64,000 nucleotides of DNA from Podarcis muralis (GCF_964188315.1 NC_135671.1:35712001-35776000), one strand, 5' to 3'; numbered from the stretch's first letter, positions 1 to 64,000 are shown. A program made the numbers and translations. The notes: generated by a model from the sequence alone, not told the origin.

Positions 1-735
1 AACTAGTGTATAAATCCAATATGCACCAGAAGAGAGTGAGAAGGCTACATAGTGATGTCCCAAAAGGGAAAACAGGTAAGATTTAATGGTGGACCATCCA
101 TAAGCTTACGTGAGACAAGATGGAATAGGGCTACCATTGGCTTCTGATTAAAATATTAAGATCTGCCATTTCCCAGAGAAACGGTTGCTACCGTGGCTAA
201 GCAGTAGGCCTTCTTGCCTCATAGATCACTTTCTTTCTGTTTGCTTCCTTCATGGCTGCCATGCTCATCTGCTTTATTTTGGTATTGAATTTAAGTGAAT
301 TCAAGCACAGGACCTTTTGGACTTAATCCTCCTATGTTTAAATATGCCTGACTGCTCTAGATGTATCCCAGCCAAGACTGTCATTCACTGAAATACCTTG
401 TACTTCCCTTGTCCATGAGGAACTAACAAAATGGTTATTTTAGTCCTTTCAGCATCTGCAAAGTTAGGGGATATCCTGCATTTCTAAGATGCTAAAACAG
501 AAGCACCAAAGGTTCTCAAGTAGCGTTGTGCCCAAATGACTTGCAATAAAACAGATCTGATTGGGTTACTTAAAAGCAGCTTAGGAAGGTGGAAAGGGTG
601 GACTCTAAACATTATTAAAAGCAGCAATATTTGGAGGATTCTTATGGACAAACTGCTTTGATCAAAATCCAGTTCCGCTTCACCCAAGCTACTTCTAAGA
701 ATGAAGAAGTCCTGTGGAACCACTCACAATTCTTT

Positions 736-741
736 AATAAA
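736..741 (+). terminator. Poly(A) signal of an upstream + strand transcript
   Basis: AATAAA with a downstream GT-rich tract (771-780). Assignment to RAVER1 is by synteny only. Confidence 0.35.
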
Positions 742-1199
742 AATTATTAAAAATACAAATAAACAAACAATTTGTGTTTGATTTGCAGCTTTTTAAATCA
801 AAAAAATGCATCTGATCTCTTCAGTCTCTTGCGTCTTATGTGATTCTGCTCTTGGCAAGTAACTTATCTCAGCCTTTTAGTATGATACGGCCAGGCGGAC
901 AGGTTTGGCAGGAAGTTTTTCCTCTCTCCAGGCATAATATATCACGAAAAGATAGATGTCATAATGAGACAGGAGGGCACTGAAAGACACTTTTCTTTGG
1001 AGTACATCATCATCAGCGTCTTCATCATTTTATTTGTATGCCGCCTTTCCACAGTTAAAACAATGTTCAAGGCGGCTTACAATATGAAAAGATACATAAT
1101 TACAATAGCGAAGTAGTTATTAAAAAAAGAAAACACATTAAAAATTACATAATGTGATAAGAATTTTAAGGTCTTAGATATATATTAAATGTTCATAAA

Positions 1200-2220
1200 T
1201 GTACCAACCAAGCACGTACATAGATCAGCACAGGAAGACCGACCTGAAACCATTTTTGATTCCCAAACTGACCAAATGTTTCCTCTGCGGGGAGGGAGGG
1301 GGTCAGGGAGCCTTCCCATTGTCTCAGGAATTGCATAATTGGCATTTTAATGGGTGACAGACTATCAGATAACCTGGCAGCCAGGAAAAACAACATTCAA
1401 ATTTCTATTTTAGACCACCTTTTCTGTGATGTAGGTATGTGGGGGGTGGTCTTGAGCTGCACCCCTCCTGTGATGTATGTATGATGTTTCTGGGGGTGGT
1501 ATTGGGCTCCAGGGCTGGGAGTTTAAAATGTCTATATAAGGGCAGGCACACCTTTGTTCTGGGTTCCTCCTCCACTCCTGCGGGTGAGGGGAGCACCCTG
1601 TTGCAACAGATCAATAAAGATCAAGCTTACTAGCTGCTTTGCTTCTCAATATTCTCTGGTTGGTCCGTATAGTTAAAGCCATGGTTTTCCCAGTAGTGAT
1701 GTATGGAAGTGAGAGCTGGACCATAAAGAAGGCTGATCGCCGAAGAATTGATGCTTTTGAATTATGGTGCTGGAGGAGACTATTGAGAGTCCCATGGACT
1801 GCAAGAAGATCAAACCTCTCCATTCTTAAGGAAATCAGCCCTGAGTGCTCACTGGAAGGACAGATCCTGAAGCTGAGGCTCCAATACTTTGGCCACCTCA
1901 TGAGAAGAGAAGACTCCCTGGAAAAGACCCTGATGTTGGGAAAGATGGAGGGCACAAGGAGAAGGGGACGACAGAGGACGAGATGGTTGGACAGTGTTCT
2001 CAAAGCTACAAACATGAGTCTGACCAAACTGCGGGAGGCAGTGGAAGACAGGAGTGCCTGGCGTGCTCTGGTCCAGGGGGTCACGAAGAGTCGGACACGA
2101 CTAAACAACAACAACATTCTCTGGTTGACCTCTGTGATTTTCTCCTACCAATAGGGAACCTACGTAAGGACTCTATAAGGATACCCCATAAGGGGAAAAG
2201 GGCAGATTTTGTTTACAACA
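1200..2220 (+). mobile_element. Probable solo LTR interrupted by BovB
   Basis: TATATAA near 1533, AATAAA near 1613, ends ...TTTACAACA. The sequence is continuous across the BovB TSD. Left boundary approximate. Confidence 0.5.
1663..2115 (+). mobile_element. RTE-BovB LINE, 5'-truncated
   Basis: YGSESWTIKKADRRRIDAFELWCWRRLLRVPWT... BovB ORF end, (CAA)n tail, 12-bp TSD ATTCTCTGGTTG. Confidence 0.95.
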
Positions 2221-2235
2221 ATAACCACATAAAAA

Positions 2236-2425
2236 CTAAAAAAATTCCTTCCAGTAGCACCTTAAAGACCAACTAAGTTAGTTCTTGGTATGAGCTTTCG
2301 TGTGCATGCACACTTCTTCAGATACACTGAAACAGAAGTTGCCAGATCCTTCTATATAGTGAGAAGGTGGGGAGGGGTATTACTCAGAAGGGTGGTGGGA
2401 ATGGGTGATGGGCAGATAGCTGAGG
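2236..2425 (-). mobile_element. Penelope-like terminal (pseudo-LTR) fragment
   Basis: Reverse complement of about 7085-7250. Confidence 0.85.
2287..2327 (-). ncRNA. Minimal type-I hammerhead ribozyme motif (PLE-associated)
   Basis: GUAU-CUGAAGA-A-GUGUGC AU GCACAC-GAAA-GC-UC-AUAC: stem I, catalytic core, stem II and palindromic AGCU stem III. Confidence 0.7.
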
Positions 2426-2599
2426 CAGACCTATCTGTCACATAAAAACTACAGTACTGTACTAATGCTTCTGCAGATGCTGCCCAAGGCCAGATAAGCG
2501 ACCAGGCGACATTCCATCAACTGAGCAAGTTGAGTTGTTGACATTATTTATCTTGCATTTGGTAATTCGAAACGCTTCTCAGCCAACGCTTTCTAGCCT

Positions 2600-3130
2600 C
2601 CGCCCACAAATATTTCCAGCCGGAATACGCAAGGGAGACTGCCTTCGAAAGGGGCGGAGGAAGAATAAGACAACGCCGCTTTCCAGGAGCGGGGGAGATC
2701 CCCGCGCAACCAGCCAGGCTCCCCTTCCCCTCCGTTTCCACGGAAACAGCCGCCGCCCTCTGACCCCGGCGGTCACGTGGCGCCTGTCATGGCGGCCTCC
2801 TGGGCCGCGAAGGGCGGCGCTGGCGTCTCCCGGTGCCCGGGGCGCCGTCGGGTCCTGGCAGCGGCGGCCGGCCGGCTCCTGCCCCGGGGCTTCCGCACTG
2901 CAGGTGGGCGAGGAGAGAGCGGGGCTCCTCTCTCCCCAGGGGTCAGGGAAAGACTACCGGGATGCGGGGAGGCTGGTTGCTCTTTCTTCCCTCCCCTCCC
3001 CCTTCCCTGTAAACGGCCGTGAGTGCCCGTCGGGGAAAAGGCGGTGTGTCAATAAATGTACAACAACAACAACAGCACCACAACTTGGTCACGAAGCGAG
3101 GGGCGCCTCGGGATTCATCGGCGGTGTTTT
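2600..3130 (+). promoter_or_regulatory. FDX2 CpG-island promoter with E-box
   Basis: CpG-rich; GTCACGTGG at 2772-2780, about 10 nt upstream of the ATG. Confidence 0.7.
2789..2903 (+). CDS. FDX2: Ferredoxin-2 (FDX2/FDX1L) coding exon 1, mitochondrial targeting peptide
   Basis: ATG in a CpG island; MAASWAAKGG... resembles the mammalian FDX2 start (MAASMARGG). GT donor at 2904; 115 nt, phase 1, compatible with the next exon. Confidence 0.85.
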
Positions 3131-3526
3131 TGTTCCAGCAGGATCCCTCTCCCTCTGTTGTGTAACCAACAGCTCAGATTGTTCTTCGTCAGAAGTTCGA
3201 TTTGGCGACCCAAACAAACTTGCTCCGAATTGGAGGAATTCAGAGGATCACTCCCTCCTGCTATGCAGCCTTCCCCCAACCTGGTGCCCTCCAGAAGTTT
3301 GGGGGCTCTAGTCCATGTTTTAGTGTTACGCATGGTGTGCCTTGTTGCTTTAAGCTATATAACAATAAATAATAATATATTTTTATTTATACGCCGCCGT
3401 CCCTGGCCAGGGTCGGGCTCAGGGTGGCTAACACCAACATATGTACCCTGCCTTGAGATTGAATAGTAAAAGGCAAGGCTCTAAATGCATCTAAATAAAT
3501 AAAATGCTATGTGTTTTTTTCCCCAG

Positions 3527-3566
3527 TCACCTTTCAAGCAGAAGATGAGAACTCTGCCGCAGAAGT
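3527..3566 (+). CDS. FDX2: FDX2 coding exon 2 (VTFQAEDENSAAEV)
   Basis: Polypyrimidine/ccccAG acceptor and GTGAGT donor. The 40 nt exon joins exon 1 (phase 1) to exon 3 (phase 2) without a stop. Confidence 0.8.
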
Positions 3567-4933
3567 GTGAGTAGCACAAAATGTAGCTGGGTTTAATTTT
3601 GGGGAGTGGGTTGGGTTAAACTAATCTTAGATCTTCTTTGGGCAGTTGACATATTTTGTGCTTTTGACAGCATCATCTCAATAAGAATTTGTGGTTTGAA
3701 ATATTGCTTGTTAATTGTAAGTAGCGTACATAGTTAGGCTAGGTGGTTGCAAGAGTCCTAGTAGCCTAATTTCTGCAGTGGTGTGTCCAGGTGGCAACTT
3801 CACAAATACTTTTTTTTAAAAATTAATTTTATTAGTATTTTCCACACAACAACAACAACAACACGAAAGATATCAAAAATATCTTCACAAATACTTGTGT
3901 GTGCTAACCAGAAATACAGGAAGCAAAACACACTAGGTACAATTGTTTGCTTAGTTCACAGTGCAGCTCTTACTGGAGTGGTGGCTCATCCTATACTGGT
4001 CTTGCAGTTACCACTTGTTACTTGTATCATGCATTGGCAGGACCATGTAGGGGGGGGCTGCTTTGAGTGCAACTGGACTGCATACCAGATGTACATCTGT
4101 CTCCCTTCACAGCTGCTATGTTGATACACACCAGTGCTAAACTTTGAACACTTAAAACTCAATTGGCTAGAGGAGCTTTTTGCTCTGTTGAGTCTTCAGC
4201 ACTTCCTGTTTGTTTCTTTTTAACATTACTAGGGACTGGCTTACCAATTCTGCCTACCTGCTGCATCCCACACCCCCTTTGCCAACCTCCTTCTGCACCT
4301 TGCCCAACCCTGCCCCCATCCACCCCCTCAAAGTCCTCAATCGCCATGCTCCCCATATTGCTTTCTCTCCTTCGCCCACTGCTGCTGCTGGTGGTGGTGA
4401 AGAGGAGAATGAAGAGGAGAAAGTCATTGTCCCACCACCACTGACAGAATGCAGGCTTCCTTCTACTGGCAATGTATCAAAGCAGCAGGGAAAGAGCAAA
4501 AGGGAGAAAGACTTTCCTCTCCTATTTCTGCCAGCGGTGGGGCCATCCACTCCTTCCTCCAGCCTACTCAGGTCCTAGGCTTTCCTTGTCCTATTGGGCA
4601 TGCACTAACCCTTGTGTTTTTATTTTTATTTTATTTATACCCCACCCATCTGGCTGGGTTGCCCCAACCACTCTGGGCAGCTTCCAACAGAAATCATCAT
4701 CATCATCAAACATTAGCAACAATCAGATCCTATATAAAAAGTCACAATAACAATGCCAGCATGACAACAGATGAGTGCAAATATAGTATAGAGGGATGAG
4801 AATATTTGGAATTCCAAACCTAAGTCAGCTGTTATATGTTGCTTGGTAATCTGTGCCTTTATGCAGAAACCCAGGAGACTTTCAACCATGCTTGTAGCTT
4901 TTCAGCACCTGACAATTATGGGAGGGTCATTGA

Positions 4934-5083
<150 letters not shown>

Positions 5084-5779
5084 TAAGTCCCCTGCTCTAT
5101 CCGGCTACGTAGCAGTCCAGTCTAACATCCTCTTTCCAATAGTGGCTAGCCAGATGCCATTCGGGAGTCCAAATATAGCCTCTCCTGCATGCTTTGTTAT
5201 CTGATATGTACTGTCTCTGCACTTGGAGGTAGTATTTAGCCATTTTGGCTAATGGTATGCACAATAATGTGCAAGTATGCTTTTTTGGTAGTGTCCCAGC
5301 ACTGTAAAATCCCTTCCTATTGACTTGCAACTCATCCCATCTGTTTAGGCAAGTTCAATTGAGATTGTAAATAACTTGGGTGTTACAGAGCAGCTTTTTA
5401 ATTATTCTGTGTGCTTGCCAATGTGGCTTGCTCCTGTCTGTTGCTTTATGAGGGCATAGCTCCAAAAACACTTAGCCAATGTTACTTGTTTCACTTTGTG
5501 TGGCAATGGGTGCTTTTTCAAGTAACCTGGTCACAGTATCAAGTTCTAGTATTATAATGGAAGGAGTAAAACTCAACCCTTCCTCCAGACTGTTCATCAA
5601 TGCATAAATATTACACTCTCCCTCCCCCCTATTTCTCCCCTTGTTGTATGGGGGAGGAGACGAAGTCCCAACAACTCTGGTATTTCCTCATATCAAAGGT
5701 GCCACAACTCCTTGATCATTTTGGTTGTCCTTTTCTAGTTTTATGATACACTTTTTGAGAGGCCAGGTGATTGGAATAG

Positions 5780-5944
<165 letters not shown>

Positions 5945-6449
5945 TAAGGACCACCTTACGACCATAGAGTTGTAGAGTTGGAAGAGACCCTGAGGGTCAT
6001 CTAGTCCAACCTCCTGCAATGCAGGAATCTTTTGCCCAATGTGGAGCTCAAACCCATGACCTTGAGATTAAGAGCCCCATGCTTTACCAACTGAGCGGTC
6101 CCTTGACACTCTCCTTGTAGCAGAAATGGCCTTTCTTAGCTCCCTGCTGATGGCATTCCACAACTTCCTCAGCATGGCTGGGAGGGCCCTACTGTCCAAG
6201 CCTAAAGAAACTGGCAGGTTTCTGGTGCAAAAAAAAAAAAAAAAAAAAAGGAGGCAGTGCCCCAGAGACAGAGAGAGAGACCTCTAGTGGGGTAGGAGAG
6301 CTGAACATAATGCCAAAAAATTTCACATTGGGCAAACAATGCACCCCTTGGGTTTCAGATGGTACCTGGATAGAAGAGTCTAAAAAGACTGGGACACAAA
6401 TTTTCATGGCCCTCTAGTGACTATGGTGGCTCATTTACAAGAAGTAATG

Positions 6450-7293
6450 AAAGGAAGACCTTTCATTGCCTACAGACAGCCACCCAATCTTAAACAACTC
6501 CTCACCCACAATAATACAACAACCAGACTTAACATGGACACTGGTACCTGAGCCTGCAATAAACCCAGATGCCAACTTTGCTGCCACATACATCCGGACA
6601 ACACCATTACTGGCCCCAACAACATCAAACACACCATCTCAGGACTATTTAATTGCTCATCTTCTAACATTGTGTATGCCATCAAATGTCAACAGTGCCC
6701 TTCAGCTCTCTATATTGGACAAACAGGCCAAACCCTACGCCAAAGGATAAATGGACATAAATCTGACATCAGGAATCACAAGACAGAGAAACCAGTAGGA
6801 GAACACTTCAATCTCCCAGGACATTCTATACAACATCTCAAAGTAGCTGTCTTATTACAAAAGAATTTCAGAAATAGACTGGAAAGAGAAGTTGCTGAAT
6901 TGCAACTTATTACCAAACTTAAAACCATGGGGAGACCTGGTCTGAATAGAGACATTGGATTCTTATCTCATTATACCTGATATAGCTATTTTTAGCCATC
7001 TTACCCCTTGCTTTTTCCTGTAAGACCAATTGCAGTCATTAACAGTCGTCAACAGGTTTACCACACCTATCAGCCAATCACTCATTCCCAACCACCCTTC
7101 TGAGTAATACCCCTCCCCACCCTCTCACTATATATAAGGATCTGGGGACTTCCGTTTTAGTGTATCTGAAGAAGTGTGCATGCACATGAAAGCTCATACC
7201 AATAACAAACTTAGTTGGTCTCTAAGGTGCTACTGGAAAGAATTTTTTTTTTTTATTTCGACTACGGCAGACCAACATGACTACCTACCTATA
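6450..7293 (+). mobile_element. Penelope-like retroelement 3' fragment with GIY-YIG endonuclease (FDX2 intron 4)
   Basis: VYAIKC..C...YIGQTGQTLRQRINGH...VGEHFNLPGH GIY-YIG pattern; terminal repeat with hammerhead core; 13-bp flanking duplication ACAAGAAGTAATG. Confidence 0.9.
7160..7200 (+). ncRNA. Minimal type-I hammerhead ribozyme motif (PLE-associated)
   Basis: Same core, with one G-U pair in stem II. Confidence 0.68.
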
Positions 7294-7560
7294 ACAAGAA
7301 GTAATGTAGTTAGTGTTACCTCTGGAAGTGTATACTTGATTCTGACCAAACTAAGCCCCCTAGAGCACAATATATACATCAGGATGTATATTGATCAGAG
7401 GGGGAGAATGGGGATTGTTTTTTCTGGCAAGTTGCACTGCTTGCACTGACGTGAACATTTACCATAGTGCAGTGTTGAATTTCATCTAGTGACTTGATTC
7501 TTGTTTATTGTTTAAAATGTGTTCAGGTGAGCTATAATGTGGACTTGCTTGGTATTTTAG

Positions 7561-7800
<240 letters not shown>

Positions 7801-8996
7801 GTGCCATGGAGCCAAAGGCTGGACCAGTCTCCAAAGTGAGCCTGATCTCTTAAGCAACCGTCAGACAGGGAGACAGTGATGCGGTCAAAGCACGCATGAT
7901 GCTTTAAAAAATAAAATTGTGTTCTATGAACAAAAGACTGATGCAAAGAAAAGAAATGTGTCTCTTCCAGAGAGCATTCTGAGTAAGGCCAGAGCTTTCT
8001 GACTCTCTTGAGCCTCCCTTAAGCTATTGCTTAACTGCATTCATGGCTTGAGAAGGATGTTGGGAGATGTACCTCACCCAACCTAGAAGCACTTTCCCAA
8101 GTCCTGTGGGAAATGTCTCAAGGGGAGAAGAGGCTCCTGCACATTAGCACCACTATTTTAAGGTGGGCACAGCAAGTACTGGCTTCATGGAAGGAAAGCG
8201 AGGGATGAGGGGAGTGGGTTACCCTCCACAAACACTTTGGTTGTGTTCTTTCTCTCTGTTTCTGTGTTTTCTCTTGCTGCGCAAGCAAGTGCATTAATTT
8301 TCATTGCGGACTTCTTGTTTCTCACCTGCCATTTGACTGCTGAGAAGATCGGTCGGCAACATCATTTATAGCACCAAATAAGCTGAGAGGAGGAAGGCAC
8401 TCGCCCCACACCTTCTCTGGTTTTTGTCAGTAAAAAAAAATAAAAGCAGCCTATTACTGTTGTTCTTGCATTTGTGTACAAATTGCATTGGGACATTCAG
8501 TTTACATTATAATTTTATTATATACAGAGTTGTATTTCATTGGAATACCATACAGGCAAGAACAATCCATCTACTCTTCAATAATATCTTCACATTAAAA
8601 TTCATTGAAATAACCCCTCCCTCTTCTATTCTGACTTAACCCTAATGGCTAGGTCTCCCAATGCTTTCAGAAAATGTACAAGTTTGCATATTGACAAGTC
8701 GTTTGAGAAGGAAGGAAAATAATTCCATTATAGTGCAAGTGGTGATACACCATCAGAAACAGTTCCTTCTATACACTTAACCTGACTGAAGTTGATAATA
8801 CCATTAGTAGTGGACACTGAATGGGAAAGGAGACAGCATTAAAGGTATGCTGAGCTTAAGCTACTGTTGAAATGATCAGAAGATTAAATCCAGAGATGAA
8901 CATCTGTACATGAGTGGTGGATTTCACTCAAAATGTTTTCTGCGGTGCGCTTACTTAAAAGTGCAGTTTATATAAAATTATTGCTACTGTCAGACA

Positions 8997-9157
8997 CAGT
9001 GGTGTAGCGTGGGGGGTGCAGGGGGGCCGGCCGCACCGGGCGCAACATCTGGGCGGGGCGCACTCGCAGCTCTCTGCCCCTACCTGGCTCACTCAGGGTT
9101 AGGGGGCGCAAATTACTTGCCTTGCCCCGGGTGCTGACAACCCACGCTACGCCACTG
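8997..9157. mobile_element. hAT MITE (CAGTGGCGTAGCGTGG family)
   Basis: 16-bp TIR and 8-bp TSD GTCAGACA. Confidence 0.9.
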
Positions 9158-9446
9158 GTCAGACAACAAGTGCTTCAGTCCTGTGCACACTTACTTGGGA
9201 GTAAGCCTAACTGAACAGAGTGGGACATACAGCCGAGTTAAGCAGTGCAGCCCTCTTGGCTAGGGTCAGTAGTTTTAAAAACTTGCTGCACCATTCAGAA
9301 ATCATTTCTTGCCTTCCTGGTACTGCCTGAAGCTGGCTATTTCATCCTACTGCATAGCAGTCCTGATTGCAAATATGTCTTTAAACTTTTGACAAAACTA
9401 GAAACTGACCAGCAGAAACACACAACTGTTGCTGCAGAATTAAGTA

Positions 9447-9666
9447 CAGTGGTACCTCAGGTTACAGACGCTTGAAGTTACAGACTCCGCTAACCCAGAA
9501 ATAGTACCTCGGGTTAAGAACTTTGCTTCAGGATGAGAACAGAAATTGTGCTCCAGCAGCATGGCAGCAGCGGGAGGCCCCATTAGCTAAAGTGGTGCTT
9601 CAGGTTAAGAACAGTTTCAGGTTACGAACGGACCTCGAATTAAGTACTTAACCTGAGGTACCACTG
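9447..9666. mobile_element. Tc1/mariner (pogo/Tigger-like) MITE
   Basis: TIR CAGTGGTACCTCAGGTTA / TAACCTGAGGTACCACTG flanked by TA. Confidence 0.88.
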
Positions 9667-10018
9667 TATTTGGAAGCAGATACTTTCAATATGGTACACA
9701 ATATAGTTGGACCAGTGCAACTATCCGTATGCCCAGATGCTTATCTCTTTACACAGGGAGCCCCCCAAGTAATCAATAGATTGAATGTGGCAGTTCCCGC
9801 TTCTCTTTGCCTAAACTGCAGAGATAGGGAGGCGCTGAGCATAAGTTGTTGAACTGCAGCTGCCATCATGGGACTTGGTAGTCCAACCATATCTGGAGGA
9901 TCACAGGTAGTAGTTATATTATTAATATTTGTTAATTGCTTTGCTCAAGGAAGTGACTCAAAGCGACTTCTAGACACAGTCCTGGCCTTTTGTTGTCCAG
10001 GAGAAACATCTGATAAGG

Positions 10019-10154
10019 CAGGCATAGGCAAAGTCGGTCCTCCAGATGTTTTGGGACTACAATTCCCATCATCCCTGACCACTGGTCCTGTTAGCTAGGG
10101 GTCATGGAAGTTGTAGGCCAAAAACATCTGGAGGGCCAAGTTTGCCTATTCCTG
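10019..10154. mobile_element. hAT MITE (hairpin type)
   Basis: CAGGCATAGGCAAA...TTTGCCTATTCCTG with an 8-bp TSD TGATAAGG. Confidence 0.85.
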
Positions 10155-11233
10155 TGATAAGGGAAGAGAAGTGCACAAAAAGAAGTTTTAAAAGATTGAG
10201 AACATCCCCAGGGAATGCTGTGGATGTCTTCAGCAAGAGTCCAGGTTGGTGAATAAATTCTCCATGCAGGGAGCCAAGTTGATAAGAACTGGGGTCAGTG
10301 TTTCCCAAAGCAAAACATCTGAGCAGAATCCAAAGTGCCCTGCTTTTTGTGGTGGGTGGGAGAGGATTTCTGATGGGGAAAGAGCTTTGCTATGATGTGT
10401 TTATGAGGAGGGTTCTGCCCATTTCTAATGAAAACATTTCTCCATCCATTCACCTGTTCCCAGGCTTGCAGTGCAGAGGACCTGTGGTTCTCCAGATGTT
10501 GGGACTCCAACTCTCAGGCATTATGGGGGTTGCAGTCCATCAGCAAGATCTGAAGGGCTACAGGTTTCACCTCCTCCCCAATGTATGGATTTTCATAATT
10601 CAAGCCCAAGCATTATTTAACTCTGGAGACATGAATACAGAGCATGGCTCTTTTGGGGTTCATTCATCCTTACAGCAGGAGCTGCAAGGAGGCTGCTAGG
10701 AGCACAGTGCAAATGGGGCATTTGCCCATCATGGGGCAGCTTGTCATCAAACCTGACAAGCAGATGGCTCAGCTAATACAATACAGACGAAACATAAGAA
10801 GACTAATTGCTTGACACAAGCTTAGAGCACCAGAACTGGTTTCTACTGGTTGGTACATGGTAGATTGGAATGAAGGGTAGATTGCTGGGTGATTTGTAGC
10901 ATAGCATTCAACTTTGAATATGGTATTTAACAACAACAGCAACAACAACAAAAATATTGCCCTAAATTAGGCTGTTGGAATATTTGATCTGTAGTAATTC
11001 AGATGTAGATTTGTAACAGGGTGGTGTAGTGAAAACCTGCTCAGATCTCAGCCGGTAAATTCAACTGGGAAATCTTGGAGTAGTTGCTCTCTCTCATCCG
11101 AACCTACCTTACAGGGATGTTGGTAGGGAATGCATGCATGCATGAAATGAAATGAAACTTATACACGCAGGCAAGTCCTGTGTATGACTCATGTGAGGCA
11201 GTAGATAATTGCCTCTTCCCTCAATCCAGCATT

Positions 11234-11402
11234 CATAGAGCCAACTCCTAGGGGCTTTGCCCCGCCCCTGAAATATTTGAAGTTGAGGTGCATTGCCATT
11301 CAAATGGTGTGCATGCATGCACCATGTCATGTGATCGATTAAGTGGGGCAGGGCTCACCTGAGCCCCCCCCCCCCAGTATTTTATTCAAGTTGGCACCCC
11401 TG
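11234..11402. mobile_element. hAT MITE
   Basis: CATAGAGCCAACT...AGTTGGCACCCCTG with an 8-bp TSD CCAGCATT/CCAGAATT (one mismatch). Confidence 0.7.
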
Positions 11403-11539
11403 CCAGAATTTTGCATCTAGCTCTGGTTGGTGGACCTCAAGTTTCAAGAACATAGATCCCACTAGTCTAAGATCTACCCATGTCTGCAAACTAGACCACA
11501 CCTACCAACCAGGAAGTTCCTACAACAGTTGGTCTGCAA

Positions 11540-12560
11540 GTACTTAGAAAAGGATGCTGTGATTACTACGACCCAGCATAGGTTTCTCAAAAACAAGTCA
11601 TGCCAGACAAATCTCATTTCTTTTTTGACAATTACAAGCTTGGTGGATCAGAAGAATGCTTGGACATAGTGTATCTCGATTTCAGGTTTTGTCCTGGGCC
11701 CGCTGTTATTTAGAAATATGATAAACAACTTGCATGAAGGAATTGAGAGGTTGTTCATTCAATTTGCAGATGACACCAAACAGGGATGGGTAGCTAATAT
11801 CACTGAAGACAGAATCGGGATTCAAGAAGACCTTAACAGATTGGAGAACTAACAAAAATAATTTCAGCTAGGACAAACATTAGGTTATTCACTTTGGCAG
11901 GAAAAAACAGCTGTACAAATATAAGGTGGGGGCTACCTGGCTTCCTAATAGTACATGTGAAAAGGATCTAGGGGGTCTTAGAAGATCACAAGCTGAACGT
12001 CAACAGTGTGATGCAGGCAAAAAAAGAGCTAGTGCTATTCTTGGCTGCATCAACAGACGTCTAGCATCCTGATCAAGGCAGGTAATAGCACTGCTCTGTT
12101 GTGCCTTGGTTGGACCCCACCTGGAATACTGTGTCCAATTCTGGGCACCACAATTTAAGAAGGACATTGACAAGCTGGAACATTTGTAGAAGAGGGCAAT
12201 CAAGATGATCAAGGGTCTGGAAACCAAGTCTTATGAGGAAAAGAGGAGCCAGAGGAGATATGATAGATCTTTAGCTAATTGAAGAAGATAAAGCAAGCTT
12301 CTTTCATCTTGCTCTGGAGGGTAGGACTGGAACCAACGGCTTCAAGTTACAAGAAGGGAGATTCCAACTAAACATACGGAAAAACTTTCTGACAGTAAGA
12401 GCAGTTTGACAGTGGAACAGTCTCCCTCAGAGGGTTGTGGACCCTCCTTCCTGGGAGACTTTTAAGCAGAGACTTTTAAGCAGAGTTGGCCATCCATCAC
12501 AGATGCTTTAGGAGAGATTCCTGCATTGCAGGAGGCTGGACTAGATAATCCTTGGGGCTG
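11540..12560 (+). mobile_element. CR1 LINE fragment (degenerate)
   Basis: QHRFLKNKSCQTNLI, KFADDTK-like and [13 protein letters not shown] motifs with frameshifts. Boundaries approximate. Confidence 0.85.
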
Positions 12561-12935
12561 TGCAGAGAAATAAGGTTGCTGGCTAGAAAACAGCACCAGA
12601 AAGGCCTTGGTCCAATTTTCTAGCTTTTGGGAGAGTTTTGCTGAACCAGATCCAACATACGTTTCCAATACTGTCTCTGGAAAGCCATATGCAGGTGATG
12701 CCCCCAGTAGATACACTGCAGTTGAACATGGAGGCTCTGTTTAGGTATGGCTACTAATAGCCCCATATGGAGTCACCCTTCCACTACATTACCTCATTCT
12801 TCTAAAAGGATTTCTTGCTCAATCACAAACACTGAGGACCCTCAGTTAATGCCTCTGCTGCCTCAGTTTCCCTCTCTGTAAAAGAAGGCATTAAGGTAAT
12901 TTTAACCTTTGGGGTTTGCTACTCAGGTGCAATGT

Positions 12936-13337
12936 ATGGAAGTGAGAGCTGGACCATAAAGAAGGCTGATCACCGAAGAATTGATGCTTTTGAATTATGG
13001 TGCTGGAGGAGACTCTTGAGAGTCCCATGGACTGCAAGAAGATTAAACCTATCCATTCTTATGGAAATCAGCCCTGAGTGCTCACTGGAAGGACAGATTG
13101 TGAAGCTGAGGCTCCAATACTTTGGCCACCTCATGAGAAGAGAAAATCCCCTGGAAAAGACCCTGATGTTGGGAAAGATGGAGGGCACAAGAAGAAGGGG
13201 ACGACAGAGGACAAGATGGTTGGATAGTGTTCTTGAAGCTACCAGCATGAGTTTGACCAAACTCTGGGAGGCAGTGGAAGACAGGAGTGCTTGGCGGGGT
13301 CACGAAGAGTCGGACACGACTAAACGACAACAACAAT
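12936..13337 (+). mobile_element. RTE-BovB LINE, 5'-truncated
   Basis: Same ORF end, (CAA)n tail, 13-bp TSD TCAGGTGCAATGT. Confidence 0.93.
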
Positions 13338-13760
13338 TCAGGTGCAATGTGCTTTACACCAAAATGTGGTAAGTTAGCCCTGTGGCGTTCCTGGCCGGCA
13401 GAGACCCTGCTGCTCCTTCTACTAAGTGAGGCACTGAGCATCTCTGCCTTTAAGTCCTACCTTTATGGCATCCCTCCTGCCATGGGAGAGACAAATCATT
13501 TGGCACCCTAAACGGGGCTCCGGAAGAAGACACTCTTTCTCAGGGATGCTAATCCTGCCTCCAGCCTCTCTCCACACACCCCTTCCCGCGACCCGGGCCC
13601 TTTTGTAGTCTTCCTAATGGTCCTCTCCCCTCCCCTTATGGCTGCCGGCGCCCTGGGCTTTCAGCTGTATCCAATTAAGCGCCCTCCCCGGCCCACTGCA
13701 AGCAATATCTGATGGGCTCGGGAGAGCCGCGCTTCCCCGCTCGGTCTGGACCCGCTAAGT

Positions 13761-13918
13761 ATGGAGGGCGAGCTTTTCGTAGAAGGGCAGCTCCCGGAAT
13801 TCTCCGTCCTGCAGGATCTGCTCAGCCCGCCCTGCCTGGAATCCGAGGCAAGCAGCAGCCCCGGAGGGCCCAATCCGGCGGGCGCTGAGCCAGAAGCCGC
13901 CGCTCCCAGAGGATCCAG
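13761..13918 (+). CDS. ZGLP1: ZGLP1 putative first coding exon (MEGELFVEGQLPEFSVLQDLLSPPCL...)
   Basis: ATG in a CpG island; donor AG/GTTAGC at 13919. 158 nt phase 2 joins in frame to the acceptor at 16893/16894. Confidence 0.65.
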
Positions 13919-15471
13919 GTTAGCTCCTCTTGACACCTGCTCGTGAGAACGGGGCGAATCCAGATCAGTTGCCCCTAAAGGAGGGAGGATCCGAAGCTTC
14001 TTCTAGATCGGCCCCCGGGCACCGGTCCCTGACGGTAGGCAGGAGAATCCAATTTAACTTTAGGAGCCCATGGAGAGCAAGCGAGGGCTGCAGTCTGCGG
14101 ACGCTAAACTCCGCAGGGTTTACTTTCGAGTCAATGTCCATAACATCGGACTGTGCGGGCTGATCTATGCGTATGTCTTGCATGGGCGAAGTCATCGGGG
14201 TGCAGGGGAACAGTTGCACCCCCAAAGTCAAGTGAATAAATAAAATTTATTAATTAACTGACCGGTTGTCGCAGATAACTCGGTTCTACCAACCAACATA
14301 AAGTTGCCTCCCTAAAATAAATCCTGGCAACGCCCATGCTGCTAGGGAATAAATCCCCTTTATGGGAAGATTAAAAACTGCTTAGGATCGGCCTGCGAGA
14401 CCGATTCTTCTCGCGCTTCCTCGAAAGCAAGCCCCCACCTGGGCGTGCCGATGCTTACTCCCAAGTAGCCGCGCGTTCAGGGGACCGGCTTCCAAGTCAG
14501 CAAGCATTGGATCCGGCCTTCGGCGCAGCTCCACGAGCCGGCGTCTGCTCCTTGATCAAATCGGCTAGTGGATCCGACCCGAACTCTGCTCCCAGCCGGA
14601 AAAGGCGCCGTGCTGCTCGGGCTGCTCCTTCGCGCGCGCGCTGCCCCGGATCGCCAGCCCGCCAAGCGGCGCGAGCCTCCGCCATTGGCCGAGGACTCGG
14701 GCGTGGGAGGGGCGCCTGAGGGGAGAGGCAGCAGGAGGGCGGCTCCGGGGAGGTCAGTCGGGGGGGAGAGGACGGGCGAAGGGGGACGAGGCGCCGCCTC
14801 GGCAGGGCTGGTGAGACAGGCGCCGGTCCTTGGCGCAGCCCCGGGAGGAGCGGCGGCGGAGGGTCGCCCCAGCTGGGCGGGGCAGGGCGCCGTGGGCCTC
14901 CCCCAGGGTCTTTCCCAGGGGCCAGCCCCCCAGGGCGCGGCCTCGCCTCGCCTCAAAACCCGTTGGAAAGGAGCGCGAATGAACAGCTTCCACGAGTCCC
15001 TTCCGCCTGAGGGGAAAACCAGCGCTGAGGGTTCGCCTTCTTCCCCAGGTGGTTGAGCTCCAAACTCAGCCGCCCACATTACTCGAGGGATCCTCCTCAG
15101 AGTCGAGTTCCCCTTCCCTCTCATGCCCGCCTTCTGCTGAAGTGATCCTGGGAGATACAATGAGGGCCGTCAAGGGTCGTCTAGTCCTGCCACTAAGCTA
15201 CTGAAGGCAATGGGACCCTTTATATGTCTAGCTGTCCTTTGTCAACAACAAATTGTCGCCGTGTTTTGGGTTGAATACATGGTAATTTATGGACCTCATC
15301 GGTGTCTAAAGGCATTTGCACATCACAGAGTCGCTCCTCGTCCCGCCCCTTCAGCTAGTCTTGGAAGCGGGCAGCTCCGGGCTCGGCTTTTTAAAGACCT
15401 TCATTTCTGTACCTCAGGAGTAACGAAAATCAGTCCGTGGCTTCTCTCTCCTTCTGCCACACCCGCCCGCC

Positions 15472-15651
15472 CAGTGGCGTAGCGTGGGGGGTGCAGGGGG
15501 GGCCGGCCGCACCGGGCGCAACATTTGGGGTTAGGGCAAATCCACGGGTTAGGGGGCGCAAATCCACGGGTTAGGGGGCGCAAATCCACGGGTTAGGGGG
15601 CGCAAATTACTTGCCTTGCCCCGGGTGCTGACAACCCACGCTACGCCACTG
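15472..15651. mobile_element. hAT MITE, same family, with an internal 22-bp tandem repeat
   Basis: Perfect TIR, 8-bp TSD CGCCCGCC, about 3 copies of GGGTTAGGGGGCGCAAATCCAC. Confidence 0.9.
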
Positions 15652-16395
15652 CGCCCGCCCGCCCGCCCCCGAGTCGGGATAACTTGGGGAAGCTCCTTGG
15701 TTTCAGGAAGGTGCTCATTACAAGGAATTCCTGAACTTAAAAGCAACTGTTCGGAGTTACTTTTAAGTCCCTGCTTCCACAAGCCCAGGGCGCAGAAAGG
15801 CAGGTGGTGTGGGGGGATCTGGCCAAGGGGATCTAGAAGTATCTGACAGGTCGCAGGGAAGGATCCGCTCTCGCTCTGGAAGTGTGTCTAACGGGGCTGG
15901 CCGACCCGGTCCCGAATGGTGCCGCGCTGACCTGGGGCGCCCCCGGGCTGCTTTTGGCTTTTCTGCTCGCCGCCACAGCCCTCGGGTTCCATCTACTGGC
16001 TATCATTGGGAACCCTTAAAGAGCCCCGGGTGCTAACTGTGCGAGGAGGACACTGCTGCGAGTTAATCGGAGGCTTTGCTATTGCTGCAGCTCTGGAAAA
16101 AGCTGCGCTTGGTTTTGGCCACTAGCCCTTCCGTCCTGTCCTGGGGGGCTGAGGGCAGAGCGGAGGGTTTTTTTTTCCTTTGGGTTCGTTCCCTCGTGGC
16201 AGCAACCCACCCAGAGCCGCCCCGTGGGAACACGACCCGCGTGGATGTCGACCTGTGCTCACGATCTTGCCTTTCAAAGAGTTCGGGGAGGGGGGGACGC
16301 GATCTCCAAGCGCGAAGGTGCTCGCTCCGACGCCGGGCGGCTCTTCCCTCCCCCCCCCCCCCAATTTTTTAAATTAGTTTTCACACTATTATAAA

Positions 16396-16397
<2 letters not shown>

Positions 16398-16436
<39 letters not shown>
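16398..16436. repeat. (CA)n microsatellite
   Basis: Direct reading. Confidence 0.95.
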
Positions 16437-16438
<2 letters not shown>

Positions 16439-16486
16439 CAAACATAAATCATAGCCTTATTAAAAATTACACTTATTAACTTTAGT

Positions 16487-16718
16487 TACAGATAGGTAGC
16501 CGTGTTGGTCTGCCATAGTCAAAACAAAAAAAATTCCTTCCAGTAGCACCTTAAAGACCAACTAAGTTAGTTCTTGGTATGAGCTTTCGTGTGCATGCAT
16601 CTGAAGAAGTGTGCATGCACGTATCTGAAGAAGTGTGCATGCACACGAAAGCTCATACCAAGAACTAACTTAGTTGGTCTTTAAGGTGCTACTGGAAGGA
16701 ATTTTTTTTGTTTTGACT
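16487..16718. mobile_element. Penelope-like terminal repeat in inverted (fold-back) arrangement
   Basis: 83-bp perfect inverted repeat (16517-16599 / 16636-16718) of the PLE terminus. Confidence 0.9.
16621..16659 (+). ncRNA. Minimal type-I hammerhead ribozyme motif (PLE-associated)
   Basis: Same core, preceded by a partial tandem core at about 16599-16620. Confidence 0.68.
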
Positions 16719-16893
16719 TATTAACTTTGTTCAGTGACTTCCTCGCTTCCCCTTGGTTGAATTTCATTGCATGTCCTTTTAACGGGTTTCCAAATCCCAG
16801 TTCTTATGAAATTTAACTGAAACGTTAACATCCTTAGATCTTCACCTTATGGAATTAAACATATTCCCGGCTCTGCTTCTCCCTCCTCCGCAG

Positions 16894-17406
16894 GTGCGAG
16901 CCCCTCGGCGCCATGGCCTGCTGCCTCCAGCTCTCGGACCCCAGCGCGCTCAGCTTCCTGCAGGAGACCGCCCAGCTGCTCTCCCCGCCGGAGCCCATGG
17001 GCAGAAAGCCAGACAGGCCGGCGGGCCGGGACGCTCTCGAGCCCTTGGATGCCCTGAGCCTCATCAGCCTGCACTGCGCCAGCCTCGGCGCCAAGCCCGC
17101 GGATCGGGGCGAGCGCGCAGAGCCCGGCGCGGCTGCCCGGGAGAGAATCCCCGGCGCCCCCGCCAAAGGGCTCCCCGCCCGGCGCCAGCGCGCAATCGGC
17201 GCGGAGGCGCAGCGCGGGACGGACGCCTTCCCTGCGGCCGAGTCGCCGCGGGCCGGGAGGCGAGTCTCCCGCAAGCAGCCCAGACCCCAGCGGAGCTGCG
17301 AGGCCAGGGACGCCGCCTTCCAGGGGGTCACGTTTCGGATGCAGCTGAGCTTCTGCCGAAAGAGCTCCGGGGGTTGTCGGCTCCTCATCCGCCCGCGATA
17401 CAGCAG
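16894..17406 (+). CDS. ZGLP1: ZGLP1 (GATA-type zinc finger protein 1) large coding exon
   Basis: Strong acceptor ctccctcctccgcAG. SALSFLQETAQLL and RKQPRPQRSCEARDAAFQGVTFRMQL match recalled ZGLP1 motifs (ALCFLQET; RKQLNPCRG..DPGFEGVTL). Donor GTACAG at 17407; in-frame ATG at 16913. Confidence 0.88.
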
Positions 17407-17673
17407 GTACAGCCGCCACCCTGGGAAAGAGCAGGTTGCGTTTCTCTTCTGTTTGGATGCAAAAGCAAAGCCGGCATGAGATGTTTCATGAGATGCTTTG
17501 CTTTTTCCGCCTCGTCTTTAACTGCCCCTTAGATCCCCAAGAGGGCATAGATGTACCTCCTGTAGTCTGCTTCTATGGCAGTTCCCAGGCCATTCAATGG
17601 GAAGACAGGCAGACGTCTTGTGGTAAGGAGGAGGCCTAACGCTTCGCCTGATGGGGGAGTACTTGCAGGATAG

Positions 17674-18035
17674 GTAAAGGTAAAGGTACCCCTGCCCATA
17701 CGGGCCAGTCTTGACAGACTCTGGGGTTGTGCGCCCATCTCACTCAAGAGGCCGGGGGCCAGCGCTGTCCAAAGACACTTCCGGGTCACGTGGCTAGCGT
17801 GACAAAGCTGCATCTGGCGAGCCAGCGCAGCACACGGAAACACCGTTTACCTTCCCGCTGGTAAGCGGTCCCTATTTATCTACTTGCACCCGGGGGTGCT
17901 TTCGAACTGCTAGGTTGGCAGGCGCTGGGATCGAGCAGCGGGGGCGCACCCCGCCGTGGGGAATCGAACCGCCGACCTTTCGATCGGCAAGCTCTAGGTG
18001 CTGAGGCTTTTACCCACAGTGCCACCCGCGTCCCA
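17674..18035 (-). mobile_element. Sauria SINE (Squam1), young subfamily
   Basis: tRNA-derived head with B-box, (ACCTTT)n tail, 13-bp TSD ACTTGCAGGATAG. Confidence 0.92.
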
Positions 18036-18082
18036 ACTTGCAGGATAGCCAGACCTAAACACAGGCAGCCTAATATGTTTGA

Positions 18083-18445
18083 GGGATGTGGGTGGTGCTG
18101 TGGGTTAAACCACAGAGCCTAGGATTTGCCGATCAGAAGGTTGGCAGTTCAAATCCCCACGACGGGGTGAGCTCCCGTTGTTTGGTCCCTGCTCCTGCCA
18201 ACCTAGCAGTTTGAAAGCACGTCAAAGTGCAAGTAGATAAATAGGTACCGCTCCAGTGGGAAGGTAAACGGTGGCGTTTCCGTGCGCTGCTTTGGTTTGC
18301 CAGAAGTGGCTTAGTCATGCTGGCCACATGACCCAGAAGCTGTACGCCGGCTCCCTCGGCCAATAAAGCGAGATGAGCGCAACAACCCCAGAGTTGGTCA
18401 CGACCGGACCTAATGGTCAGGGGTCCTTTTACCTTTTACCTTTTT
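18083..18445 (+). mobile_element. Sauria SINE (Squam1)
   Basis: Full length, 12-bp TSD TAATATGTTTGA. Confidence 0.92.
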
Positions 18446-19249
18446 TAATATGTTTGAAGTTAATGTGTGACCTCCAGCCGCATTCATACTCAAGAAGAAA
18501 TCTAATGAAATCAATGAACTCCAGTCTTCTCTCAGTATGAATAACACTGGAGTCGAAAATGGATTTTTGTTAAATTAAAAAGCACCTAGTATAACAGCAC
18601 TTTTGTATTTATTGGTTGGATTTCTGAAAGGCAAGGGCAGATTTCCCGCTCAGTTAACAACCAAGGTGAATCTTCTTGGCACAGGATATGTTGACTTAAG
18701 ATTAAGTTATTAATCTTATTACTATTATAATTATTATTAAGTTATTAGTGCTTGCATGATGTAGTTTTACAAAGGACTTAAATGTATTTAGAAGTCTTTT
18801 TTTAACAAAAAACAGCATGGCAGGGATTGGCCAAATTGGACTGAAAGCATAGCATGGAAGGAAGAGGTGTTTTGCCCCTTAACATCCTGAGAATAAAAGT
18901 TCAGAGGAGACAATTTCAACTAACAACTTATGTCTTCCTGAGTGAAAATATATTGCCTCTTTCTTAGAACACTGAATAAAACAAATTCTATTCAACATGC
19001 TGGAAGGGTGATTAATGCTGCTGTATTTTCAACCACACCTGTGATGTAATTTTGACATGTTCATTTAACACACTATTATACCACTTTAAGCAGCCATTGC
19101 TTCCCCACAAGGAATCTTGGGAACTGTAGTTTGTTAAGGGTGCTGAGAGTTGTTCTCCTCCCTTCTCCTCACAGAACTACAATTTCCAGAGTGGTTTAAT
19201 AATCAATCCCTCTGCCCAGGGAACTGTAGCTCTGTGAGTGGAATATCCC

Positions 19250-19668
19250 AATCTGGTGATAACAGAATGATGCAAGGAGTGAGCTGCAGCCCAATATAGG
19301 AAAAGAGGTGGTAAGTGAACCCCTAGCTACTTTAAATGAATTCAGATCTCCAGGGACTGATGAGATGCACCCAAGGGTACTAAAGGAGCTTGCAGATGTA
19401 ATCTCAGAGCCTCTGTCTATAATCTTTGAGAATTCTTGGAGAACAGGTGATATCCCTGCAGACTGGAGGCAGGCAAATGTTGTCCCCACCTTCAAAAAGG
19501 AGAGAAAAGAAGAACCAGGTAACAACTGACTGGTGAGCTTGACCTCAATACCAGGAAAGGTCCTAGAAAAATAATTCAGCAGTTAGTCTGTGAGCACTTA
19601 GAAAATGATGCTGTGATTACTAAGACTCAGCATGGGTTTCTCAAAAACAAATCATGCCAGACAAGTCT

Positions 19669-19714
<46 letters not shown>

Positions 19715-21535
19715 AAATTACAAGCTGGATGGATCAGGGGAATGTTGTGGATGTAGTGTATCTTGATTTCAATAAGGCTTTTCACAAAGTCCCCCACGAT
19801 ACTCTTGCAGAGAAGCTGGCAGAATATGGGCTGAATGAGGTTACTGTTAGGAGGATTTGTAGCTAGTTGACTGACTGAGCCCAAAGAGTACTGATTAATG
19901 GTTCCTCATCATCCTAGAAAAAGGGACAAGTGGGGTGCCACAGGGTTCTGTCCTGGGCGCAACATCTTTATAAACAACTTGGATGAAGGAATTGAGGGGA
20001 TGCTCATCCAATTTGCAGATGACACCTAACTGGGAGGGGTAGCTAATACCACAGAAGACAGAGTGGGGATTCATAATGACATTAACAGATTGGAGAACTG
20101 GGCCAAAACTAACAAAATTAATTTCAGTTAGAACAAATGTAAGGTTCTACACTTAGGAAGGAAGAACCAACTGCACAAATATAAGATGGAGGACACCTGG
20201 TTTACCAAGTGTGAAAGGGATCTAGGGGTCTCTGTGGATCAAAAGCTTAGTATGAGTCAACAGTGTGATGCAGCAGCAAAAAAAGATAATGCCATTCTAG
20301 GCTGCATCAACAGAAGTATAGTGTTTAGATCAAGAGAAGTAATAGTCCCACTCTATTCTGCCTTGGTCAGACCCCACCTGGAATACTGGGTACCACAATT
20401 TAAGAAGGATATTGACAAGCTGAAATGTGTGTAGAGGAGGGCAGTCAAGATGATCAAGGGACTGAGATCTGATAGTCATCTTCAACTATCTTAAGGATTG
20501 TCACATGGAAGATGGAGCAAGCTTGTTTTCTCCTGCTCTGTAGGGTAGGACCTTTACCAATGGATACAAGTTACAAGAAAGATTCCAAATCAACATCAGG
20601 AAGACCTTTCTGACAGTAAGAGCTGTTTGACAGTGGACTAGACTCCTTCATTGGAGGTTTTAAGCATCTGTAATGGAAGCTTTAGTTGAGATTTGTCCAT
20701 TACAGGGGGTAGGACTAAATTACCCTTGGGGTCCCTTCTAACACTATGATTCTGTGATTCTATGGGAAGGGTAGCTAATGCCACAGAATAAGGCTTCAGT
20801 GTGATTGTAACAGATTGGAGAACTGGGCCCAAACTAAAAAAATGAAAATCAACAGGGACAAATGTCAGGTTCTGCACTTAGGCAGGAAGAACCAGCTGCA
20901 CAAATATAAGCTGAGGGACACCTGGCTTGCTAGTAGTACATGTGAAAAGGATCTAGGGGTCTTTGTAGACCACAAACTGAACGTGAGTCAACAGTGTGAT
21001 GCAGCAGCAAAAAAAGCTCATGCTATTTTGCATCAACAGAAGTCTAGTTTCCCAATCAAAGGAACTAATAGTACCACTCTATTCTGCCTTGGTCAGACCA
21101 CACCTGGAATATTGTGTCAAGTTCTGGGCACCTCAATTTAAGGAGGATATTGAAAGGCTGGAACATGTGCAGATGAGGGCAACCAAGATGATCAAGGGTC
21201 TGGAAACCAAGCCTTATGAGGAACAGTTGAGGGAGCCATCTTCAAACAGCTGAAGGGGTGTCTGTCACATGAAAGATGGAGTAAGTTTGTTTTTTTTGCT
21301 TTGGGACCTGAACTATTGGATTCAATGGAAGGACTAAACATCAGGAAGAACTTTCTGATGGTAAGAGCTGTTTGACAGTGGAATGGGTGGACTCTCTGTT
21401 CTTGGAGGTTTTTGAACACTGGTTGGATGGCCATCTGTCATGGATGCTTTAGTTAATATTACTTCATTGCAGGGCATTGGTCTATAGATGACCCTTGGGG
21501 TTCTTTCCAAGTCCACAATATATGATTCTATGAAT
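19250..21535 (+). mobile_element. Two tandem CR1 LINE fragments (about 19250-20760 and 20761-21535)
   Basis: [52 protein letters not shown]; CR1 tails near 20750 and 21530. Confidence 0.9.
19669..19711. repeat. (TG)n microsatellite inside CR1
   Basis: Direct reading. Confidence 0.95.
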
Positions 21536-22379
21536 AGGGGTACTCCAATAACTCTCAGCATCCTTTACAATTTTCTGGATTCTTTTGGGAGAAAAGAGGC
21601 AGTGTGGTGTAATGGTTTGAGTCTTGGGCTAGGACCTGGATTACCTCACAGGGTTGTCGTGAAGATAAAATGGGGGGGGGGTGCATGTACGTACACCACC
21701 TTGAGCTTCTTGGGGGAAATGTGAGGTGCAAATGTAATATACAGTATATATATGCCATGATTATTTAAAGTGGTGTAATAGTGCTTTAAATGTATGGGGC
21801 AGAGGAGCCTTAACTCTGAAGTATTTTCAGTCAGGGAAGGTAAATGTAATTGTAGCTCCATTTCTGGGATGAGTTACATATAACTGGTAGCTGCAGGCTT
21901 TAAATACCTGGGTCTTTAAATACATAAATTTAAACAGGCTTTAAATACCTGGGTCTGATTTTACTACTCCACAGGCTTTCATATTCATTAATGTTTTCTT
22001 TTAAGCATGTGTTGTATGGTATAATTCTAGTAACCCTCGCTTATTTTGCTTCTGTCTGTAATGGAAGTGGATTAAGTGGCAAATGATGATTCTAGGAGAT
22101 GTCACAGGTTTCAAATCCCTCACTCAGCAATAGATTATTTAGAATGATGTTTAGGTGTCCTTGAATGCATGACTCACCTCTCAGCCTCAGTTCCCCAATC
22201 ACCAAAATGGGAATAAGGTGGCCTGTCCTAGAATGACTGAAGACACGTGAGATGAGGAAAAGGGTTGTTGGTTCTCTTGAGTCTCAGGAATCACTGCAGA
22301 GTGCAAAACTAAGTCAATTAGTTTAGAAATTAGATTTCTGAAGCAGATCTAAAATGCTATACATCTAATCTGTGTTCAG

Positions 22380-22474
22380 TGGAAAACTTGGGAAAAGAAG
22401 CCGAACCCCTTTAGCGAGAGAAGAATGCAGAGCTGGCAGTTCCAAGGAGGAAGAAGGATGTCCCTCTACCCACA
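22380..22474 (+). CDS. ZGLP1: ZGLP1 linker exon (SGKLGKRSRTPLAREECRAGSSKEEEGCPSTH)
   Basis: tgtgttcAG acceptor and GTATGT donor. 95 nt bridges phase 2 to phase 1 exactly, with an open frame. Confidence 0.75.
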
Positions 22475-22974
22475 GTATGTCAATAATTTAGGCAATAAAT
22501 ACTTGTAGTATCAGCTGGCAATATTTGGGATACTAAGGACAAAAGAAAAGCTTGTGGTGATAATTTTTTCTCCAGGAGAAGTACAGAGTGGGGAGGGTTT
22601 TCTCCCACTTGCTAAGCATGCGGTTTTTCTGTAGCAAACCAATGAACGTTGTTGTTTCACCTATTGGTAAGGCTAGTTTTTTAAAAAAAAACAAAAACAA
22701 GGGAGGGGGAGAGAAAGAGAGGAAGTAAATGGGTGCCCCTCCCCTATTTCAATGTATGAATTTATTTTTTTAGAAAACCATCCATCCCAGAGTCGCTTCA
22801 CGCCATTAGTGGCTGCTGTAATAAACCCACAGGCGCGAGGGGTTACTTCCCTAAATACTCAGTATGCCTTAACGGTGGGTTGTGCTGAACTAAGTGTAGC
22901 CATGTGCAACTTTGCTAAACACTTTAAGGGCTTACTGTGGGAAAGGCAAGTGAAGCTGGGCTGCTGTATCATCA

Positions 22975-23215
22975 GAGCCAGTGTGGTGGTGTGGTTAAGA
23001 GTGGTGGACTCATAATCTGGTGAACCGGGTTCGATTCCTCACTCCTCCACATGCAGCTGCTGGGTGACCTTGGGCTAGTCACACTTCTCTGAAGTCTCTC
23101 AGCCTCACTCACCTCACAGAGTGTTTGCTGTGGGGGAGGAAGGGAAAAGGAGACTGTTAGCTGCTTTGAGACTCCTTCGGGTAGTGATAAAGCGGGATAT
23201 CAAATCCAAATTTCT
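22975..23215 (+). mobile_element. tRNA-derived SINE (Squam3-like)
   Basis: A-box TGGTGTGGTTAAGAGTG, B-box GGTTCGATTCC; a paralog lies at 49953. Confidence 0.75.
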
Positions 23216-23491
23216 TTCTTCTTCTTCTGACCTCTCAGTCTGATCACTACTCAGCTGATCAGAGTAACTTTTATTCACATTTTGAAATGCTGTTCTGGAA
23301 TCTTTTGATGAAGTAATATTCCAAATAAAGTATGCCAGGCTGTTTGAAATTAATACGCATGAGGGAGGTGCTTTGAACATCCAATAAGCATTAAGTACTG
23401 TTTATAATAAGATTTGTATTAATCCATTAAATACCACCCAGGGTTGTGGCTTATAAACTGCTATTTGACCCAGTTGCCCTTTGTCTTTAAG

Positions 23492-23585
23492 GGGATAAGT
23501 GCTGTGCTTCTTGCAAGACCAGGAAAACACCACTATGGAGAGATGCTGAAGATGGGACCCCCCTCTGTAATGCTTGTGGCATTAG
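23492..23585 (+). CDS. ZGLP1: ZGLP1 GATA zinc-finger exon (DKCCASCKTRKTPLWRDAEDGTPLCNACGI)
   Basis: C-X2-C-X17-C-X2-C GATA finger with the TPLWRDAEDGTPLCNACG string recalled from ZGLP1; AG/GT bounded. Confidence 0.95.
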
Positions 23586-24492
23586 GTACCTTATGACTGC
23601 TGAAATAGCATGGCGTATTTCTTGTTGGTTTCCTTAAAAGGTATGCCCAGCATATCTTCTGGCAGTGCAAAAAGTTTAAAAGATAATACACAACAGCACT
23701 GAGTACAACTTGCCATGTAGCCTGAAAAGGCTCTTCTCTGTTATCTGAAGCCAGATTTAGAAGCGATTGCAGCTCTCCTAGCGACAGCTAGAATTTGCAT
23801 CGCTAAATACTGGAAGTCTGAAGCAATTCATTAGTTGAAAGATGGGCTGGAGAAGACACAGCAAGTGTTAACATGCATTCAGATGACATGCTAAATCACA
23901 TAAGCCAGAAACCAACATGAGCATAAGTTCTTAGAGTATTGGGTGCTGTGTGATTGTGGAATGAAGGAGTTGAGGACAATACCTTTACAGCTTATCCTCA
24001 GTGATCTGACTCGTAGATACTCTTTCTTATTCTTCCCCTCATTTGTGGCATCTGCTAGTATTATTTTAATATTTCAATAGGCTAAGATACTTACCTGTGT
24101 AATGGTGTCTAATGAACTCTGCCATTCTTCTCTCCATTTATTTTTGATTTTTCACTATATAGGCACCCCCCTCAAAAAAAGCGATGATGAGACAAAAGCG
24201 ATGATCTGAACTGCATGGCAATATTAAAGCATTTATCTGAGCTTTTTTTTTTTTTTAAAGAATAAAGTCATACCCAACTTTTCACCACAAATTTTTAAAA
24301 GCTACAATGGTCAAAATTTTATATATTGAAGAGTAACACATTAGAACAGTATGTATTGTGCAAGAGCATCCTGAAATAAAACAACTTAACCTGTTTGTTC
24401 AAGGCTTATTCATCTAAAAGGGTCTAACAGTTACCACTGTACAGAAACAAGCTGTAACAAATTAAGGTCGTCAAACCTTAACAAACAAACAA

Positions 24493-24792
24493 AGGTCGGC
24501 AGTTCGAATCTCTGCAACGGGGTGAGCTCCCGTTGTTCGGTCCCAGCTCCTGCCCACCTAGCAGTTCGAAAGCACGTCAAGTGCAAGTAGATAAATAGGT
24601 ACCGTTCCAGGCGGGAAGGTAAATGGTGTTTCTATGCGCTGCTCTGGTTCGCCAGAAGCGGCTTAGTCATGCTGGCCACATGACCTGGAAGCAGTCTGCG
24701 GACAAACGCTGGCTCCCTTGGCCTATAGAGCAAGATGAGCGCACAACCCCAGAGTCATCCGTGACTGGATCTGGGGTCCCTTTACCTTTACA
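24493..24792 (+). mobile_element. Sauria SINE, 5'-truncated
   Basis: Similar to 18083-18445, with a TTTACCTTTA tail. Confidence 0.85.
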
Positions 24793-25115
24793 GTATATAA
24801 CAGGCCACAGCACTTGAGGCCATTGCAGTCTGTGTGCCACGCTCAGTGAAGCCCCAACACTATGCTGATTGACCTTTATCATATGCCACCATCACCTTTC
24901 ATTCCTATATCCTGGCATCTGGTGTCCGAAGCCTGATGTTTCACCTGACACCCCTCTGAAAGATGATGCATCTCCGCTTTCATGCCATTTGGAATTAACT
25001 GGGAGATTAAGTTGCGCCGGGGGCGGGGGGGGGGGGGAGAAGGTTACTACAGTCAGACCTAAATGAATGGAATGACCTGCCACATGCCTTAATCAACTCT
25101 GTTTTTGACCTTCAG

Positions 25116-25251
25116 GTACAAAAAGTACAGAATCCGGTGTTTTCAGTGCTGGAATATTCCAAAGCATGGTGGGAATCCCTTTTCTCATTGTTCCAGTTGT
25201 GGACGCAGGCTGCATTTAGTTGCTGCCCAGGAGAAATCTCGGAAAAGGTAA
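25116..25251 (+). CDS. ZGLP1: ZGLP1 last coding exon (YKKYRIRCFQCWNIPKHGGNPFSHCSSCG...RKR*)
   Basis: ttcAG acceptor; YKKY plus C-X2-C-X13-C-X2-C as in ZGLP1. Total CDS 996 nt (331 aa). AATAAA near 26370 and 26440. Confidence 0.92.
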
Positions 25252-26639
25252 AGGGGGGGTGGTTAAGGGGCATGCGGCGGGAGAAGCAGCTTCTAAAACA
25301 CACCAGCCCTTCACCGGCAGGAAGAAAACACAGCTGCTGCCAACCTAAGGGCTCTCTTTTCTTTCCGTTTCTAGATGTGGAAGCTTTCTAAGGGTTTGCA
25401 GTTAGCCTTTTGGCTAAGATCAAGTGTAAAACAGCTCTTGGGAAATCTGGCTGACTTGTCGGAAAGGTCTGGCTGAACAGCCTTGGTAGATTGGTCATTA
25501 GGAGGTTCAGTGGATGAAGGGCTCTTCTTTGTTTGTCTTTGTCTTCTGTTTGTACGCTGCTTTTGTTTTTGAAGTCAGTGCTATGTGTCGTATGTTGGGT
25601 GTTTGTTTGCAGTGTATGGGAGGAGGCAGGAAAGAAGGGGATGTTTTTTGCAAGGAAAAAAGTATTTGTTTCCATTAACTTCCATAAGCAATTGGGGCTA
25701 CATGCTGGAACAGAATGCAACGTTCCCATTGAGGATGGACATATTGAAATTGCTTTCAGGCAGTGATTCCCACCCAACCTTTTAGCACTTTGGGTTGCTG
25801 CCTCCTTGTTAATAGTTCTTTGTAGCGATGGACTGGAAAGTACAAAGAAACATTTCCACAAACTATAAACTTTGGGAACAGCAGTCATTGAGCAGTTGTG
25901 GTGGGGGAGGGAGTTTGTTTAAAAGACATGAAATGAAGCTCCTTCATGAATTCCTGATGATTTTCTATTGCACTAAATATGGCAAGTGTAAATATATAAT
26001 ATTTATGATACAAAATATTTATATACTTGATTCAAATATTTGTTGGGGATGCTGATGAATATCCTTTGTTAGTAAAACATGCAGCATTGCTGAATGTGTC
26101 TCAGAAAGTGTGTCCAACCAGGATTGTGCCATGTGGCACTTTTCAAAGTGGTATTTATTTTTGTAAATAGTGTTTATATTTGAGGTATTTGTTTTCTGTA
26201 TTCTCCCTTACATAGCACAGCCAAAAGAAAATGAAAATAAAACATGTTGTGAAATTGAAAGCAATTACTCTGATTTTCCTGTAATATTTTGCTTACTATC
26301 CCAAGTCAAGGTTTTGTTCAAGAGTACTGAGCTTCTTGATGGTTATTTTGCTGGTTATAAGCTTCTGCAATAAATATTATTTATTGTAACTAAGTGTAGG
26401 AAATTCTTTTAACTCCTAATTTTTCAGTCAAACTTGGAATAAAGCTTTGAGGGAAAGGGAAGCAGGAAAAGTAGTATGAGAAATACACAATTGAATTTAG
26501 GTGTGGTTAGGCAATTACTGTACTACTTTGTAGTCCTTATTATAACAGCAGAGGAAACCTACAAAACAGGAGCTCATGATGTGCTTAGGATTTTGATGGT
26601 GGCTAGCTGTTTTCTAAGCAGAGACCTTGGCCTCTAGTA

Positions 26640-26900
26640 AAACGGTAGAAAATTCCACAAGAGACCTTGGGAAACGATCTGGACCCAACAAGCCTTACAG
26701 GGGCAAACCCCTGAAACTGAACCATGCTACTCCTCTCCATCCCCACAAGTGCCCTAAAGGTCCAACTGAATTGGATAACAAGCTGCCTCTGACAACAGAG
26801 CCATCATTAATTCCCTTCTCTTTCCACCTCCCTACCCCAGTACAGAAAGCCAGATCCAGTATGTGTCCTGCCAAATGCATATTGATCTGATGCAGTTTGA
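26640..26900 (-). mobile_element. L2 LINE endonuclease fragment
   Basis: HLAGHILDLAF resembles the L2 EN motif GHTLDLV. Confidence 0.5.
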
Positions 26901-26988
26901 CAGAGAACCATGGTTGTCATAGCAGACATAAGAAACCAAGCTGCCACAGACAAGACTAACTTGGTGGGTATGTACAAGTTACCCAATA

Positions 26989-27206
26989 GAGTGGTATCTC
27001 GGGTTAAGAACTTAATTTGTTCTGGAGGTCTGTTCTTAACCTGAAACTGTTCTTAACCTGAGGTACCACTTTAGCTAATGGGGCCTCCCACTGCTGCCGC
27101 CGTGCGATTTCTGTTCTCATCCTGAAGCAAAGTTCTTAACCTGAAGTACTATTTCTGGGTTAGTGGAGTCTGTAACCTGAAGCGTCTGTAACCCGAGGTA
27201 CCACTG
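26989..27206. mobile_element. Tc1/mariner MITE, same family
   Basis: Reverse-complement similarity to 9447-9666; the left TIR is slightly decayed. Confidence 0.8.
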
Positions 27207-27208
27207 TA

Positions 27209-27910
27209 CCAAAAGCCTTTTAAGGTCTTCAGTGCCACATCTGAGGCATGGATTAATATTTTTGCCCATTGATTCATATATATAGCTTCCAACCCTTTGA
27301 TAAATGCTATCCCAAAGTGCATAATTTCCATAGTTCTCTTCATAAATGCCCAAGAGGCATTGTCAAATGCTTTTTCAATTTCCAGAAATATTAAGATAGC
27401 CTCTTTTTCATTTTTCTTTTCTAAGAGTTCGATAATATTCAATACATTTTGAGTGTTATTTCTTAATTGTTTTGTCGGTAAGCAGCCTATCTGCTCTTCA
27501 TGTATATAAGTTTTAAAAACCATTCTCTGTTCAATCCAGTTTGTCCTTATCTCCTGCCTCTTTCATTCAAAGTTTCCTGGGAATTTCCTCTGTGGCCCCC
27601 TTCTTTGCTGCCATCACTATCTGTTTTAATTGTTTTCCTTCTACACCTTTATTGTGACTGCTTTTTTGGGTTTTATTCAGAGATCCTTTCTTCCACCTCG
27701 CTTTGACCTGCGGCTGTTTTCTTCACTCTGCTGTACACCTACTATAATCAGGCTCAAGGGTATTTGGATATTCCTTAGATCTGCTGGCATTATAATACCT
27801 TCTCCCCCCCCTTTCCCCCCTTGCCATGTCCGCACTTTACAGTCTGTTCTTCCTTCGCTTGTTTTTTCAAGTTCCACCACTCACATTATTGTTGTCGTTC
27901 TTGTTCTTAT
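27209..27910 (-). mobile_element. L1/Tx1-type LINE fragment (RT)
   Basis: EQIGCLPTKQLRNN...AILIFLEIEKAFDNASWAF matches the L1 RT N-terminal pattern. Confidence 0.75.
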
Positions 27911-28333
27911 TTATTAATTTGTGTACTTCCCTTCATCTGTAGACCTAAGGGTGGTTTGCAACATAAAAATACAAGATAAAAACCACACACAATACATAAT
28001 AAAAACAAGGACAAAAACAAACCAATAATTGCTCCCCCAAACACATTTAAAAGGGTGCATCACACTGTTGACTCTTGTTAAGCTTGTGGTCTACTAAGAC
28101 CCCAAAATCATTTTCACAGGTACTGCCAATAAGCCAGGTGTCCCCCATATTATATTTGTGCAGCTGGTTCTTCTTTCCTAAGTGTAGAACCTTTTAGCCT
28201 TGTTGTAGTTCAGCATGGGCTCTTAAATTTATCTCCTTGAAATCTATGGACGTAAGAAATGCTTAACTTTGGCTGATGTCAGTTTTTTACTTGTACAAGG
28301 TATGTGAGAGAGCAAGTGAGTGTCTGTGAGGTT

Positions 28334-28573
28334 CAGTGGAACCTCGGTTTTCGAGTGTCTCGGAAGCTGAACATTTCAGTTTTCGAACGCCGAAAACCCA
28401 GAAGTAAATGCTTCCGTTTTCAAACACACCTCACAAGTTGAACAGCTTCTGCTGCGTGTTTTTCAATTTTCTTAATTGAACCTTCAGCCCGCCCTTTGCA
28501 CCTCAGTTTTCGAACATTTCAAAAGTTGAACAGTCTTCCAGAATGGATTACCTTCGAAAACCAAGGTACCACT
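28334..28573. mobile_element. Tc1/mariner-type MITE, related family
   Basis: CAGTGGAACCTCGGTTTTCGA...TTCGAAAACCAAGGTACCACT imperfect TIRs. Confidence 0.65.
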
Positions 28574-28606
28574 ATATTTAGTTTAGGCTGGGATAGTCAA
28601 CATGGT

Positions 28607-28958
28607 AAGGACGCGGGTGGCGCTGTGGGTAAAAGCCTCAGCGCCTAGGGCTTGCCGATCGAAAGGTCGGCGGTTCGAATCCCCGCGGCGGGGTGCGCTC
28701 CTGTTGCTTGGCCCCAGCGCCTGCCAACCTAGCAGTTCGAAAGCACCCCCGGGTGCAAGTAGATAAATAGGGACCGCTTACTGGCGGGAAGGTAAACGGC
28801 GTTTCCGTGTGCTGCGCTGGCTCGCCAGATGCAGCTTTGTCACGCTGGCCACGTGACCCGGAAGTGTCTCCGGACAGCGCTGGCCCCCGGCCTCTTGAGT
28901 GAGATGGGCGCACAACCCTAGAGTCTGTCAAGACTGGCCCGTATGGGCAGGGGTACCT
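28607..28958 (+). mobile_element. Sauria SINE, same young subfamily as 17674-18035
   Basis: Near-identical reverse complement of that copy; 13-bp TSD TAGTCAACATGGT. Confidence 0.92.
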
Positions 28959-29369
28959 TAGTCAACATGGTGCCTTCAAAACTCCCACTAGACCCAGCCA
29001 GCACAGCCATTGTTCAGGGATGATGGGAGCTGGATTCCAACAACATCTGGAGGGCACCATCTTAGCTATTCCTAGTTCAGGGGAATTTAGATTATTGTTG
29101 TCTGCTGCCTTCTATGAAACTGCTTTATATTAAGTCGGACTATTAGCTCACAATGCTCACTAATTATATTCACTGCCTGACAGCTGCTCTCTAGCATTTC
29201 AGAGTGGAGTCTTTCCTCTTATATTTGGAGTTGTCAGGAATGGAATCTGGAACATTTTGCATGCAAAATATATGTTTTATTGCTGCATGACAGCTGTTCC
29301 TTCAGTATTGTCCCAGAGAGGTAGAATACAATCTTCCACAAGTGGTGGACATGTAAAAAGGTAAAAGTG

Positions 29370-29960
29370 TATTGGGAAATGGTTTATGATGAATTAGAAA
29401 AAAATGTTTAAAACTACTATCCCACAAAAACCAGAGTCCTTTTTGTTGGGGATAATCCATACTGAAATTCCCAGGTGTTGAAAAAAGATTATTTATGTGT
29501 GCAACAACTACAGATCATGTTTTATTAGCTCCCTAATGGAAAGTGAGCGAGGTCCCAACTAAAGAGGATTGGCAACTTAAATTGACAGAATATGCACAAC
29601 TTGCAGATTTAACATATAGAATAAGAGAGCAAGAAGAACATATATTTCAAGAAGACTGGAAAACATTTATTGAATATATGGAAAATAGCTGTATACATCT
29701 GAAAACGCTGGCAGCATGAAGATAAATTCAACAGAGTAAATAATTTTTGATGGATGTAAAAGTGGAAAACTGATCTGAATGGTTACAGTAAAATATGCCA
29801 GGATGTAGGATACGTAGAATGAACCATGGAAAGAGAAGAAGGGAAATTGCTGGATATATTAAAGTTTGTAAAATGTTTATTTGAAATTGAAAAACTGAAA
29901 ATTTAATAAAAATTATTATAAAATAAGAAGAGAGGTGGAATACAAATATTTGGATGAACG
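29370..29960 (+). mobile_element. L1-type 3' end downstream of OR copy A (paralog at 40481-40990)
   Basis: ...LLAPKWKVSEVPTKEDWQLKLTEYAQLA... L1 ORF2 C-terminus and an A-rich 3' UTR. Confidence 0.75.
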
Positions 29961-30071
29961 AGCGTACGTTGAACAAGGTCCCATTATTCCCTTTAGCCAT
30001 CCACATCTGAATCGGATTCAGTACATCATAGCTGATACAGTGGCAATATGAGATGCCTGTTAACCAACCTC

Positions 30072-31013
30072 TCACGATGACTGTTGAAAAAAGACCCTCT
30101 TTCCCAGGAGACCCCACAGAGCTTCCTTGACATCTTTGTTCCTGAGGCTGTAGATGTAAGGGTTGGACATTGGGGTGATGACAGTGTACACCACAGCAAA
30201 GACAGCCCCTCGATGCGATGAGTAGCTGGATGTTGGCAGAAAGTAGGCAGCAATGATAGCTCCATAGAAGAGGGTCACCATGGTGAGGTGGGAGCCACAG
30301 GTGGAGAAAGCTTTGCGCCTCCCCGAAGATAACTTCATCACAGCTACCACAATGCGGACGTAGGTGAGGAAGATTAATACACAAGGTCCAAGAAGGACGA
30401 CGGAACCTTCAAAGAAGATGAGGGCTTCATTGATGCTGGTGTCTGAGCAGGACAGCTGCAGGAGAGGCTGATGGTCACAAAAGTAATGGAACAAGTGGTT
30501 GTCCCCACGATAACTGAGACGCAGGAGGAGGCTGGCATGGAGCATGGAGTGGAGGGTAGAAACAATCCAGCAGCCAGCGACCAGGTGTCCACAGACCTTC
30601 TGGTTCATTACCGTGGTGTAGTGTAGTGGATTGCAAATTGCAACATAGCGATCCAGAGCCATGACGCTGACTATCAGAAGGTCAGTCACGCCAAACACGC
30701 AGAAGAAGAAGAACTGAGCCATGCAGCAGTAGAAAGGGATAGTCTTGGAAGAGGAGATGATGTGAGCCAACATCTGAGGCACAGTGACTGATAGGAAGCC
30801 CACATCCACCACCGAGAGGCTCCGAAGCAAGAAATACATGGGAGTCTGGAGTCGGGCATCCAGAGAGATGAGAATGATCATCATGATGTTGCCCAGAAGT
30901 CCTGCTCCATACATCAGCAGAAAGATTAGGAACAAGAGTGGCTGCTCTTTAGGCTGGGCGGAAAAACCCAGAAGGACAAACTCGACGATGTCTGTGCCAT
31001 TCTCACAGTCCAT
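30072..31013 (-). CDS. Olfactory receptor (class II, family-1-like), 313 aa, copy A
   Basis: Single-exon 7TM ORF with LQTPMYF, MALDRYVAICNPLHY, KAFSTCGSHL and YSLRN motifs. Splice acceptor just upstream of the ATG at 31013. Confidence 0.93.
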   Translation of the reverse strand: MDCENGTDIVEFVLLGFSAQPKEQPLLFLIFLLMYGAGLLGNIMMIILISLDARLQTPMYFLLRSLSVVDVGFLSVTVPQMLAHIISSSKTIPFYCCMAQFFFFCVFGVTDLLIVSVMALDRYVAICNPLHYTTVMNQKVCGHLVAGCWIVSTLHSMLHASLLLRLSYRGDNHLFHYFCDHQPLLQLSCSDTSINEALIFFEGSVVLLGPCVLIFLTYVRIVVAVMKLSSGRRKAFSTCGSHLTMVTLFYGAIIAAYFLPTSSYSSHRGAVFAVVYTVITPMSNPYIYSLRNKDVKEALWGLLGKRVFFQQSS

Positions 31014-31293
31014 GGGACCTGCAGCGAGAAACACAACACACAGCTGGCATGAGCCAAAGGGCTTCATAGCATAACTACCTGTGTAGTAATTGCATGGGCT
31101 ATCCACCCCCCCCCCCAGTCCTCCAAAGACTCTCAAGACCTGGCAGGGAGAGGGAGAGGTTGTGAGGTGTTGCAAATCACAAGCCAAACGGTAAGCTGCC
31201 ACCACCTCCTTTCCTGGGCACCCTAGAATGGGGTCCAAGGAGGAGAACCCCCCTTTGATATTTACCGGGTTGCCCAGTCCTGTGTCACTGTAC

Positions 31294-31915
31294 TGTGACG
31301 CAGACAAATCCAACAGATAGATGTACCAAGGGGTCAGGCACCATTTTAGCTTCTCTGGGCAAAAGACACAAAAGGCAAAAGTCCTTTCCCAAGTTTATTG
31401 AAAAAGCCACTCAGAAAGTAAAAGCTTGCACATTTCTTGGAAGGTTACAAACAGAAAATAAAAAACATTATAAAATATAGCTAACTAAAACATACTCACA
31501 AAATCCAATAGTTCAAAGCACAGCGAGTAGTCAAAATCTCTTTGCTGGTCAAACGCCTTCTGGCAACAAACGCCAGGGCAAGATGTTCTGCAGTTTTCAT
31601 CTGAATTCCCCAAAGCTTTATCCTTGAGAATCCCACGTGGAGAAGGGGTTTAGGGACCAATCATTTATTTAGGTTAATTACCAATTACCAATGGCTGTAT
31701 GATGGGACTATGTCTGCTGATTATCAGGAGACCAGCACAGCTGAACTTTGTTTATGCTCAAAGGACCTTGAGATGAAAACACTGCTTCTTTGTTCCCAGA
31801 CTTTTCTGACATGTATCAGGCTCTTGAGCTGTAAATTGCCTGATAGCCTTTTCACACCCAATCCACATCCGAGCCCCCAGCTGGCAGGATCTACAAATCA
31901 GATAACATCTCTTTC
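31294..31915 (-). mobile_element. LTR-like element in minus orientation, directly upstream of OR copy A
   Basis: Left end TGTGACG; minus-strand AATAAA (31394-99) and GATAAA (31617-22); CACGTG and CCAAT boxes. Right end and TSD not resolved. Confidence 0.5.
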
Positions 31916-32498
31916 CTGCTGTGACGGTAACATATGAGAGTGCTGGAGGTGAAATAGTTAAACAGGTTACCCAATCAGAACCCAGGGGGGTGGAGTCAGA
32001 GGGACTATTAAACCAGCTCTGTGTGATGGCCTGGGATTCCGAGTCTGAGAGCGATCCGGAGGAATCCCAGCCGGCACAGGAGTCCCTGCCTCCAGGGCCG
32101 GCTGAACTGGGGCAAGGCCTAGATGCTGAGGAAACTCAAGAGCAGGCACCAGGTGAAATCATTCAGGCCCCAGAGGTGCTGGAAGACTCAGTGGCTACAG
32201 GTGAGCCTCCCCCGGGGCCCAGTAACCCTTCGGCCTCTCCTGATCTGCAGAGGCTTAGGGCAGAGAGGCGAAGGGAACTGGTGTCTCCCAGGAGGAGTGC
32301 TCGCCTTAAGGCCAAGAGAGGCGGGGCTTCTGGGGGCCGGGACCGCCCCCGGCCTTAGAAGAAGATAAAGGTCAGGCAGCCCGGTCCCAGGTTGCGGGAG
32401 CAACGTCGTTGTGGAGTACCTGTTTTACCCAGTCCTTGTTCGGCACCCCCAGTGTGCCTATTCCTCGCCCGGCTTCCTGTTTCTGACTCTCCGGTGTT

Positions 32499-32630
32499 CC
32501 TGTTCCTCGCCTGGATTCCTGCTTCTGCCCTACCAGTGCTCCTGTTCCTCGCCTGGACTCCTGCTTCTGCCCTACCAGTGTTCCTGTTCCTCGCCTGGCT
32601 ACCTGCTTCTGCCCTACCATCGTTCCTGTT
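32499..32630 (+). repeat. 42-bp tandem repeat (about 3 copies) inside the LTR; copy at 37611-37742
   Basis: CCTGTTCCTCGCCTGG... starts at 32499, 32541 and 32583. Confidence 0.9.
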
Positions 32631-32814
32631 ACCCCGCCCGGCTCCCTGTCTCGGACCTCGCGTCTCATCTAGTGATCATCTACCCTGCTAGAGACTCTGA
32701 ACTGATCTTGGCCTACGGTAATAGTACCTTATTCCCCCTGGGACCAGCACAGTTTGCTCCCGCCACACCCGCACTCCCTCTTTGTTGGGGTGCGTTCGGG
32801 AAGAGTCAGAGGCC

Positions 32815-35800
32815 ATGGCCGACCAAGCGGCTAGACTGTTGGCAATAGCCCAGGAGAACCAGGCCTTGACGCACACCGTGCAGCAGCTCAGTAACGCGGT
32901 TACGGCACTACAGCAGCGTTTGGACGCCCTACCGGCTCCTGGGGCCGACGCCCCGGCTTCTGGCAAGTACCCAGTGGCCTTGCCTGAGAAATTTGATGGG
33001 GCCCCGGCCAGCTTTCCCATGTTCCTTGCCCAGGCCAAGCTGTATATTCAGGGGCGCGCCCGGAACTTCCCTGACGACCGCACCAAGGTGCATTTTTTGA
33101 TTAGTTTGTTAAAGGACCAGGCGGCCAAGTGGGCGTTGCCGCTGCTCAGGCAAGACTCCCCCTTGCTGGCAGACTATGGGGGGTTTTGCAATCTGTTGGA
33201 GGCCGCGTTCGGCAACCCCCAGAAGGAGAGTCAAGCCAACCGGGCGATTCGGCGGTTGAGACAGGGCAAGTCCAAGGTGGCCGCATACACCACAGAATTC
33301 CGGCTGCTGGCACAGGACTTGACCTGGAATGACTCTGCTCTTCGGGACCAGTATCTCGAGGGGCTTTCAGATGAGATACTGGACCAGCTGGCCACAATGG
33401 AACGCCCCACCACGCTAGACACCCTTATTCAACAGAGTCTACAGATAGACGATCGGCTAGAGGACCGGCGTCAGGCTCGGGGCCGCCGGCACCTCCAGTT
33501 CTCGGCCCCAGTGTCTACCAGCAGCCCCACAGGCCCAGCTGAGTCATTGGAGGAACCTATGCAGCTTGAGGCAGTGCGGCCACGCCTCTCCCCCACAGAG
33601 AAGTCGCGGCGTCGGGAGGGGAACCTATGTCTCTATTGTGGCGGAAGCGGACACTATGCACGGTCCTGTCCTGAGAAACGCCAGCCGCAGGGAAACCGCC
33701 AAACCCCAGTAGCTGATGGCCCTGGCTACCTGGGGTCCCAAACAGCACAGAATGGGGCCGCACCAATTGAATTACAACACCTTATGGTTCTGGTACATCT
33801 ATACCCTCCAGGAGGGCCATGGATTCTTACCCATGCTCTGGTGGATTCAGGGGCAACCCGCTCTTATATGGACGCTGCTTTTGCTGCCCAGCATCGGGTG
33901 CCACTTCGGAACAAGCCAGAACCGGTACAGGTGGAGGCAATCGACGGACGGCCCCTGCGTTCGGGTGCCGTCACTCAGGAGACCCAGCCCCTGGTCCTGT
34001 GCCTCCAGCAGCACCGTGAGATGCGAACTCTGGATATTGCCTCCATGCCCCGGTTCCCCCTGGTGCTTGGGATGGACTGGCTGGAGGCTCACAATGTGCA
34101 GATTGACTGGGTCAAACGGACTGTACACTTCCCAGACCCCAGTTCTCCTGCTGAGACTGAGATGCTAGCAGCTGCGCCCACTGAGGAGGCTGCTGCAACG
34201 CTCCCCGCTGAGTACCGGGACTATCACGACGTGTTCGAGGAACGGGGGGCAGACCAGCTGCCGCCGCATCGGTCCTTTGACTGCGGCATAGACCTCCAGC
34301 CCGGAGCGCCTCTACCGGTGAGTCGCTTATACTCGTTAACAGAGCCAGAGCGCGAGGCTTTGCAGGACTTCTTGCGCAAGAACCTGGAGCGTGGGTTCAT
34401 TAGACCTTCTACCTCGCCCACTGCTGCGCCAGTGCTCTTTGTTAAAAAGAAATGTGGGGAGCTCCGCCTTTGCCATGATTACCGGGCCCTGAACAAAATT
34501 ACCATCCCGGACCGGTACCCCTTGCCCCTTATTTCAGAGTTACTGGAGCGGGTGCAAGGGGCGCAGGTGTTCACCAAGTTAGACCTCCGGGGAGCCTACA
34601 ATTTGATTCGGATCCGCGCCGGGGATGAGTGGAAGACAGCATTCGGGACCCGGTACGGACAGTTCGAATACCTGGTTATGCCCTTTGGTTTGTGCAACGC
34701 GCCTGCTGTGTTCCAACGGTACATCAACCACGTGTTCCAGGACTTGCTAGACAAGTACGTGGTGGTGTACTTGGATGACATTCTGGTTTACTCCCGTGAC
34801 CCGGCGTGCCACGAGGGCCATGTCCGGACCGTGCTGCAGCGCTTGCGCGAGCATCGTCTGTATGCAAAGCTCAGCAAGTGCGAGTTTCATCAGCGGTCAG
34901 TGGACTTCCTGGGTCACCGACTCTCACCAGGTGGGGTGCAGATGGATCCGGGGAAGGTGGCAGCGGTTCGAGAATGGGCGGCACCTCGGAACCGCAAGGA
35001 CCTACAGCGTTTCCTGGGGTTCGCCAACTATTACCGGACCTTCATTGCGGATTATGCTCACCGCACCATCCCGTTGACCCGGCTACTGCGCCCCAAGACA
35101 CCGTTTTCCTGGGACAAGGAGGCGGAGGAGGCATTTCAAGGGTTGAAGGCCTGTTTCCAGAGAGCGCCAATCTTGCAACATCCGGATCCTTCTCGACCCT
35201 TTGTGGTAGAGACTGACGCCTCCAGTACGGCTCTCGGTGCCGTCTTGTCTCAGCAGCACGGATCGGAAGCGCCACTCTTACCCTGCGCCTTCTATTCCCG
35301 CCAGCTCCTTCCAGCGGAGCGTAACTATACCGTGTGGGAGCGGGAACTACTGGCCATCAAGGTGGCCTTTGAGGTTTGGCGCCACCACCTGGAAGGAGCA
35401 AGACACCCGGTGGAGGTAAGAACCGACCACCGGAACCTGGAATACCTCCAGACCACCCGCAAGCTAAACCAAAGGCAGATCCGGTGGGCGTTGTTCTTCT
35501 CCCGGTTCCAGTTCCGGATCCGCTACATCCCTAGCTCCCAAAACCAGAAGGCGGATGCCCTGTCCCGGAAACCTGAAGACAACGCAGACACGGTTCAGCA
35601 AGCAGCACCCACCACGATCCTACCACCAGCTGCATTCCTGGCCACCCAGGAGGTTGAGCCACTGCAGGCTCGGGTGCGGGAACAGCAGCGGGTCGACGCT
35701 TGGGCCCAGGAACGACTCCGGGAACTGGCCGAAGGATCATGCCCTCAGTATCCAGGGCTGGTCTCGCATCAGGGCCTTCTGCTGCACCACGGGCGCCTGT

Positions 35801-37470
35801 ACATCCCACCAGGGCCGCTGCGGGCTGAGGTTCTCCGGATGACCCATGATGCTCCAGCGGCGGGGCACTTTGGGCGGTATCGGACCACCCATCTGGTAAG
35901 CCGTGAGTTTTGGTGGCCCCGTTTGAAGGCTGACGTGGCTCGCTACGTCGCTGGTTGTGAGGTCTGCAGGCGGGCCAAGGGGGCTACCGGGCGACCCCCC
36001 GGCCTTCTACAGCCGTTGCCGGTTCCACCACGTCCTTGGCACACAGTTTCTCTGGACTTTGTAGTGGAGTTACCCCCGTCTCGTGGCTGCACCTGCCTTC
36101 TAGTTTTCTCCGACCACTTCACAAAGATGGTGCACTGTGCCCCCTGCCCATCCGTACCCTCAGCTAAGGAAACCGCGCAGCTGTACCTTCAGCATGTCTT
36201 CCGCCTGCATGGCCTACCTGAGCGTGTAGTGTCCGACCGCGGCGTTCAGTTCACGTCCCGGTTTTGGCGTGCTTTGCACCAGGCCCTCGGAACAGAGGTC
36301 TGTCTCTCATCTGCTTACCACCCACAGACCGATGGCCAGACGGAACGGGCGAACGCGGTGCTGGAACAGTACCTCCGGTGTTACTGCAGCTACCAGCAGG
36401 ACGACTGGGTCGACCACCTAGCATTGGCGGAGTTCGCTTATAACAACGCGGTGAATGCGTCCACCCAGCAGACCCCGTTCCAGGCCAGTTATGGCTTTCA
36501 TCCACGGTTGTTTCCGGATGTGCTGCCGGCATCTGCGGTCCCTGCAGTGACGGAGTGGCTTCAGGAGCTCCAGTCCCAGCAACAGCTGTTGATGGAGCAG
36601 CTGTGCCAGGCCAAGGAGGCGTACAAGGTCCAGGCTGACCGCCACCGCCAGGTGGGGCCGGAACTTCACGTCGGTGACCTGGTATGGCTTTCCACTCGCC
36701 ACCTCCACCCTTCTCGACCTTCGCGGAAGCTGGACGCCCGGTTCACCGGCCCGTTCCCGATCGTGAACCAGGTCTCGCCTGTGGCATTCCGTCTCCGGTT
36801 GCCAGCAAACCTGAAGGTTCACCCGGTATTCCACAGGTCCCTGCTGAGTCCGGTGGCCCCACCCGACGAGTTCCACCCGGACCGTCCCCGACCGCAGCCA
36901 GTTTTGGTGCGGGGAGAGCCTGAGTACGAGGTGGAACGCATTCTGGACTCCCGATACCGCAGGGGAAGGCTGCAGTATCTCATTGACTGGAAGGGGTATG
37001 GGCCAGAGGACCGTTCCTGGGAACCAGCGGTCAACGTCCATGCGCCTGCCTGCATCCGAGAGTTTCATGCGGCGTACCCCAGCAAGCCGGGTCCGGACCC
37101 TCAAGTGAGGGGGGGGCCTGGGAGGGGGGATGGTGTGATGGCCTGGGATTCCGAGTCTGAGAGCGATCCGGAGGAATCCCAGCCGGCACAGGAGTCCCTG
37201 CCTCCAGGGCCGGCTGAACTGGGGCAAGGCCTAGATGCTGAGGAAACTCAAGAGCAGGCACCAGGTGAAATCATTCAGGCCCCAGAGGTGCTGGAAGACT
37301 CAGTGGCTACAGGTGAGCCTCCCCCGGGGCCCAGTAACCCTTCGGCCTCTCCTGATCTGCAGAGGCTTAGGGCAGAGAGGCGAAGGGAACTGGTGTCTCC
37401 CAGGAGGAGTGCTCGCCTTAAGGCCAAGAGAGGCGGGGCTTCTGGGGGCCGGGACCGCCCCCGGCCTTAG
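32815..37470 (+). CDS. Gag-Pol polyprotein (gag, CCHC knuckle, protease, RT, RNase H, integrase, chromodomain, U3-encoded tail), 1551 aa
   Basis: [14 protein letters not shown]; LVDSGAT; YLDD; RNase H ETDAS; HHCC (HDAPAAGH...CEVC) and DDE core; GPF; chromodomain [11 protein letters not shown]...[13 protein letters not shown]. No stop until 37468, which lies inside the 3' LTR. Confidence 0.95.
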
Positions 37471-38448
37471 AAGAAGATAAAGGTCAGGCAGCCCGGTCCC
37501 AGGTTGCGGGAGCAACGTCGTTGTGGAGTACCTGTTTTACCCAGTCCTTGTTCGGCACCCCCAGTGTGCCTATTCCTCGCCCGGCTTCCTGTTTCTGACT
37601 CTCCGGTGTTCCTGTTCCTCGCCTGGATTCCTGCTTCTGCCCTACCAGTGCTCCTGTTCCTCGCCTGGACTCCTGCTTCTGCCCTACCAGTGTTCCTGTT
37701 CCTCGCCTGGCTACCTGCTTCTGCCCTACCATCGTTCCTGTTACCCCGCCCGGCTCCCTGTCTCGGACCTCGCGTCTCATCTAGTGATCATCTACCCTGC
37801 TAGAGACTCTGAACTGATCTTGGCCTACGGTAATAGTACCTTATTCCCCCTGGGACCAGCACACTCTGGGAGGGACGAAGGGAGAGTTCTTTGGGTGGTT
37901 GGTTGGAGTGGGAGTGAATTGGGATAGAGTCTGTGGGTAGGTTGAGTGAGTGTAGCAAAATAAACTGAGTCAGGAACAGTTAGGAGCTAGGAAGACAAGT
38001 AAATATCTGAGAGGTGGTTTAGTGAGTTAGAGCAGGTAGTGGAACATATAGGTCTGGATAGGCACCCCATGATTGTAATTGACTGAGACCGTTTAAGAAA
38101 CCACACGCTTGTTAAACTGCAATAAATAAACAGAGGTTTATGTTCCAATTTAACCCTGACTGGACTCAGTATTTTACCAGGTAGGGCCTGGGTGGCGGCA
38201 GTGAGAAATAAAGTGGTGGCACAGGGATCAATGGACGATGAAACGTCCGGGGACCCTGTGTGATCGTCACAGAAAAGTGGCGGCAGCGGCAGGATTCGAT
38301 AAGTCTAAGAGCCTGTGAGGGGAAGCAATACACCTGGAGAGGGGAAGGGTAAATCGGTGAAGTGATTACCTGGGCCGAGGGTGTGATTGAGGTAAACCCC
38401 AGATTGCCATGAAGCCGAGATCACAATAAGAGCAAGAGATCTCAGAAG

Positions 38449-39040
38449 TGTGATGGCCTGGGATTCGGACTCGGATGCTGAACCTGAGGAATCCCAGCCT
38501 GCACAGGATTCCCCGCCTCCAGAACCATCTGAGTCGGGGCTGGAGCTTGAGCCTGAAGGGTCCTCACCTGTGCTGGATCCTCAGGTGCAGGCACCAGCTG
38601 AGTCTTCTCTGGCTCCTGAGAGGATGGAGGACCCATTGTCTGCAGGTGCTCCACTCTCAGTCCCATTAGGGGAAGATGAGGTTACCTCTGGGTCCGGTAA
38701 CCCTCCAGCCTCTCCTGAACTGCAGAGGCTCAGGGCAGAGAGGCGGAGGGAAGTAAGTTCCCGCAGGAGGAGTGCTCGCCTCCAGGCCAGTGGACCTGGG
38801 CCGCCCTATGCCTTGGGGCAGATAAAAGCCAGCCAGCCCCAGTCCCAAGTTGCAGGAGCAACATTGTTGGTAGCCAGTTCCTGCCTGAACCCTGTCCTGC
38901 TTTCTTGCTGGAGCTCCTCACCTCACCCTACTCCCTGCCCTGTGCCCAGCTTCAGCTTTGATGGACTGCCTCCATGCTGCACCTTCGACCTTGGACTGGA
39001 CTCAGACCTCGCCTCACGGTTAACCCACGGGACCAGCACA
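38449..39040 (+). mobile_element. Solo LTR of a diverged sister subfamily of the sushi-type element
   Basis: Same termini (TGTGATGGCCTGGGATTC...GGGACCAGCACA) and a 5-bp TSD AGAAG. Confidence 0.92.
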
Positions 39041-39223
39041 AGAAGACTGTTCTGGCAGAGGCTTAGGGTCAGGGTCAGTGGAAGTAAGCTTGCAAGGTTA
39101 GAGGCAAAAACCTAAAGCTATACTTTGAGGACCAGGGTCTTGAAAAGCCAAGCCGGGAGGAACAGTGTTGAGAGTAAAATTCTCTTATTTAATTAATTAG
39201 TGCAAAATACTAACTCACACATA

Positions 39224-40370
39224 ATGCCCCCCAAGAAGACCAAGCACCCCGTGAGAGAAAACCCATACGAAAGCTCTGGGGAAGAGAATGGGAATCCCCA
39301 GGGGGAGGAAACGAGAATGGAAGAGATGACTAAAACCCCACCTGAAGTAGAAGTTCCACAGTTCTCAGAGGATTTTGAAAAGTGGAAATTTGTACAAGAA
39401 TATAACTTGAAATTAGAGCTTGAGAAAACTAGAACTGAACAAGACTTGGAAAAAGAAAAAGAAAAATTGAGGCTTGAGCAAGAATTGGAAAAAGAAAAAT
39501 TGAGGGCTGAGCAGGAAAGGGAACAGCAGCGGTTTCAGTTAGAGATGAGATGGTTGGAATTAACGGTATGATTGGAAAATCAAAATAATAGTAATAAAAC
39601 CAATGGGCAGAACCAAATGAAGATAGATTTAAAACGCTTTCCTGAGTTTAGGCATAAGGATAGCCCAGAAGCATTTTTAGTATCCTTTGAGAGAGCCTGT
39701 CACAATTTTCAAGTGAGAGAGGAAGATAAAATGATGATCTTGAGAGCTAGAATAAGTGGTCCTCTAGCTGAAATATATGCACAAATGACTGAGGAACAAT
39801 CCCGAAATTTTGAGGTGTACAAGCAGTTAATATACACCCACTTTGGGATTACCTCAGAGCAGTTGAGAAAAATTTTTAGAAGTGTGACAAAGGTGAGGGA
39901 GGAAACCTATGTGCAGCTGGGTGCAAAGATAAAAACTTACCTCACGAGATGGTAAGAGCAAGAGAATGCAGACACGGTACCAAAGATTAGGGAAGTGATA
40001 GCGTTGGAGCAATTTTACGACACAATAAATGGCCAATTGAAGTACCTGATAAAAGAAAGGAACCGCAAGACAATAGAGGAAGCAGCTGGTTTAGCCGATA
40101 AAATAAATGAAATGGCCCACGGATTTGTTGGGCCAAAATTTGGTAGGAGATATTGGGAAACAAACAAGAATAAATTTCAGCAAACCAAAGGAAAGATTAC
40201 CTCAGAAACTGATAAGAGAAGTAGCTCCTCTTCAAAAAGCCAACATGAGAAGGCACACACCCATACGGAGTTTACTGAGGGAAAAGTCAATAAAACAAGT
40301 TATGCAGGACCCAAAGACATTTGACGCTGGAGATGTGGAAAATTAGGTCGTAAAAGTTTTGATTGTAAAA
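39224..40370 (+). pseudogene. Gmr1-like gag with coiled coil, SCAN-like domain and degenerate CCHC knuckle
   Basis: One frame with three in-frame stops (39569, 39953, 40322). ITSEQLRKIFR...RW*...IALEQFYDTI..QLKYLIKERNRKTIEEAAGLAD matches the SCAN pattern (LEQF...W..E..P...EEA..L). Confidence 0.8.
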
Positions 40371-41071
40371 CAGGAAAAGAAACGTCTATTGGTAGCACCA
40401 CACAAAAACAGACATATTGTATCCGGCCTGTGGAGCAGTGCCAGGCTAGTCAGGTTGTCAAGGGAACCAACATGCCAGCTGAAATTCCCAGGTGTTGAAA
40501 AAAGGCTATTTATGTGTGTAACAACTGCGACCCGTGTTTTATTAGCCCCCAAATGGAAAGTGAGTGAGGTCCCAACTAAAGAGGATTGGCAACTTAAATT
40601 TGACAGAATATGCACAACTTGCAGATTTAACGTATAGAATAAGAGAGCAAGAAGAACATATGTTTCAAGAAGACTGGAAAACATTTATTTAATATATGGA
40701 AAATAACTGTATACAGCTGAAAACGCTGGCAGCATGAAGATAAATTCAACAGAGTAAATAATTTTTGATGGATGTAAAAGTGGAAAACTGATCTGAATGG
40801 TTACAGTAAAATATGCCAGGATGTAGGATACGTAGAATGAACCATGGAAAGAGAAGAAGGGAAATCACTGGATATTTTAAAGTTTGTAAAATGTTTATTT
40901 GAAATTGAAAAATTGAAAATTTAATAAAAATTATTATAAAAGAAGAAGAGAGGTGAAATACAAATATTTGAATGAACAAATGAACGTACATTGAACAAGG
41001 TTCCATTATTCCCTTAGCCATCCACATCTGAATCAGATTCAGTACATCATAGCCTGTTAACCAACCTCTCA

Positions 41072-42013
41072 CTAGGACTGTTGAAGAAAGACCCTCTTTC
41101 CCAGGAGACCCCACAGAGCTTCCTTGACATCTTTGTTCCTGAGGCTGTAGATGTAAGGGTTGGACATTGGGGTGATGACAGTGTACACCACAGCAAAGAC
41201 AGCCCCTCGCTGGGATGAGTAGCTGGATGTTGGCAAAAAGTAGACAGCAATGATAGCTCCATAGAAGAGGGTCACCATGGTGAGGTGGGAGCCACAAGTG
41301 GAGAAAGCTTTGCGCCTCCCCGATGAAGATAACTTCATCACAGCTACCACAATGCGGACGTAGGTGAGGATGACTAACACAAAAGGTCCAAGAACGACGA
41401 TGACACCTTCAAAGAAGATGACGGCTTCATTGACACTGGTGTCTGAGCAGGACAGCTGCAGGAGGGGCTGATGGTCACAAAAGTAATGGAACAAGTGGTT
41501 GTCCCCACGATAACTGAGACGCAGGAGGAGGCTGGCATGGAGCATGGAGTGGAGGGTAGAAACAATCCAGCAGCCAGCTACCAGGTGTCCACAGACCTTC
41601 TGGTTCATTACCGTGGTGTAGTGTAGTGGATTGCAAATTGCAACATAGCGATCCAGAGCCATGACGCTCACTATCAGAAGGTCAGTCACGCCAAACACGT
41701 AGAAGAAGAAGAACTGAGCCATGCAGCAGTAGAAAGGGATAGTCTTGGAAGTGGAGATGATGTGAGCCAACATCTGAGGCACAGTGACTGATAGGAAGCC
41801 CACATCCACCACCGAGAGGCTCCGAAGCAAGAAATACATGGGAGTCTGGAGTCGGGCATCCAGAGAGATGAGAATGATCATCATGATGTTGCCCAGAAGT
41901 CCTGCTCCATACATCAGCAGAAAGATTAGGAACAAGAGTGGCTGCTCTTTAGGCTGGGTGGAAAAACCCAGAAGGACAAACTCGACGATGTCTGTGCCAT
42001 TCTCACAGTCCAT
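41072..42013 (-). CDS. Olfactory receptor (class II, family-1-like), 313 aa, copy B
   Basis: Same motifs; about 14 substitutions plus a one-codon indel versus copy A (manual count). Confidence 0.93.
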   Translation of the reverse strand: MDCENGTDIVEFVLLGFSTQPKEQPLLFLIFLLMYGAGLLGNIMMIILISLDARLQTPMYFLLRSLSVVDVGFLSVTVPQMLAHIISTSKTIPFYCCMAQFFFFYVFGVTDLLIVSVMALDRYVAICNPLHYTTVMNQKVCGHLVAGCWIVSTLHSMLHASLLLRLSYRGDNHLFHYFCDHQPLLQLSCSDTSVNEAVIFFEGVIVVLGPFVLVILTYVRIVVAVMKLSSSGRRKAFSTCGSHLTMVTLFYGAIIAVYFLPTSSYSSQRGAVFAVVYTVITPMSNPYIYSLRNKDVKEALWGLLGKRVFLQQS

Positions 42014-45000
42014 GGGACCTGCAGAGAGAAACACACCACACAGCTGGCATGAGCCAAAGGGCTTCATAGCATAGTTTCCTGCCTAGAGGAAGGCCCATCT
42101 AACACAACACTGAAAGGGATGGTTCAGTGGTTAAGATTGCAAATTTTGGAACACAGATTCTGAGGTTGAACTCTCAGTATGTGAATTTTGGCCTTTTTAC
42201 ATTTGTTGAGCAGTCTTTTTGTTTTGTGGTTTTATCAGGTGGAAAATGTGGAATGCCATTAACAAACTGTCAGCTACCAAATACTATCAAATCCTTTGGA
42301 TACTGCCCACCATTTCATATCAACAATAAAGTACTGTCAACATTTCTAAATACGATACCATATAGAGAATCAAATATTTTTGCTTAATAAATATTCTGGC
42401 ATAGCTACCGTTAAATACTAGGTGGTCATTTCCCCCCTCATTCAGTTGTTTGGATATTGATAAAGGTCATCTCCTCCTAAACCAGAGATGGGGGACTTGT
42501 CGTCTTCCAGCTGTTGTTGGACCTCAACTCTCACCTGCCCCAGGTAGCACAGCCAACAGTCAGGGATGATGGAAGTTGAAGTTCAACATCTGAAGGACAC
42601 AGGTTATCCACTCCTGCTCTGAACTATCCTTTCCTGCTTACAATGATTCTCCAGTTTTGTTACATTATATCTGGCTAATGACCACCAGTCACACTCATTG
42701 TTTCAACACACCTATTTGTTTGTGGCTCCACCTTGACAGTTTTCATAGGATGGAACAAGAAACAACACGCGACAAGCTGTGATGACCTGGTGCATTTCCC
42801 AATTCTTAAAATTATTTTATAATTATTAAAAAATGAAAAAAATGGTTCAGGGCTGCCTTTAATGTGCTTTCAACACTTAATGATGCACTATATTGAGTAA
42901 AGCCATTGGTTTACCTTGCCCAGTCATCTCTACTGTGACTGGCAGCAGTGTCCCAAGATCTTGGGTCGAGATTGCCCCCAATGAGTCAATTTAAGAGTAT
43001 TTGTCGTGATCGGGAATCTGTGGAACAAAGTAACATATTCACATGGCATGCATTATCTTTTGCAACCTGATGATGCCATGGAAAACCAAGGCAATAACTG
43101 ATCAAAGAAGAATCTGACAGATTCAGGGACCACAGGGCACATGTGAATGAAGTATAGAGAGCCAATGACTGAGTGGGGGAAAGTGGATAGCAGATAATCT
43201 TTTAGCCCTGTGCCTCTTACTAGACAGTCAAGTGCAACAGCAGATATATAGACAGAAGATGGGGAGGGAGAGAGAGAGGGAGACACAGAACATAATTTTT
43301 AGTGGTGGTGAGCCATGTTCTAAAATATGGGTTTGCTGTTATCACGTCTAGTAAGATCACATCATAGTCTGATCACAAAGTTTCATGGATATTGAATTGG
43401 ATGTAGGGATTTTTGAATCTGTCCATTTTGGTTCCTTTAGTTCCTGTAATCTTAAATTCAATTCTCCACATTCCTACATCAGTGTCCTTTTTAGTTTATG
43501 TCCGTGTGATAATTCATCAGGATTTTAGTGCAATTTCCCTCCAATTTGCATATTTTATATGCACGCTTTTACAAAGCAAATTGTAATGCAATTTTGTATG
43601 TTCTTTTTGGTAATATATGCATTTTTTATGAGCACTTTGCCTAGTAAATTCATTTTTGTACACATTACTTGACTGGAGAACCACAATGCAAAGTTCAGAG
43701 AAGCATGAAATTTGAAGGATGGCTTTGTTTCAGTTTTCATGTGGCTTCTGAAAGTGTGGATTAAGTAGCCCACCCTCTTCCCGCAATAACTCTTGCTCTC
43801 ACTCTCTAATCTCCCATGGACCCACTCTTTCTGCCTGCACAAGCTCCCATTCAAATTCTCGCTCTCCTCCTCCCACCAGACCCACTGTCTGCCCATGCAA
43901 TTTTGAGAAGGAGCCTGAATATGTGAAGAAAAAGTAGTTGTGTTTGAAGTCCAAACAGGACAGGGGACACTTTTCTCAAAAAAGAAAAGAAAAAGACACT
44001 CACATTTTTTTAGGGATGGGTGGCAACCCTAGCTAACACTTGCTTTGAAGTATCATGCAGTATCTCTGCACACAAATCAGAATGAATGCTAATTAAATCC
44101 CCATTATCATCTAATCTCTTTGCAAATTAATAAACAGGTTTTCTGGAAGCAGTCTATTAGTCTGCTCCAGTGCAAACAATGAAGGGGGCTTCCTGATGGC
44201 TGTTTATTGTAGGATCAGAGTTCCTCATGCATGCAAAGGCGTGTTTGTTTTTTTTTGCAGAGGACACACCACATTGTTGTGATGTTTCAAGGACCCATTT
44301 GCAAGTTATGCCCTCATCTGAAAGCACCCAAAGAGGTGGAAGACTGCGGTAAACACTTGCCCCGCCCCCCAAATGGGGCAGTATAATTCACAATAACAAG
44401 CTTAAGATGTGAAGGTGAGCAATCAAGCTGAAACTACAGCACATATTAGAGGTCTTCTACTGTCCCACAATCACTTTACCTATTTTGTGGTCCCATATAT
44501 CAAATGTCCACATTTTACATCCTTGTGCACAACATATCCACAGGCTTTTCATTCACAGATCTCTGTTGCTCATGCCTATAGGAACATACACAAGAGCATT
44601 TTCTCTCCAAACTATTGCTGGGCTGATCTTGCGTCAGAAGGGCTGCCTTGCCTTGCCTTGGTCTGGGCCAGACAAATTCAGTCCCACCACAGACTCGCAT
44701 TCTGTCTCATCTAGCTGATGAAGGTCTAAATAAAGGGTGCCTAGCACACTGTTACAGGCATTGTGTTAAAAGTTAATGGGGCATCAGAGACAGTGGCATG
44801 CCTCAAGATGGTAACTAAATCCATCCTTACCTGCCTCTGTTTGGATGCTCTTAACTCCTCGCCCACTTGATCTTCAGGCTTGAACAAAAGCACTGGGTAA
44901 AATGGAACAAAACCCAACAGAACTGCTTTGCTTAAGTATCTCTAAGTTCTGATAAGAAACAGGAAGGGTCTCGTTAAAGGATTTGCATTGGGAGCCTGTA

Positions 45001-47567
45001 GAGATCTCTCACAAGCCACTTGAGAATAGCTGCTCTTCAACTCTAAAAAGAAAACTTAGCAATCGTGTTCTATATATCAAGTATAAAAATTCCACCCTTT
45101 CCCCAGCTTATGTTTCCCCCCATAAACTGGATTGTATCATATCTGTTTACATGAAATCAGGCCACCAAAGATTGCAACAGACTACAACCGACCTTGCTTT
45201 TTAACCTCTATGGATTCAGCTAGACTGGTAACGAAAAGCAATTTATATGTGTTGTATGTGCAATATGAAAGGAACATTTCGTACAAAGATTACCATAATA
45301 AAGGACAAAAGTGGTAAGGACCTAACAGAAGCAGAAGACATCAAGAAGAGGTGACAAGAATACACAGAGGAATTATACCAGAAAGGTATGGATGGCTCGT
45401 ATACCCTAGGTAGTGTGGTTGCTGACCTTGAGCCAGACATCCTGGAGAGTGAAGTCAAATGGGCCTTGGAAAGCACTGCAAATAACAAGGCCAGTGGAAG
45501 TGATGGTATTCCAGCTGAACTATTTAAAATTTTAAAAGATGATGCTGTTAAGGTGCTACACTCAATATACCAGCAAGTTTGGAAAACTCAGCAGTGGCCA
45601 GAGGATTGGAGAAGATCAGTCTACATCCCAATCCCAAAGAAGGGCAGTGCCAAAGAATGCTCCAACTACCGCACAATTGCACTCATTTCACACGCTAGCA
45701 AGGTTATGCTTAAAATTCTACAAGGAAGGCTCAAGCAGTATGTGGGCCGAGAACTCCCACAAGTGCAAGGGGCAGAGGAACCAGAGACCAAATTGCAAAC
45801 ATGCGCTGGATTATGGAGAAAGCTAGAGAGTTCCAGAAAGACATCTACTTCTGCTTCATTGACTATGCAAAAGCCTTTGACTGTGTCAACCACAGCAAAC
45901 TATGGCAAGTTCTTAAAGAAATGGGAGTGCCTGATCACCTCATCTGTCTCCTGAGAAATCTGTATGTGGGACAAGAAGCTGCAGTTAGAACTGGATATGG
46001 AACAACTGATTGGTTCAAAATTGGGAAAGGAGTACGACAAGGCTGTATATTGTCTCCCTGCTTATTTAATTTATATGCAGAATTCATCATGCGAAAGGCT
46101 GGATGAATCCCAAGCCAGAATTAAGATTGCCAGAAGAAATATTAACAACCTCAGATATGCAGATGACACAACCTTGATGGCAGAAAGTGAGGAGGAATTA
46201 ACGAACCTTTTATTGAGGGTGAAAGAGGAGAGCACAGAATATGGTCTGAAGCTCAACATAAAAAAAATGAAGATCATGGCCACTGGTCCCATCACCTCCT
46301 GGCAAATAGAAGGGGAAGAAATGGAGGCAGTGAGAGATTTCCCTTTCTTAGGCTCCATGATCACTGCAGATGGTGACAGCAGTCACGAAATTAAAAGACG
46401 CCTGCTTCTTGGGAGAAAAGCAATGACAAACCTAGACAGCATCTTAAAAAGTAGAGACATCACCTTGCCAACAAAGGTCTGTATAGTAAAAGCTATGGTT
46501 TTCCCAGTAGTGATGTATGGAAGTGAAAGCTGGACCATAAAGAAGGCTGATCGCTGAAGAATTGATGCTTTTGAATTATGGTGCTGGAGGAGACTCTTGA
46601 GAGTCCCATGGACTGCAAGAAGATCAAACCACTCCATTCTTAAGGAAATCAGCCCTGAGTGCTCACTGGAAGGACAGATTGTGAAGCTGAGGCTCTAATA
46701 CTTTGGCCACCTCATGAGAAGAGAAGACTCCCTGGAAAAGACCCTGATGCTGGGAAAGATGGAGGGCACAAGGAGAAGGGGACGACAGAGGACGAGATGG
46801 TTGGATAGTGTTCTCGAAGCTACCAACATGAGTTTGATCAAACTGCGGGAGGCAGTGGAAGACAGAAGTGCCTGGTGTGCTTTGGTCCATGGCAGGGGCG
46901 CCGACTTATAAAAAATATTGGGGGGGCCCATACCGGGGTCCCGCCCCGGGAAGTTTTCTAAGTTCCCCGCAGGGCGGGGCCGCTGCAGAAGGGTGAGTGG
47001 CGAGGGCGGGATGGGGCCGCGCGCTCCTTTCCTCGGCTGCCCTCGTCGCGGGCCTTGGCTCCCGCGGCCGGCGAGGGGAGCCCGGGCCGCGCGCGGCTGC
47101 TGCTGCCGCCGCCGCCACCTCTCCTGGGGGCGCCGCCTCCCCGGGCGGGAACGCTGCGGGTGCGCGAGGGATGCCATGGGGTATTATTTTCACCTTGCTT
47201 TTTTAAAAAGGAAAACAAGCCACACTTTACTAAATGTACGCAAAACACCTGGAACATGCAGCTCTTTAGATGGCAATGAAGGTGGTGAGAATGGAGAAGT
47301 GATGATCTCATTGCCCTCTGGATTTTGGGTTAAATATTTGAGAGAATAAGCTTTATCGTAAAGCAGGTTTTAGAAACGAAACTCACCCTGATAAGGCCCA
47401 TCTAAGGACTAAATGCCATCTACATAACATGCCCAGAATCTTATGTTTTTTTGCAAGTCATGTTGTTCTGCCAAAACGCAGGCTAAAATGACTGCATGGA
47501 AAACGTGGCATGCTAATAGCGATTTGAAGTTAAATATTCATACTGATGAATAGCTATATCAGCAGAG

Positions 47568-47717
47568 CAGTGGCGTAGCGTGGGTTGTCAGCACCCGGGG
47601 CAAGGCAAGTAATTTGCACCCCCTAACCCGTGGATTTTAGCACTTGAGTGCGAGCGCCCCCCCCCCCTAGATGCCTGGTGCGGCCGGCCCCCCTGCACCC
47701 CCCACGCTACGCCACTG
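47568..47717. mobile_element. hAT MITE, same family, opposite orientation
   Basis: Perfect TIRs; no TSD visible; abuts a CR1 5' truncation point. Confidence 0.85.
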
Positions 47718-60670: not shown

Positions 60671-61197
60671 ACTGTTGTGTTATAGAGATCCTGGGAGCTG
60701 CTAGAATTCATCTCAAAAGTTCATTTTGACAAACTTTTGGATGGAATCTTGGGGAGGTTTCAAGTGAATGAGGGAGGCAAAATTGTCTCTGCGTTTTGGG
60801 ATCAGGGTTGGTGAATTTCAACTTGGGCCACTTCTCCCAGCCTAATCTTCCACACAGGAGTGTCACAAGGAGGCAAGGAGGAGTAATGTAAACTACCCTG
60901 AACTCCATTGAAGAAGATTGGGATAAATGTGTATTAATCATAATAAATCACACCCCATCACTCAGTATTTTATTAAGCAGAAAAATCTGGTGAAAATCAG
61001 CTGTAATTAATAAACAGCTATACTAAATTGATTTTACATACCAGTTCTAACTTCTCCCTAAGAATTCTGGAATTTAAGTTTGGTGAGGATGCTGAGGACT
61101 CACAGAGATCTCTCACCCCCCACACTTAAATATGGTTTTTGACAGAGAAGGGATGACCATGAAGCCTGTTTAAATCTTCCCTGGTGTCCTTTGTCTT

Positions 61198-62148
61198 CTA
61201 ACATCCTTGAACCATTTTCATCTTGATGATCAGTCTTCTCAAAGCAGCTTTCATCTCCTTATTCCTGAGGGTGTAAATGAAGGGGTTCAGCATGGGGGTC
61301 ACCACAGTGTACATGAGAGAAGCGACAATGCTATTCTGGTCAGACTTCCTGGAGGAGGTCGGCTGCAAGTAGACCCAACAGAGGGTGCCATAGAAGAGGA
61401 CTACCACAGCCAGATGAGAACCACACGTGGAGAAGGCCTTGCGCTTCCCATTGGTGGATGGGACGTTTAGAATGGTGTAAAAAATGCACACGTAGGAAAT
61501 CACAATGAGGAAGAATGGGCCCAAAACATCCAAAAAGCCCTCGATTTGAGCTGTGGTCTTCACAGTGCTTGTGTCTGAGCACGCAAGTCCCAGCAATGGG
61601 TAGATCTCACAGAAGAATTGGGGGATCTCCTGAGAGGAGCAGAAGGTCAGATGGGACATTAACAGCGTATACAGAAGGGAATGGAGAGATGCCAGGAGCC
61701 AACAACCAACCACCAGTAGGAGGCAACGTTTGTGGTTCATGCGTGTGGCATAGTGTAATGGGTGGCAGATGGCCACGTAGCGATCATAAGCCATGGAAGT
61801 CAAGATGAAGCTGTCTGTGTTGCCAAACACTATGTAGAAATACATCTGCAAAAAGCAACCACCATAGGAGATGGTATTGACCTGAAAGAGGAGGTTCTGC
61901 AGCATCTTGGGGACAATCACAGAAGCAAAGCCCACGTCTGCTAAAGAAAGGTGGCTAAGGAAAAAATACATTGGTGTGTGGAGGAGGTGAGCATCAGAGT
62001 AGACCAGCAGGACAATCAGCAGGTTCCCCAGAAGGATCAACAGGTACATGGTGAGGAAGAGCAAGGCAAAGAGATGCTGATGCTCTGGCTGGGGAGAGAC
62101 ATCCAGGAGAATGAACTGCAATGGGCCCGTGTGGTTCTCTTCTCCCAT
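61198..62148 (-). CDS. Olfactory receptor (family-1-like), 316 aa
   Basis: NHT site, LHTPMYFFL, MAYDRYVAICHPLHY, KAFSTCGSHL and PMLNPFIYTLRN; acceptor about 10 nt upstream of the ATG. Confidence 0.95.
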   Translation of the reverse strand: MGEENHTGPLQFILLDVSPQPEHQHLFALLFLTMYLLILLGNLLIVLLVYSDAHLLHTPMYFFLSHLSLADVGFASVIVPKMLQNLLFQVNTISYGGCFLQMYFYIVFGNTDSFILTSMAYDRYVAICHPLHYATRMNHKRCLLLVVGCWLLASLHSLLYTLLMSHLTFCSSQEIPQFFCEIYPLLGLACSDTSTVKTTAQIEGFLDVLGPFFLIVISYVCIFYTILNVPSTNGKRKAFSTCGSHLAVVVLFYGTLCWVYLQPTSSRKSDQNSIVASLMYTVVTPMLNPFIYTLRNKEMKAALRRLIIKMKMVQGC

Positions 62149-62224
62149 GGCTCAGCTGTGAAAAGTAAGGGAAGAGAGTCAGGCATGTACAACTTCTTGG
62201 CACACCCACCAAATGGACCAAGGT

Positions 62225-62608
62225 GAATGTCTTAGGCTGGTGGGGGAAGGGAAGAGAGTCTTGCTCATCCATATGAGTGTCTGGAGGTGGCTGGAGGATG
62301 GGTGGCGGCTAATGTATTGAAGTTGAATTCCAACAAGGCAAAAGTATTGTTTCTGGGGGACGGGGTGGGCAGGTGTGGAGAACTCCCTGATCCTCAATGG
62401 GGTAACTGTGCCCTGAAGGACCAGATGCACAGCCTGGGAGTCTTCTCCCAGCTATCCATGGAGTCACAGGTTAATTCTGTGTCCAGGGCGGCTGTCTACC
62501 AGCTCCATCTGCTATGCAGGCTGAGACCTTACCTGCCTGTGCACTGTCTTGCCAGAGTGGTCCATGCTCTAGTTATCTCCCGCTTGGACTATTGCAATGT
62601 GGTCTATA

Positions 62609-62610
<2 letters not shown>
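62225..62610 (+). mobile_element. L2 LINE fragment upstream of the fourth OR
   Basis: GWVAANVLKLNSNKAKVLF...ARVVHALVISRLDYCN. Confidence 0.85.
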
Positions 62611-62611
<1 letters not shown>

Positions 62612-62656
<45 letters not shown>

Positions 62657-62663
62657 TGTGTGT
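62612..62663. repeat. Compound (CT)n(GT)n microsatellite
   Basis: Direct reading. Confidence 0.95.
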
Positions 62664-64000
62664 GGAATTACATGTGACTGGAAACAGAGTGTGCTTATGG
62701 GAGGTGGGGAGTAAATGCATCCCTTTGCCATCACTAAACAACAACAGCAATCTGCATGAGATGCTCTCAGTTGTCACACCATGGATTTTCTAAACTACAT
62801 TGTACCTGCTCTTGGAGAAATTATTCCTTCTCTTCAGGGTTTGTGCTAAAGCATGGAAGTGGACACATGAGGAGCTCTCAAATTAAGAGAATGAGAGAAC
62901 GAATCAGACTAAAAAAGGAAGGAGAGGAGAGTAGATGGTCTACCTCATTCATCCCTTCATCTCAGGAAATGTTTCTTTTAAATCTCCTGCCATTAAGAAT
63001 CACATCCATAACAGCAGCGTCCTCAAGATACCACTCTGTCTGTCTGTAAACCTAGAAGGATCCTCCTGAGTACTTCTGAAATTTGTTGCAAGTCACCTTG
63101 TGGAAAATCTTTTAGAAATGAGACATGTGAATACGATGATAAATAAATAATCTTGGATGCTGACTGCTGCCTACCTAACAGATTCCTTCCTCTTCTTTAC
63201 TTTCTGTAGTTGCTATTAGAACACATTCTCTAAGGAAACACTGGGGGATATTTGGCATTTACATTCACAGAAGGTATTTGTGTTTGTGTGTGAAAGTAAA
63301 TTCATTTCTGCTCTACACCATAAGCCTTCTTGTTTGATCCATGTTGAGTTGATCTGCCGTTGCTCTTGTCAATATCTCAAAACGGCTGAATTACATCCTC
63401 TCTCTGCAATGGAGGACTAGTTGGGAGAGAGCAGATAGCATAAGCAAATCAACATTGTGTGGAAAGAGTTTGCAATGGAACCAAACGAAATGGATGCCTT
63501 TATAGAAAGCAGGAGAGCTCTGAGCCCCCAGCTGGAGGGTTCCAGGGCAACTACAGGGCCCAATCCCAGGTTAGCAAAGATTCCTGGCTCAAGGCAACCC
63601 AGATTTTATACAGTGCAGGTGCTCACCAGGTAAGGAATGTCCAATTTGCTCAGCAGGTTGTCATTTCAATGTGGAAGAAGTCAGATTCTAGAGGAAGTGA
63701 GCAAATGAAATGAGGTCCAGTTGTTGAAAAGGAATTGGGGTGAGCAGGGGAACGTCGTGGCATGACAATCCATTAGCACTGTGACTCAGCCAGAAATGTT
63801 GAGTTAGCGAAGCTCTCTGATGCAGACAAATGAAATGGTGTAGATTTTTCTGTCCGTCTATCGCGCAGTGTCACTGCTGATCTTGCAGTCCCTACGTTAC
63901 AAAAGAGATTTATCTTCCTTTCTTGAGTGCTAGCTGGGTTGTTGCAGCATGGAAGAGCACGCATCTGCATGGCATTGGGGTATTTTTCAGTTGAGAAGAT

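What the first reader, a model, noticed from the sequence alone, without database searches (positions are those of the whole stretch)
37071..37470. Integrase reads through the PPT into U3 and gains a 110-aa tail with an HMGN-like RRSARL motif
Seen: the Pol frame has no stop after the chromodomain. It crosses the PPT and the LTR edge (TGTG-ATG at 37138, in frame) and ends at 37470, adding an acidic/Pro-rich stretch and then [25 protein letters not shown] (RRSARL at 37402-37419). In the 5' LTR this frame lies upstream of the GATAAA box (32364), so it could be translated only from the 3' U3 copy, as with MMTV sag or HIV nef overlapping U3. Established: RRSARLSA is the invariant core of the HMGN nucleosome-binding domain that docks on the H2A/H2B acidic patch, and KSHV LANA and foamy Gag use similar arginine anchors. 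Inference: this lineage may have a two-part chromatin tether (chromodomain plus arginine anchor/NLS) encoded in the LTR. I do not recall this being described for sushi-type elements.
Basis: partly seen in the sequence, partly recalled or inferred. Interest (0 to 1): 0.85.

Follow-up and report, generated by a model that had tools for sequence, protein, structure and literature searches.

The report
LTR-encoded HMGN-like tail on integrase
A young, intact lizard retrotransposon makes its integrase about 110 amino acids longer by reading into its own 3' LTR, and this extra tail is kept by selection and ends in a motif almost identical to the one HMGN proteins use to grip nucleosomes, though that grip has not been tested.

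Summary
The element at 32022-37863 is an intact chromovirus (Ty3/gypsy). It has identical 730-nt LTRs, a 5-bp target-site duplication and one Gag-Pol ORF. That ORF passes the chromodomain and the polypurine tract, enters 3' U3 and stops at 37470, 5 nt before the GATAAA box.

The tail is a selected coding sequence:
- Three diverged LTR lineages (two in the window, one from Podarcis muralis) keep only this frame open.
- The large indels between the two window lineages (18 and 30 nt) keep the frame.
- pN/pS is 0.37-0.58 in this frame and 1.0-1.7 in the shifted frames.
- Differences pile up at third codon positions.
- SP.LQRLR.ERRR....RRSARL[KQ]A is conserved. RRSARL[KQ]A matches the HMGN core RRSARLSA at 7 of 8 positions.

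All tail homologues found were from Podarcis. A frog chromovirus tail ends in RRSPRLQARSGP. Two other vertebrate chromoviruses from Logan assemblies also read into U3.

An integrase ORF running into the 3' LTR to encode a targeting motif is already known from plant CRM group A elements, so this is a new variant of a known kind. Acidic-patch binding remains an inference. A nuclear localisation signal is the main rival. RNA data were too thin to show the transcript's ends or any splicing.

The parts
32022..32751 (+). 5' LTR (730 nt, TGTG...CACA). It holds a silent copy of the tail ORF (ATG 32026 to TAG 32358) upstream of GATAAA at 32364.
   Evidence: 100% identical to 37134-37863; sequence read
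32017..32021 (.). Target-site duplication CTCTG. The second copy is at 37864-37868.
   Evidence: read
32782..37470 (+). Single Gag-Pol ORF (first ATG 32815): capsid/DUF4939, CCHC, PR, RT, RNase H, IN (H2C2, rve, SH3_Tf2-1), chromodomain, then the U3 tail
36922..37077 (+). Chromodomain. The Y, W and Y at the aromatic-cage positions are all present (EYEVERI...DWKGYG).
   Evidence: Pfam Chromo E=1e-14; sequence; the cage assignment rests on knowledge of HP1
37107..37133 (+). Polypurine tract GAGGGGGGGGCCTGGGAGGGGGGATGG, translated as RGGPGRGDG
37134..37863 (+). 3' LTR. U3 up to the GATAAA box is entirely coding.
37138..37356 (+). Acidic, Pro-rich part of the tail (73 aa, pI 4.05). The N-terminal MAWDS.S...EE.Q.A is conserved; the middle varies in length by in-frame indels.
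37357..37392 (+). Conserved basic segment [12 protein letters not shown]
37402..37425 (+). HMGN-like motif RRSARLKA
   Evidence: compared with RRSARLSA, RRSSRLTS and RRSARIAT
37468..37481 (+). Stop codon TAG (37468-70) followed by the GATAAA box (37476-81)
38449..38869 (+). Diverged LTR of a sister lineage (D), with no PPT upstream. The same frame is open (38450..39115). [11 protein letters not shown] is at 38720-52 and RRSARL at 38765-82.

Best explanation
The 110 codons after the LTR edge are a real C-terminal extension of the integrase. They are translated from the full-length genomic RNA, whose 3' end carries U3.

The integrase therefore ends with four parts in order:
- a chromodomain with its full aromatic cage;
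- a Gly/Arg stretch encoded by the PPT;
- a disordered acidic, proline-rich spacer of about 73 aa;
- a basic segment of 37 aa holding [12 protein letters not shown] and RRSARL[KQ]A.

Shown: the frame is kept open and evolves under purifying selection in several LTR lineages, and the motif block is the most conserved part.

Inferred: the RRSARL arginines dock on the H2A-H2B acidic patch of the target nucleosome, as the HMGN, Dsup and Dot5 motifs do, while the chromodomain holds a methylated H3 tail. Together they would give the intasome a two-point hold on chromatin. The same basic stretch may also help nuclear import.

Because U3 is copied to both ends of the element, this coding sequence also lies upstream of the promoter, and the ORF ends 5 nt before the TATA-like box.

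Rough odds: selected coding tail 0.85; translated as part of Pol 0.75; acidic-patch anchor about 0.45.
For: - Continuous ORF in a very young copy with identical LTRs and a target-site duplication.
- Five tail variants A to E in Podarcis keep the frame and the motif.
- Only this frame of six is stop-free in lineages A, D and E.
- pN/pS is 0.58, 0.37 and 0.48, with bootstrap upper limits of 0.84, 0.48 and 0.62. The shifted frames give 1.0-1.7.
- Nucleotide alignments made without regard to frame give differences by codon phase of 18/11/26, 19/11/32 and 25/20/37, and the large A-D indels are 18 and 30 nt.
- In the motif block, D against E differs 8/0/16 by codon position, and one arginine codon reads CGA, CGG or AGG.
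- Pol reads into the tail in lineages A, B and C and in two other vertebrate chromoviruses, L002 and L004/L005. L002 has no ATG at the LTR edge.
- Frog copies keep LRRSPRLQARS while 12 of 76 tail residues vary between two copies.
- HMGN-like motifs with the same R-R-S-x-R spacing bind the acidic patch in experiments (PMC12487698 and PMC13347269).
- The motif-coding part of U3 is the LTR part best represented in genomic contigs, at a depth of about 26,000 against 2,000-3,000 for R/U5.
Against: - There is no protein or binding evidence.
- Pfam HMG14_17 does not match the tail, and neither does any PDB chain or the ESM Atlas.
- The nearest relative outside Podarcis (L002, 57% identity) has the same acidic-then-basic layout but RRRWDRRRQQK in place of RRSARL. 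A generic basic cluster may therefore be enough.
- The 18 nt coding RRSARL are nearly invariant as DNA and lie 50-75 nt upstream of the TATA-like box, so a promoter element could add to their conservation.
- Full-length elements of lineages D and E were not available, so fusion to Pol is shown only for the closely related lineages A, B and C and for more distant vertebrate elements.
- RNA coverage was 0-4 reads deep inside the element, with no start or splice information.
Confidence: 0.5

Rival explanations
1. The basic end of the tail is mainly a nuclear localisation signal for integrase or the pre-integration complex, as with the C-terminal bipartite NLS of Ty1 integrase. Its likeness to HMGN is then incidental.
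For: [18 protein letters not shown] fits the bipartite pattern of two basic residues, a spacer of 10-12, then three basic residues in five (sequence). The nearest outgroup has a different arginine cluster at the same place. The frog tail is arginine-rich throughout.
Against: Lineage D has RLQAS as its second cluster, which breaks the bipartite pattern, yet it keeps RRSARL exactly. NLSs usually tolerate much sequence change, while S, A and L inside the motif are invariant in lineages A to E. The two functions do not exclude each other.
Confidence: 0.22
2. The U3 frame encodes a separate small protein that starts at the ATG at the LTR edge. It would be made from a spliced or read-through transcript, more like nef or sag, or it is joined to Gag from the 5' LTR as some gene models propose.
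For: The ATG at 37138 has G at -3 and G at +4 and is kept in the lizard lineages; the frog tail likewise begins GGVM. Gene models start there: P0016, P0017, P0019/P0026 (LOC114604991) and P0020. RNA reads run from varied flanks into the LTR start (loose ends at 37134).
Against: L002 and L005 have no ATG at the LTR edge yet keep the tail open. No splice joint was seen in the RNA reads, although depth was low. The GT-AG intron of P0017 is the kind of site a gene predictor can find by chance. Transcription from upstream of a 5' LTR is not part of the element's life cycle, and TGTGATG is also the LTR terminus that integrase must recognise.
Confidence: 0.08
3. The tail is a harmless read-through. 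The frame is open by chance in GC-rich DNA, and the conserved block is a promoter or enhancer element of U3, not a peptide.
For: U3 is 64% G+C and a single stop-free run has p = 0.037. The conserved block lies about 50-140 nt upstream of the TATA-like box. The RRSARL codons are almost invariant as DNA.
Against: Only this frame of six is open in three lineages. Differences are in excess at third positions and fewest at second positions. pN/pS is below 1 only in this frame. The large A-D indels are 18 and 30 nt. Arginine and leucine codons change synonymously inside [11 protein letters not shown].
Confidence: 0.06

Closest known systems
Plant centromeric chromoviruses, CRM clade group A (CR motif)
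   Same: [quoted passage not shown] Both are chromoviruses.
   Different: In CRM group A the CR motif stands in place of the chromodomain, and its partner is unknown. Here a chromodomain with its full aromatic cage is kept and the LTR adds a second, unrelated module. The host is a vertebrate. Sequence similarity to the CR motif was not tested.
HMGN nucleosome-binding domain and HMGN-like motifs of tardigrade Dsup and yeast Dot5
   Same: The core RRSARL[KQ]A compares with RRSARLSA (7 of 8), RRSSRLTS and RRSARIAT. Arginines 1, 2 and 5, shown to be essential in Dsup and Dot5, sit at the same spacing.
   Different: There is no homology outside the 8 residues, and Pfam HMG14_17 gives no hit. The motif sits in a retrotransposon integrase and is encoded in an LTR. 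Binding has not been tested.
Viral arginine-anchor chromatin tethers (KSHV LANA 1-23, foamy virus Gag chromatin-binding sequence)
   Same: A short arginine motif on a viral or retroelement protein that would dock on the H2A-H2B acidic patch (from my own knowledge; LANA is named in PMC13347269).
   Different: Those motifs sit on an episome-maintenance protein and on Gag, not on integrase, and their sequences differ.
Integrase C-terminal tails that choose targets or import (MLV IN with BET proteins, Ty1 IN bipartite NLS, Ty5 IN targeting domain)
   Same: A disordered C-terminal peptide of integrase carries a short host-interaction motif (MLV-BET: PMC4027182 came up; the rest is from my own knowledge).
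   Different: The partners are different, and none of these tails is encoded in U3.
HIV nef and MMTV sag (ORFs overlapping U3)
   Same: Coding sequence overlaps U3 of the 3' LTR.
   Different: Those are separate genes with their own start codons and mRNAs. Here the sequence continues pol in the same frame.

Membership tests
Chromovirus (Ty3/gypsy LTR retrotransposon with a chromodomain) | LTRs ending in TG...CA, flanked by a short target-site duplication | tested here: met
   730-nt LTRs, 100% identical, TGTG...CACA, duplication CTCTG
Chromovirus (Ty3/gypsy LTR retrotransposon with a chromodomain) | Domain order Gag-PR-RT-RNase H-IN, with a chromodomain at the integrase C-terminus | tested here: met
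   Pfam hits in that order; Chromo E=1e-14 at residues 1374-1421
HMGN-like nucleosome-binding motif | R-R-S-x-R-L core with arginines at positions 1, 2 and 5 | tested here: met
   RRSARLKA or RRSARLQA in lineages A to E. Reference motifs come from PMC12487698 and PMC13347269.
HMGN-like nucleosome-binding motif | Binding to the nucleosome acidic patch that is lost when the arginines are mutated | not testable with these tools
   No histone sequence could be supplied to the complex predictor. The cryo-EM paper reports that AlphaFold 3 models HMGN2 on the nucleosome poorly.
HMGN protein family (Pfam HMG14_17) | Profile match to the HMG14/17 domain | tested here: not met
   No Pfam family at E <= 0.1 for the tail. 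No PDB chain at E <= 10.
LTR-encoded integrase targeting domain (CRM group A type) | Pol ORF continues past the PPT into the 3' LTR | tested here: met
LTR-encoded integrase targeting domain (CRM group A type) | The CR motif is present and takes the place of the chromodomain | tested here: not met
   The chromodomain is present.
Separate U3 accessory gene (nef or sag type) | Its own start codon, used from a dedicated spliced mRNA | tested here: inconclusive
   An ATG is present at the LTR edge, but no splice joints were seen at very low RNA depth. Related elements lack the ATG.

The most novel reading that the evidence does not exclude
An RRSxR arginine anchor placed after the chromodomain is an old and recurrent second nucleosome contact of chromoviral integrases. 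It is found at the very C-terminus in a fungal-type clade (PRRSSAR.R.G*). In frog and lacertid elements it has moved into U3. Retrotransposons would then have evolved the HMGN nucleosome-binding motif independently, or shared it with host genes, and would use it together with H3K9me reading to pick integration sites.
Probability: 0.2. Interest if true: 0.85.

Novelty: new variant of a known kind. Interest (0 to 1): 0.62.

Why it matters
How LTR retrotransposons choose chromatin is known for only a few cases: chromodomain with H3K9me, Ty5 with Sir4, Ty1 and Ty3 with Pol III factors, and MLV with BET proteins. An integrase carrying both a histone-tail reader and an HMGN-type acidic-patch anchor would be a compact two-point nucleosome tether. 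It comes from an element that looks active today and can be tested directly with a peptide of about 40 residues.

The finding also adds a candidate to the wider set of HMGN-like motifs that the Dsup/HMGN structure paper predicted. It gives a vertebrate example of a U3 that must serve at once as coding sequence, integrase recognition end and promoter-upstream region.

Solo LTRs carrying this ORF, with its ATG at the LTR edge, already appear as first coding exons in Podarcis gene models. They could hand a chromatin-binding peptide to host genes.

Tried and rejected
- PDB sequence search with the tail: no hit at E <= 10.
- ESM Atlas: no usable hit.
- Pfam on both window tails: nothing.
- Profile search of 1.84 billion cluster representatives: 9 hits. 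Eight are Podarcis proteins, and the ninth is a weak match (E = 6e-4) to a repetitive protein that I did not follow up.
- Two further protein searches aimed at the tail found only Podarcis proteins.
- Exact 18-mer scan of metagenome contigs: 25 hits, all chance matches with no homology to the LTR or Pol.
- The look-up of encoding contigs failed for P0019 and worked for its longer isoform P0026.
- Read laying on the whole element: RNA depth was too low to place the transcript start or poly(A) site, or to test the intron of gene model P0017. Only 40 of 441 variant positions were printed, so a codon-phase test on family variants was not possible.
- AlphaFold2 on the chromodomain plus tail as a single sequence: mean pLDDT 50. 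The tail is disordered, with low-confidence helices over the basic segment. This settles nothing.
- Capture of a host HMGN exon was considered and set aside. Nothing outside the 8-residue core is similar, and the frog variant has RRSPRL.
- align_proteins printed a majority line for the two tail peptides on its own. I did not use it and built no consensus.

Full report
**Anatomy**

The window holds a complete LTR retrotransposon at 32022-37863.
- Its two LTRs are 730 nt long, 100% identical and end in TGTG...CACA.
- They are flanked by a 5-bp duplication, CTCTG, at 32017-21 and 37864-68.
- One ORF runs from 32782 (first ATG 32815) to the TAG at 37468-70.
- Pfam places these domains on it in order: a Ty3/PEG10-type capsid (DUF4939), a CCHC knuckle, protease, RT, RNase H, integrase (H2C2, rve, SH3_Tf2-1) and a chromodomain at residues 1374-1421 of the 1554-aa product.
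- The chromodomain has Y, W and Y at the aromatic-cage positions (sequence; the assignment rests on knowledge of HP1).

So this is an intact, very young chromovirus of the sushi/PEG10-like kind.

**Check of the observation**

There is no stop after the chromodomain. The frame passes through the G-rich polypurine tract (37107-33, read as RGGPGRGDG) and crosses the LTR edge at 37134, and the ATG at 37138 is in frame. The frame then continues for 110 codons to TAG, 5 nt before the GATAAA box at 37476.

The tail has two parts:
- a 73-aa acidic, proline-rich part (18 D/E, no K/R, pI 4.05);
- a 37-aa basic part (14 K/R, pI 12) containing [12 protein letters not shown] (37357-92) and RRSARL (37402-19).

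For a single copy, a stop-free run of this length and composition has p = 0.037, so the weight lies in the comparisons below.

**Is the tail a coding sequence?**

DNA was available for three diverged LTR lineages:
- A, the element itself;
- D, an LTR 585 bp downstream at 38449-38869, about 65% identical in DNA and with no PPT in front of it;
- E, a solo LTR in Podarcis muralis that was fetched because a Gnomon gene model starts in it (L001:10001-10429).

The evidence for coding is as follows.
- In all three lineages the Pol frame is the only one of six without stops. The other frames have 1 to 10 stops each.
- A nucleotide alignment of A and D made without regard to frame has large gaps of 18 and 30 nt. 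The remaining single-base gaps come in adjacent compensating pairs.
- Differences by codon phase are 18/11/26 (A-D), 19/11/32 (A-E) and 25/20/37 (D-E). Second positions change least and third positions most.
- Nei-Gojobori pN/pS in the Pol frame is 0.58, 0.37 and 0.48, with bootstrap upper limits of 0.84, 0.48 and 0.62. The same columns read in the two shifted frames give 1.0 to 1.7.
- In the 31-codon block from SNP to RL.A, D and E differ at 8, 0 and 16 first, second and third positions. One arginine codon reads CGA, CGG or AGG and one leucine codon reads CTT, CTC or CTA.

This is the signature of a translated sequence under moderate purifying selection, strongest at the two ends of the tail and weakest in the spacer. 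The three pairs are not independent, and the protein-guided alignment of the spacer could flatter the numbers. The frame-blind alignments nonetheless show the same pattern.

**Is it part of integrase?**

Seven predicted Podarcis muralis proteins read from the chromodomain into the tail, and five of them (P0001, P0008, P0013, P0014, P0015) carry it complete to the same end. P0018 and P0021 break off part-way through. They represent three sub-lineages (A, B, C) that differ by an in-frame 6-codon indel and by several substitutions. The tail region is about 81% identical between P0001 and the window, against 93% for the whole alignment. So the tail evolves faster than the enzyme, yet it keeps its frame and its motif.

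Two more distant vertebrate chromoviruses, assembled from public runs, have the same arrangement:
- L002 (Pol 57% identical) reads through GGGGGAAGGG...GAGGGGGGATGG into an LTR that starts TGTTGTGG. It adds a 100-aa acidic-then-basic tail that stops just before a TATTTA box.
- L004/L005 adds a 55-aa basic tail.

Neither has an ATG at the LTR edge. That argues against the tail being a separate gene.

A frog (Leptobrachium) family has a 75-aa tail after ...GGVM that ends in LRRSPRLQARSGP. Two copies differ at 12 of 76 tail residues but at none in that motif. This ending is close to RRRSARLQASGPGP of lizard lineage D.

I could not obtain full-length elements of lineages D and E, so for those two lineages fusion to Pol is assumed and not shown.

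**Expression**

Raw RNA-seq reads from the same species label cover the inside of the element thinly, at 0 to 4 reads deep. Most lie in the orientation expected for sense transcripts if the library is of the usual stranded kind. No splice joints and no clustered read starts or ends were seen, and depth was too low for that absence to mean much. The claim that the 5' copy of the ORF lies upstream of the transcript start rests on the position of the GATAAA box alone.

In genomic contigs the motif-coding part of U3 has a summed depth of about 26,000. The inside of the element has about 800 and R/U5 has 2,000-3,000. The tail-coding DNA is therefore the part of the LTR best represented in the genome at 90% likeness or better.

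**What the motif may do**

RRSARL[KQ]A matches the vertebrate HMGN core RRSARLSA at 7 of 8 positions. Cryo-EM shows that the RRSAR of HMGN2 and the RRSSR of tardigrade Dsup sit in the H2A-H2B acidic patch, with the last arginine as the anchor. Mutating the arginines of Dsup, or of the RRSARIAT motif of yeast Dot5, abolishes nucleosome binding (PMC12487698 and PMC13347269). The lizard motif has all three arginines at the same spacing, is invariant in five tail variants, and sits on a protein whose job is to engage chromatin.

I therefore think the most likely mechanism is a second nucleosome contact that adds to the chromodomain. I give this about 0.45.

The main rival is a nuclear localisation signal. 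[18 protein letters not shown] fits the bipartite pattern, and the nearest outgroup (L002) has a different arginine cluster, RRRWDRRRQQK, in the same place. Against this, lineage D breaks the bipartite pattern while keeping RRSARL exactly. The two roles could also coexist.

A promoter element overlapping these codons may add to their DNA-level conservation, but it cannot explain the frame-specific pattern.

There is no HMGN homology beyond the core, so convergence is more likely than capture of a host exon.

**Comparison with what is known**

An integrase ORF that runs into the 3' LTR to encode a targeting motif is established for plant centromeric chromoviruses of CRM group A (PMC3059260). 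The architecture is therefore not new in kind.

Three things differ here:
- the chromodomain is retained and the LTR adds a second module;
- that module carries an HMGN-type motif;
- the host is a vertebrate.

A full-text search for papers that combine acidic patch, retrotransposon, integrase and chromodomain found only reviews and the MLV-BET work, and nothing on this arrangement. I rate the finding a new variant of a known kind.

**A wider lead, weakly supported**

Among 78 relatives found through the integrase C-terminus, 7 have RRS.{1,2}R after the chromodomain, against 1.7 expected from shuffled tails. Four of those belong to one fungal-type clade that ends in PRRSSAR.R.G* just upstream of its PPT. 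That leaves only about four independent lineages, and the pattern was chosen after seeing the data.

**Limits**

- All tail homologues found come from Podarcis, apart from one weak hit (E = 6e-4) to a repetitive protein that was not followed up.
- No binding, proteomic or transcript-end evidence exists.

Noticed in passing
L001:10001-10429 (Podarcis muralis OZ076963.1), and proteins P0019/P0026: A solo LTR of lineage E supplies the start codon and the first 128 or so codons, RRSARLQAKQGG included, of a Gnomon gene model (LOC114604991, two isoforms). The model splices from a GT just after the motif. An A-type solo LTR (96.8% identical) lies in its intron on the other strand.
   Followed up: partly
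proteins P0016, P0017, P0023, P0148 (Podarcis muralis gene models): Gene models join the U3 ORF of a 5' LTR to gag through a predicted GT-AG intron. In the window the donor CTG|GTGTCT is near 32285 and the acceptor AG is near 32805. No RNA read supported this joint at the low depth available.
   Followed up: partly
proteins P0020 (Podarcis lilfordi) and P0022 (P. muralis): Pieces of the U3 tail ORF appear inside host gene models. One forms the N-terminus of a V2R-like receptor fragment and one sits inside a CEP63/Deup1-like protein.
   Followed up: no
proteins P0051, P0137-P0146 (Podarcis muralis): A second, more distant chromovirus family of the same lizard has a tail of about 200 aa after its chromodomain. 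The tail is very acidic (DEEEELEGF..SEEEEDS..) and then basic (RRKLPRRESRRRVSVKELL). Whether it is encoded in U3 was not checked.
   Followed up: no
L003:5070-5115 and proteins P0072, P0073, P0074, P0076: A fungal-type chromovirus clade (one member is from Podosphaera aphanis) ends right after the chromodomain with PRRSSAR[IFR]R[GR]G*, or RRSSRRLEEG* in P0074. In L003 this motif lies just upstream of and partly overlaps the PPT.
   Followed up: partly
window 37503-37784 (also 32391-32672): Four tandem copies of a 42-nt unit (CCTGTTCCTCGCCTGG.TCCTGCTTCTGCCCTACCAGTG-like) lie in the LTR downstream of the GATAAA box. Genomic contigs show length variants there.
   Followed up: no
window 41072-42067 (-): An intact 331-aa ORF with the hallmarks of an olfactory receptor (MALDRYVAICNPLHY, PMSNPYIYSLRNK).
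   Followed up: no
window 39200-40324 (+): A run of AT-rich ORFs just after the D-lineage LTR. One of them (KRFPEFRHKDSPEAFLVSFERACHNFQ...) looks like a SCAN or retroviral-capsid-like domain, but Pfam gave no hit at E <= 0.1.
   Followed up: partly
window 45388-46557 (+): Overlapping ORFs that look like a decayed non-LTR (LINE-type) reverse transcriptase.
   Followed up: no
window 37199: The window copy has T (Leu in ESLPPGP) where nearly all genomic contigs and RNA reads have C (Pro, ESPPPGP). This is a private or rare change in this copy.
   Followed up: partly
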